DNA from: Lytechinus pictus
Taxonomy: Eukaryota
Length of the DNA: 64,000 bases
Reading direction: 5' to 3'
Assembly (NCBI RefSeq): GCF_037042905.1
Contig: NC_087251.1
Location: 18,106,001-18,170,000, forward strand
A model generated the notes under the pieces. The model saw only the letters and a program-made list of their open reading frames with translations. It did not search any database and was not told the DNA's origin. Below are positions 1-64,000 of this stretch, piece after piece (position 1 is the stretch's first letter; the number at the start of each line of letters is the position of its first letter). The translations under genes were made by a program, and so were the position numbers.

Positions 1-2143
1 GGGAAAATAAAAAGGCAGGGAAAATAAAAAGGCAGGAAAAATGAAGAATGAATGAAAAAAAAACGAAAAACATTCATGGAAAGAATAAAGAAAAAGATTT
101 TTATAAATTAATAGAAGAAAGACAGAGAGAAAAAAGAAAATAAAGAAAGAGAGTAAATCAAGAACGAACGGAAAAGAATGAGCGAAAGAAAGAAAAAAAA
201 AGAAATAAAGAAAGTAAAAAGAGACACAAAAGTGTCAGAAAGCAGAAATTTAAAAAAATGAGAGCGAACGAACGAACGAACAAAAAAAAGAACAAAATTG
301 AAAATAAACAAAACAAAGAAAAATAAGGGAGGAAATTTGAAATTTAAGGGCAGGAAGAAAGAAAGAAAAAAGGAAAAAACAAATATAAAGACGAAAGAAT
401 GAATGAAAGAAAGAAAAATAAGGAAGAAATAAAAATATTGCAAAAAATAAATTGAAGGTAGACAGAACAAGAAAAAAAAGAGAAATGGAAAGAAAGAGAG
501 AAAAAAGGGAAATAAAAAAGCAGAAATAAAGACTTAGTAAAGAAAAAAAAGGAAAATGGAAAATAAAAAAGGAAGAAACATGAAGAATAAATGAAACAAA
601 GGAAAAGAAAAATAAAGAAGAAATTTAAAGATTAAAAAGAATAAAACAAAACAAACCGGATAATGAAAGGAAGGAAGACAGACAGACAGATAGAAAAGAA
701 GAAAAAGAGAACATAAATATATAAATTTAAAAAAAGGATAGAATAAGAGACGGGCAAAATAAAGGGTGAATTAAAGAAAGGGTGCATGGGAGAAATACCG
801 GTTACTACCAGTGTCCATCTATTTTTTAGCAAGAAAGAACGCGGACATCATGAGATGTGATAACCCTCTCGCTATCTTAAATATTATCATAAATATCGTA
901 AGAAGATAAGAAAGATAAAAGATAAGAACGTTTTCAGAATACCACTTATCTTGATTTTGTTCTTATCTTTTTAGCGCGCTTTTGTATATGCACGAGTTAT
1001 AAATTTACGCGCTCAGCATAGGATGGAAAGCAAGATAAGAACAAAAGATAAGAAAAAGATAAGAACGTTTTCGGAATACCAATTTGAGAACGTGACGTAG
1101 ATAAGAACAAAATTAAGATAAGAACGTTTTCAGAATACCGCCCCAGGGAGTTGGGAACTCCCTGCTTACACGCACACCCTTCCTTTGTACACAAACTCTT
1201 TCCCTTCAACTATATTCAAATGTTATGTAACACCATTGTATTTTGTGAATTGGTACAGAGAGAAGGTCTTAGGGGTCGTTAGGAGGGTTGAGCATTGTTT
1301 GTTGCCTACCTTGGTCTGGGTACAATTCATCATCATTAGTTTTGGATCTGTCTTGTATTTACTTTAGTATGCCAGCCAGCAGTCCTTGTGATACATGTAA
1401 ATGTGTAGACTGAGAATGAGATGTCTTTCTTCCAATTTATAGTGTTTAATGGCAGGAATTTCTTAGGATATGGGACAAAAGTGTTTTGGTGCAAGAGGAT
1501 GCAGAGTCTATGTATGTAAATGTACTGTAGTGTAGAAATAGAATTTAGATTTATATGTTTTCAATTACATTTACATTGACCAAAAATTAACCTGAAAATA
1601 CAGTTAAGTCTGTATATATGTAAATTGCATAGATGTTTAGGCACTTGTCGACCATAATATGCAAAACATGTAGGCCTACAGTATTAATTACGTGTACACC
1701 TTCTCAGTCGTACATGTATTCGGCCCAAGTCAAACAAGCCTCTGTGTTCCCAAGAGATTGAACCCAGACACATACTGTATAAGTATGAATCCCTTCACAC
1801 AAATCTTCATCCAGAATGTAGGCACATGCCCCTCCCCTCCCCCTCCCACATACTCAAAATTGGCATTGCTGCACATCTCTCCTGTTTTAAAATAAATGAG
1901 AGACACATGTACTCTGTTCATCCCCTGGTCTGAAAAGCTGTAACTGAATACCATAATTAAAGTGAATAATTGTGAACCTAAAGGAAACCCACTGTAAAAA
2001 TAACATTGTAAGAAATACAATGTAGACCTATTTTCTGCGACCAAGACATCTTGATCCACTACTATTAGGAGGAGTATTAATATATTATTTGACATCTGTC
2101 TTACAGTATGACTTTATTTTGTTTTTGTTTCTATTTTAAACAG

Positions 2144-2266
2144 AGAGGAGACTTCTCCTATGGTGATGAGGATCTGGACCCAGCTGAAGAGGTCTTGACT
2201 GTAGAAGCACACTATATTCCTCTTCAGCAAGACACCATGTCCAAATCAAAGGATCAATCATTCTTG
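2144..2266 (+). CDS. SELENON: Selenoprotein N, internal coding exon (earlier exons lie upstream of the window)
   Basis: Boundaries are cag|...|gtaag. Translates RGDFSYGDEDLDPAEEVLTVEAHYIPLQQDTMSKSKDQSFL, resembling SelN EETLTIEARFQPLLPETMTKSKD. Phase 0 joins the next exon. Confidence 0.88.
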
Positions 2267-2527
2267 GTAAGAAAAAATGGTCCTGTTGTATAGAATTCAT
2301 TCTTACCAGGTAATTTACTTATTTTGACATCCAGTGAGGTAACCATGGATGGAATCCTTGATGGTTATTGAAAGTTTAGCATTGTAAATAAAAACCTTGC
2401 ACACCTCTCATCAGTTGGTACATGTAAAAATCAATTATTTCCAGGGAAGTTACTGTTGGATGGCAGAATTACTATTTTATGCAACAGGCATCAGAATTCA
2501 TATTTTCTTTGTAGTATATACCCCTTC

Positions 2528-5415
2528 CAAGGTTACCAGACGTCCCGTTTTTCCCGGGATCGTCCCATATTTTGCTCCTTTGTACCGGCGTCCCGACAAA
2601 CCCTTCCCGCGACGCCTATTTGTCCTGTATTTCAGAATATTGAACATAATGCAGTTAATACATTTAAAAGTGACGAATTTTCACCAAATACCAACAGATG
2701 ACGAAGCAGAGACAACAATAAAATCGATAACTAAACTTTTGCAAGTTCTGCGGTGATTGTATTGACCCAATACATTGCAAACAAACTGGCCTCCTGCCTG
2801 TGTGTGGCAGGCTACTAGCTAGGCATGTAGGATCGGAGCAGATTCTCAATGGTGCAGACAATGACATGATAAACAGTTTTCCACCATAATAATCACAAAA
2901 TCGGCGGGAAATTTGTATAATTATAAATTATTATGGATTCTCAGATTACTGATTTGGAGATGTAATCAGAGGACAAGTTATTGAGTTTTCATAACTAGAT
3001 CTAATTGTTTCAGCTTTCGCTTTGAGTCTTGTTGTGTATGATGCGGCGATGTTTCATCTAATTATCAAGTTGACAATGTTTCACTTTGAAATTTTATTCA
3101 TTTCTAAAACATTTTAGATTTTCAATTTAAAAAATATGTTAAAAAAATACCAAATATCATTATGATTTTTGTTAGATGATTGGATTGTTTTTGTTTGCTT
3201 GAAGTTTAAACTTTGTTCCTCTTTCTTTCTTTTCTATTCTTCTTTCATCATCCTTCTATCCTTCTTTCTTCATCCTTCTATCCTTCTTGCTTGCCTTATT
3301 TTGTTCCATCTATCTTTATTTCCTATCTTTCTTTCCTGGTCCTTTCTCTCTGTTTTCATTTTTCTTTCTTTCCTTCTTTCTCTTACCTTCCTTCTTTATT
3401 AAATTTCCTTTTACTATTTCCTTCATTCTACCTCTATTTCCTTCATTCTTTCTTTCCTTAAACTTTTCTTTGCTTCTTTCTCCCTTCCTCTCCTTTTTCT
3501 TTTGGTTCTTTCTCTCCTTCCATAATTTTCTTTTTTCATTCTCTCCTCCTTTCATATTCTCTTCTCCCTTCATTCTTTCCTCCCTCTCTTTCCTCTTTTC
3601 TTTCATTCTTTATTTTATTTTCCCTTCTAATTCTTTCTTTCCCTCCCTTCCCTCGCTCCTTCCTGTTTTTCTTCTTTCTTTGTTACTTTCTTTCTTTCAA
3701 AGAATGAAGGAAACATTTTTCTTTCCTTCATTCTTTCTTTCCTCCTCCTTTTTTCTTTCTTTTTTTTTCTTCTCTCCTTTATTTTGTCTTTCACAAATTT
3801 ATTCATCTTCCCTTCCTTTCTTTTTCTTTCTTTTTTATATTCAATTCAAAGAATGACGGAAAACATTTTTCTCTCTTTTATTCTTTCTTTCATCCTTCTT
3901 TTATTTTTTCCTTCATTTTCCCTCACCTGCATAGCAGAGTGAGACTATAGGCACCGCTTTTCCGCCGGCGGCGGCGTCAACACCAAATCTTAACCAAAGG
4001 TTAAGTTTTTGAAATGACAGCATAACTTAGAAAGTATATAGACCTAGTTCATGAAACTTGGCCATAAGGTTAATCAAGTATTACTGAACATCCTGCCTGA
4101 GTTTCCACGTCACATGACCAAGGTCAAATGTCATTTAGGGTCAATGAACTTAGACCATGTTGGAGGAATCAGCATCAAAATCTTAACCTAGGTTTAAGTT
4201 TTTGAAATGTCATCATAACCTAGAAAATATATGGACATAGTTAATGAAACTTGGACATAAGGTTGATCAAGTATTACTGAACATCCTGCCTGAGTTTCAC
4301 GTCACATGACCAAGGTCAAAGGTCATTTATTTTAGGGTCAATGAACTTTGGCCAAATTGGGGGTATCTGTTGAATTACCATCATAACTTTGAAAGTTTAT
4401 GGATCTCATTCATGAAACTTGGACATAAGAGTAATCAAGTATCACTGAACATCCTGTGCAAGTTTCAGGTCACATGATTAAGGTCAAAGGTCATTTAGGG
4501 TCAATGAACTTTGGCCGAATTGGGGGTATTTGTTGAATTACCATCATAACTTTGAAAATTTATTGGTCTAGTTCATAAAACTTGGACATAAGAGTAATCA
4601 AGTACTAGTATCACTGAACATCCTGTGCGCATTTCAGGTCACATGACCAAGGTCAAAGGTCAATAAACTTTGGCCATAATGGGGGTATCTGTTGAATTAC
4701 CATCATAACTTTGAAAATTTATTGGTCTAGTTCATAAAACTTGGACATAAGAGTAATCAAGTATCACTGAACATCCTGTGCGCATTTCAGGTCACATGAC
4801 CAAGGTCAAAGGTCAATAAACTTTGGCCATAATGGGGGTATCTGTTGAATTACCATCATAACTTTGAAAGTTTATGGATCTGATTCATGAAACTTGGACA
4901 TAAGAGTAATCAAGTATCACTGAACATCCCATCAAAGTTTCAGGTCACATGACCAATGTCAAAGTTCATTTAAGTTCATTGAACTTTGGCCATTTTAGAG
5001 GTAATCATTAGATTGCTGTCATAACTTTCAAAGTTTATAGATATAGTGTATAAAATGTGGATATAGGGGTAATCAAGTATCACTGACAAGTTTTAGGTCA
5101 CATGATCAAGGTCAAATGTCAATAAACGTAGTATTGTATCATTATATGAATGGTGTTTTTTGTGAATAATTATTTTATAATAGTTTTCAAAGTCAGCACT
5201 GCTACTATATTGAATCGCGTGATGCAGGTGAGACCGCCAGAGGCATTCCACTTGTTTCTTTCTTCTCAATTCATATTTTTTCTTTCTCTCCTTCATTCTT
5301 TCGTTCACCCTTCCTTCCAATTCTTTATTTTTTTTACAAGTCTAACACTGTGTAGCCTTCTTTGTTGATCTTTTTTGTCGTCCCGTATTTCATTTTGTGA
5401 AATCCGGTCACCCTG
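2528..5415. mobile_element. Non-autonomous hAT-like DNA transposon in a SELENON intron, containing a nested repeat element
   Basis: Imperfect TIRs CAAGGTTACCAGA / TCCGGTCACCCTG, flanked by the 8-bp near-duplication accccttc / acccctcc. Confidence 0.55.
3922..5256. mobile_element. Helentron/HINE-like non-autonomous element carrying an array of about seven 150-190-bp units
   Basis: Subterminal inverted repeats CTCACCTGCAT / ATGCAGGTGAG, a short 3' tail ending CTTGTT, and T-rich flanks. Each unit has CATGAAACTTGGACATAAG...GTCACATGACCAAGGTCAAAGGTCA. Confidence 0.65.
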
Positions 5416-5659
5416 ACCCCTCCTCCTTTTTCTTTAATATGATAATGGGTGGTTTTAATGATGATTTGTAAGCTTTAACTGGGTGCAGAATAGTGTTCAC
5501 CAGGTCATGTAAAACTAAGTCATCTATTTATTTTTTATTTATGAATCAGATTGCACAAGTTTTCAAACCAATATGACATTTGTTGTTGCTAACAAGAAAG
5601 TGAAACACTTTAGATTAAAATTATTTTGATCATACGTGTATTTTTTATTCTGTGTTCTA

Positions 5660-5969
5660 TGGCCCGTATTCTGAAGTCATGTTTTATTTGAACTCTGGTT
5701 CAAATTTGTGGTTTAACTATGGAAAGCAAGTTGTGACATAAATCTGTAAGATTAGAGGCTAAATGTATCAGCCTTTTTGACTCTCAAATAACTGTCTGTG
5801 AAGGATAAAGAAGACAGTCGTCTTCACCATTAAAGAATTAGAAAAAGAGCACGGTAAACCTAAGAAGAATACAATATAAACATAATTTTGACATGTTTGG
5901 CTTCCTATAATTTTAGCACAGAGTTGTAGACCATGGTCTAAGTTAAACCTTCCTTCAGAATACAGGCCT
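5660..5969. mobile_element. MITE
   Basis: TIRs TGGCCCGTATTCTGAAG / CTTCAGAATACAGGCCT. Confidence 0.6.
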
Positions 5970-6698
5970 ATGTGTCCACAGTCCACTATCCTAGTATCCT
6001 GAAGGAAAATAACATACTTGGGCCTTTAGATCTGTTGGTATTTTCTATTTTGTGCATTTCAAACACATTTTAAAAATTGCTGACAAGATAACTCATAATT
6101 TTGCCTCTCCAAATGAAGATTTTGAACAGAATTTTTTTAAATAACTTTAAGTCTCCTCAAAACCCTTTGATTAGTCAGCCAGATATTGGGGGTTTACAAA
6201 CTGGATAGTTAAAAGAAGTTAACTACAGAGACAATTTGTTCATAAGTCATTGTATGATTTGTTGTGCCTCTTTGTTTTACATTAAACAAGTAAAATCTCA
6301 TATGTAAGTTGGTATTAAGTTTGCTGAGACATTTCCATGTATTAACACAAAGGAGGACAAGGTCTGTAATAAATCTCCTACCCACTACAAAATTATAGAA
6401 ACTTTCATGATGAAAAATGCTCTGTCACTTCCTGCATTTACATACTTTATGTACAAAAGCAAGATGACTATAAATCACACAATTATGTGATTTGTTGACC
6501 TGAGACCTTCAGTCACTACATGTAGGTACACGTAGGTAGGCCTATTCCCCTAAGACTATGGCTAACGATGCAGTTAAACAAGAAATATAGAATCATGATG
6601 GCATCTTTGGTGCGTTTAATTTAACCATATCTAGCTCCATGATTTAACTTTATCCTAGATTGGGTTCTGCAGAATCGCCTTTCAAATGGCACCCTTGT

Positions 6699-7662
6699 AT
6701 GCTTTTCACATTGCATTTCCTTAACCCCGGACTATCCTTGACCCCATACTATCTTTTTTTTTATTCACACTAGGTGGTTTCAGACCGCCTCGAAGTTCGT
6801 CAGTTCCAGGTATTCTCTGATCGGGAAATTTACCCCGATCAGAAAATACCAGGTATTTTGGTAATGTGAAAGCAAACTACGCATAATTTCCCCGAAAGAA
6901 AATACCCGCTAAATAGTTGGTACTAACTACTTGGGCGAAATTATGAGAACTTTTGCGGGGATTTTTCCAAGGTCGCAGGTATTTTGGCAATGTGAAAGCA
7001 ATTTACGGGAACTTTTAGCCCAGCGTGTCGTTGGGCGCCGGCGCCGTGGGTGGCTGCTGGGCTAGTGATTTTGAATCTCGCGCCTTGCCTGCTTATACAG
7101 ACCATACTGCGCATGCTCGTAACTTCTGGAACTTATCCCGAAGGGTATGTTTCGGGGTGGTGTGAATGCAGGAATAATTAATGGGTATTTTTTAGCCTAA
7201 AAAAGTTCTCGTAATTTAACGGGGATTCTTATGATCGAGGCGGTTTGAAACCACCTACTGTCTTTCTTAACCCCATACTATCTACTTAGCCGGGGTTATG
7301 CCCCTTAACCACGGACTATCCCACAGCTCATGAATAATGATGATTTTACCATACAGAGCATGATTAACGTGCAATTTCGACTTCTGTGATTGGCTATTGC
7401 TTAGCCCCACTTTTCCTTAGCCCAGTTTCGTTTCACACTGCATCTCTTAGCACCCCAATTGTGGTGCTAGCACCACAATAAGCCGGCTAACCCTGCTTTT
7501 TTGCAGGGCCAGATAGTACCGTACCATTTACTGTGCTAGCCCACTTTGCTAAAATGTAGTGTGAAAACGAAGTGGGCCGGGAAATTGGTGGGATTAAGGC
7601 CCCCTCCCTTAGCCCCACCAATTTCCCGGGGTTAAGGAAAAAAAGTACAGTGTGAAAAGCAT
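6699..7662. mobile_element. MITE hosting a nested MITE
   Basis: TIRs ATGCTTTTCACA...CCTTAACCCCGG / CCGGGGTTAAGG...TGTGAAAAGCAT. Confidence 0.7.
6772..7256. mobile_element. Nested MITE with 3-bp TSD (PIF/Harbinger-like)
   Basis: TIRs AGGTGGTTTCAGACCGCCTCGA / TCGAGGCGGTTTGAAACCACCT, with ACT duplicated on both sides. Confidence 0.75.
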
Positions 7663-7794
7663 ATTAGAGTATCATATTGGGATCAAGGAACCACAGGGAC
7701 CGAGGGGATTTCAGACCCCACTTTTTTCAGTAGACGTGTAAAAAAAACCTAAAATACATAAGAAATCTTATTACGATTGTTTGCACGTCAGTAA

Positions 7795-9041
7795 TACCTT
7801 GGTCACATTTGCTCTACGGCGGCCGTAGATACCTGAATTCGAGAGATTTCTGCGGCGGCCGCAGAAAATCTCCGGTGGCCGCATTTTTTATATCTAAAGT
7901 GGCTAACCTGAGTAAAATATGACCTTATCATTATTATTATGAGGAGTTGAATGCTGATTTTTGTTGTTGTTTCCTAGGGTGTAGTTCTTACTTAAGACTA
8001 ACACGTTTATTAACATCTTAACTTAATTCATACAAACAAGTTAACATGGTCCAAATAAATAATGCGAACGCGATTTTTGATAGCTTGTGTATAGACCTAT
8101 CAGTCAGCGCGACCTGAAAATTGTTTATATTCCAAAATGACCCAAAGTTTGGAAATTCTAAGCATTATTGGTAATCATGAACAGGATGGGCACTTAAAAA
8201 TCATTCGATGCGAGCATGAAGCGCGAGCTGAACTTTTTTTATATTCCGTTCCAAAACCAGACATTCCAAGCAATTTAGGTAATCATTAACAGGATGTCCA
8301 TCTAACTAATCATTCGATGCGAGCGCGAATCACCCCAAAGGTCGAATTTGCCCCCCTTCCTAGGTCGAACATTACTGATCGTATAATATTCAGATCACTG
8401 TCGAACATTAATTTGGCGGCCCCCTTCCTAGGTCGAACAATTGGCGCCCCCGCACTTTTATTACTCCCCCCTTTGTCCTTTTCTTATCTCTTCTCTCCTT
8501 TTCCCTTTTTCTTCTTTCCCCCTCTTTTTTTATCTCCCTTTTCTTTCCCTTTCTTTCCTCCCTCTTTTTGGCGCCCCCTTTTCGCCTACCCGGGAGCCCG
8601 GACCCCGAAAACCCACCCCCTCCCTCCCGCCCAGAATACGCGCATGGGCATGGTGCGACACTTTGAAAACTTTCTGAAATGAAATGTTTAATGTAAAATA
8701 TCATGTGACAAGCAATTCATGGTATACTCACTGTATAGTCCCCCTGCGGCCGCCGTGAGGGCGCCTTGCGGCCACCTCGCGTTTGCCGTTGTATTTGTCA
8801 AAAACCTACGGTCAGCGCAGGGTCGCCCTACGGCGACCGCACGTCATGATTTCAAGGACATACGTCAGCCGCAGATTTTTTTTCTCCATAAATTAAAGAA
8901 TATGCCGTGCGGCGACCGTAACATATGTGACCGCAAGAGTAAGTGGCGGTGGAACGTGGAAATTCTGCGGCGACCGTAGAATTGCTACTCGCCGTAGAAA
9001 TTTTAGAATCTACGGCGGCCGTAGCAAATGTGACCAAGGTA
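7795..9041. mobile_element. PIF/Harbinger-like MITE with an internal insertion
   Basis: TIRs TACCTTGGTCACATTTGCT(CT)ACGGCGGCCGTAGAT / ATCTACGGCGGCCGTAGCAAATGTGACCAAGGTA, flanked by TAA/TTA. Confidence 0.75.
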
Positions 9042-11098
9042 TTAGATGTAAAATGTCAAAATAACAACATGACAACATGTTGTATGACAGAGCATGGAAT
9101 CACCCTCTTATGGATTTCAAATGTCTTGGTTTTTAAATTCATTTATTTTATTGGTTTGAAACATAAGTTTTTCTTACATTCTGTACAGTCATTTGGATTC
9201 CTCTCAGAAATTCCAGCTGTGTTGGGTTGGAATATTATTTGCCGGAAGGCAGAAAGGAAATTTAAGGATCAAATTTGTCATTTTGACCCATTTTATAGTT
9301 TCACTTGTATTGTCTACATGTACATTGTTTTATGGTCTAAATGTAGTACTGGTATGTTAAACAACATATTTTTCAGTTTTTACAGACTGTACTCCTGGTG
9401 TATTGTCAGTTTTCGATTTAATGTAAAATTATTCAGGTTAGAAATTTGTAGCTTCATATCCTAATGATTTCAGACACTTTTATTCATTTGATAAGTGAAA
9501 AAGATACAGAATGTACACGTACATGTACATGTATGTCTACTCACTCTACATGTATGTAGCTATGATCATCCCTGCCCTAAATTTGTTATTAAGTTGAGAA
9601 AGAGAAGCTTGATGGGAAGCAATGTAAACAATGATAATTACATGTATTTTTTTCCAGTTTGCTTATACTGTAGGCCTATATCCTTTGAATAATGGAAAAC
9701 GCCCTCAAATGAATGTTTTGGTTTTCCCCTTTTTATTCTAAACGTTGAAGTGTTTGGTTCTCTGATAGCTCTATTGTAATTTCTGAAAAAGAAACTTGAG
9801 ATAATCCAAAATAACACGCAACAAGTACTCATGATGGCAATGTCAATTGTGTTAGCCATGTTTATTGCTTGAACATAATGATGATTATGATTCATGTTGC
9901 TGTGTATAATCACATTGCTGATCACCCTCTTCCTCTCATATGTAAATGATCCTCAAACTCCAGTGGTCTGTCAACAACTTTTATTGTTGGATCAGCTGTT
10001 GTGATGTCAGCTGATTTTGCAGCAGAATAACAAAAACTCAAAATGCCAAATTACTCTGCTAGAATGTCGATTACCTGCAGAGTTGATTGTCATTTTGAAG
10101 TGTTTTAGAGAAATTAATGATGAGTTGATGATTATATTTTGATTGGTTCCATGGATAATATGTGACACATATTCATCCCATAGAATTTCATTGTTTTTTT
10201 GCAGTTATTTTTTTGTGTTCAACAATCATTGCATCTTTTATTTGATGTTATGACTTATGATGTATGTTTTATGCATAATACATGTGTCCAAAGAGTACCA
10301 TATTAAATGATTTACTTTTAATAACTTTCTCTGCAAGGTAACTGTACTTTTTCAACACAATACATGTAGTATAATAATTTGATTGTTTATTGTATGTATG
10401 AATTCTGTGGCTGTATAATCACCTTAAGTTTTTATATCTAATTAGTCAATTAGTTGAAACAGACCATTGTATGCAGGGACAATTAAATAAGAATTAAGAG
10501 TAGCCTATATTGTCTTGATCTGATGGCCTAAAATGCTAAAATATATTTTTCTTCTGTACCCGAGTCTCAAAAGAATTAAGGCCATAAAATTTACAAATTG
10601 CTATTTCTTTGTGATGTACATGTAGTAATTTGCTCTTGATTTTGTTTTGTTTATTAAAAATGCACTACATACTAGTACAAATATGTGAAAGTTACTGACT
10701 GTACATAGAAGTTGATTTTTTATCTGACTGCTAAATAAAGCATGAATGCTTCCAGAGGACCAAAGGCTTGAGGTCCTCTCAGAGTGACCTGGTAAAAGGG
10801 GTAAATTATGTCTTATCAAAGGGCTCTAGCACAACAAGTGATTGCCAGCCCACCGTTATGGGGACTGAGGTATCATGCCTCCATGATCTTTTTTCCCATG
10901 ATCTCAATTTTCATGTTAAGTAATTTGTGCGATTCTTTAACTTGTATGAAAGTATTATTTACTAATGTGCCATACATATTACATAAGTTGAGTGATTTTT
11001 TGTGTGTGTGTATTTCTTCATTCTGCATACAAAATATTCCCATGAATAGTAACTGAAACATAAATAATCCTAACATCCTGTTCCTTGTGGTCTTTCAG

Positions 11099-11433
11099 AC
11101 CAGCAGGTCATCTCTATCCTCACTGGATGGCTGGCAGACACCGAACGAACCGGTCACTGCCTTCCCAGCCAGTGCCTTCCGTCCACTCCTTCCAGAGAAC
11201 CATGTCCAGGTTGGCAAGGTCTACACCATCATCAAATCTAAACTCAGTATGATGACCAACCAGCTGTCCAGTAACCGTTACTACCCACCAAGGGTCAAAG
11301 GCAAGGAGATCATCATCCATAGGCTACTCAGCGTCTTCCACTCAAGGCCGTTTGTCCACTCCAGGTTCGGTCCACAGGGCACCGTGGCAGTCGTGAAGGC
11401 GGTCAGTGCAGAATATCTTGATATTGTCTTTAG
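11099..11433 (+). CDS. SELENON: Selenoprotein N coding exon
   Basis: AG/GT boundaries. LSSNRYYPPRVKGKEIIIHRLLSVFHSRPFVHSRFGPQG matches SelN [39 protein letters not shown]. Confidence 0.96.
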
Positions 11434-11978
11434 GTAATCAATGATTTTATCTTATACCTAGATTCATTTTATATCAGGACATTGACAAAAATACATACAT
11501 ATATTAGAAACCAAAACAAACAAAATAGCATACAGACATATATTATGTGTATGTTATTATACATATTATGCTTGCTATTATGTATCATCTAGCAAAATAT
11601 TTAGAGAATTAGCAAATGTATTGAAATTAGTATGCAGTGCATACACTACTTGTATCCAGGAAAATTTGAAACAATTGATTGGAAGTCTTAGGCAGTTTCC
11701 CTGATACTGCTTTACAAAAATCAACTTTGAAGTCTTTGATATGTATAATGAGCCATTAGATACCCATGGGAAAGTGCAGATTATTATGATGTGCCTCTAA
11801 ATAGTTTACTAGATAGATGGCGCATAATAAATGCCGTGTTTATTATTATTATTGTTATTATGTAAACTCGTACATTATTAGAAGTTTATACTGATTTCTG
11901 TTTGCCCAATAATGCTATCATCTAGTGTGGTGTTATAGTAGATAATGTTTTGAAAACATTCCTTCTCTTCTCCCACAG

Positions 11979-12130
11979 AACCCATGCAGAGTTTCAGCTG
12001 AATGAGCCACCGAGTCACCCATTCTGGTTCACACCGGCTCAGTTCATAGGTCATCTTATCATCAGGAAAGATGCCTCACACGTTGAGTACTTCAACATGC
12101 ATGTTCCTTCAAATAAGAGCTTGAATGTTG
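11979..12130 (+). CDS. SELENON: Selenoprotein N coding exon
   Basis: Encodes [50 protein letters not shown]. Splice phases are compatible with both neighbouring exons. Confidence 0.96.
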
Positions 12131-12597
12131 GTGAGTTCTTAGAATGTCATCCATCAATCTTCATTTAGTCATGTTTCTCACCACAGAGTAGTGGATGAGT
12201 TTTTTTTTAAGTCGCAATGATTGCTGGTAAATGGTATAGTTACTTGTACATGAGTAATCCATCTCTTATAATACTATTCTTTCTTCCCCCTCTTTCTCTT
12301 TTCTCTCTTTTATTTTTCATCTCTTGAAAATGGTGACATTGGTGGTCATTTCCTTGTAGCACAGCCCCCGTTTTTTAGTAGAAAAGTGGTGACACAAAAT
12401 ATGTATCTTGTGCATAACATAGAAGTGTCTGCAGCCTTAATGTCCCAATTGGCCAGACATTTTTTTGCATTTGCCACACTTGACCCAGAAGAGTAAATTC
12501 TAATTAATATTTGTGGATCACCAAGCAGTGACACATCTGAAGCCCATAAGTGCTGTGAAAGAACTCATTATTCATCTATTCATGTTCTTCTGTTTAG

Positions 12598-12845
12598 ATA
12601 TGGAATGGATGAATGGTCCCAATGAAGTTGAAAACATGGAGGTTGACATAGGCTTCATGCCACAGATGGAACTCAATGCTCCCAACCCATCCTCTCAGGT
12701 GACTATATACTCAGAGTCAGGTGATGTCATCTATCAACCGTCCAATCAGCAAGAGACGTCAGGTGGGCCGATCCATTGGGATGAAGAGATTGATATGGAA
12801 GAGGCCCTCGGGGTGTTAGAGAAGGAGATGTATCCATTTAAAAAG
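12598..12845 (+). CDS. SELENON: Selenoprotein N coding exon
   Basis: Encodes DMEWMNGPNEVENMEVDIGFMPQMEL...MYPFKK. Boundaries are tttag| and |gtgag. Confidence 0.96.
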
Positions 12846-13711
12846 GTGAGATCTCTTTAGTGTGGGGTCAGGAGTTAAGGGAGTTTTGCTGCAGGCAGTA
12901 TTTAGCTGCTATTAAGTGACAGAACATAAAGATTGACTGTTCGAGAGATTAAAACTACATGGCTACCACAAAACTATATCCAATGTGATGGTCATTCCTT
13001 TGTCATGGCGTTATATGTTTCTAAATAGAGCTGGCATTTTTACAAAGCATAATTTGAAAGATACTTCAGTCATTTAAACAAATGATTTTCCCATATTTAT
13101 GATTTTAAATGTTGTTGTCGTCCCAGCGACAGTTTGCAATCGTCTTTAGGGAAAAACTTAAAATACATATTCTGTATTGCTTTGGGAGGTTATCACAAAG
13201 AATTACAGCGATGAACATTTTTAGAATTTTATTATTTGAACATACCAGAATGTTTGTAGAATTTTACAACTTTAAATACATCTTTGATCCTTTCTTATCA
13301 TATATCTAACAGAAAATAGGAAGCTCTTTGAATTTCAACAGTAACTACTATAAATTGTTATAAAACTCCACTTATATATGATATTTCTTTGTAGCTTTCA
13401 TCATTAACACCACATGAGCACTGATGAGTCCACTTCTGGAATGGTTTTAAAACTAAAACTTTCATTAACTTTTCACTTGGTGCTTACTTCTTTTTCATAA
13501 TTAATTTAAGTCTGTTTTGTTCCACAAATGAATCATCTATGATGTGCTTTTTATAGCAAATGATCACATTTTGGTATCAGGCAATGCAATTTACTATAAC
13601 TCACTCTGCAATATATAGTTTCTCTCACCTGCATTGCTTCAAAATTACAATTAAATCCATAAATTATTTGCTTAACCTTAATTTGGTGGATATTTGATTA
13701 TATACTTTCAG

Positions 13712-13817
13712 ATTGAATATATTCCATTGAATGCAGCATTTAAAAAGGCCCAGGCAGAGAAGAGACTGGTTCATCATATCTTACTCTGGGGTGCATTAGA
13801 TGATCAGTCTTGCTGAG
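13712..13817 (+). CDS. SELENON: Selenoprotein N exon containing the Sec codon (TGA 13814-13816)
   Basis: Not in the ORF track. Translates [38 protein letters not shown]|gtaa, the conserved [13 protein letters not shown] motif. Confidence 0.97.
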
Positions 13818-14746
13818 GTAAAATTGCTTTCTTTAGAGAAAAAGAAATGATAATACAAATTTTATCAGTCTCGTATAATTTTGTTTCATCTTATAATGTT
13901 TAGTAATGTATCACGTGATTGATGAATGAATTGGTAAAGCTTTCATATCAGTTGTAATAGCATTTCCTTATTTTAAGATATTTATACAGTACAAAATGTA
14001 TGCTTTATGTAGACTTTCTATATAACATGATGATGTATTCTATTGTTGAGTATACAAATATTGAATGTTTATGAGTGCAATGGACAGAATACTTTATGAG
14101 GTGAAAGATGAAATGATCCATTCAACTCATCTTTCACCGAATGAAGTATTCTGTCCATTGCATGAATGAAAAAAAAAATCATTATTTGGTTTATATGACA
14201 CCTAAAAAAGATTTTTTTTAAAATGAATATTTTGATGCAAAACATGCTCATGCAGTGCGAGTTCGGTCTGTTGATTGTTACGTCATTACAACTGGTGCAT
14301 GAGCTGCAGTCTCGGTGCGCGAGTGCAATGGACAAAATCGTATGGATCCAAAATTGCACGATGAATGGATCCAAAATGCACAGTTGATGACGTCATTGCA
14401 AAATGGGCTGAATGAACGATATCAAACAACCAATCAAATCACAAGGATCTATCTAGGTGTCATATGATTTATAATATTTAATTGTAATTGAAGGAATGTG
14501 TATGTGAAATCCAAATAAAAGTAATTAAAACTACAACAGTCTTCAGAGTCGGTGATTTATCTTTTGATTTTTTTTTTCTTTGATGTTGTGATAATTTTAC
14601 TTTCTCTTTGTCCCAGCTTTCAAATATCTCATTCATTACAAACTCATCCATTTAAAAAGTCTAATGTTTACAAATGTGTTCAATATTACACAGAATTTAT
14701 TGTCATTTTAATCACTGTTCTATTGTGTTTGAACTTATTTTCACAG

Positions 14747-14918
14747 GTTCGGGGCGGACTTTACGAGAGACGTCTCTTGAAAGTCCGCCCGTTCTTCAGT
14801 TGCTAGGCAACCATTTTGTCAGCAGCTGGTCACTTGTAGCTGACCTTGAGGTCATCAAACAGAATGAAAATGACCCTCAGTATGCAGCATTAGCTTCTAT
14901 GTCATTAGAAAAATATAA
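14747..14918 (+). CDS. SELENON: Selenoprotein N coding exon after Sec
   Basis: Encodes (G)[34 protein letters not shown]...LEKY. Boundaries are cacag| and |gtaagt. Confidence 0.97.
14752..14790 (+). promoter_or_regulatory. Sec-codon redefinition element (SRE) RNA hairpin
   Basis: GGGCGGACTTT ... AAAGTCCGCCC forms a perfect 11-bp stem, with an inner CGAGAG/CTCTTG stem. It starts 6 nt after the UGA in the spliced mRNA, where the SEPN1 SRE is known to lie. Confidence 0.88.
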
Positions 14919-15113
14919 GTAAGTTTATTATAAGAATGATATTCATATATTTAGTAATTGATATGAGATCTTGATATTATTTGTGACAGGGATGCAATTA
15001 TTGGGACATATCTTTGCCTCTTGAGATTGGAATTTCTAGTCAAGTTAGGATTATTTGCAAAGTAGCTTCATATCTTGTGTAATATGCTTCTATTTGACAG
15101 GCAAAGATGTCTT

Positions 15114-15286
15114 CAGGGGACCGTTTCATGAAAGTTGTCAGCACTAACAAGTTGTCTTTCTCCGACAGTTACCAAAGTAACAGTCAGAGGCCAGTGCCTT
15201 TCAGCCAATCAAAACCAAGGATTCACTGAAATTGTCAGCACTTACAATTTAGTCAGTGCTGACAACTTTCATGAAACACCCGCCAG
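15114..15286. mobile_element. Short hairpin-type MITE
   Basis: Inverted repeat GTTTCATGAAAGTTGTCAGCACT / AGTGCTGACAACTTTCATGAAAC. Confidence 0.65.
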
Positions 15287-15921
15287 ATCTCTAAAAGGTA
15301 TCTAACGGTTAATCCCAAAGAGGACTGATTGGGCTAGATTCTTGAGATTGAACAAACTCAGGCTGATGGAGAACTACCTAACATCCTGTTTTTTTACAGT
15401 GAAATACAAACTGTCAGAATGTGTTTTTTTACTTCTGTTTATGGGAATAGCCATTAATAAAAGAATTTATAAAAGGGAGAATCATACTTATAGAGGTATT
15501 GGGCAGACAGCTAAGCTCTTGGTTTGATAATGTGAAAAAATGGAAGTGTTGAGAGGTGATGAAAACAAGGTTTCTATGACAGGAAATGATTAAGATTTGT
15601 ATCCCATTTCAGGGGGATGTGGACGATGGTGACGATGATGATGATGATGACAGATGATGATGATGATGATGATTATGATGGTGATAGTGTGTTTTGCATA
15701 TGAGGATTGTTATATGTTACTGAAATGATGTTACCCATTTCGTCAGAGATTTTACCAGCCCCTTAGACTGCATGATTCTCCTTGGCAACTCATCAACAAC
15801 TCCCTGTTGATATTAGATCATCATCACATTTGAAAAGTAATATTACATCTTTGAGCTTCATAGGTTAAAAACTGAGATATAGATATATAACCGTTCCAAT
15901 TTCTTCTGTTTCTCCATCCAG

Positions 15922-16029
15922 TTTTCCAGTAGAAATGCTTATATCATTGCCAAATGGAACTGTTATTCATCACATCAATGCCAATGATTTGCTGGATGCC
16001 AGTAATAATGATAATGCAGGCATACTTGA
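15922..16029 (+). CDS. SELENON: Selenoprotein N coding exon
   Basis: [25 protein letters not shown] matches SelN [21 protein letters not shown]. Confidence 0.95.
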
Positions 16030-17025
16030 GTAAGTAAGGTTTCTTGTTTTTCATATTAAGTTACTTTGTCAAACCAGTAGATGTGTTGATTGATGAAAAG
16101 GTCAAATAGTTTCATTAATATTTAAGTTTCATTTTAGTTTCATTAATATTTTGGATTGTTATAATCCCATATACAGATTTTACATATGAGATTCATTGAT
16201 CAAAAATAATGTGCTGTCTTACAACTAAGCAGATTTTTTGTGTTTTGTTGCATTCACATTCTTAGGCTTTTACCTGAAAATGAACACATTTTCATAATTT
16301 TATCCACAACTTCATTACCGGTACTCTTAACGTTCCATGTTCACTGAAATTAGTTTATCAATAGATTTAATCTAGCATCATTGTCATAAATATAATTTCT
16401 AAGCATTTTCAACTTTTCTTGAGAACATCATGGTTTATAGACCAGTTCGTAGTTACCTCTGGGACAATTTTGGTCAAATGACCTTTCATTTCTTTCATTA
16501 AGATAGGTAGATTTGCATGCCTTACATAGCGGGATGAAGAAATTGAATATACCAGGTGACTAGAATAGCACATCAATGAACACTCTATGAAGTTATTTTT
16601 TGCATTTCTACTTTGAATGCATACCAGAGGATGTTGTACAATGTACTTGGCAAACTGTGAAATATACCAGTCATTCGTGGACGCATTTTTTTGTGGATGT
16701 GAATGAAAAACACAATTCAAAAGAATATATGAATAATCAAGACATCGAATTTGGTGCTTATCTCATTAAATTTTAAACCACCATGTCACTTTAGTACAAA
16801 TGACCTTCCTCTGATCATGCGCAGAGTGGAACTACGAACTGGCTTATTTTGTAGCTGTTGTATTTCTAAGAGATCATTATTAAAGAGATTAATGCTTGTA
16901 AGGTACAAATGTTTTTCATTAGCAGTTTAGTACAGACTGTATACAATTTCACTATCATTGACATCTCCCGGAAAGTTCAATTCATAAATCTCCCTAAGTT
17001 CTTATAATCTTTCTCTCTCCTACAG

Positions 17026-17107
17026 TACATTCACAGATCCCTTGGTAACAAACTATGCAAAGTTCTTAAAGGAAGGCATCAGTAAAGCTGAGGCAGTTGG
17101 TTTCTAA
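17026..17107 (+). CDS. SELENON: Selenoprotein N last coding exon
   Basis: Acceptor tacag|. TFTDPLVTNYAKFLKEGISKAEAVGF-TAA resembles SelN STFEDPSTATYMQFLKEG. Confidence 0.93.
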
Positions 17108-18068
17108 TCAAACAATCAAAGCATCAAGAACTTCAATCTCTTCTGGTAATAATTGCCATAGTTAAAGTGAGACAGCAGAGATACATGACCTAGATTTTCA
17201 GCTCGATACCGTATGATTCAACAACTCAATAGATGGAATGAGAGAAGGTAAATTTCAGAACAGTCACAACACAGCACATCTTATGATCTAGCTATGCCAT
17301 CACCAAATTGAAGAGACATGACATCATATCAATACTGCTCTCTCATTGGCTGGAATTGTGATCAAGCCTGTGACCTCTAATGCTGGTGTAAAGGTTTGAC
17401 CTAGTAATCTTGACAATAATTCTTGCAATTCACCTCAGACTTGTCTATAACTAATAAAAAGACAATGGATATGTCGTCATACTGCCTCTCACTCAGTCAC
17501 AGACAAGTCATTGACAAGCTAGATCATATCGTATTCTGTAGTCTTAATCTGTCAAACTGAAATTAGTCTTGAAGTCATTCTCTAACTCTATCATAATGAT
17601 TGAAAAACAGAATAGGAAAGTTAGAATTCGAAAGTTAAATATTTTTTAAAAATTCTAATATGCCAAAGTATTAAGCACAACAATACAATCAATTATGACA
17701 TTGACCATCATTGTAAAACTATGGAGAACAATTGATTGTATCTTTTTAGATTACAGCGCCCAATAAATTATCGTATATAGATACTTGCTAAGTAGTCTGG
17801 TCCATGTGTGTGTAGTAGCAAAATGATCTCATGCTCATTCTTGCCCTAACTCTGATGGAATTTCTTTTACATGCCTTGATAATGGAAATACTCTGTTGCA
17901 CTTTAAGTTGTACTTTAGGTTTTTTTCATTTGAATATTTATTATTGATGATTGTAAATCATGAACAGGTGCTTCTTTTCATATTTAGTCATGATTTTAGT
18001 AAAGGTTTGTTGATGAGGGATATTTTGAAGAGATATGACACATCTTAGAGTCTTGGACTATCTTCCCT

Positions 18069-18145
18069 CTGATTGGGCCTATGATGATCTTGCCGTAAAG
18101 CTGCAAAGCATGCTGGGTAAGATTTGATGCCAATTTACCAATCAG
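18069..18145 (+). promoter_or_regulatory. SECIS element (form 2) in the SELENON 3' UTR
   Basis: Helix I is CTGATTGG/CCAATCAG. Core is ATGAT (18081-85) with TGAT (18125-28). Helix II is GATCTTGCC/GGTAAGATT. An unpaired AAA (18097-99) precedes the apical mini-stem TGC-AAA-GCA. Confidence 0.9.
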
Positions 18146-21100
18146 TACAGGGGAATAGTCCAAGGAGCTATATGTATATTATCTAAATGAAGATAGGTGA
18201 CCTACATTTTCCCAGTGTATTTTTTTATAGTATTACTGGGATGACAAGATTCACCTTGAGATAGGTAGATATTTTGATATTGGCATTTATTGTTTTAAAG
18301 TGTTTACACGCTTAACATTTATTGATTGATTACAGTGAAAGGATATTGTTTTCACACTAGTTTATTTGATATTTTATTTTTTAGCCATATTTTTTAAAGA
18401 GTCTATACATTTTTGTCCAATAAATGATACATAGTATGATATGAAATAAAGCAATTCTGGTTTACTTTTTAAAAAGGCATTAATATTTCATCAGGGGTTT
18501 GATTTGTGAATTAGGAGACTCCTAAAATCATGTCATTGGGGTCATATTTCTGGGTATTGGTATTTAACAAAATTTATATCAATGCTTTCTTTAATCATTG
18601 ATTATAAAGAGAGGGGATAATTGAAGGGAGATGATGACAGAGAGGGTGAAAGAGGGTAGAAAGAGAGAGTAGGAAGATAGGTAGAGAGGGAGGGAGGGAG
18701 AGAAATAAGTGGAAGGAGAGAGAGTGTGAGTAGAAAGTGAGGGTGGGGGAGGGGGGAGAAAGAGAGAGAGGGGTAGGGGTACATACAGTTGATATAAAGT
18801 AGAGTGTGCAATGCAGTGACAATGTTTGTGGATTAATCTAAGCATTCCAGTAGTCCAACAACATTACTTGGCTTGCTTTTATGAATTGACTATACAGTGG
18901 TAAATATTTATTAATAGTTATGAAATATTTCTTAAGCATATCTAAACAATTTATTTGAACTGTTTATAATATAAGAAGGGTTTGTTTTGGTGCTGTAAAA
19001 CCATAAATCTTGACATCTCTTTCTTTAGTCCATTGGAGATTACATGATTGTGGTGAATTCAAACAAATACAAGTATAGAATTATTGCGGTTTTTCAGGAT
19101 TTGATAAAATTTTGTTATCAAAATTATTGTAATGGAAAATGATTCTAAAGATAAAAACATCCCTACATTATTATTCACTATCACATAGTTAGACTGACAC
19201 AATTTGAAATGTAAAATTCGTATTTTGTAAATTGTGATCGTATTGAAAATTTGTTTTTTTTAGTGACTGAATATTCCATGGTTTTTAAATGCTAGATGAG
19301 ATGAAATCAGTATTACAATGAATTAATAATGTCACCAATGCATTATATATATTCATAATTTTTAATTTGTTAATGATATAGTTAGATGCATTCCTTTGCC
19401 TTTGTGAAAGGCATTTTAGTTTATATTTATATTTATATCTTGTGCTTTTGGGGCTACACAAATTACAGTCTGAAAAAGTTATGTTTATGATCTAATTTCA
19501 TAAAAAACTCACTATCAAACACAAAATCAAAATCGAGGTTTCCATGACAGTTTGTATAATGGCAAAATTACCATCTGAATTTGTTTATTCATTGGGACCA
19601 TAGAGAGTAAAAAACATAAATGACATGATACTCTATCCAATAAGTTAGTTCAAGTGAATACTTTTTTCTTTCTTTTAAGTAGATGTGATTCAGACTAGAC
19701 ATTATTGAAATATTATCTATTCATTTAAATAATTGATAAATAACTTGTATTAGGTTTTGTCACTAGGGGGCCAGTAATGGTGTGTGCCTCTGCAATATTT
19801 GTAAATTTGGTACTTTTGTGATTGGTTGTGCAACTATTTGCTATCATTGAGATTGTGTGCCAAATGCATGTATTTTGTTTGTAAAATGGTCACAAATGTT
19901 CACACAACCAACTGTGAAAACCCCTTAGATAAGTAGAGCCAAATTATTTAATAGAAAACAATACTAACATATGTAAGGTTTTTCAATCATGCTTTAACTC
20001 TTTGTGGAGAGAAATGGATTGGAATTTTTACCTGTAACTAATCAATGAAAGTAAATAAAACCATTGAAAAAATGGTAAATATATGACTGGTTATTTTTCC
20101 TTGGCTTTTGATATCATGAAAGAGAGATCTACAAGTGAAAACATATGTATAATAAATTATTGACTGCTCTTTTACCTCTTATTTACTTTGAATTTTTATT
20201 TTCTAATTTGGGGGTGTTTATACATTGTACTCAAATGCTAATTACTGAACTTCGTACACAACTGGCAAAAAAAAATATTGTCTCCCTTTCCAATCTCTGT
20301 CTTTCTTTCTCCCCTCTTTCCCTCTCCATTTTTCTTTCTATTTTCCCTCCCTCTCCATCTCTTTTCCTAACACGCGCACACACACACACCCTCTTGAGCG
20401 CATAACACATCCCTCACTCTCACACTGTATTGTTTTAATTAGTATATGTCTTCCATACTCGTTCCTTCTCCAAGTTTCATCAAGCTCATAATCTCGACCG
20501 CACCTTTGCTACTAAATTTGGAGAAATCAATAAATCCATAGATCCATAAATCTCAATGAAACCACTTTTCTTCATCTCCTACCACCGGGTGAATTGTGGT
20601 TAAATCAAACTATGCAAACAAAACATATTGATCACCTCTATTATTTCAATTGTACAGTGTATTTCATCGACGGGTGTGGAGTTCATTAATTGATTTGCAT
20701 GCATTGTCTAACAGAAGGAGGTTACCATGCAAAGAAAAAAAATCACATTCCCAAATAAATATCTAGGCAATGGACGAATCAATGTGTGTGTGGTTTATTT
20801 TTATTATTTTTTTTATAGTGGCTCTCATGATATAACTGACATTAATTGATAGCTCAGTCATACATTATTTTGGTTGACATTCACTGATCTGGTTTATGCT
20901 TTGATCCTCATCATATAGACCTACCCTCTTCCTTCTCCCGATTGGTATTGAGGGGAAAAAGGTCAGTGTTAATTCCCTTGCATAAACCTATTTTCATATT
21001 TAGGGTTTTGGGTGTTATTTCTTTTGCCTTACAGGTAATCCCATAAAATGATGGTAACCTATAGGCTACGTCTGACCAACATTTTTTTTTACTTCTTTTC

Positions 21101-21680
21101 TTTTTATTTGTATGTTGATTTCATGATTGCAACAAAACATATCACATAATTACCGTTGACAAAAAGAAAGACAATTCCCCCAAAATAACGAAAATAATTA
21201 TCAGAATAAAATTATCAATAAGACATATAAAGCAGTATTATTTCGAACTTTATTTTATGAACTATTCTAGCTGAGATAAATAATAAGTTGAGAGCACTTT
21301 ATGTGAAGTACAGAGCGGAGATAAATCAGTAAGATCCAAAAGGGGTCAGACGTACATCTATAATATAAATTACTTGCCCTTATCAGAGACAGGGGTTATG
21401 GGCACGTTCAACTATTTCAAGTGATGACAGCAAGAGGAGGGGGTGGTAGAGAATGAAAAAGATAAAGCTTGATCGTTTAACTATTACATATATACAATTC
21501 AGAATACTCCTTGAAAATGTATCAAATTCTTATTTAGGTCATCTCCCCCATCCCATCAAATACGCTGCATGGTGCCGCCCCTGAATTTAGATGCATATAA
21601 TAATTACGGTGAATGCGTAGTGATGAACTGCTTGTGGACACTATGTTTCTTGAAAATGGCGCTGATGATTTTATATTTAA

Positions 21681-22253
21681 AGGGATGGTCCGGGCTGAAA
21701 ATATATAGAGTAGAATTCACTGAGCAAAATGCCGAAAATTTCATCAAAATCGGATAACAAATATAATTAAGTTATTGAAGTTTAAAGTTTAGCAATATTT
21801 TGTGAAAACAGTCGTAATGAATATTCATTCAAGTGGGCTGATGATGTCACATCCCCACTTTCCGTTTTCTTATGTTATTACATAAAATCATAATGTTTTA
21901 AAATTATTTCATACTTGTGTGAATAATATGTCTCCCTTATAATGAAATAAGTTGCAGCAATAAATATCTAATGCACTAAATCAGTTGTCAATCCAAATTT
22001 TCTAGTTCTTGGAGGAACAAATTTGAATAAACCTAATTTCAAATAATAAAAAACAAAAGAACAAGTGGTGATGTGACATCATCGGCCCACCTAATGAATA
22101 TTCATGACAACTGTTTTCACAAAATATTGCTAAACTTTAAAATTAAATAACTTTGTTAATTGTTATCCAATTTTGATGAAATTTTCGGCATTTTGCTCAA
22201 TAAATTCTACTATATTTATTGAGCTATAAATACTTTCAGCCCGGACCATCCCT
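21681..22253. mobile_element. Palindromic MITE with TTAA target (Kolobok-like)
   Basis: ttaa|AGGGATGGTCCGGGCTGAAA ... TTTCAGCCCGGACCATCCCT|ttaa. The inverted arms extend about 180 bp. Confidence 0.8.
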
Positions 22254-24422
22254 TTAAATAAATGGATATAGGCGTATATTGATGGAATAGACTCGTTTGG
22301 GTAATGCAGTCGGATTATATTCCCTGATAATAATCAAATATAAAAATGGAATCGAGTCCGCAGATATTTTCTTTCAGGAATGGAATTTACACTGCATGAC
22401 TAAATGAGCTGAATCGTAAGTTTAGCGTGTTTGTTTATTTTTTGCACAATGAGTACGGCAAGTCCTTTTTTTTCATTTTCTGATATAAAGTATCGCAACT
22501 TTTATTTGATAATTTATAAGCATGATTTTGAGATATAAATTGGGATTAAAATATGAAAAATGGCTACGTCATTGAGGATTTATATTAACATATACTTTGC
22601 ACTCGCGTAACTCCAAAAGTAAATATTGCTGACCATTACCACAATCAGAGACAGACAATAGACTTTTGATGAACTATCAATTTTCTTTTAATGATGACAT
22701 CAGAAACGATGGCTTTATTAGACAATGATGATGGCATATAGACAATGATTATGTCATTAGAAATTGTGATGACATTCGACAACAAAAAAATCCTTGTGGC
22801 AAATACATGCTGACACTAAATGTCGTACAATGTAGCGGAATATTGGTGTTATTAATAAAGGTAAATTTGCTCGGCCGCCCCGTCCCTGAAATGCGTTACT
22901 CTATACATTGATTTCAATTAAATTACGGAATTACTGTCTGAGGAAATACACACATCTTACCTATATAGATAAATTATTTCTGTTACAGAAGGCGTTGTGT
23001 GTTTTTTAAAGACAACTTGGAGATCCTATTTATAGATAGATCAATCACTTGTGTATCAGCAATAAAATTTTGGAGAAAAAATCTATATCGACACAATCTC
23101 GGTAAATTCATCTATTATATACTGCCATCAAAAAGAACAATAATTAACAATTCATTTAACAAAACGCTGTTCATAAAGATCCTACGCGTCAATCTGATGA
23201 ATTCCATCTACCAATCAGCTTCAAGTTAATTATACTGTGCACTAGTTATGAAATATAATCAAGGATTTCCCACAAACTTAAGCTCTTATAAATAAAAAAA
23301 TAAATTTCTCCAAAACGATTTTCAAGTACTTGAACTTCATCACTCACTGATATTTGAATTTATCTTACACATAAAACAAGTTAGTGTCGTAAAGGTCAAA
23401 TGCATTACTATTGAACTTGCATCATTATTCATGAACTTGAAATTAATTTCCATATATTTTATACAATCATGTCCCCAAACCTGAGATGACAGAAAAAAAT
23501 AAACATGATAAAATACTTCACTTCGCAGCTCGAGCTAAAGCTGGGGAATGAATATAGTACATGTATTTCGAAATAGTTTATTTCAAGATAGATGGCGCTG
23601 GCCTATCATTATTTTTGCTTGAACACAAAGGTATACATCTAGGTGTGCAAGAAATATATAACAATTGAAAACGTGTATAAGCCCTTTATAGAACTAGCAT
23701 GATATCCGATTATCATGGGGAATATCATGATCATTTTCCTTTTCGTATTCATATGAAGTAATATGTCATTTGTGATTATGTTCTTCGATGCTGACAAAGT
23801 TTAATTCATATTATTGATAAAAAAATCACACAGATTTAAGCTCACATCAACAGTACATTTCATACAACTTGATATGGAATAATGTATTGATCCATTCAGA
23901 CAATAAACACCAATTTATTTGCAATGTACACAAGCGCTTTTTTTTTACCCAAAGCAAGATAAAAACCACAAAACACAGATTTGTTCCATTTTGTAAAATT
24001 ATTCAGCATTCTCCTGAATTCATTTTCTTTGTCTCAGTCGATTCCACGTTTGAACATTTTGTATGTCTTTCATATCATCATGAAGTGAAATACAATAAGT
24101 TACGTATTCTTTAAAAATCAAATTGATCAGGGGCCTATTTATCATCCAAGTTAATGAGTTTGTACTTTCAGAATAAGGCATATGGCTATTCCGCTGTTGT
24201 CATATATTTCGTCATAAAATGCCTCTGTCATCGTCAATATATCTATAGATAACTTTAGAAACTATGGTTTAACATAAATATAGGCCCATTCTAACTACTG
24301 GATTCGGTGCAGCACGGCAAGTGCCATGGCTATGCAAGAAAAAGCATAATACAGTGGCAAATCGCGACACACTCTGACCAATATAAATAGCACTACTGAT
24401 CCATCTGGCAACAAGAACACCC

Positions 24423-25147
24423 TTATATCGAAGTAGAAACATCATTCTTTTTCATACTGTCATTATCTTTGTCTTGATTCATTATATGATCTCTCATCGT
24501 GTTCATATCATCACCTGTATAGAATCTCTGTGGCGGCTTTGGTACTGAACTGGACGTTGCTACAACGGGCATGCTTTGCAGACGACGGGCTGGGAATTGT
24601 GGACTACGCGACACGTGATTGTTAGATGCATCCTTCTGATCCTGCTCCGGAGCAGGCTCAACAACTTCCGCAGCCCCAATGTCCACTGTTGGTTGATCAC
24701 CTGGATGTTCTGGTATATCAGCGTCGACTTCCTGCACGGCCGCCACAGCTTCAATTGGTGGCAGTAGGTCGTGTCTTTCAAGTCTATTCCTCTTCGAGTT
24801 GACGCCATCGACTAGTTTAAGTGGCGTCGCCACCCACTTCCCGCCCTTATCGAAATACCGCTTCACCGCTCGCCTGTCTTTCTCCAGCACCTGTAGGGAT
24901 TTTCTGAATTGTCTCTTCTGCCGATCGAGCACGGCCGTGTGGTAGACGTGTTCGCTTTCCATTCGCTTGACCATGGAATCAAATCGACTCCGTTCGACGT
25001 CGTTGAGCACGGAAGCCCGTGTCGCATTCCGTCTCGATTGTTTGATGATGGAGTTGTATTTGGAGAAGGTTGCTGATTCTGATTTTCCTACAGGCACTCC
25101 GTTCTCTCCTGAGAGTGAGCATGCTTTCAGAGGATCCAAATAGTTAC
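24423..25147 (-). CDS. Main coding exon of an uncharacterised coiled-coil protein (CCDC190-like)
   Basis: GC-richer 241-codon frame with acceptor ttttttaaag|. The segment RRNA...RMESEHVYHTAVLDRQKRQFRKSLQVLE recalls the CCDC190 N-terminal coiled coil (recognised from memory, not searched). Confidence 0.7.
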
Positions 25148-28100
25148 CTTTAAAAAAATAAAAAAACAAATGTGAAAATATTGATCCGATGGTGACGGTA
25201 ATGAAATGATCGATACTATGAAATAATGACAAAGTTCATCTATCAAATTGAGAAATGAAATAGGCCTCTGCCTAAATGTTCAAAATCTCGCTGTGTAGAA
25301 TAATAACAATATTCATGTTTAATCATCCCGCACTGCCTACACGGGGTCAAGGGCCGCCCCTGTAATTTTTTCAAAGAGAGAAATAAGGGGGAAAAGATAC
25401 TCTGGGCCACCCCTATAACGTCACACGTATAGGGCGCCGCCTTCCCCCAATCAAATTATCTTGGGGCCGCCCCTGCAATATCAAGAGTAATGTGTTTGGT
25501 GGTTCATCTCTAATACCATTAAACACGAATAAGTTTGTTTTCATTTTATTCAAACCCCGGTCCAGGACAGGAGCAAGCCACCCGATCTTGGTCCCCGTTA
25601 ATTTGTTGTTATTGCACACAGTCTTGGGGATCATCATTCGCTGTATCTCTTCTGCCCGACGCTGCTGCATGATCATTGGTGAATCCGAGAAATAGAGAGG
25701 GAGGGAGGGTGGGGGGGGGGGGGGGCTTTGTCTTGAGTGTTTGTCCCAAGTAATTTTTCGATTCTGTAAAAGTATGATTTAAGTAAGGCACTTGTATCGA
25801 TGAAACATTTCGAATGAACACATTTCCCATCACTTCAGAAAGGAATTACATGTCATGTACTTGGTGAATATAAACAAACTGTTCAATTTGTTTTTAATAA
25901 ATCGTGAGTTTGGAACGAGACATTCGACCCATTAAATCTCAGTATGGGGTATTGGCCTACGTGTGACATGTATTTATGATCATGAACGTCAGATAAAAGA
26001 GCAATTCAATCACCTTAAAAAACATTGATAATGACCCCAATAATTATGAAAGTTTCTTTATGGTAATCCCTGAATTCGGGCCATTTTATACCCAACTCAC
26101 AATGACAGTTTTTCTTTCATTGGTGGAAGATTGTTCTCTTTTATTTTTCACTGTATGAAATTAGGGCCAGAAGAAGAGTTACTTGTCGGTAAAACTCCTT
26201 CCTTCACTATATGAACTAAATTTTCTTTTCACACGTGTTACACCGCGTTACATATTTCTGGTTACAATTTTAAATACACCCTTACTGAGTTGCCCTTCAA
26301 CGAAAACTTCAACGAAAATATATTATTTAGGTGGTCAAATGTCGATTCGGCTATCAATTTTCCTTCTGGTTATTATTTTTATATCACCTTTCACATAAAA
26401 GTGTGACAAACTGATGATGCAATTTAAAATTTTCAGTAAAAAAAGCCCTTTGTGTCTATTTTCCAATTATATATCACCATTGGTACTGATACATGAATTT
26501 CTTGTTTTTTTTTAATTATTTCACAAGGTTCTACGCTGTAATATAAAATGTACATGAGTATACACCAGGGGCCCTGAGAAAACTCAGGTTGTTTTTACCG
26601 GAGTTTTTGCCCTGTGTTAAAGTCAATGGCAGAAATCAGACTAACCTTAGTTTTCAGTTTTTACCAGAGTTTTCTCAGGTAAAAAGTTTTATGCAACAGG
26701 CCCCAGAGATAGTTTTTTTTTTAAAGGAAACTAATTTTCTTTGTATATGCTCCGCCGTTTGGGTTTGTGCTATTATGTTGATCCTAATTGTAGACATACT
26801 CCGTTCGTATCGTCTCCAATGGTCTCATGACTGTTTGCAATTAACAAAAGAGTTGTGAAGAACAAATTAGTCTTCTCGCCGATAAAACTCAATGTGTTTT
26901 ATCGGCAAATATCGACTCTGTTTTAAGGACTGACAAGTTTTCATTTTGGTGTATCTATTGGCGATGAATTAGTTGAGATTTATCATTTCAGCCTATATTT
27001 TTGTTGGGCCTATATGAATGATTCATGTTTGAATGTTCATCAGGATCATAATTATCAAAGCTTTGTGGCTGGGAGAAAAAAAAACACCGAATACAAAATA
27101 ACAAACAATAAAACATTGTTTGATAACCAAAGGGACATTGCTGCTATAGTTCATTGACAATACCTTTTTGTTTTTAATTCATAAGGTATGCTAATTAAAA
27201 GACAGCTCAAGTAGACATGTTTGTAAAGAAGTATTTTGTACTGCGATTACACCATCAAATTTGCTTTTTCTCAAAGAACAATGGACATTGTTTTTTAAAC
27301 TAAATTCGGGCGCACTTCATAAATGGATGTTCAGTGATTTCCACTGCAAAATGTTATAGCTATTGAAATACTTCCATATGGTTGGATGGAAGAAAATTTG
27401 TCAGAGAAACTCAGCGGCCAAAATCATTGTGGAACAGTGAAGAGAAATCAATATACTCTTTCTTTACCGACGTCATGAAGTTATTGAGCAAACACAATTA
27501 TCGCTCTGTCATTAAAGAATATGTCGGTTCTGTACATTATGTAGAGAAGGTGGCGGCGATCCGTAAACGAATAAAACATTAAGCCAATAAACATTTTTAA
27601 TATCTGGAACATGCATAATACCATAAATATGCAATCAATATCATTGTACAATCATGATGATTATGCGTAACTGTAAATTGAAAAACCATGAATAAATCAT
27701 GAGTTGTAATTGATAATTGTATCCCTTGAGGTACACTCCGGTTTGAGTTGGAATTGCAATTTCAATATCCCCGGGACTACTTTTGTTCACCTTATCAAAT
27801 TGTCATTATCTTATTGTAATTTCATTTGAATTTATTTATCGCATGTTTACCATGTAGCTGGAATGACATCTGCATCATTCTTGTTGATCATGTTCTACTC
27901 ATAAAGTAATTATTATTTTCAAACACGTGAACGGTATGTTTTAATCACAACTGCTAGATAAGGTCTCAAGTAAAAAAATATAAATAAATAAACCTGTAAA
28001 AATCACTAAACGAAAGAGTCTGCCAGTTGCAACTATTACTTCTGGCCATATTTGTTTATATTTTGGTCACAATATAAATTCGAATTACATGTATAGTTAT

Positions 28101-29505
28101 GACGATGACGAGACATATCAGCTCCACCCAGAGGAAGAGCCTAAATTATGTTTAATAGTCGCTGTCACGTGAGCAAAAAAAATTGCAAGAAATTAACAGA
28201 ATATAACCGAATTCCAAAGATTTCCAACTATGTGAAAGAAATATATTATAATGGTCGTCAAGAGCCTGAGGAAAATATGATTACACAAAGTGTACATTTA
28301 CCAGAATGATAAATGTGATCTCGTATCAACATGATTAACAAAAGACTTTCTTATTTTCATTTCAGTTCTTACCAAAAGGTTTGAAAAGAAACACCTTAAA
28401 AGGTGATAAATCCTCTACTTATCTTCATCTTTGGTTATGTAATAACCGACTGAGAACCCATTCCTTTAATTTAAGGTAGATCTTGAAAGATTCCTTGTTG
28501 AAGGATTAGGGAATTTGTAAGGTTTTGAATAAATAGAAGTTCGGGCTTCGTATCACAATATATTTTATTATGTTTGGCACTTGCTAAGACTCTTCATTTT
28601 TTTAATGGATAAGGAGAGAGAAAAGCCTTTACCACTAGTACTCTCATCCACCTTGTCATGATAACATGATCATTGAATTTCGTTTGGTCAAACATAATTC
28701 TGCAGTAAAACTATTATAACCAAATTTAAGTAGAAGATAGGTTCAGGAAAAATGTGTGCGCAACTAATTATTATGTACAGTATAGGTAAACCTTTATAAT
28801 TTTGTTCACCGACTGATAGTGATCATTGCGATTAAATTGCACCGTCTACTCAGATTGGTAGTGTTTGTTGTTTTAATATGCTGTGTAGCTTGCTTTATTG
28901 ATTATCATCTTGTACCACCCTCTATTCTAATAAAGACCACGACTTGTGGAGGTATCGATTGGTCCACTATGGAGAGAGTGATTTACAATGGCAGTCTAAT
29001 AGACTGTGCTCTCCCTTCGTAGAATCTAATAAGTAAAGATGTGGCTAAGTAGTCCATACACATTCATGATTCTCAAGAGTCTGCCATCACTGGACAATTA
29101 TAGTAACCCCCCCCCCCTTGTTACAAGAAGCTGCTAACAGGACTGAAAATAACAATTTGAATAATTACTCATTTCATTTCGCAGATCCAGAATAACTGCC
29201 CCTTTTTTTCCTTGTAGACTAATCATAATGGAAAACGCCGTTAAACAAATTACTGCAAATCGAAGATTTGGAAGACATAATGGAACATTTAAGTACTCTT
29301 GTTAAAAATAAAGTCAAGATGCACGATTTGTGAATCACTTCATGGGGGGTGGGGACCGTGCCTCCGCAAAAAAAGTTTTACGACCAAAAAAAAGCTGGTA
29401 AAAAGGGAGAAAAAGAAAGGAAAGGAAAGGGAGAAAGTGATATAAGATATGGTGTTATTTTCTGAATGTGTCAAAATCTTTCATAAAATTAGATTTCCAT
29501 TTTAA

Positions 29506-30088
29506 AGGAGAATGAAACTCTTGGAGCAAGTTAGCTTTTTTGAAAGCAGAAAAATCTAAGAATAAGATCAACAAAACTTTGAGAAAAATAGGAATAGCAA
29601 TAAAAGAGTTATGAGCATTTGAATGTCGAGATCACTAATGCTATGGAGATCCTCCAATTGGCAATGTGACCAAGATCTGTGATGTCACACACGTACAACT
29701 CTCCCATTTGGACACTGAAAATATACCCCAAAACATCTCTTTTTGCTCATTCTAATCATATGACAAATGATTCATCAATGATATAATGTTGTGAAACCTC
29801 TGTACTTGTCATCTCATAAAGAGAACACCTCACCTTGTGATAGACTCTATAAAAGTGAGAATATAAGTGAAATAAGTACTAAAGTAATGAGGGAGTTGTA
29901 CGTGTGTGATATCACAGATCTTGGTCGCATTGCCGATGGGAGGATCTACATGGTACTAGTGATCTCAATATTCAAATGCTCATAACTTTCTTATTATTCA
30001 TTCAATCTTCCTCAAACTTTCAACAATATGTTTATTTGATTTTTTTCTTTGATATGGATTCAGCTGGTTTCAAGGGTTCCATTCTCCT
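29506..30088. mobile_element. Palindromic MITE with TTAA target (Kolobok-like), nested in another repeat
   Basis: ttaa|AGGAGAATGAAACTCTTG ... CAAGGGTTCCATTCTCCT|ttaa, with long internal inverted arms. Confidence 0.78.
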
Positions 30089-31042
30089 TTAAGAAAGTCC
30101 ACATTTTGTTCGTTCGCTTCGCTAGCTTGGGACTTTTACGAAATTTTGACACACACGCAGTGTTGATATATGGATAGCTTTATAGCAAATTTAAAAAAAA
30201 ACGTTGAAACCTGCAATATTCAACATGTTCAATGAAACCTTTTAGAAAGGATGAGTATTGTGTATACCGGGAGAGAAATTTACACACAAACACTGGCTAA
30301 AATTTAATGCTCAAAACACACTCCCTATGTTACAAATTTAGACATCAATAATTGGAATTATGTTTACAACATTTTAAGTAACAAAAATTTGACTTCAACA
30401 TTCGATAATAAATCTTAACTCCGTTATGAACAAGAAAATATAACATCTGTTATCGTTTTAAGATATTGACTGAGAATTTTCACTATAGAAAAATGATTCG
30501 CACATGGTTATGACAATAACAATTTCAGCTTTAACGTTGTAGATTAAAATTTTCATAACGTCAATTAACGCTGACTATATTCAAGGGGGAAAATACAAAT
30601 ATTGATAGTGAAGAGCGGTTTTTGTTACCTAATTATGTAATTCAATTATATAAAAAAATCTGATAGAATCGCGATGAGGAGGTAGAAGAAATCACAAATC
30701 TATAACACTAAGTGATGAGATGACTTGGGGGCGCTTGCCCCCTCCTGAAATCTCCCAAAAAGGGAAGGGAAGGAAAAAAGAAAGAGAGAAGGGTGAAATA
30801 TGATATAATTTTCTGAATATTATGTCAAAATCTATCACAACGTGGATTTTGTCTTTTAACAATGTCGAAATTTTTGCTCGCTCGCTCGCAACTTTTTACA
30901 ATTTTATTCTCGATACGCCATATCTGCCCCCTTAAAATTTTCGCCTCATTACGCCACTGATCAGACTCCTCTCGAAATGTTGTTTTCACATGAAACGAAT
31001 TATGAATAAATATTTTTTATATTGAATAATATTCCCCCTTAC

Positions 31043-31088
31043 CTCTTGGTTTGGAAGTGGCAGTGACATCACGAACGTCATGAGCCAT
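31043..31088 (-). CDS. Predicted first coding exon of the coiled-coil gene (MAHDVRDVTATSKPR-G)
   Basis: The ATG is preceded by an in-frame TAA. The donor G|GTAAG is phase 1, matching the 25147 acceptor. The joined CDS is 771 nt (256 aa). The acceptor for this exon is at 31294. Confidence 0.6.
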
Positions 31089-32976
31089 CTTTTAGGTATT
31101 CTTTAGAAGGTGTAGTATCCTGATATCAATCTTTGAAACATCTTCTGGTAGATTTTTCCTTGTTTTGTTGTACTCTAATCTGAATTATTTTTGTCTATAC
31201 TCGAAAATAATCCATTATTGCGTGGTCGTATGTGAAGTCGTTCAGTCTGTGTTGCTGTAATTCATGAATGTTCATGTTGAGGATGTGTCTGAATCTATGG
31301 AAATAGATATCAAAGTTCAAAGATTAGTGTGCGTTAATCATGTTAATGACAGTTTTATAATTGATCATACATATAACATTATATTTGATTCATGGCACAA
31401 TCCCACTAATGACATACTTTACTTGTTATCATATAGAAACACACTCTTCATTATTAAAGCAAAAAAAAACACACACACATTATGAGAGAGCCATTATCAC
31501 GATTACGACAGTTGTCGAAAAGCAGAAGCGTCAGTGGTCGGCCATGACTTAATCTGGACATCTATATTGGCGAGATGATGAAGCATAGATGATTATCGAA
31601 TATCATTTACATTATCATAAAATGTTGGCCAATTGACAAATGACACACTGGTGTTACATCCCTATTTAAAAGGGCCCAAGAAATGACCACATTAATATTG
31701 TAACATCCTTTACGTGGTGGAATCTAATTCGTATTTTAAAAGCATTAAACAAAACAAAAATATATTCCCATATTATGTGATGATCACATTCACTCATGTA
31801 AGAAAGTTAGAAGAATTATACAGTCGAAGATAGTTCTGCCACAAATAAGACGCCACCATTTATACAATATATACTATTAGTATATTCGTTCCATGAGAAG
31901 TATAAAATAAAATGGAATACATAGTGCAGTCGAGACGAAACCTCACGACAGGAATGCCGTAATGAAGTCAAAAGAACACTTCAGATGTTTGTAATGTTTA
32001 CTTAACATTGATATAATCATCTATCGTCTTTACTTACTATCCGACAATTTTCACATCCTCACGGAGTTCTTTCCTCCAAACAAGACTGAAATTATATAAA
32101 TCCAGTGTTTTAAATGGTCCACGTTTTAATAAGTCAGTTTAATTATTGGTCGTCATGCACCTGTATATATTTCAGATCTCTTGTTGGTGTATATTATTAT
32201 ACGCGTCAGCTCTGATCTAGTCTAAATGAGTTTGTATAGTGACGGCATGTCGTTGAGTGGGGCCAATACAATAAGATTCACTGGAGTGCCCCTTTATATT
32301 CCGATATGCCCAATGAACAGTCTCTATAAACCCATAGTCTATTGTATCCATCACGCCGATACCATGAAATGAAACCTCAGTATGATGATGGTCGATGTTG
32401 TATAACCAACAAAGATGAGGGGGTTCAAGACTATCATTAAATGCAAATAAAACTAACGTAAGGGAAAAAAAAAAAGGGATTGTTGTTTTTGATGGTTAAT
32501 CTGATCATACTTCAACTGTGGCTACTAATGATCACAAACGCCTTATTTTTTTGTGGATTTAAAGGATGTTTTGATACGAGTTTGGTTCGCATGGAACAAT
32601 GCATCTACTCAACTAACTGGTATAGCCCAAATCAGTATTCCTATTGATAAAGCAAAGTAGTAAGGTAATAACTAACGATTTACCTTCAGAATTTCGTTGA
32701 TCCATCGATTTATTTGCAGGTTGGTGGTTAGACTCTTAACCAAGACCATGACATGCCAATATTCCAGAGATTTTTTAGCAGAACCGCAGGCCTGACCACA
32801 TCCACCAACCCTGATATCCAGATGTGGCAACATCTAAGACGGAGTTATCCAATAACGCTAAAGAATTAGAATACATGCAGGAATGTCGTAAAAGATCACC
32901 TGAAGTCTGAAGAGAGAGGGTGTTTTCAAGTGTCGGTGTCACGAAGGTTACATCATGGTCATGGATATAGCATAAT

Positions 32977-32990
32977 ATTTCCATGGAAAC
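32977..32990 (-). promoter_or_regulatory. RFX X-box-like motif upstream of a putative non-coding first exon (donor at 32684)
   Basis: GTTTCCATGGAAAT is one mismatch from the palindromic X-box GTTNCCATGGNAAC. Confidence 0.4.
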
Positions 32991-34099
32991 GAACCCTATG
33001 TCAAGCCGCGTGAGGGCTATAGGCCACCGAGCGACAGATAGGTGATTTTCTTCGGCTTATATAACAAGACGCGCCCAGGTACTATAGAGTGGCAGGAATT
33101 TTATAACATATTATGATTTGATTTGCGTAAACTGGTAGATCACACTAGTTAATTTAGGATTTAATGATAATGATAATAACAAGTTTTATGCATAAGCGCA
33201 CCTCCCATCTTGATTATATGCTGAAGGAGCTTCAAAGCACACGTTATTAAAGAACAAAAATATTGACCAACAAAAACTTTAGTGCAATGAGATGTAGGCC
33301 TACCCCAAAAAAGTTTGAAATAGTATCTTAAATATTGATAATTATGATTTCGCAATTGAAACTAAATTGTTATTTGCGTCGTGGGCATTACTCTCGGGGG
33401 TGGGTGGGGGGGGGGGGGGATCGTTGAAATAGAATTGAAATGGAGAGGGAGGGTGATAGAGACCAAACACATGGCTTTCTTCTACGTCTGCTGCATGTGT
33501 TTCATGTTATTATTACTTTGTTTAATTATAAATATTTCCGTAGTTTTTCTGACGTATAGGCCTACATGATATCTCGTTAATATATGGGACCGATGATGTA
33601 CCCACAGCGGATAGATGAAATGCTGGTACGCTCGATCGCTGAGCGCTGCACACGTCCAAATTATGATTCATGACTTTATTCTCCTGGCTTGGATAGCAAT
33701 AAATCATGACGTCACGTGAATCGGATAAAAGAAATTTCGCCCACGTATGCTATTGTCATTGCTTCGATTCGCTGACGTGTATCCGTAGTTAAAAAGCTGT
33801 CACATGAATATGCATATATACCAAAACTCTTTCGACTGGCGATTCTATAATTTCTCAATGTTTTTATGTGAAAATGGCAAATATAGAAAAATTAAACAGG
33901 TTCGTAGATTTTGTTCTATGTTACTTGATAAATGTAATTGGAGAGATTTTAGTAGTGTGCTTTACTTTTCAGTTTATTATGCCAACTCTAAGATATTTAG
34001 ATTAATATCATGGTATTTGGGATATCCAATAATCATTTACTAACCATCAAATCACATACATTGTATATGAATGAGTCGTTTTTGAGACCGCAACTCGGC

Positions 34100-34139
34100 A
34101 TCGCTTCTCGGCCTTTTGGCTAAGATCATGTGTAGTATC
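34100..34139 (+). ncRNA. U2: U2 snRNA gene, 5' part (nt 1-40), interrupted
   Basis: ATCGCTTCTCGGCCTTTTGGCTAAGATCATGTGTAGTATC is the conserved U2 5' end, including the branch-point recognition sequence GTAGTA. Confidence 0.95.
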
Positions 34140-36028
34140 AACAAATACCTGGCTGAATGTCGGATTCCAGCTCCTTGGAAGGTAGCCTCCACCATCCTAC
34201 TTCACAAGGCTGCCCCCACAGAGGATCCTGCCAACTTCCGCCCCATCGCCCTACAGTCATGTCTCTATAAGCTTTTTATGGCTGTGCTTGCTGACCGGCT
34301 GACCTATTGCGCTTGTGAGAACCAGTACCTCAGCCCCGAGCAGAAGTCCGCTCGCCCCTGTGAGGGGTGCTTCGAGCACTCCTTCCTTCTCTCAGCTGCC
34401 CTGAAGGACTGCAGGAGAAACCAGAAGACCATCTGCATCGGTTGGTTGGACCTTAGGAATGCATTTGGAAGCATTCCTCATCCTGTCATCAAGATCGTCC
34501 TGTCCAGTCTGGGTGTCCCTGGTTCGCGTGTTACCCTCGTCATGGATGCCTACAATGGTGCGTCAACCTCGTTCACGCTGACCGGTGGCCAGACTGACAC
34601 CGTACCCATCAGATCAGGGGTGAAGCAAGGCTGTCCGATGTCCCCAATTCTCTTCAACCTGGCCATTGAACTTATCATCAAGGCAGTTAAGAAAAATGCA
34701 TCAAACAACCATCTCGGAGTGACTGTCCAGGGCAAGAACCTCTCCATCCTGGCCTATGCTGATGACCTGTTGCTGCTCAGCCGAGACACTGAAGGCCTCC
34801 AATTCAAGCCTCAGAAGTGTGAAACCCTCACCCTCATCATATCCAAGGGGCTGCTGTCCCATCCCTTACTGAAGAAGACCCCATTGGTCTCCAAGACTCA
34901 CAAGTCTCCAGGAGAGCTATAGGAAGCTGTCGTCAGACATCGAGGCCATTTCTTCCTCCCTTATGGCTCTTGGCAGAAACTGGATGCCATCAAGACCTTT
35001 GTGATACCCATCCTTCAGTATGCATTGCGGGCTACGGAATACCTCAAGTCCGACTTGAAGCCCCTACGAGCAGCCATTACAAAGCATGTGAAGAAGATCT
35101 GACATCTCCCCGTGAGATCATCCAACGCCTTTGTCTTTCCATCCCGGCATTCTGGTGGTTTGGCTTTTGTTGACCCTGGAGTGGATGCTGACATCCTTGT
35201 CGTAACCCAAGCTGTCCGTATCCTAGCATCTGGTGACGACATGGTGAAAGCCGTTGCTCTAGGACTGTTGTCCACAGGACAGTCCATTCTGCACCATCGG
35301 ATGACTGCATCGACAAGTAATTATCCGGGAGTAGTGAGGGTCCTCTGGCGAACTCAGGGAATAGTGGCCAGGCATCATCTCTTTGGTCACGTACAAGGGC
35401 TGCATCGCGTCGCCTCAAGATAAGGATCGTCGGAGCCTCAAGCGGCGACGTCAAGGTTGAGAGTGGAGGTCGTGCCTTCCCCTCCAAGAAGGTGACTTCA
35501 AGCCTCCGCTCTGATCACCACAACGAGCTGGCGGAGAAGCTTCGGTCCCTTCCCGACCAGGGCAAGGTAGCCAGGTCACTCTCCTCGGACAGTTTCGCTA
35601 ACGGTACATCATGGCTGACATCCGGGAGCTTTATCCGGTTCTGTGATTGGCGGTTTATCCACCGAGCACGTTTGAACTGCCTCCCAACCAATGCTGCTGC
35701 TCGGCGTTGGAAGCAGAACATCAACGCGAAGTGCCGAAAGTGTGATCACCAGTTGGAGACGTTGCCTCACATCATCAACAACTGCCGTCCCAACATGGTT
35801 CCGATCCGCCGGAGGCACAACCTGATCCAGAAACGTCTGGTGAAGGCAATCCACCACGGAGATATCTACAAAGACCAACATGTCCCCGGCGACCCGAATC
35901 CAAAGGAGCGACTCGACATCACAGTGGTTGAGGGTGACAAGGTGACCATTGTCGACATCACCATCCCATTAGACAATGGTCCGGATACCCTCTCCACAGT
36001 TGCCAACGCAAAAGTCACCATGTACGAC

Positions 36029-36583
36029 CCCGGGGGGGGGGGGGCACTCGACCAAAAAAAAAAGTAGTGGGTATGTGCCGCGGGCGAGACAAAAAACGGG
36101 GGCCTTGGAGCGGGCTTATTGTAAAAAGGAGGGTCCTCGGAACGGGCTTCGGAACGACAAATGTTTGTGAAAACGGGGGTCATTGGAACGGGTCGCCTGC
36201 GTGTGATTGCATATTCATCCCTATGGAACGGGCATACGTGCATGCAGCTATAGCCCGGCGGCACGGGCGCCGGGTGCGCTAGCGCAGATGCGATGGTCGG
36301 ACAGCGCTCTGCGGCCGCTTTTCACCAAAACTGCGGCTCATTGTAGCAGATCAATACGGCCGGAACGGCGTAACGGAAAATGCGAAGCTTTGGAGCGGAT
36401 TTCTTTCTTCTTTTTTTCTCGATAAGAAGAAAATGCTATGCTTTGGAGCGGCTTTCTTTGTTCTTTTTCTCAATAAGACAAAAATGCTATGCCTTGGAAC
36501 GGAAATTTGAGTGTAAAAATGGGGGTCCCCTCCGCGGCACATACCCACTATGCATTATATACTGAGTGCCCCCCCCCCCCGGG
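36029..36583. mobile_element. Non-autonomous DNA transposon with 8-bp TSD inside the Utopia endonuclease domain
   Basis: TIRs CCCGGG(G)nCACTC / GAGTG(C)nCGGG. TSD tgtacgac at 36021-28 and 36584-91. Confidence 0.88.
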
Positions 36584-36633
36584 TGTACGACACACTGCGA
36601 CAAGATCTGGCCAGCCGTGGCAAGGATGTCGAG

Positions 36634-38034
36634 CAGTGGCGTAACAGGCGGGGGGGCAGGGGGGCAAGCTGCCCCCCCTGGCGGAGCTCACCGGGAAAAT
36701 TAAAAAAACGGGAAAAATAAAAAAAGGGGAGGGAAGGTAAAGGGAAAAGAAAGAAAAAAAGGGGAAAGGAAAAGGGAAAAGAAAACTAAGAAAAAACATA
36801 AAAAAAGGGAAAACGGAAAGATAACGGGAAAGGGAAGGAAAAAAGAACAAGTGAGAAAAAACAATTCGCCCCGATAAACAAATACATTAGCATGATTAGT
36901 AAAGACAGGGAAATAAATTAAAGATGACAAAAAGGCAAACAAAAGCGGGAAATAAAGGCAGAATGGAATTAGCCAAAATCTAAATTGGAAAATAAAGAAT
37001 AGGGACAAGATAACGTACACTACCGGGCTGCTGAGGATTGAGATAACGAGCGGGAAGAAAAATGGATGGTATATAGCATAATGTCGTATGAAAGTCTATC
37101 ATAAACTTGCTAAATCTCCAAAGGCTCTGTCCAAGAGTCAAGACCCCGTGCAGTGGGGGCTCTTCATCTGTAACCTTTAATGGGTTCTATAACGGGCCCC
37201 TATATGGACCCGTCCTGCATTAAGCTTTACGTTGAAGCACTGGCGTACCGGGGGGTGGTTCCACAGCCAAGGGGAAATAAAAGAAAATAAAGGAGGCAGC
37301 GAAATGAGATGAATGAAACAAAAATAAAGGACATGATATTGGCTTTAATGATTAGAATTTCATTTTAACAGGCCATTTTTTTCTGGCTCGCTTCGCTCGC
37401 TGGCGACTTTTTACAAATTTTTCCACATTTGCTATGGTGTGCCCCTCACAATATTTGGATGATTACGATACACAACTGTATTGAATTTATGTGTTGTGTT
37501 AAAGCTATATAAATATACACGCAATTTGATAAAAATAAGTGGCAATCTGTAAGGTTTAAAATGGCTTTGATATCAAGAGGTTCCGGGGCTCTGCCCTGGA
37601 CCCCACCCATAAAGCACTGTTGTATGGATGAGTTTGGACCATGGCCCCCAAAAGTTCTACAACCAAACAAAAAAAATGAGGAAAGAAAGGAAAGTGTATT
37701 ATATTTTTTTGAATATCACGTTAAAATCTATCTTCATGTTAGATTCTCATGAAAAGTTTAATTTTTTTATCTCGCTCGCTTCGCTCGCTCGGGACCTATA
37801 TTAAGCTACTTCTTGCCAGAAGCGCCATACTCGGCCCCCTCGAGCATATATAGCTTCGCCCTGATGCTCACAATCATAACAAAAATCCTGTTCACCGTGG
37901 CGTACATAAAAAGAGAGAAAAAGGGAAAGAGAGGAGGGTGAAATATGATATCATCTTTTTAACATTATGTCAAAATCTATCACAAAATTTGATTTTTGCA
38001 ATAAAAATGTCAAAATTTTTTGCTCGCTCGCTCG

Positions 38035-38072
<38 letters not shown>

Positions 38073-38193
38073 CCCGATACGCCATATCGCCCCCTCAAAA
38101 TTTTTGCCTTATGACGCCATTGCCTGTTCCATGATATGACCGGGAAATTTTTGGCTCTTGCACCCCTGGCCACCGACCCCTGTTACGCCGCTG
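36634..38193. mobile_element. Non-autonomous hAT-like element inside Utopia
   Basis: TIRs CAGTGGCGTAACAGG / CCTGTTACGCCGCTG. Perfect 8-bp TSD atgtcgag at 36626-33 and 38194-201. Confidence 0.88.
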
Positions 38194-38377
38194 ATGTCGA
38201 GGTCTATATGCCCTCGTAATTATCGGCTCCCTTGGTTCGTAGCAAGGGGATAACGAGCAGACTCTCAGCCGTCTCGGCATCTCTCGCCGGTACAGAGCCC
38301 TGATGAACCGTCTCTGCTGTATCGACGCCATCAAAGGCAGCCGAGACATATACGTAGAGCATGTCACTGGTCATCGG

Positions 38378-38775
38378 CAGTACGAATAACTCATTATTAT
38401 ATACATGTATTATTCACAATCAATTATGTTTCAGACAATGTACTTATTATTATTTGCAACCAATTATGTTCCTGACAAAGTACATAAATGCCTGTTAGCC
38501 AAACAGGCATGATGAAAACAAATATGAAACCCCCTTGCACATTAATTTTTTAACAACATAATGCTTTTTAAACAAGCATTGTCCCACACAATATCTAGAT
38601 GTTACCCCATTTAATTTTCATCCTTCGGTAACCTTCATATCGTTGGATTAACATACCTGATTTGTTAAACTGTACTTAGTGAGTGTTGCATATGTTAATA
38701 AATCTGTTCTTTTCAGCTTAATATCTGAAACGCGACTCACCGAGTCACTTGTATATTAAACTGATTTTTTAACAT
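38378..38775 (+). repeat. Left copy of the 398-bp direct repeat flanking the RTE element
   Basis: Matches 42818-43215. The only difference I saw is A38484 versus G42924. Confidence 0.93.
38703..38775 (+). pseudogene. Duplicated internal U2 fragment (nt ~39-111), cut by the RTE
   Basis: TCTGTTCTTTTCAGCTTAATATCTGAAACG...AAACTGATTTTTT corresponds to U2 stems IIa/IIb and the Sm site. Confidence 0.88.
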
Positions 38776-41700
38776 CTCTTGGCTTGCTTCGCGAACGAAG
38801 ATTTATAAAGGCAGTCCACGTCGACTGCAGGCACGCATGTGACTCACAAGGCCAATACGTGATAGACAGGCCCGGCCACAGCGGCCGCAGTCAAAAGTCA
38901 CGTTTGGTGTGGCTGCTGAGGCTTCGCGATTCTTTCTGCGGCGACGTTTCTCCCTCAGGTGATCTTTTCGGGATTCCTCGAAAGAAGAGGCAGCCTGATG
39001 GACTATATGTCGCCAGCTAGCACGGTCAGCAGCCAGAGTAGACCACTGGCAATGATCGATATGGCATGTACCGAGGGACTTCTTCAGGATGTCCTTGAAG
39101 CGTTTCTTTGGAGCCCCTCTGTCACGATTGCCAGTAGAAAGTTCGCCGTACAGGGCTATCTTGGGCAGGCGATGGTCTTCCATTCTTGAGATGTGTCCTG
39201 CCCAACGGAGCTGAGTCTTCAGCAGCATGGCCTCGATACTGGGGATCTCCGCCTGTTCAAGGACCTCAACATTTGTGACATAGTCGGTCCAGTGAATGTT
39301 GAGGATGATCCGGAGACAGCGCTGATGGAAACGCTCCAGGAGTCGCATGTGGTGGCGGTAAGTTACCCACGACTCAGAACCGTACAGTAGGGTGGTGAGG
39401 ACAACAGCTCTGTATACGCTGATCTTGGTGCCCCTTTTCAGATGCTTATTTCTCCAGACCCGCTTGTACAGTCTGCCGAAGGCACTGTTAGCTTTGGCCA
39501 GTCTGTTGTCTACTTCCCTGTCAATCTTGGCGTCTGAAGTAATTGTACATCCCAGGTAGGTAAACTGGTGAACGCTCTTCAACACAGTCTCGCCAATAGT
39601 GATGTGAGGAAGGCAGTACTCTTCCCGGGGTGCAGGTTGATGGAGGACTTCCGTCTTCTTCAAGCTGACTTCGAGTCCGAAGAGTTGAGCAGCCTCCGCA
39701 AAGCAGGATGTCAAGCACTGCAGGGCTCTTTCGGTATGGGCAACGAGGGCAGCATCATCGGCAAAGAGAAGGTCTCTAAATATTTGCTCACAAGTTTTTG
39801 TGTGGGCCTGCAGTCTCCTGAGATTGAATAGACTGCCATCGAGGCGGTAGCGGATGTAGACAGCCTCGTCTTCATCAAGACCTTCCATGGCCTGCTTGAG
39901 CATTACGCTGAAGAAGATACTGAACAGCGTCGGTGCAAGGACACAACCCTGTTTCACACCGTTTGTGATTGGGAAAGATTCGGAGTGATGGCTGTTTAAC
40001 CTAACTTGGCCACGCTGGTTTTCATGCAGCTGGATGATCATACTGAGGAACCTTGGGGGACAACCGAGGCGTTCCAAGATTAGCCAGAGGCCCTTTCTGC
40101 TCACCGTGTCAAATGCCTTGGTTAGGTCGACAAACGTTATGTACAGTCCTTTATTTTGTTCCCGGCATTTCTCTTGGAGCTGACGGAGGACGAAGACCAT
40201 GTCTGTGGTACCTCGGTTTGCTCTGAAGCCACACTGGGTTTCTGGGAAGTGGTCTTCTGCGATGACAGGTACTAGCCTATTCAAGAGCACTCGGGCAAAG
40301 ATTTTTCCTGCGATGGACAGTAGAGTGATACCCCTGTAGTTTGAGCAGTCAGACCTTTCCCCCTTATTCTTGTATAAGGTAATGATGACTGCATCGCGGA
40401 GGTCTCCTGGTAGCTTGCCCTGTTCCCAACAACAGACAAGGAGTTCATGGAGCTTGTTGTGTAACACTGGTCCTCCACATTTCCATATCTCAGGTGGAAT
40501 TCCATCAACTCCTGCTGCTTTGCCACTCTTCATCTGCTCAATGGCTTTTGTAAGTTCTTGCAGAGAGGGCGGTACATCCAGTTCCTCCTTGACTGACAGC
40601 TGGGGGATGCGGAGGGTTGCTGAGTCCTGGACAACCCGGTCAGCTCCAAAGAGTGCCTGGAAGTGCTCAGACCATCGGGTAAGGATAGATGTCTTGTCTT
40701 TGAGGAGTGTCAGTCCATCCGCACTGCGTAATGGACTCTGAGCGTGGTGTCTGGGGCCATAAACAGCCCTGATGGCTTCATAGAAGCTTCTGTAGTCACC
40801 AGCATCGGCGTACTGCTGTGTTCTTGCTGCAAGTTTGGTCCACCACTCATTTTGCATCACACGAAACTTACGCTGGAGGTTGTTGCAGATGTGACGGAAG
40901 GCAGCTTTCTTCACAGGACAGGACGGATGTGACAGGTGGGCCTGGTGGGCCGATCTCTTCTTTTCCAGCAGTTCCTGGATCTCTTTGTTGTTTTCGTCAA
41001 ACCAATCTCTGCTCTTCTTTATGGAAAACCCGATAGTTTCCTCAGATGACTGCAGAATGGAAGCTTTAAGCGAGTTCCATAGTGTTTCAGGAGAAGGATC
41101 CTCTAGGCAGCTGTTGTTTTCAAGCTTGGCCTGTATGCCTACCTGGAACTCAGCTTTCACTTCAGCTGACTGTAGCTTGTTGAGATCAAACTTTTTCCTG
41201 CGGGGGCCTCCCTTTCTTAGCTTAGGTTTGAAATGCATCCTGAGTTTGCAGCGCACTAGGCGATGGTCAGTATGACATTCTGCGCTGGGCATCACTCTGG
41301 TGTGAAGGATGTCGTTTAGGTCACGTCCACGCACTAAGACATAGTCAATGAGGTGCCAGTGTTTAGAACGAGGATGCATCCATGTTGTCTTGAGACTGTC
41401 CTTTTGCTGGAAGACGGTGTTGGTAATGACAAGTTGTTGTTCCATGCAGAGCTCCAGCAGCAAGCGTCCGTTGTCGTTACACTTTCCAACACCATGCCTT
41501 CCGAGTACTCCTTTCCAGGCGACATCATCCTGTCCTACTCTAACATTAAAGTCGCCGAGAATTAACAGCTTGTCGTCTGCAGGGGTGCTTTGGAGAAGTC
41601 TGCGGAGTTCCGAGTAGAACATGTCTTTTTCTGCAGGATCGGCTTGAAGAGTCGGAGCATACACACTAAAAAGTGTTGCATGCTGCTTGTTCTTTAGAGG

Positions 41701-42817
41701 CAGGCGCATGGACATGATGCGGTCGGAATGACCAGTTGGTAGGTTTTCCAGCTTGGAGGCGATGGAAGATTTGAGCATGAAACCAACGCCAGCTAGACGT
41801 CTTTCCGTTGCAGGTTTCCCTGACCAGAAGAGGGTGTATCCAGCGCCCTGCTCATGTAGGCTGCCTTCTTCTGAGAAGCGGACTTCGCTTAGGGCAGCAA
41901 TGTCAACATCAAGCCTTGATAGTTCATGCGCGATAAGAGCAGAGCGACGTTCCGGTCGGTTGCTGTCAGTTCGGTCAAGCATAGTTCTGATGTTCCAGCA
42001 TGCTAGTTTCAGTGTTTGTACACCCTTACAGGTGGGTGTGTACCTTTTTTTCTTTGTTGTTGTTCGACCGCGTGAGAAGATGCCCGTTGACCGCGGCTAG
42101 CCAACTGGGTGATGAGAGACGAGCTTTGGTTAGGCCACCTTTTCTAGGCCCCTCTCCGTGTGGAGCAAGCAGTGCTGTCCCTAGATAAGGCTGCTCGGTC
42201 GTTCAGGGTGCTGCCGAATGATGCCGTCGTCTCTGGGTCAACATCAGGCGACCAATATCCTGAACCGCCTGCATGCAGGATTGGAACTGCGGCTTCCAGT
42301 GACATCTTCCACCTGCCGATTTCGCCCCTTTCCCGTCGCTACAGGGCTTGGTAAGTTTGGTGGCGTTTTGGACATGGACATGTCCTTTATGCCTGCGCTA
42401 TGGAGGTTTAAAGTGGAGTACAGTGTGCGCAGTGCTGGCCCCACCCTTTACACCCGGGGTTCATCTGCCATAGCCTAGCTAGCTGGGACGGTGACAGCGA
42501 GGTCCTCGAGTCGTAGGTTTTACATCAGACTTTCCTTGTCCTAGATGAAAGGCCTGCCAAGGCTGGAGAGTTCCATCTACCCTGATTTGCTGGATGGCCG
42601 CTGTTGGCTCTCCTAAGCCAGCGCCCTTTAAGATGGATCTTACTTTTCATTCCATCAGGGTGTCCAGCCACCCTCCACACCGAAACCCAAAAGGAAAAGG
42701 TGGGGGAGACGGTTTAGTCGCCGTCGACTCGACCCTGAAACAGGTAGTACTGGCTTCCAGGTTACCAGTAGCAGAAAACTGTCAGGTCTCCAGACCTGAC
42801 AAGCCTCCTGACCTGAC
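38776..42817 (-). mobile_element. Apparently full-length RTE-clade LINE
   Basis: Single intact APE-RT ORF, about 0.7-0.8 kb of structured leader, and a very short 3' UTR ending ATCTTCGTTCGCGAAGCAAGCCAAGAG. Bounded by long direct repeats. Confidence 0.93.
38803..41982 (-). CDS. RTE ORF: apurinic-like endonuclease + reverse transcriptase + C-terminal Zn finger
   Basis: 1059 aa uninterrupted. APE motifs: ALSEVR, GDFN, IDY, TDH. RT motifs: NYRGITLL, QCGFR, GVKQG, FADD. C-terminal CGRC...HMRAC. The frame stays open upstream to 42096. Confidence 0.96.
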   Translation of the reverse strand: MLDRTDSNRPERRSALIAHELSRLDVDIAALSEVRFSEEGSLHEQGAGYTLFWSGKPATERRLAGVGFMLKSSIASKLENLPTGHSDRIMSMRLPLKNKQHATLFSVYAPTLQADPAEKDMFYSELRRLLQSTPADDKLLILGDFNVRVGQDDVAWKGVLGRHGVGKCNDNGRLLLELCMEQQLVITNTVFQQKDSLKTTWMHPRSKHWHLIDYVLVRGRDLNDILHTRVMPSAECHTDHRLVRCKLRMHFKPKLRKGGPRRKKFDLNKLQSAEVKAEFQVGIQAKLENNSCLEDPSPETLWNSLKASILQSSEETIGFSIKKSRDWFDENNKEIQELLEKKRSAHQAHLSHPSCPVKKAAFRHICNNLQRKFRVMQNEWWTKLAARTQQYADAGDYRSFYEAIRAVYGPRHHAQSPLRSADGLTLLKDKTSILTRWSEHFQALFGADRVVQDSATLRIPQLSVKEELDVPPSLQELTKAIEQMKSGKAAGVDGIPPEIWKCGGPVLHNKLHELLVCCWEQGKLPGDLRDAVIITLYKNKGERSDCSNYRGITLLSIAGKIFARVLLNRLVPVIAEDHFPETQCGFRANRGTTDMVFVLRQLQEKCREQNKGLYITFVDLTKAFDTVSRKGLWLILERLGCPPRFLSMIIQLHENQRGQVRLNSHHSESFPITNGVKQGCVLAPTLFSIFFSVMLKQAMEGLDEDEAVYIRYRLDGSLFNLRRLQAHTKTCEQIFRDLLFADDAALVAHTERALQCLTSCFAEAAQLFGLEVSLKKTEVLHQPAPREEYCLPHITIGETVLKSVHQFTYLGCTITSDAKIDREVDNRLAKANSAFGRLYKRVWRNKHLKRGTKISVYRAVVLTTLLYGSESWVTYRHHMRLLERFHQRCLRIILNIHWTDYVTNVEVLEQAEIPSIEAMLLKTQLRWAGHISRMEDHRLPKIALYGELSTGNRDRGAPKKRFKDILKKSLGTCHIDHCQWSTLAADRASWRHIVHQAASSFEESRKDHLREKRRRRKNREASAATPNVTFDCGRCGRACLSRIGLVSHMRACSRRGLPL

Positions 42818-43215
42818 CAGTACGAATAACTCATTATTATATACATGTATTATTCACAATCAATTATGTTTCAGACAATGTACTTATTATTATTTGCAAC
42901 CAATTATGTTCCTGACAAAGTACGTAAATGCCTGTTAGCCAAACAGGCATGATGAAAACAAATATGAAACCCCCTTGCACATTAATTTTTTAACAACATA
43001 ATGCTTTTTAAACAAGCATTGTCCCACACAATATCTAGATGTTACCCCATTTAATTTTCATCCTTCGGTAACCTTCATATCGTTGGATTAACATACCTGA
43101 TTTGTTAAACTGTACTTAGTGAGTGTTGCATATGTTAATAAATCTGTTCTTTTCAGCTTAATATCTGAAACGCGACTCACCGAGTCACTTGTATATTAAA
43201 CTGATTTTTTAACAT
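42818..43215 (+). repeat. Right copy of the 398-bp direct repeat (Utopia 3' end plus U2 fragment)
   Basis: Direct repeat of 38378-38775 at an offset of 4440. Confidence 0.93.
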
Positions 43216-43290
43216 AGGCCATGGAATAGGGGCTTGCTCCATCCTGGCCACGGATTGGCCCGGTATTGCAGTACTCCGGGATCAAATCAC
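43143..43290 (+). ncRNA. U2: U2 snRNA gene, 3' part (nt ~39-186)
   Basis: Continues through the Sm site, stem III (ATGGAATAGGGGCTTGCTCC) and stem IV CCCGG-TATTGCAGTACT-CCGGG with the U2B''-binding loop. Confidence 0.92.
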
Positions 43291-43761
43291 TCTTTCTTTC
43301 AAAGCTACCAACCTTTTCCCATCTTTCGTTCTTGTAAACGATAACAACAACAGCAACAATAATAATAATAATAGTAATAATAATGATGATGATAATAATA
43401 ATTATAATGATAATGAATATACAACATAAATTGTGCTTATGTTTCTAAACGCACAAGAAAGAAAAAATTAAAGAAACAAATTCAAACAAGTGAATGAATA
43501 GTAAATTAAGAGGATGTACTACACATCGAAATAATTAAAAAATCGAAAAGTTAAACTATGAAAATGTGATTTCTCATATCATTCTTCGTAACTCACAGCG
43601 AAAAAAAACCCAATAGCATCGACAACCCTATAATAACTTCATAACAATATACAATTACTAATTGAAATCTTTATGTTCACGAGGATGGATGTTAACTTAG
43701 TGCACGAAATTGTACAAATAAATATATTGTCCTGTTCATTTCATTCTCTTATCAATCCCAC

Positions 43762-43822
43762 CTCCACGAACATGGTGCATCTCCCCAATTCCTCTGATGG
43801 TAATACCTTGTTTATCCAATCC
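43762..43822 (-). pseudogene. Degenerate remnant of a coding exon from the EGF/Caspr-like family
   Basis: tccacgaacatggtgcatctccccaattcctc..gatgg..ccttgt aligns, with indels, to 46266-46320 (the NWGDAP exon). Confidence 0.6.
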
Positions 43823-44883
43823 TACAAAAACCTAGAGCCATGGCGTGAGAGCTTTGAAGTATTCTTGATGTTATGTACAACTAAGAAAAAGGAGTGGTTA
43901 TGATGTAAGAATCATATTTTGGATCATAACACGCATATCTCATAAATGATTTCAGTTAGAAATATTGGAATAAATTTTTTACACTCACCCCACACTCCTT
44001 CAAATTCTGATTTTTTTTTCCTTTTCGGTTTTGTATGTAATATTGAATAATAAATTTTGATACCTTTATGCATATGAGATCCCCTTGATGGAAAAGTAAA
44101 TCTAAACTATAACGCTTCCCTTTATACTGACTTTCTAGAGTTCAAGTAGTTAAAATATATTCATGGGAAATATTTCATAAAGACACTTGTAGGACGTTTT
44201 ATTCGACAGCTGCCATAGTAACAGTGCTTCTCAGCAATCAAAATCATCAAAAGTGCCAATCAGGCAATACAATTTGGATAAACGCTTCCCAAGGAAACGG
44301 AAAATGTGTAAAACTGTTACACATGCATTACATAACAGAAGAGGCATGGGCGTCCCCCTACTCAAAATAGCAGGGGGGAATATCAAATGTCCCCCTACTA
44401 TTTGTGTTCTTTTATGATGGTAAGAAATACATCATTCAAAATCGAAATAAAACATGTATTTTAGGACGAGATGACCTTACTTTTGGGATGATAACCTTTT
44501 TTTTTTTTTTTTGCTTGTCAAATTTTCCAGCCCCTTGTCCCCCTACCTTTTGGGAGGGATTCCCGCCCCTGAGAAGAGGGCCCCTGGGGCGGAAAGTTTC
44601 ACATAAGAAAGTCAAATAAAAGACGTCAGAAATTTTATAGGAAATTTTATAGGAGTGCGGTTTCAGTGTTTTTCCAAGTGACGCTATTTTATTTCAATAC
44701 ATTTTCAACACGTCACTTATATGTATATCGTAACTCTTCGATAATACAGTAGGCCTACTTCAAGACAATAACAATTACAACGATCCTTTTAACACTTAAT
44801 ACTGTAGATTCGAATCATTGAATGATTATATTTGTCAAAATGATAACCATATTCCGTCATAATCTGATGATCAGACTGAATCC

Positions 44884-45065
44884 TCATTCACATTCGAGAA
44901 ATCCAAGTTCATAATAAATCTTTTCGTCAACTCCTCCGGTGTCGCCGAAATGTAATCTGATGACCGGAAGTCGTGTTCTGTCCGTCAGGAAACCTTCGTC
45001 TGTTAATGGTGCACTATTGCCAACGGAATCATCACAATTGCAATATGATCCTGTGTTGTGACAAG
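44884..45065 (-). CDS. Last exon of a secreted EGF + Caspr/neurexin-IV-type fibrinogen-like protein
   Basis: CHNTGSYCNCDD...DEGFLTDRTRLPVIRLHFGDTG...LGFLECE* matches the Caspr-type CNCD..D.G.L....LPV....GDT...LG.L.C pattern. Confidence 0.85.
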
Positions 45066-45214
45066 CTATAGTGTCAGAAATGAAATTAAGAAAAATATCA
45101 GTCAAACGTATTAAGATAATGATTCAGCAGTACAGAAATCCTTGGGCCTCGTCGGCCCATATACTTGCACCTATACTGTATAGTGTAATGCGAAATTTAA
45201 AGCAACGTCATCTC

Positions 45215-45789
45215 ACCCCATTCCACAGAGGGGAGACCTTTGAAGGACCTTTGAAAGACCAAAAATTGGCAAGGTCTTACATCAGTCTCCAAGATCACTG
45301 AAATTTGTCATCTCTGTGGAATGGCTCAGAAAGACTCCTCAAAGAACTCTGAAAGACTGATTGATACTTAGACAAGTTATCTTTCAATGGCCTTTCAGAG
45401 ATCTTTTAGAATTCTTTCCATGGTTTCTTACTGGTCTTTCAATGATCTTTCAATGATCTTTCAGTGATCTCCCACGAGTCTTACGGTGATCTCCGCAAAA
45501 ATATTGAGAGACTGTCGAAAGATCATGGAAAGACTAATAAGAACGTAGAAAGTTCATAGAAAGACCGCTGAAAGACCATGAAAAAAACAATTTTCCTGAA
45601 AGACCGCTGAAAGACTGTTTTGAACCGTTTCAAAAAGTTTTGGGACTCACGAGGACCACGAAGACCACTGAACGATCCATCAGGAATCGTGAAAAATCTC
45701 GGAGATCTTTTAAAGTTGCTTGAAAGACCCTTGAAAGGTCAAGAGAGTTTAATGGTCTTACAGCGGTCTTGCTCTCTATGGAAAGGGGT
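45215..45789. mobile_element. Intronic MITE
   Basis: TIRs ACCCCATTCCACAGAG / CTCTATGGAAAGGGGT, with internal GAAAGACC motif repeats. Confidence 0.6.
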
Positions 45790-46243
45790 TTAATACACAA
45801 GCACTTTCTACTTGACTGTGAGACTGTTTTTTTACACTAGGTTCTGAGGGAAATTAAACATGCATCTATAACTCCCTCCATCACAATTATATTTAAAAAA
45901 TATATATAACATAAATCAGAGTAACATCATATTCGAAATGTTCGCAGAGTATGAACTTTTTTGTAATCGTTTGACTCATCAATTTTTTTAGGCAACAAAC
46001 CAAAATTATTCGAAATGCTTAGAATGTGCTCATATTTCTTGACAATCTGAACATTTCTACATAAAGTTTTTTCATTAAACCTACTTTCAAATATTGAATA
46101 TCATACCTTTCAGCTTCGAATCAAAACATGCAAGGTTTAAATCTAAATCTAATATTCGGCTCGTCACTATTGACGGCCTATCATGACTTATTTCAAATCC
46201 AGGAAATTTAGAGTGTATATAGCTGACAATAAATTCGACATAC

Positions 46244-46537
46244 TATTATTTAAGCCACAAATACATCCACGAACATGACTTGGTGCATCTCCCCAATTCC
46301 TCATGATGGTGCCTTGTCTAGAGATCCAGTAAATATTTTGTCTATTTCCCTTCACGATGAAGACATTATTGCAGGTTGCCCTGATATATTGCCTACAGCT
46401 CCTGGCGTTGTTAATGATCGCCACAATGATATCCAATGGTAGGATGTATACCACATTCTGTCGGTACGATCCCATCCTTTCATAGCCTCGAGGGACAGCT
46501 TGTTCGCCGATGATGTCGTGGGGAATGACGGTTACGC
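46244..46537 (-). CDS. EGF/Caspr-like gene, exon 4
   Basis: Encodes VTVIPHD...GYERMGSYRQNVVY...CRQYIRATC...YWISRQG...NWGDAP...CICGLNN. Phase 1 at both ends. Confidence 0.87.
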
Positions 46538-46636
46538 CTTGGGGGGAAAGAAAATAATTACGAAAATTGGTTTAGATCTTGATCTCATTGGTCGCGAATC
46601 ATAATTAAGAATCCAATGTTTCTCAGATGACATTAA

Positions 46637-47156
46637 AGGGGGCCCTCCAGAATGAAAATATGATTTGAAGTGATAAAGAAAGATCGGACAAACACTGAAA
46701 ATTTGATCAAAATTGGACAAGGATTAACAAAGTTGTAACATTCTAAAATTATTTCCTTGAAACAGTTCTACATAATAAGTCCTTATGATATTCATTGGGC
46801 AAACTGATGATTTCATGTCCCCACTTGTTATTTGTATTTCATTAAATGAAATTATGTTTATCAAAATTTTGCCCTACAAGAACAAAGAAATTGAATTTAC
46901 AACTGATTTAATGCTTGCTGCAACTTATTTTAATGTAATAAGATTAGGAAAAGGGAAGTGGGAATCTGACACCATCAGGCCACATAATGAATATTCATGA
47001 CGATGTGCATAATCTTTTTCCACTAAATATTGCTCAACTATAGAATTCAATGACTTTGATATTTTTTATAAGATTTTGATGAAATTTTCATCATTTTGCT
47101 TGATGAATTATTCTCAATTTATTTAGATGTAATTATTTTCTGCCCTGAGTACTCCT
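46637..47156. mobile_element. TTAA-target MITE related to 21681-22253
   Basis: ttaa|AGGGG...CTCCT|ttaa. Shares the internal ATGAATATTCATGAC and GATGAAATTTTC blocks. Confidence 0.65.
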
Positions 47157-47492
47157 TTAATTTTGGGGGTAGTTGTGCATCTTTATTCGACTATATAAGT
47201 AGGTGGCAGATGATAACATGGTGAATAAATATTTTTGTTAAAATAAGCCGCTAAAATATGAATATAGTGCGATCTGCATTTATGAACTCGATCGATTTCT
47301 GAAATATTACACACAAGGCTATGGCTCATTTTATAACTCCACATTTATTCCTTTATGAGGAGTGGCAAATTTAAAATAATTTCCTGTCAAGTACATCTAC
47401 TTACACTCGGACTATGGAGCTAATAGCTCCATGCTCGGACCATATAGCTAGTTCATGATATATTGCATTAACAAAATATTGGGCGTATTTAC

Positions 47493-47609
47493 CATTTCGA
47501 CATTCAACTTGCACGAAATCAGAAATGTTTCCATTTTGACCGTCTGGATCAATACGAAACGTTCCTGTTGAATTGGGTTCCTTCAGATCAGCACATGTTC
47601 TCACTCGAC
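47493..47609 (-). CDS. EGF/Caspr-like gene, exon 3
   Basis: RVRTCADLKEPNSTGTFRIDPDGQNG...VEC is a typical start of a fibrinogen/COLFI-like domain. AG/GT boundaries, phase 1. Confidence 0.87.
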
Positions 47610-48883
47610 CTGTAACAATAAAAGGGTATGATGCATATGAATACCCAGGGTGTCGTAAGAGGGAGGGAGGGTGGTGGATATGAGTCAAGAATGTATTTAT
47701 AGTCGGCACAATCGAACATTTTGTCGGTGAAATAATAAGCTTAACCCCCCCCCCCCCCGAATCAACATGCCTTAGCGTCACCCCTCCGTGTCGTTAAGTG
47801 GGAGAACCAAAAAGAAAGAAAACAAAAAGAAAACAAACTTTCAAGAAATGAATAATAATTTTTTGAAAAAGGAAAAAGTAAATTCCCCTGAATATTTGCC
47901 CCATAACATTAGGCCTACTCATCGCTTTCCCTGCTGCCAATGCCTTGCCTACTGCATGCGTACGCCATCTACGACAAAGAAATGAAGAAGCTGGCAACAG
48001 CTCTATACTAGGTAAAAAGATTGAAGAAGTAGACTTGCATTTTTCTTTACCCTTACATAATATATCAATTTGTATTTGGTACCAATGAATATTTGACGAT
48101 TTAAAAGGGTGTGAAGGAGCAATTTCTCACAAAATGCTCTTCTTATTCTTTCTTCAAAATGCCCTTTCACAACTTTGTATTAGGTACATGACAACGCTTT
48201 TAATTTTCTAGAGATTGATGTTGACGATGTATACTTTTCTATCGTATTACCCTAGAGGATAATAATATTTTTAAAACTTAATTTACATAATAGTTTTTGT
48301 TTGTTCTGAAAACAAAATTATATATGCTTTATTTCGAGTCATGTTTTACGGCAACGAATCATTAGGCCTATTTATATAGTCTATTCAAGGGACTCGAAGC
48401 TTTAAACCTTTTTTTTTTTGGGGGGGGGTTATAAATTTGTCTGCAAATTGATAACTCTTTTTCTTGTCAAAGGTGTATATACGTTTGCATGGTGACAAGT
48501 AAAACAAGGAAAAAATATAAACCATCTGTATCAAGATAAGGCCGGTAGCCTATATAGAGAACTGGGGGCCGGATTCGGTACAGGCAAATACCTTTTTCGG
48601 CCTCACCAAAATTTCGAAAAGGGATGACAGCTTTGGGGGATGCAGTGAGGTAATGAATTTGGGCTCTCAAAATGATAATACATGAATATGGCTTGCAAAT
48701 AATCAGTAGCGTACGCAGGATTTTTGTTTTGAAGGGGGGGGGGGTTCAAGCTGAATGAAAAAAAAGGTCTTCAACAAAAATTTGAGGTCGTTTCGTACCA
48801 AAAAAAAATATTAGGGGGGGGGGTCAGATCCCCTGTACCTCTCTGAAAGCATTTTTCCCCTTCAATATTATTCAGATACTCAC

Positions 48884-48985
48884 GCTCACAGTTGTCTCCA
48901 AAATATCCTTCAGTGCACAAACACTCATAAGAATAATCCGTCTCTAAACATGTACCTTGATTTTTACATGGTGATGACAGGCAAT
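48884..48985 (-). CDS. EGF/Caspr-like gene, EGF exon
   Basis: DCLSSPCKNQGTCLETDYSYECLCTEGYFGDNCE is a six-Cys EGF repeat on a phase 1-1 exon. Confidence 0.92.
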
Positions 48986-49451
48986 CTGTGACAAATAAAA
49001 ACAAGATACGCACTATATATATAATTATATAAAAGAGTAGGATGCATATCATTGAAAATATCACCACCCGTTCCTTTGCTAAATCTCATTGAAGAGGAGC
49101 ATTACGACAAACCTGTTTCACCACACCTACTCCGCCGTATCGTCCCTACCTTTCCATACATTGTTCAAGTTTTCTATTTTTGTTATCACACTATTTAACT
49201 GTTTATGAATTGTAATTTGTCAAGTAATCTAGGCCTACTTAGAACTTCGACAAATTCTAAAAAAATGGAAATTAATGCAAATTGTATTGTAATTATGAAA
49301 AAGAAAGTACATTTGATTTTATCTGCATTGGATGTAACATTGGCCTAAATGCTGTCTCATTCATCGGCAAAAAATAATATTAAAGAAAACGAAGATGGAA
49401 TGTTATCTTCCTTAAGAGGCTATTATCTTTGATTCATTAAGAGAGAGAGAG

Positions 49452-49787
49452 AATGACAATGCACAGACAATAAATTCATATTGTGTAATAATTATTCAAT
49501 ATGTGACACCTTCAAAAGTATTCATACGTTTCGATTTGCGATAATAATCCCATGTTGGCGGCGGTATAGACAGGCATGCGTGTGGGGTCTCACGGGACTC
49601 ATGGCCCCTATATTGTGGCAATGACAATGCACAGACAATAAATTCATATTGTGTAATAATTATTCAATATGTGACACCTTCAAAAGTATTCATACGTTTC
49701 GATTTGCGATAATAATCCCATGTTGGCGGCGGTATAGACAGGCATGCGTGTGGGGTCTCACGGGACTCATGGCCCCTATATTGTGGC
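49452..49787. repeat. Perfect tandem duplication, 2 x 168 bp
   Basis: 49452-49619 is repeated at 49620-49787 with no differences seen. Confidence 0.9.
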
Positions 49788-51187
49788 CCTAAGTTTGACA
49801 ATGTGACAATCATGTAGTACCTTATTTTGTATCCTCTATATTCCCACTCTCACATCATCTTCAGTGGGAGGCGTGTCGGATACATTGAAATTACTTTCTG
49901 TTATACCCTCAAATTATGAAATCATGCATCCACCCCTTGGTGTCTCCTTCTCCTTCTCTTCTATACACTCTCACTCCTTCACATTCTTTTCAATTCAATT
50001 CAAAATGGTTTATCAAAAAAACTTTCTTTGCGGCAAAAGCCGGATTGCAAAAGTTTACATTTCAAACAAAATCATCAATAACAAGGTAAAAATGACTTAG
50101 TTCTACGAACGAATTTCAGTATAGACATATATGTAACAAAGTATATCATAAATCAATTTAAATCGATACTCATTGATCAAATAGGGAAATATGCAAAATA
50201 CATGTAAATATACCTAATGTGTTACCATGATCATTTTAGATTTTCTCGTTTGTAAGAAATATGTCAATTTAAACCCGATATTAAGATTGTAAAAAATAAT
50301 ACAAGAATATGGGTTTAAGACGTGAGTGTGTTTGTAAAGAGAGACAGATAGAGGTGAGAGATGGAAAGTGAGATGTAGAAGAAAAAGAGAAAAGCAAGAA
50401 AAAGGTAGGGAATCACACCCAGCTATGCTGAACAATGTCCTAGTGATTTGTGTGACAAATGGCAAGGCATGATAACTTAGAATAATAAAAATCACATGCA
50501 TATAATGTTCACATTTATTAGCTAAGAATAAACTTATTTGAACTGAGATGAGTGGATACAGGAAATGAATTAGAAAGTAGATTTAGGAATAGAAATAGCG
50601 GAAGAGAGAAGAGAGGCAGAGGGGGAGATAGAGAGAGAGAGAGAGAGAGAAGAAAAGGAATTGATGGTGGAAGGAAAACAGAGAGAAAAGGGCGAAGAAG
50701 CAATTAGGTCACATTTTTTCATACATACTGCAATAATACATATTTTGGCAATTTTTGTGATTTCAATTGAAATTTTAAGTTTATGGCTATGGAAATCAGT
50801 AACTAATTGCTCATATGAAAGAAAAACATTTTGATTAACAAAGTAAAATCAAATGAAATTGGAGTTCGCCATCATAAAAAGAACTCAACATCAGAATCAT
50901 TATGTAATCTGCATTTTACAACAACAAAAAACATCTTAATGATGATACATAATTATGAATGATCAGTTCTTGAATTCTCAGCCATCCTTATTTTGATATT
51001 ACTATACATGTAACGATAGGGGAAGATATTATATATAAAAAAAATACTCCGTGTAATCAATTTTCTTTATCATTCTCTCTCCATTTTTCCACCCCATGCA
51101 ACAAATCTCTCACTCTGCCATCATTTGGAAATTCTCAGTACTAATTTCATATTTATTTTTCGTTCAAATTCATTGCTTTTTGCTAAA

Positions 51188-52954
51188 CAGGGGCGGATCC
51201 AGCCTTCGCCAATAGGGGGCCCCGGAATTCTTTTTCAACCACATTTTCCCGTTCGGCCACTCGAAGTTGATTTTTGTTTGTTTCTTTGAAGGGGTGGTCC
51301 TAATAGTCACTTCTAAACTTTATTCTTATAAATCATCATAAATATATAACAATCTCATCAGCCTTATTTAAATAGTGCAAGCACAAAGCGCGAACTATTT
51401 TTTTTTGTTTCAAGTATTTTGTCCTAAAATTTAAATATTCTGGGCAATGTTTGTGATCCTAAACGAGATGTATAGCCAACAAAATAATTACTGCGAGCGC
51501 GAAGCGCGAGCAGAAATTTATTACCTTAAAAATTCGAGATTTACACCTAAAAATGGGATACTATTCATGTTTTGTGAATCACGAAAATGATGAGTAATTC
51601 GAAATCTTTCTACATTAATAATGCAAGCGCAAAGCGCGAGCAGAAATTTTTTGATATATTGGACAATTATTTAAATAAAGAACAAGCTGCATATCTCAAT
51701 AAACATGCGCGATCTAAAATCTGGGCATTCTAAATACCCTTTTTTATCATGGAAATCAATAAAGCGAGCGCGAAGCACGACCTTAAGATTTGATATTCCG
51801 ATCTGAAAAAGGGTCAATTTAAGCTCTGTATTCCAAGCATCTTGTAGGAAAATTGTGAGGTGGATATGGAAAAAGAGCTGATATAAATCAATATTATTAC
51901 GATGAGTTTTGACATAAATTATAGGACCGGGACATTCTATATATTAAGAACATTATATGAAAATAATGACTATCTTCCTATTTCTCTTCCTAAGCGCGAG
52001 ATGGAACTTGTCGATATTCCATTCTGAAAAAAGGGACAGTTTGATTATTAAATTAATATCTAATTTATTAATCTAATAAGCCTAATAAGAGCGCGAAATC
52101 TGTTAATATTATGGCTTGAAAACTGGACATTTAAAGCACTTTTGTAATGAATAAGATGCATGAGTTAACATAATGTTCATTAATCAATGCGAGCGCAATC
52201 GCGAGCCGAAAATGTTGATAAACTGTCATGAAATGGGGATTTAAGAAGTTTGTTATAGAATTAATAATGAGATATACACAATCACCAATCAAAATGCGAG
52301 CGTGCAGCGCTACCTGATATGTTTTGACAATCGCTAAAGTAATCGCTAAATAAAATGGCCTATTATCATCGTTGCATGCGTATTTTGCCCAGTAGACTGG
52401 CTAGGCACCAATCAGAATTGCTATTTAAAATGAGCGATTAATCGCTAACCTTTGTGTTACGGGGACTTGAGCTGAATTGGGATATTTTGAGAACATAATG
52501 GAATACAGAAAAATAATAGGTACCTGACATAAAATTTTTATATTCAGACCAAAAATAGAAATTTTTACAGAGCACTTTTTAAAAATCAATTTGTAAAACA
52601 AACAAAATAATGAAAGTTCGATTTCCGAGCTGTAATATGTTTTGTATATTGACTTCAAAATTTGATATTTTAAGCTCCATATTGAGGAAAGTACGCGGAT
52701 CACCTAAAAGGCAATGCGAGCGCGAAGCGCGAGCGAAAATTTTATATAGTGACATGAAATATTTTTAAAATTATTTTCCAAGTCTTCCCCTCATCTTATT
52801 TTATTCACTCGTCTTCCTTCTCTTAACTTTCCCCTTCTTTTTTCTCCTCTCTTTTTCCCTTCTTTTTCTTTTTTTCTTTCTTTTCCCCTTTTAAGTTTTT
52901 TTTTTGCTTTGCCAATGGGGGGGGGGGGGGCGGGCCCCCCTGGATCCCCCTATG
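51188..52954. mobile_element. Non-autonomous DNA element with dispersed GCGAGCGCGAAGCGCGAGC mini-hairpins
   Basis: Ends CAGGGGCGGATCCAG / CTGGATCCCCCTATG. The internal motif recurs many times. Related sequence occurs at about 8050-8650 and 56230-57050. Confidence 0.6.
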
Positions 52955-54090
52955 CTATCGTAATATTTACAAATTAAATTACTTTAATCATAACTAGTGT
53001 TCGTCTAACTCGTATTCGGTAGACGATAAATTGGAAGAATAATTACCATGATTAAAATATTCCCATCTCTTTTCATTTCCTCTCTTTCTCTTTATTTGTC
53101 TCCAAAAGTTAACGACTACTCTTTCTTTTTGTCATGCCATTTGCGATATTACATGTATTATGTAATCTTTACTCGTGGTGGTCATAGCATTAAAATTTAG
53201 ATAGCATGAATAATGTCCTCGCCAAGCAAAATGTCTATCTGCCTAAAACCTTGAGAAAAAAACTCCGCAAATTCGAATCATTTTGTGTATTAAACAAGGC
53301 TTAAAGTAGACATAGATGAGTTATTCAGGCTTTGCACGAATGGCATTTTCTACGCGGCCGATAAAGCTTTCAACTTTTTAAAACATAAGAATCGTTAGGC
53401 CTACTTTCTTATTTCATTCTCAGACATTTTTTCTTCCTCATCTCAAAACAACTGTCTGTATTGAATGAATTGCTTTTAAGGGCTAATGTCGTTATTCATG
53501 AATCATTTTCCAAATTCTTACTTTTCAGTAATCCCGATAAAAAAAAATCTCCCACAATTTGTATAACATAAAATCCATTAAGTTAAGTGATGCCTTCGGA
53601 AATTAAGTTTAGCCTTAAAAAGGGTCTAAGTATAGTTATCTTCATTGATTACCAAAATGTAACAAAATATGATCAATTTATCATTGCATTTAGCACTCAA
53701 ATCATTATAAACTGTCTGGAAATGATACGGTCATTTTGTTCATCATTAAAGCACAAGAAAGATGACATTAAACACAATCGTTAAGCATATATTGTAAACT
53801 ATTTTTTTTTTCATTTTAGCTTCCAAGATTTTAGCATATGATTATATGCTCAGGTTAATCAGAGTTCCAAATATGGGTAATTAATCAGATTTGAATTTCG
53901 ATTTTAGTGATTTCCGTTTCAGATTTTCAATTTCACAAAGTCAAATACATTACAAGTAACAAGCATAGTAGAACATTATAACACAACTAATGTAAGTATT
54001 TAAGGAACACAATACAAAAAATCATTCATAATTAGTATTCAAAAGCACAAAAACATGAAAAAGGGAGCATGACGAAAGTAAAGCATATAT

Positions 54091-54300
54091 CACTGTAAAA
54101 ACTGTGGTGTTAAAACTGACACCAGTGGGTGTTAATAGAGGACCACACCCTCTGGTGTTAAAATTACACCCTAGCACTAGCGTACCTACGGGGGGGGCAG
54201 TCTGCCCCCCTGACAAGCCACAACCCATGCAAAGGACGTATCCCTGCCCCCCCTCTGACGAGCTTGAAGACCTTTATTGCCCCCCTGACGAGCTTGAAGA

Positions 54301-54335
<35 letters not shown>

Positions 54336-54483
54336 AAATAACACCAAAGAGTGTACATGTAACAACCAAAGGTGTTGCAATAACACCTATAGGTGCTAAA
54401 CTAACATTGTAAATTTAACACCGGTGTAAAATCACTGGTGTGGTCCTGTATGTACACCGGTTAACACCGCAGTTTTTGCTGTG
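54091..54483. mobile_element. MITE with CACT termini (EnSpm/CACTA-like)
   Basis: TIRs CACTGTAAAAACTGTGGTGTTAA / TTAACACCGCAGTTTTTGCTGTG. Confidence 0.6.
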
Positions 54484-54618
54484 TATAGCTTAGTACGTGA
54501 GAGGCACATTTCCCTCAAGGTATTTTTTTTCATTTATCAATTTTTTTGGGGGGCCGGGCTTTCCAAGTTTTATTGAGTGCATAAACGGCTTCCATTTTGG
54601 AATGATGACCTTTATTTT

Positions 54619-54656
<38 letters not shown>

Positions 54657-55595
54657 GGGGGGGGTTTGTCATTTTTAATTTTTAGACGAAATATCGTTTA
54701 TTTGTTAGTGATATTTTTTATTTTAGTTTTAATTATTATTTTTTGGGTGTGGGGGGCAAATAACACGCCTGTAAACAAATTCCTGGATCTGCGCCCCGTT
54801 TGACCGCATTTTTTATTCATCAGACCCGTGCAACCATGCCTATCTAACCAACAAGGGGTTATTTTTTCCCCCAATAAATTTCATCGGCTCATTAATCAAC
54901 AAGATTTTCATCACAAGGACATTGAATTGAATAAGATAATCAAACATGGAGTCATCGAATTGAAACTTACTCGGAATTTTGCAGAACAACATCAATGTAG
55001 ATGATCCAAACAGTGTGACGTGGTTACTCTCATTTTTCTGGAAAAGATGTTTAGGGATTAGTTGAATGGTGTCTCCTGATGTTGAGTTGATTTTTGGACA
55101 TGGTAGCACACATTGACTGGAATGATGGCCTAATATGATTAAGGAGAGATAGTAATACTGGTAAAGACTGCTTAATTGATTGAGAGCATGAGAACCAATC
55201 GTTTTGATTTGATTTCCAATCTTAATAACAAAAGTATACAAGTCTTATCATTTTTTTTAACATAACATAACAAAAGGCAAACATTTTCCTTTCGAAAAAA
55301 AATGTATCATGTATTTCGTGTTTGTCTACACTCTAAGATCAACGCCGTGTCTGTAAAGTTTTGTGAGCATTGGGCAAAAACTGAGGAAGTACAGTTCGCT
55401 CTGCAATATTCTCCTTATCTATTGCACTATACCGTTACCACAGAAACGCAGTACTTACTTTACTCCAAGAACATACCATCTCATAACCTCCATAATAACT
55501 ATCAAATCTCTCATCGATTTTAACTTCTTTTACCCCCTCCCCCCCAAAAAAAAAGCAGCAGGGAATAAGTTAAATGTATTTACTCGTACCCTTAC

Positions 55596-55686
55596 CCTCA
55601 GACGCAGCGATTATCCACGACATCATCATCGTCACCATCATCGGCACCATCATTAACCATGTTAACGCCGAAATGAGAACCATCAT
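55596..55686 (-). CDS. Predicted signal-peptide exon of the EGF/Caspr-like gene
   Basis: MMVLISALTWLMMVPMMVTMMMSWIIAASE-G|GTAAG is hydrophobic, and its phase 1 donor fits the EGF exon. The start may be further upstream, as the frame is open to 55821. Confidence 0.6.
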
Positions 55687-57779
55687 GAGTGTTGTCGACA
55701 CTCGACCATCTATGATATTAGTATCTCTTATCATCAAAATATTAACAGATTGCGTGGTAAATTTCAATTGCACCGTGCGAGGGAGAATGAATCCTATATT
55801 GTAATCGTAAAGCCTAGCCATCTACTCAATCAAACTAATTACTTGGTTACAGGGCCGTAGCCAGAAGCATTTTGTTGGGGGGGGGTGTACCAGCTGAATT
55901 TGCCAACTAAATTTGGCGTGACAGTACCAACGTGAGCACAGGGGGAGTCTACAATAATCACATGCTAAAAGATTTTGAATTTTTAGAATTGAATTAATGT
56001 CATTTGGTGAATACTTTATGGTAAATTATACAAAGATATACAAAGATATTTGCACTGTAAAAATAAACATTTGGATCAAAATAGAAAGGCTAGTGTGCCG
56101 TAGTTGCTAACTTGCAGTATAATTATATACCCTATGCATTAATAATATCAAAATCAAAGATTTGTTAATTTTTTATTGACCTTCTGTGCAAGATGTCTCA
56201 ACTAAAATTTCAAGAGTGCTACTGCTAACAGAGGCGTACCGTGGGTCACAGCAATGGGGGGGGGGGCACCAGCAAACATTTTGAGTCATTGTGGGCACGC
56301 GAAGCGCGCTCAATTGCCAGGTATACTGACCTAATAGAGACATTTTAAGGACTGTGCCATTAAACGGATATGTATCTTAGTGATCAAATAATGCGAGCGC
56401 GAATCGCGAGCTGAAAATGTTGGATATTCAGTCCTAAAAAGGGACATTATAAGCAAAGTTTTGTAATCATGATACGTACTGTCTCACAAAACAAACAATG
56501 CGAGCGCGAAGCGCGAGCTGAAATTTTTTATATAACTTGACCCTCAAAAGGGCCATTTTAAGGACTATCTTTTGGAATTCATGAAGTGCGTACGTATCTC
56601 ATCATAGTCATCTAATGCGAGCGCCAAGCGCTTGCTTATTTTGTTAGAATTACACCTAAGCACTTTTTGTGGTCATTGTAATCATAATCATGATACATAT
56701 TTCACTAATGAAATATTGCGGCCCAGAAGCCTGAGTTGACAATTTTTGAAATTCAGACCTGAAGAGGGGCATTCTATGGCTTGTTTGTAGGAATTTACTA
56801 TTTCACTAATCAAGTGATGCAAGCGCAAAGCGCGAGCTGAAAATTTGTTATAATTAGATCAGAAAATTTTAAGGACTGTCTTTAGGAATTCGTGCACTGC
56901 AAAAACGCCGGTGTTGATTTAACACCAGCCCGGTATCTATATCGGTCCACACCAATGCGAACGTAAGCACAGACTGGAAATGTTTTATATTAAGGCCTTA
57001 AAAGGGGGCAATCACTTTAAGTATATAGTCATGAAAAAAGTATATGTCACTACATTGGTTGATCTATAAAAGTTCTTCATAAACTAATTAATATGGCTGA
57101 AGGTGCGTTCATCCTTTGCAACACTTATTGGTGCGGTCATGAGAAGCTTGTAAGCATTCCAAGTGAGAGGAAGAATAGACTTCTTGAATTGTCAAATCTT
57201 CGGTGACAGAATTTAGTAAAAATAACTTAGAACATTTTTGGTTTTTGCCAACTGCAAACTTGTAGACAAGTCTACAAGTTGTAGACTTGTCTTCATGAAT
57301 TTGCCAACTGCAGAGTTACCAGTTTTTTAAGTCTTGTGTTCTGTTCTTTTCAAATCTGAAATGGGGCAGTACTTGTACATCACTTTGCTGACTGGTAGAG
57401 CGTTTAGTGTTCTGCCACTTTAATAGGCCCACTTTTTTAATTTGCCAACTATACTTTTGCTTTGATTATTCAACTTAAACCTTGGAAATTTATCCCACCC
57501 CATATTTCTTTACCTAGTCTTGCCTCTAATTTTACAAAACTAATGTGTTTGTTAAATCGTCAATAATTGTGGTACAATTTGCAAACTCACAAGCTTGTTT
57601 ATATTTGGGGAGGGCCAGGGGCTTATGTGTGTTATTATAGCTCCATCAGTTTTGTCCTTTGTATTTTGCTGACTAGTATAGGGCTCTAAGCCTGGCTACA
57701 TGGACTTGGATTTGCCAACTGGTTGTCTTTACTCTATAAGTCGTAACCTTCTTCGAAGTTAGTACCCCTAGTTTTCTTT

Positions 57780-57799
57780 CCCTTTTTTTTTTCTTTTTT

Positions 57800-57839
<40 letters not shown>

Positions 57840-57974
57840 TCCTTCCTTCTTTCTTTCTTTCTTTCTTTCTTTCTTTTCTTTCTTTCCCTCTTTCTTTTTC
57901 TCCCCTATCCTCCATTTTGCCAACTGGTACATGATTTTGCCGACTGCCATGAATATTGGGGGGGGGGGGGGTGT

Positions 57975-58033
<59 letters not shown>
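57780..58033. repeat. (TTTC)n and (TA)n microsatellites
   Basis: Directly visible simple repeats. Confidence 0.9.
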
Positions 58034-58036
<3 letters not shown>

Positions 58037-58086
58037 GAATAAGAAATAAACATAATAAAACGATTAAACATATATACAAAGAGAAA

Positions 58087-61000
58087 TTAATAAACACATT
58101 TACATATTAAGTTCTGAATTACATTACTTTGGGAAAAAAAGATAATCTTATATGAATGCAGAAGATATTGTTTAAGTTTTCCTTTGAAATTTTGTATTGA
58201 ATTACATTGTATAATATCCTTTGAAAAAGAATTCCATAATTTTGGACCAGTAAAAACAAATGTCTTCTGTGCAAACGATGTTCTATTCTGAGGTAAATGA
58301 AAGGAACTCGTCTGGCGAGTGAAGTGCTTATGAATTGTATCATTTTTTACAAACATATCATTAAAAGGTAACGGTAATTGTTTATTGATAAACTTGTATA
58401 TTAATTGTCCGAGTTGAAAAGAATATAAATCTTTAACCTTCAAGACTTTATTTCTCAAAAACAGAATACTTGTATGTGCCCTGAATTCTGTATGACTAAT
58501 AATACGAATCACTCTTTTTTGTAATATAAAAAGTCTATTAATTTGGGAATTCGCTGCGTTACTCCATGCAACAACTCCGTAATTTAAGTATGGTAAAATT
58601 AACGTTGAATATAATGATAACAAAATATAATGGTGTAAGAAGTGACTTAATTTTCTAATGACACCAATGTTGCGAGCAATGATTTTACAAATATTATCAA
58701 TATGTGATTTCCAAGAAAGTTTTTCATCAATGATCAGTCCCAAAAATTTAGTAGATCGCACTCTTTGAATGACAGTATAATTCAAAATTACATCTTTTGG
58801 TACAGTCGTAATCTTGTTGCTAAATAGCACATAGCTAGTTTTTTTCTAGGTTAAGAGAGAGTTTGTTAGCTGTTATCCAATTAGAAACATTTTTTAGTTC
58901 GTCATTTAATATTTGCGTCAATTGCTCTGGGTCGGGGTGCGACATAAATATATTAGAGTCATCAGCGAAAAGTATAAATTGAAGCAATCTAGATGACATA
59001 TCAATATCATTTATAAAAGTAATGAACAAAAGTGGGCCAAGAATGCTGCCTTGTGGAACTCCAAAAAGGACAGGTTTACGTTCAGAAACATTACAATCAA
59101 GTGAAACGAACTGCGAACGCCGGGTTAGATAATTCTTGAACCACTTTAGTGGTTCCCCTCTAATTCCATAATGAGAAAGTTTATAAAGGAGAATGTTATG
59201 ATCAACTGTATCGAATGCCTTTGAAAAATCTAAAAACAAACCAATCGTATTCGAAGACTTGTCATAAGCTTTGGCAACTGTTTGAACAAAAGAAAGTATT
59301 GCATGGGAAGTGCAACTCTTTTCCCGGAAACCAAATTGAGTATCGGATAGGATGTGCTTTTTAAAAAAACATATGGTTCGTATATGAACCAATTTTTCAA
59401 TAATTTTAGATAAGTTTGTAAGCAATGAAATGGGTCTGTAGTTACTTGCTAAATAACTATCACCCTTTTTGAAGACTGGTATTATCTTAGAAATGTTCAT
59501 TGATTTTAGAATATTTCCCGATGATAATGACAAATTGAATATATAAACAAGAGGGTCAATTATATAATTCATATTTTTCTGTAAAAATGTTATCAAATCC
59601 TGCACTTTTATTTAATTTTAGGCCAGATATAATTTTAATTATCTCCTGTGCGTTCGTAGGAGAGAAAAACATAGAACTTTGATTTCTATCCCCCAGATAT
59701 TGATGAAATGAATTGGAGTTTGTTGGTATACTTCTAGAGAAGTTAAATCCAACTTGTGAAAAATAATTGTTGAAAATATTTGCCATCTGAACTTTATCTT
59801 CAATAATAGAATCATTGTGCATAAGCTTAGTTATCTTTGAAAACTTTGGTCCATTATTGAGGGTAGAATTGATCGATTTCCATGTTTTTTTAGATCATTC
59901 TTGCATTGATTAAATTTATCATGGTAATGTGTCTTTTTAGCAGTACGGATAACCCCTGTTAGTATATTCTTATAATTAGTATATTGGCTCCTAGTATGCT
60001 CAGTTAATCTTGATATACAGTGCGTATTAAAAAAAAGGTTACACTTAGAAAAAATCCTGTAAAATTATACATTTGTAATATCCTGAAGTTTTTTCCACAT
60101 TTTAACATTGGTGCAGATCCATTTAAGCAAATGACGATATAACTGTCGAAAAATATTTCCGCTTGAGTGAGCACCACTTACTTTTGAAAAGTTAGTGAAA
60201 AATGATTTGCGCAGAACTTTGAAATAGTTATGCGAATAAAAGTAGACCTTAATCATGAACAACACGTGGAATTTAGCTAGTAAAATTGATTTGAAGATAT
60301 CTTTTACCTTTTTTAACTTGTTTCCTTACCGAAAACACTTCAAAGAGTGCATTGCGCCCCACCCCACTCCCCCACACACCGAGGCCATCGTGACGATATT
60401 TGCCTTACACTGAGCTGTGATTTACATGAAATGACTTACGCTTGATTTTCATTTTGTTAATCATTGTCAAGCTTGGAAAAGGTGTGGAGAAACAAGTATT
60501 AAATGAAAAATGAAATGTAAACCCATAATAAATGATAAAAACTTAGTAAAAAAATGCTGGAGATGTCTGATATAAACCTTTGTTCAGATTTAGTAATGTC
60601 CTCAGATCCAGCTGGCACAAAAGGGTAAAGTTTGTGCTTACTAAGTGTTGAAATTTCAATTTGGGTGGCAAAATTGTTACAAAATGCTTGAATGTATCCG
60701 TTTTATTTCAATTGACTAAAAGTGCAAGGGAAATGTATGAGAAATGTTTCGCAGGGTAAGTTTGATTTCGCCCTTTCCCCCTGACACAGCGTAAAAACAA
60801 GCATTTCTGCGCAAACAGATTTCTGCGAGCTTTACAAAAATGGACAGTGCTCACTCAAGTGTAACATTCTGTCAAAACTTTTACTTTCATTGGATAGATG
60901 AGACCCAAACCCAAGATTATATGTGAAAAAATTACCCACATGTTGTATATTTTTTAATTCCCAGGGCTTTTTCAAAGTGTAAACTTTTTTTTGATACGCA

Positions 61001-61391
61001 CTGTATATTTATAGTATAATCGATTTTTTTTTTCTATTTATCGAACGAAGAATTGAATTCGTTATCCAAGGTAGTCTGGGTGATCTTTTATAATTTTTGG
61101 ACTTGGGCTTTGCAAAAGGAATATTTTTATTAACATGACTCATGAAGATATCAATAAATGTTTCGTAGGAATGGTCAACACATTCTGTACTAAATACATC
61201 ATCCCAAGATTCTTCTTTTAAACTCTGTTTCAAACGAGACATAATTATATCACTATACACACGCCTCTTAGGTACATAATCGGGAAAGTTGTTTGGCTGA
61301 TATTGATAAGAACAATACATGAAAATTAGGAAATGATGGGAAATGATCAGACATGTCTGAGATAACTATACCAGCTTTAAATTCCGAACGT
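58087..61391 (-). mobile_element. Degenerate L2/Crack (CR1-group) LINE, 5'-truncated and split by a MITE
   Basis: The APE end SDHFP lies near 61350. RT motifs: NYRPISLL, QFGFR, LDFSKAFDTV, YGIRG, GVPQGSILGP, FADD. Several frameshifts are present. Confidence 0.88.
60018..61003. mobile_element. Tc1/mariner-type MITE inserted in the LINE
   Basis: ta|CAGTGCGTATTAAAAAAAAGGTTACACTT ... AAGTGTAAACTTTTTTTTGATACGCACTG|ta. Confidence 0.85.
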
Positions 61392-63613
61392 ACATTCTAA
61401 AAAGAGGGTTTACCCAATATTAGGTAAAATGGGAACATGCCGTTGAAATAGCCCAATATGGGGTAAAAAATAAATAATAAAATACCAAGGAAACATGCAT
61501 GTTCCCTTTGGGTAAAATTTTACTCATTTTTTTTAGAGTGGAGAAGAAGGGGAGATTGGAAGAAACAAGGGAAGGATTGAAGGAGATAGGAAAGGAGAGA
61601 TAGAGGTCATAAGATTAAATTTGGAGTTTAGTTTATAATGATAATGATTATTCACCGTCATAAATATATTATCTGGAGAAGGGGCTGGGGACCTTCTAAG
61701 TCTGCACCGTTATTTCACGGCCTGGTACTTTCATACAAAATAAGATTTAATAAAACCTGCAGGAGTATTAGCCTAACGAAGCAAATTATCATCAGCGTGA
61801 TTAGCTGTTTGTACAACGAAAATGCGTCTGCAATTTTCTGATCAAATTAATTGAAAATTTAATCTTTCGAATTAAAAAAAAACAGACTATAAAATCAACA
61901 GACTGGTAAATTTAACGAATCAAGCGGCAAGTGACGATCGTCTGCGCTCGCGGAGTTGTTTATTTGCGTGTCTGTGTAAGTTTATGTGAGGGTATGGAGG
62001 CCTAAGTGAGTTGAGGGTGTGGGGGAATGCGTGAGTGCGTGTGTGTGTAACTGAGGAAAGAAAGAAGGAAGGAAAACAACAACATATGTTTGTGCATTTT
62101 TATTTTAGGCTTGTTTATTTGCAATATAGTCTCGGCGGTGCATGCCGCGAATGTATACCCACCGAACATTATACTAACATAGCAGCTTGTGATATCTATG
62201 CAGCAAAATGAGCCGGCAAAAATGTCAACATTGTTATTACAAAAATCCAATTTTCTTTCAAATGTTGACATAAAATTCAGAAAAATATAATAATTTCACC
62301 CTTCTGTCCTTTTTTTTTCTTTCTCGGTCATTAAAATTTTGGGAGGACAAGCGCCCCTAAGCCCCCCCCCCCCCATCTATACGCCATTTTGCTTATAATC
62401 TTTTAAATTTCATATTGTTGTTACTATTTGATAAATAGTTTTCATCGAAACGACTAGTTCAGAAAACTAGTACTGAACACAGCCTTGAAATCGCGAAAAG
62501 CTCCCCCGGTTGTCCCGAAAGGGTGCGTTAAAGGCATAGAGATATATATTACAAGTTTGCATATCTCTATGGTTAAAGGTCAAGTCCACCTCATAAAATT
62601 TTGATTTGAGTAAATAGAGAAAATCAAACTAACATAACACTGACGATTTCATCAAAATCGGATGTAAAATAAGAAAGTTATGATATTTTTAGAATTTCGC
62701 TTGTTTTTCAAAAAGCAGTGATATGCACGAATCAGCGACGTGTAAATGAGACAGTCAAAGACTATGTCCTTCACTCACTATTTCTTTTGTTTTTTATTGT
62801 TTGAATTATATAATATTTCATTTCTTACATATTTGACAATAAGGACCGACTTGACTGAACACAATCAAACTCGTTGAATTAACTCAAGTTTAAAGAAGAT
62901 TAATAAACAAAATAAATAAAATACACATTATAAGCGAGCTTGTCGACGTAACACAAATTATAATTGAGGTTAGTCCTATATTCGTAGTCAGTGGAGTAAT
63001 AAGTAAACCATTTGAGGGAGAGGTTCTGAATAGTCGTGAGAGAGAGAGAAGCAATAGAGTCAATTTTTGTACCTTTTTAACTGATAATATAATTGTGCTA
63101 CAGATAGAACATAATGTCCTGAAAATCATTTTATATCTTACTTTTTCCCTTTCATTTCCTTTTTTTTTCTTTCTCGTTCAAGAATCTTTGAAATTGAGAA
63201 AAAATACATGTACATTAAACGAAATCAAAATGTTTACTAGTTGTAAACATGTTTAATGTCATGCCCTACTAAAATCCGTTTTTCCCGTTCATATTGTGTG
63301 CACTTTTTTGCCATATCAGTTTATTTGCAATCACACAGATGTATTTTCGTTATGTTGACTACACAGACTTGGGCAGTTTCACTACAGATGCTCTGATATT
63401 CCAAGAAAATTTCATCGATTCTTAAAAAAGTCATGTATTCAAGTTGTTTTATGTCAACAAAATAAATTACGATTTTAAAGTTTCTGAGCAACTAATCGCA
63501 TAAAGGAATTAAACATAATATTATTCAGAGCTTCAACACACAACCGGTCAGCTTCATATCAACACAATAATTTGCTAGGGTACCGGTGTACTCCAATCAT
63601 TGTTATATTATTC

Positions 63614-63792
63614 TCATTCACACTCGAGAAAGCCAAGTTCAAACTTCATCTTTTCATTTGAACTGCCAGTATCTCTGAAGTGTAGCCTTGTGACCGGAAG
63701 TCGATCTCTATCAGTTAGGTAGCCATCATCTGTTAACCACATATCTGAAGAACGGTAACAATTGCAGGGAGCATCCACGCTGTAGTGACAAG
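63614..63792 (-). CDS. Last exon of an upstream tandem paralogue of the EGF/Caspr-like gene
   Basis: Not in the ORF track. tttag|CT then CHYSVDAPCNCYRSSDMWLTDDGYLTDRDRLPVTRLHFRDTGSSNEKMKFELGFLECE*. Same phase and ending as 44884-45065. Confidence 0.88.
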
Positions 63793-64000
63793 CTAAACAG
63801 GGAAACGAAATTTAAAAAAAAATGAATTCAAGCTTTACCCACATAAAATAATGTATGTAATATCATAATAATTGTTTTCTTTGTATCCGTTTCGTGCCTA
63901 TAGATGCATCCATAGCAACTAATCAATAAACAACAACGTAACAAAAGACTTAATGGCTGATCGTCAACAAAACGGAGTGTCGAGTGAGCCTGGACGCTAG

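Follow-up and report, generated by a model that had tools for sequence, protein, structure and literature searches.

A stand-alone U2 spliceosomal RNA gene of the sea urchin Lytechinus pictus has been cut in two in the window (the whole stretch of 64,000 nucleotides that was analyzed, positions 18,106,001 to 18,170,000 of NC_087251.1). The element that split this solitary, promoter-bearing gene was very probably a Utopia retrotransposon, and two elements with terminal inverted repeats (TIR), then a LINE, came later. The kind of event is already known, as a 2015 paper (PMC4640811) described Utopia, the site it uses in U2, and its occurrence in sea urchins. The locus is nonetheless a clean textbook case of a retrotransposon inserting site-specifically into a small RNA gene, since the two halves of the target are both preserved and the later insertions can be dated against one another. 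Its parts are as follows.

34040 to 34099, plus strand: upstream flank of the disrupted gene, probably promoter-proximal, with motifs common to other U2 genes.
34100 to 34139, plus strand: nt 1 to 40 of the U2 snRNA gene.
34140 to 36028, plus strand: Utopia body from reverse transcriptase (RT) to restriction-like endonuclease (RLE), 5'-truncated and decayed (Pfam RVT_1, E 1.5e-24; tblastn against an intact copy).
36029 to 36583, no strand assigned: 555-bp TIR element (MITE) with inverted ends and an 8-bp target duplication.
36584 to 36633, plus strand: stretch of Utopia ORF that separates the two TIR elements, aligning to intact copies and reading YDTLRQDLASRG in frame.
36634 to 38193, no strand assigned: 1,560-bp nonautonomous TIR element with 15-nt inverted ends and an 8-bp target duplication.
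38194 to 38389, plus strand: end of the Utopia ORF (tblastn, aa 1183 to 1248, 80% identity, one internal stop).
38378 to 38775, plus strand: left arm of a 398-bp target duplication, equal to 42818 to 43215 with one mismatch (38484 versus 42924).
38390 to 38702, plus strand: Utopia 3' UTR, first copy, ending TTAATAAA.
38703 to 38775, plus strand: U2 nt 39 to 111, the extra copy from the LINE's target duplication, identical to 43143 to 43215.
38776 to 42817, minus strand: young 4,042-bp LINE with APE and RT (Pfam Exo_endo_phos and RVT_1), with a 1,097-codon open frame at 38803 to 42096.
42818 to 43142, plus strand: last 12 nt of the Utopia ORF and the 3' UTR, second copy.
43143 to 43295, plus strand: U2 nt 39 to 192, decayed (Rfam U2, 105.8 bits; 141/154 aligned columns identical to the genome's U2).

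The boundaries of the nested LINE are fixed by full-length copies (about 99 to 100% identity) that stop at exactly the same bases, and the family looks active. The LINE carries APE and RT in a single frame, with 27 nt after the stop codon and no terminal A run; a single long APE and RT frame, followed by a very short 3' UTR that lacks poly(A), is typical of RTE, which makes this LINE a candidate RTE element. Database look-up of this LINE and of the Utopia protein returned only generic names. The preliminary description had listed the LINE among the later insertions, and it is indeed a later arrival, but it adjoins the Utopia tail and U2 nt 39 to 111 rather than lying within the Utopia body. 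The 398-bp target duplication generated by the LINE left two copies of the Utopia tail and of part of U2, and at the extra copy U2 nt 38 to 105 aligns at 98.5% (blastn). Its position between the two arms places its first nick in U2, not in Utopia.

Long duplications are not the habit of this family, as all five of the other full-length copies examined show short or unclear ones, and the 398-bp repeat is therefore an exception. That exception lends some weight to reading the repeat as an assembly artifact, such as merged haplotypes, or as an older tandem duplication, and the one position at which the arms differ might be allelic. We nevertheless think either of these unlikely: the repeat is direct and identical at 397 of 398 positions, its arms abut the family-wide ends of the LINE to the base on both sides, and it would be improbable for a LINE to land exactly on the joint of an older tandem duplication. 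A genuine target duplication of this length, made by an apparently active LINE family, bears on the spacing of the two nicks of target-primed reverse transcription.

Both TIR elements are noncoding in the window, and both show the 8-bp target duplication and terminal inverted repeats of hAT elements, which makes them candidate members of that superfamily. The 555-bp element is flanked by TGTACGAC (36021 to 36028 and 36584 to 36591), and paralogous Utopia copies lack it at that site; of 2,080 candidates in the genome, 40 were scored, and all 40 are copies with 94 to 98% identity. The 1,560-bp element lies between copies of ATGTCGAG (36626 to 36633 and 38194 to 38201) and has at least 38 genomic copies at 87 to 94% identity with the same exact ends. 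The order in which the two arrived would be based only on these family identities (87 to 94% versus 94 to 98%), which are a weak clock.

The other 555-bp copies first listed (on C10 and C3) adjoined 1,560-bp copies, and we considered whether the two move as a composite. This was rejected, since at each of the three loci both elements have 8-bp duplications of their own, with spacers that vary from locus to locus. A search with the 555-bp element alone found 40/40 scored copies standing alone, again among 2,080 candidates; given these stand-alone copies and the separate duplications, the pairing is an effect of candidate ranking.

The layered history proposed at the outset, with Utopia first and three other insertions afterward, is borne out by the nesting of those three elements in or across Utopia, which makes them later than it. 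Their sites are empty in paralogous copies, there are 8-bp overlaps at the joints, and the assigned boundaries match the ends seen across the families of the LINE and of the TIR elements. At the Utopia segment between the TIR elements, both joints show the 8-bp overlap when aligned to intact copies.

For the disrupted gene itself, an intact U2 of the same genome (L001:1501-1692) served as reference; the survey of the genome for U2 scored 48 of about 50,000 first-look candidates. The 5' piece matches this reference at 40/40 positions, as the preliminary description had it. A candidate A30T mutation in this piece was rejected, as T is the normal U2 sequence of the species. Downstream of the insert, where the rest of the gene had been claimed, the Rfam U2 match (E 2.5e-20) has its U2 part beginning at 43143 with nt 39, and this 3' piece is identical to the genome's U2 at 136/142 positions for nt 39 to 180. 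Excising the insert rebuilds a U2 of 191 nt, slightly longer than the roughly 186 nt first estimated, and a scripted identity count of the joined halves against intact U2 gave 179/192 aligned columns identical. The gene described as complete is thus complete in extent, but its 3' part is decayed.

Within 40 nt upstream of the 5' piece lie TTGTATAT and GCAACTCGG, which in alignments are common to the U2 array units on C8, as well as AACCATCAAA, which is common to the U2 gene on C19. Sharing of these motifs with other U2 genes argues that the disrupted U2 is a genomic gene, not a retrocopy, and the flank probably has a promoter role. It could be supposed that the 5' U2 piece instead came as a head on the element's RNA, or by template switching, so that a U2-headed retrocopy landed in an old U2 fragment, and full-length copies in this genome do sit directly behind U2 nt 1 to 58. 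This is highly improbable, however, because the TATA-like and proximal motifs of other U2 genes in this genome recur in the 40 to 60 nt before 34100, where an RNA-derived head would lack them, the U2 head stops at the target site itself (nt 38 to 40), and U2 resumes in the 3' half with no gap in the gene.

The Utopia copy that we take to have split the gene is a damaged one. The segment at 34140 to 36028 covers aa 505 to 1174 of an intact copy by tblastn and is 87% identical to full-length copies at the DNA level. All three motifs by which the insert had been recognized (RT, CCHC, and RLE) are present, the CCHC being kept along with most of the RLE. The true protein end in the window is ...HRQYE*, with the stop codon at 38387 to 38389. 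The element's 3' end also reads as first described, TTAATAAA and then TCTGTTCTT; a second Utopia/U2 junction, between 38702 and 38703 and followed by U2 nt 39 to 111, was absent from that reading. The 5' junction with U2 is ambiguous by 2 nt. The suggestion that a full ORF could be rebuilt here by removing the nested elements fails, as the copy is 5'-truncated and its frame is broken: it starts at about codon 505 of 1,248, lacking the N-terminal 504 codons, and what is left has a deletion of 16 codons as well as frameshifts and stops.

Intact copies are found elsewhere in the genome. Two of 4,037 bp (L046 and L047) adjoin U2 genes and differ at 11 of 4,037 bases; their open frame of 1,245 codons encodes three N-terminal C2H2 fingers, RT, CCHC, and RLE. 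In the protein of L046 (P0001), the fingers lie at about aa 64 to 170 and RVT_1 at 527 to 786, followed by the RLE, with a zf-RVT match at aa 1047 to 1091 that falls below the Pfam cutoff. Its alignments to solved R2 proteins (E 7e-68 for the whole protein) cover the RT and also the CCHC/RLE part, where the PD, D, and K motifs are in place. Neither an APE (Exo_endo_phos) domain nor a Myb domain was found in the full-length element at E ≤ 0.1. Scanned permissively against Rfam, the two full-length loci gave no ribozyme family at E ≤ 1, the only matches being U2 and one miRNA far below the cutoff.

The expectation that other copies would be flanked by U2 on their 3' side held throughout: all eight family 3' junctions found in the genome, representing seven events, read TTAATAAA followed by TCTGTTCTT, which is U2 from nt 39. 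On the 5' side, L046 has U2 nt 1 to 58 and thus a 20-bp target duplication of nt 39 to 58, and at L050 stacked copies are spaced by exactly these nucleotides. In two diverged lineages (L046/L047 and the first unit of L050), no more than 8 nt separate U2 nt 58 from the start codon.

These observations suggest the following sequence of events. The Utopia endonuclease would have nicked U2 DNA at the nt 38/39 boundary, immediately past the GUAGUA that binds the branch point, and reverse transcription of Utopia RNA would have been primed from the 3' end released there. Copying may then have halted, or the copy may have been trimmed, about 1.5 kb short of the Utopia 5' end, before joining to U2 at nt 38 to 40 across a 2-nt TC overlap. 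The dead copy would then have taken in both TIR elements, whose insertions each duplicated 8 bp of target. The LINE was presumably the most recent arrival, with a first nick in U2 at the nt 111/112 boundary and a second 398 bp away, which would have duplicated the Utopia tail and U2 nt 39 to 111.

With so short a leader, the element may depend for its expression on transcription of the host U2 gene. It is possible, though somewhat doubtful, that sea-urchin-type Utopia provides neither a 5' UTR nor a promoter itself and is expressed as a U2(1-58)-headed transcript from the U2 Pol II promoter. If so, this would be the snRNA-gene counterpart of the cotranscription of R2 with rRNA, and the terminal AATAAA would put the 3' end of the RNA inside U2 sequence that could pair with the nicked target. 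The 20-bp duplication and 8-nt leader of the full-length copies make U2-promoter-driven expression testable. These two features, and two intact, near-identical full-length copies beside U2 genes, are modest additions to what was known.

Probable membership in the Utopia clade is supported by the target site, by the order of the domains, and by the resemblance, judged by eye, of the 3' end. Utopia elements, placed inside the NeSL clade, encode one protein with one to three N-terminal zinc fingers, RT, another zinc finger, and an RLE of the PD..D/ExK type, and the two intact copies show this domain order. According to the portions of PMC4640811 that deal with the site, the 3' end of Utopia is joined to U2, which resumes at nt 39, and the window element sits at this published site, as had been proposed. 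Named relatives with 41% identity belong to Pelodiscus sinensis and Camponotus floridanus, both given as Utopia hosts in that paper's account. That the insert is instead Keno or some other non-Utopia element at the same U2 site, shared or hit by chance, is scarcely credible: Keno, a U2-targeting LINE, does have the same 3' junction position in U2, but in the paper's description it is defined by an APE endonuclease (PMC4640811) and the element here has an RLE with no Exo_endo_phos match, seven independent events at one site exclude a chance hit, and the 3' end resembles that of Utopia-1_LV by eye.

Compared with the published sea urchin families, the putative Utopia described here has much in common. 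An AATAAA tail followed by U2 nt 39 and an RLE-type protein are shared with Utopia-1_LV and Utopia-1_SP as presented by Kojima and Jurka (2015, PMC4640811), and the flanking U2 letters in their S1 Fig equal those of the L. pictus genome by eye. Utopia-1_LV is 4,030 bp in their S1 Table, versus 4,037 bp for the copies here, and the last ~60 nt in S1 Fig are alike by eye. These resemblances in U2 site, domain order, and 3' end point to Utopia, which was already on record in this host group; the 3' end is not identical to that of Utopia-1_LV and therefore belongs to another species or subfamily. The passages of PMC4640811 on echinoderm families show them only at their 3' junctions, and the 20-bp duplication and 8-nt leader are absent from those passages. 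For reptile Utopia, the same paper's relevant text gives a 20-bp target duplication, as at L046 and L050, but only weak site specificity, versus 8/8 junctions found in U2 here.

Beyond Utopia, solved R2 proteins align to the element's RT, CCHC, and RLE, and R2 likewise targets a multicopy RNA gene. R2, however, has 28S rDNA as its target and an N-terminal Myb domain, in contrast to the junctions here, all of which lie in U2, and to a protein with no Myb match. A second comparison concerns the LINE. R9 of rotifers, which Gladyshev and Arkhipova are said to have described in 2009, is reportedly an rDNA-specific RLE element that regularly makes an exceptionally long target duplication. Both are non-LTR insertions, but the long duplication is regular in R9, whereas here it belongs to a single copy of an APE-type LINE among six examined.

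The U2 gene in the window, which belongs to an 812-Mb eukaryotic assembly, is split in two, and joining the pieces rebuilds it, as the preliminary description had proposed. The Rfam search returned a single U2 match in the 64 kb (43093-43295, 105.8 bits, E = 2.5e-20), of which the genuine U2 portion starts at 43143 with TCTGTTCTT, that is, at nt 39. One of the genome's intact U2 copies (L001:1501-1692) served as the standard for comparison. Against it, 34100-34139 is identical to nt 1-40 (40/40), while the piece from 43143 matches at 136 of 142 positions (nt 39-180), or in 141 of 154 aligned columns (nt 39-192); joined by script, the two give 191 nt with 179/192 aligned columns identical. The 5' piece (34100-34139) is thus unchanged against 13 differences in 154 columns of the 3' piece (43143-43295), several of them at CpG sites, and the probability of an unchanged 40-mer at the latter's rate is about 0.03.

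Upstream of 34100 lie TTGTATAT and GCAACTCGG, which the repeat units of this genome's U2 array also have, and AACCATCAAA, which recurs at another solitary U2 gene. Because other U2 genes have these motifs, the interrupted U2 was a real gene including its presumed proximal control region, and an origin as an RNA-derived copy was ruled out. A AAGGGGTAATAA..CCAAAGAAAGAA block, present 3' of the genome's other U2 genes, is absent here (43296-43360).

The insert had been described as an RT, CCHC, and restriction-like endonuclease (RLE) element, and all three do read on the plus strand from 34140 onward: an RT (Pfam RVT_1, E = 1.5e-24), then a CCHC motif and the RLE. Genome searches for further copies gave 8 matches with a 3' UTR query and 7 with an RT-RLE query, among them two full-length copies:

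L046:3196-7232 (C19), minus strand as given for the L046/L047 pair, full-length Utopia copy, 4,037 bp
L047:4455-8491 (C8, within the U2 array region), minus strand as given for the pair, full-length Utopia copy, 4,037 bp

These differ at 11 bases over 4,037 bp, and each has an open frame of 1,245 codons. In the L046 protein (P0001), three C2H2-type fingers lie near the N-terminus, RVT_1 covers aa 527-786, and a CCHC finger and an RLE are also present. The RLE can be aligned with solved R2 proteins and keeps the PD, D, and K motifs (E = 7e-68 for the whole protein); neither an APE nor a Myb domain was found in P0001. Relative to P0001, the window copy begins at about codon 505 and lacks a further 16 codons through a deletion; frameshifts and stops also interrupt it, and its DNA identity to the full-length copies is about 87%. 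It is a fossil truncated at the 5' end.

All 3' ends of the family found in the genome (8/8) end in TTAATAAA and are followed by U2 from nt 39, which bears out the expectation that other copies would be flanked 3' by U2. The eight junctions comprise two in the window (one event), one each in L046, L047, L049, and L048, and those of two stacked units in L050. U2 nt 38-192 follows at 98.7-100% identity in L046, L047, and L049; 28 nt of U2 remain in L048, and about 20 nt behind each L050 unit. Resumption at nt 39 corresponds to the site published for Utopia, and also for Keno (Kojima and Jurka 2015, PMC4640811), so that insertion at the known Utopia site stands.

The 5' junctions are more varied. 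In L046 the flank is U2 nt 1-58, so that nt 39-58 (20 bp) are duplicated; in L047, nt 42-58 alone are left. At L050:5384-6822 (C8:33.35 Mb), diverged Utopia units are stacked head to tail, and the ATG 8 nt behind the spacer is kept in the first unit and lost in the second. The spacer is exactly U2 nt 39-58, as would be expected if insertion, with nicks at 38|39 and 58|59, had happened repeatedly. Target duplications of 20 bp are known from reptile Utopia families and none from arthropod ones, and for echinoderm families the portion of the source available shows 3' junctions alone (PMC4640811). In the window, U2 ...GTATC|AACAAA stands where the intact element has ...CTTC|AACAAA; TC is common to both sides, so the exact position of the joint within it is ambiguous. 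Such a joint is consistent with a truncated copy having been end-joined while most of the upstream duplicate was lost. At the other truncated copies the 5' U2 remnant is shorter (L048) or lacking (L049, L050).

Three further elements lie within the Utopia copy or its flank:

36029-36583, 555-bp TIR element, target duplication TGTACGAC at 36021-36028 and 36584-36591
36634-38193, 1,560-bp TIR element, target duplication ATGTCGAG
38776-42817, minus strand, LINE of 4,042 bp, a single frame of 1,097 codons encoding both APE and RT

From the nesting, Utopia is the first insertion at the locus. The other three came later, as first proposed. In paralogous Utopia copies both TIR sites are empty, and the flanks meet with 8-bp overlaps. 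The 555-bp family, with 2,080 candidates in the genome and 94-98% identity in 40/40 scored copies, is both abundant and young. The 1,560-bp element has at least 38 genomic copies (87-94% identity, same exact ends). Elsewhere in the genome (L054-L058), full-length LINE copies share about 99-100% identity, several of them 99.7-100%, and have precisely the same terminal bases; 5'-truncated copies are also numerous, and the LINE family appears to be active. No ATG precedes the APE domain in its long frame. Identity to family members, a weak clock, suggests the order 1,560-bp TIR element, 555-bp TIR element, LINE. Copies of the two TIR elements also lie 31-460 bp apart, in the window's order, at L060:1501-3679 (C10) and L063 (C3). 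A composite of the two was ruled out, as each has its own 8-bp duplication; the pairing is a candidate-ranking effect of the search.

On either side of the LINE stands one arm of a 398-bp direct repeat (38378-38775 and 42818-43215, 1 mismatch). Each arm contains the final 12 nt of the Utopia ORF, the 313-nt 3' UTR, and U2 nt 39-111. The original layout of a split U2 with nested insertions survives, but it had missed the second Utopia/U2 junction this creates at 38702|38703; with that correction and the 5' truncation, the first observation and interpretation of the locus hold. We read the repeat as the target duplication of the LINE, whose priming nick would have separated U2 nt 111 from nt 112, with the second nick 398 bp away. 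The five other full-length LINE copies all have short or unclear duplications, which makes this one exceptional, and the repeat may instead be an assembly artefact. Gladyshev and Arkhipova are said to have described, in 2009, exceptionally long target duplications in another non-LTR element.

The genome's tandem U2 array on C8 has a period of about 1,037 bp and at least 45 units, with more in L047; it lies at C8:33237223-33284622 and continues to about 33.315 Mb. One of its units (L052:2467-2605) is cut short at nt 139. Solitary U2 genes occur on C4, C7, and C19. The window copy sits in the solitary U2 at C7:18.14 Mb and the L048 copy (C10) between U2 fragments, while the remainder lie within or alongside the array (C8:33.31 and 33.35 Mb) or adjoin solitary U2 genes on C19 and C7. 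Elsewhere in the window, two adjoining minus-strand open frames of 258 and 252 codons (58087-59611) look, by eye, like an RT (YRPISLL ... FADD) from a further non-LTR retrotransposon.

A leader of just 8 nt separates U2 nt 58 from the start codon in L046, L047, and the first of the diverged units stacked in L050. Because this leader is so short, Utopia transcripts may start upstream, at the U2 promoter, a proposed use that resembles the dependence of R2 on rRNA transcription. Counting against such expression, nt 29-31 of this species' U2 are an ATG from which 256 codons stay open, in a different frame from the Utopia ORF. Ribozyme families had no match in the two full-length Utopia loci at E <= 1, and promoters or co-transcription have 0 occurrences in PMC4640811.

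Keno was excluded as the source of the insert because it is defined by an APE endonuclease (PMC4640811). The assignment to Utopia first made holds on target site, domain order, and the likeness, by eye, of 3' ends. The 3' ends of sea-urchin families are printed in S1 Fig of PMC4640811, where two from Lytechinus variegatus, Utopia-1_LV and one further copy, resemble those of this genome over the last ~60 nt, and the U2 letters printed behind them are the same as here; Utopia-1_LV spans 4,030 bp (S1 Table). Named protein relatives with 41% identity across the entire RT-RLE region belong to Pelodiscus sinensis and Camponotus floridanus, both Utopia hosts in Table 1 of the same paper. This kind of element is already known, as are its target site and host group, and a 2026 review (PMC13580325), in the part available, has Utopia as now a routine find in surveys of site-specific retrotransposons.

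Follow-up and report, generated by a model that had tools for sequence, protein, structure and literature searches.

Within a 64,000-nucleotide stretch of Lytechinus pictus DNA (contig NC_087251.1, positions 18,106,001 to 18,170,000; hereafter the window), a full-length RTE-clade LINE is enclosed by two 398-bp direct repeats that differ at a single base. Judging from sequence comparison, these copies probably represent the Utopia/U2 target duplicated in one recent RTE insertion, an uncommon outcome reached via host repair and not by the usual cut of ~10–12 bp.

The repeat pair, the RTE element and the nested host site

An ungapped self-comparison placed the two copies on one diagonal (offset 4440) with one mismatch, 38484 A versus 42924 G, and BLAST of the copies against each other gave 397/398 identical positions (E=0). 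Mismatches lie directly beyond each end of this diagonal, that is, the match stops sharply, and the window contains no N letters. Both copies adjoin the RTE ends within 1–2 nt, and an extra short target-site duplication (TSD) is absent. At the junctions, 1 nt on the 3' side and 1–2 nt on the 5' side fit element and target alike, so that the strict duplication amounts to 395–398 bp. The repeat comprises the last three codons and the stop codon (38387-38389) of the Utopia ORF, the Utopia 3' UTR up to 38702 and nt 39–111 of U2, which in copy 1 correspond to 38703-38775. Being made of the Utopia end plus U2, with copy 2 running on through what remains of U2, the repeat represents target DNA. An earlier note on this DNA had described direct repeats abutting both RTE ends with one substitution, and had read them as a copy of some of U2 together with the stop codon and 3' UTR of Utopia; both statements hold, with the junctions ambiguous by 1–2 nt.

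The locus is a nest, in which the RTE element sits in a Utopia/U2 target and Utopia in turn sits in a U2 gene (Table 1). Assignment of the older host element to Utopia is based on its RT, its RLE-type C-terminus and its junction with U2 at 38702/38703, where AATAAA is followed by U2 TCTGTTC. In addition, its last 70 nt resemble the terminus of Utopia-1_LV in the supplement of PMC4640811. Utopia itself carries two DNA-transposon-like insertions, at 36021-36591 (8-bp repeats at 36021/36584) and 36625-38201 (9-bp repeats at 36625/38193), and their removal restores its reading frame. U2 nt 39–40 (TC) flank Utopia on both sides (34138-34139 and 38703-38704), representing either a 2-bp duplication or microhomology, unlike other Utopia families, for which the reported values are 0 or 20 bp.

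Table 1. Positions of the nested elements, the U2 gene parts and the repeat copies in the window
Feature	Position	Strand	Basis or remarks
U2 snRNA gene, 5' 40 nt, split by Utopia	34100..34139	+	sequence directly
Utopia, U2-targeting RLE LINE, 5'-truncated, decayed, older host of RTE	34140..38702	+	RVT_1 at 34086-34919
Repeat copy 1, 3' side of RTE	38378..38775	+	self-comparison, BLAST
RTE-clade LINE, full-length, 4,042 bp	38776..42817	-	5' end GGTCAGGTCAGG common to other copies; 27-nt 3' UTR, short (GA)n tail
Single uninterrupted RTE ORF, APE endonuclease and RT	38803..42096	-	Pfam Exo_endo_phos, RVT_1
Repeat copy 2, 5' side of RTE	42818..43215	+	397/398 vs copy 1; runs straight into remaining U2
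U2 snRNA 3' part, nt 39 onward, unbroken in copy 2	43143..43295	+	Rfam RF00004, 105.8 bits

The RTE ORF spans 1,097 aa from stop to stop, or 1,059 aa if counted from 41982, where its first ATG lies, and matches Exo_endo_phos (E 5e-13) and RVT_1 (E 6e-34) in Pfam, with no other family at E<=0.001. Its 3' UTR ends in GCCAAGAG, and the (GA)n tail is extended in other copies; the window holds no further copy of the element. By eye, the RT motifs are nearest to those of BmRTE-d15 in a published alignment, our own tree being built without labelled RTE references. Among 8,000 scored candidates, 588 homologues of the ORF were found, the best named one by identity being a Lytechinus pictus protein (448/451 residues in the main segment, 99%). 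Three amino-acid changes are private to the window copy, namely A147V in the GDFNA motif of the endonuclease, Q413H and R790C; the A in GDFNA is carried by all 106 homologues that have the motif (of 120 stored homologues). The frame is open and the protein, judged from these changes, perhaps impaired. In view of the three private changes, what had been called an intact ORF is intact only in the sense of being uninterrupted.

The element's 5' end (42690-42819, minus strand) folds better than its shuffled versions (z -2.6) and contains a perfect 10-bp hairpin, which is missing from the copy in sequencing run X3 and from the related metagenomic locus L022; the 70 nt that follow are strongly conserved with L022. 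A self-cleaving element or a translation element at this end is possible. Rfam detected no ribozyme in 37000-45000 at E<=1.

Junctions and age of the insertion

Four of 12 listed runs, all as Logan contigs, were compared with 38100-42860, leaving out the small-share runs X4-X6. In X2 and X7, position 38777 is where contigs of the element end. Unrelated 3' flanks are seen at loose ends of X1 and X7, and their tail can be extended as (GA)n, so that the repeat's first base is compatible with the tail as well. On the other side, the X3 copy and L022 start with GGTCAGGTCAGG and have unrelated 5' flanks; the window copy is hence full-length, and 1–2 nt at its 5' junction are shared. Judging from depth arithmetic, other X7 copies would also extend to ~42818. 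An LTR-like terminal repeat travelling with the RTE element, which the earlier note had named as an outcome that would speak against its reading, is ruled out, since the flanks of other copies are unrelated both at the 3' end (X1, X7) and at the 5' end (X3). Near the 5' junction, TGACCAG and CTGGTCA form an inverted match of 7 nt; a templated insertion was considered here and discarded, because the 5' motif is common to other copies.

In the sense of the element, the target reads ...CTATTCCATGGCCT|ATG, with the TSD beginning with A after T and further T residues at -10, -11 and -13. This would put the first-strand nick at 43215|43216, which reads T|A in the sense of the element. The A after T and the upstream T pattern are in line with the signature described for animal RTE elements in PMC6007223. 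Together with the 1-nt microhomology to the tail, such a first nick would fit TPRT, which is a weak pointer on its own.

Compared with four long majority contigs of X7, the window copy shows four differences in ~4,000 positions, three of which change an amino acid. From this divergence of the element 0.8 mismatches are expected between the repeat copies, and one is seen. The apparent age of the repeat agrees with that of the element, and the earlier claim of a recent insertion gains support from the same numbers. Over the Utopia part, three contigs are listed for X7, one of them identical and the other two differing by 4–7%; position 38774 is A in both repeat copies and C or T in the U2 contigs of X1 and X2. 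Given these differences, copy 2 is local and derives from no other Utopia/U2 locus.

Target-site duplications in related loci and published elements

A metagenome scan covering the best 80 of 124 relatives gave 79 loci, 32 of which extend to the 3' end of the ORF; for 22 loci, the two flanks were compared with each other. TSDs could be scored only in L004, L037 together with L039, L071 and L062/L063, the other loci having flanks that are short and may be collapsed or decayed. Contigs built from short reads disfavour long TSDs, and those of the element's own family break off where the element ends. Among the scorable relatives, the closest is L004 (71–76% aa identity), which is grouped with the window element in a supported clade (92/99) and has an 11-bp TSD. 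In L071, which lies within satellite, the TSD is ~10 bp by eye; a 153-bp match of 83% at this locus is better read as satellite units. L062/L063 have an 11-bp match 1.4 kb upstream, possibly a TSD and possibly due to chance. L037 and L039 represent the same insertion, a 5'-truncated RTE element of a distant family (~49% aa identity), with a 163-bp direct repeat of 96.9% identity (L037:1-157 and 3135-3297; L039:5772-5933). This duplication follows the tail immediately and starts at a T|A site, with the same ...GAG|ATG 3' junction, and as read from these contigs it is an independent long TSD. L037 sits in another branch of the tree, next to L071 with its short TSD. Hence, long duplications recur in the RTE clade alongside short ones, in a tiny sample of 3–4 scorable loci.

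Repeats in L020 and in L044/L028 were rejected as TSDs, since they lie inside the element. In the latter pair, ~115 nt of internal RTE sequence are repeated just ahead of the 3' UTR (L044:1396-1510 and L028:818-932), and L028 is without the intervening 1.3 kb, owing to an internal deletion or an assembly collapse. Searches of genome contigs for relatives returned one distant fragment only; in viral contigs, none was found by protein, and none of 21 motif matches had a tblastn match to the ORF. Relatives with 71–76% aa identity occur in lancelet, carp, medaka and shrimp (P0008, P0023, P0055, P0082), and this identity suggests that the RTE lineage may have moved by horizontal transfer among aquatic animals.

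Literature searches, which were thin on subscription journals, yielded no publication that deals with long TSDs of RTE elements. The C. elegans element Rte-1, which belongs to the RTE clade, is said to have been described by Youngman and colleagues in 1996 as flanked by long direct repeats. With RTE-clade LINEs such as the BmRTE-d15 subgroup, SR3, HmRTE-e01 and Bov-B, the window element shares the single APE+RT ORF, the short 3' UTR, the microsatellite tail and the A-after-T TSD (PMC2887409, PMC1291365, PMC6007223). In contrast, TSDs reported there for the clade measure 7–20 bp, and the one in the window is ~35 times longer. A short TSD, typical of RTE elements but not defining them, peaks at 10–12 bp (PMC4245944, PMC6007223), with individual values of 10–12 bp for SR3, 20 bp for HmRTE and 10 bp for HzRTE (PMC1291365, PMC2887409); here, it is 398 bp. 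The published screens collected only TSDs of 10–49 bp (PMC6007223, PMC13295347) or 5–30 bp (PMC2912911). Since they stop at 30–49 bp, such capped screens may under-count a tail of long duplications. PMC8501958 and PMC11662393 added nothing on TSD length.

Long TSDs, defined as >20 bp (L-TSD) or as >100 bp, are documented for LINE-1, where an APE-type LINE likewise lies between copies of target DNA hundreds of bases long and shows an ordinary endonuclease-type first nick as well as 5' microhomology (PMC4245944, PMC5223499, bioRxiv 10.1101/2024.12.14.628481). However, these cases stem mostly from cell culture, repair-deficient lines or cancer and are often 5'-truncated, whereas here a full-length RTE element in an assembled invertebrate genome is concerned. 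L1 TSDs >100 bp account for <=10% of events in HeLa cells vs 57–91% in NER-deficient lines, which PMC5223499 explains by a distant unrelated nick, with later loss possible via recombination between the repeats. Tandem duplications of 1–10 kb at L1 sites have been attributed to break-induced replication (bioRxiv 10.1101/2024.12.14.628481). In HeLa cells, according to PMC2912911, extreme TSDs accompany 5'-truncated L1, and all six full-length inserts had TSDs of 10–17 bp; the full length of the window copy therefore counts against the reading favoured here. Other non-LTR elements are also bracketed by long target duplications, namely R9 of rotifers (126 bp) and Dualen-4b of Chlamydomonas (median 900 bp). 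According to PMC9977147, a long TSD is a family trait of these RLE or RLE+APE elements, whereas the window element is APE-only and was scored in one copy.

Origin and significance of the duplication

As in R9 and Dualen, long duplications could be a trait of this RTE family, or of RTE elements broadly, which would often cut or join hundreds of bases off and regularly produce duplications of 100–400 bp that the screens, confined as published to 10–49 or 5–30 bp, have missed. The 398 bp around a full-length copy and the independent 163 bp in the distant L037/L039 favour such a trait, as do the precedents of R9 and Dualen (PMC9977147); Rte-1, if flanked as said, would be a further precedent. On the other hand, the 11 bp in L004, ~10 bp in L071 and possibly 11 bp in L062/L063, as well as the short TSDs published for SR3, HmRTE and HzRTE, argue against it, and L037 is only ~49% identical and belongs to another branch beside L071. 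On balance, we regard a family trait as unlikely. The earlier suggestion that the family routinely duplicates host DNA has in its favour the case of L037/L039, but finds no support in view of L004 and the published peak. Conversely, a 163-bp duplication in one of 3–4 scorable related loci is more than a very rare tail predicts and counts against calling the event uncommon.

The duplication might also stem from more than one event, either because a prior tandem duplication was hit at its junction without generating a TSD, or because two RTE elements inserted 398 bp apart on homologues recombined unequally. The window indeed holds a perfect 168-bp tandem duplication without an insert (49452-49787), which means that tandem duplications arise here without a LINE. 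This duplication directly follows a (GA)n run and is either very recent or an assembly quirk. However, the prior duplication route demands a base-exact hit of the junction and no TSD of the element's own, and unequal recombination demands two insertions of a young family in the same orientation within 400 bp, on haplotypes differing at only 1/398 sites, which has a probability of 0.003 at an assumed divergence of 2%. The repeat age, moreover, matches the element age, and we consider an origin in several events very unlikely. An assembly artefact, that is, a repeat loop or a false duplication at a heterozygous insertion, would be in line with the multi-copy nature of the unit formed by the Utopia 3' end and U2. 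It would also be in line with the result that neither junction, nor an empty allele, was found among the matches listed in the four runs. These runs, however, hold only 46–76% of the words of the stretch and barely cover Utopia, which means that they do not test the locus. Moreover, the window is free of N, a single base distinguishes the copies, the repeat meets the element at its biological ends with TPRT-type junction letters, and both copies have in common the locus-specific U2 letter at 38774; an artefact is thus highly improbable.

For the single recent insertion that we favour, the following course can be proposed. The RTE endonuclease would nick the plus strand after 38775/43215 (...AACAT; in RTE sense T|A), immediately 3' of the Sm site in U2. 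Through 1 nt of pairing, the free 3' T would anneal to an A in the (GA)n tail of the RNA and prime full-length cDNA. The usual second cut near 11 bp would be left unused, and the cDNA end would be joined 398 bp off by host repair through 1–2 nt of microhomology, involving either strand displacement from a distant nick or break-induced replication. In this way, U2 would contain the first nick and Utopia the far end, and later drift would account for the four private changes in 4 kb of element and the single mismatch in the repeat. The earlier note had placed the second nick ~400 bp from the first; a distant nick does yield the observed structure, but so does break-induced replication, and the two are indistinguishable from sequence. 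The 8-mer GGCTTGCT occurs both in the RTE 3' end (38781-38788) and in U2 (43230-43237), ~15 nt past the nick; it could let the RNA tail pair with target DNA, or the match may be due to chance.

The window case is best read as a real and unusually clean long TSD around a young RTE element; long TSDs as such are already known for L1, R9 and Dualen. It is a single event, located in sequence of dead Utopia and a U2 pseudogene, and no function is evident for it. Its importance depends on frequency, that is, it will matter only if long duplications prove frequent in the family. In a broader reading, which we hold to be unlikely, RTE elements of marine invertebrates would have heavy-tailed TSDs, with a sizeable share of heritable insertions, including full-length ones, duplicating 100–400 bp and becoming precisely excisable LTR-like units. 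If so, the heavy tail would have been overlooked because of the ceiling of 30–49 bp in TSD screens, small tandem duplications would arise steadily from RTE elements, and these would offer a natural system to study second-strand completion in TPRT. For the window copy, recombination between the 398-bp repeats is predicted to cleanly excise the RTE element. Long duplications, which bear on how LINEs finish their second strand, are known mostly from cultured, repair-deficient or tumour cells; the clean full-length case described here and that of L037/L039 indicate that animal genomes can retain events of this kind.
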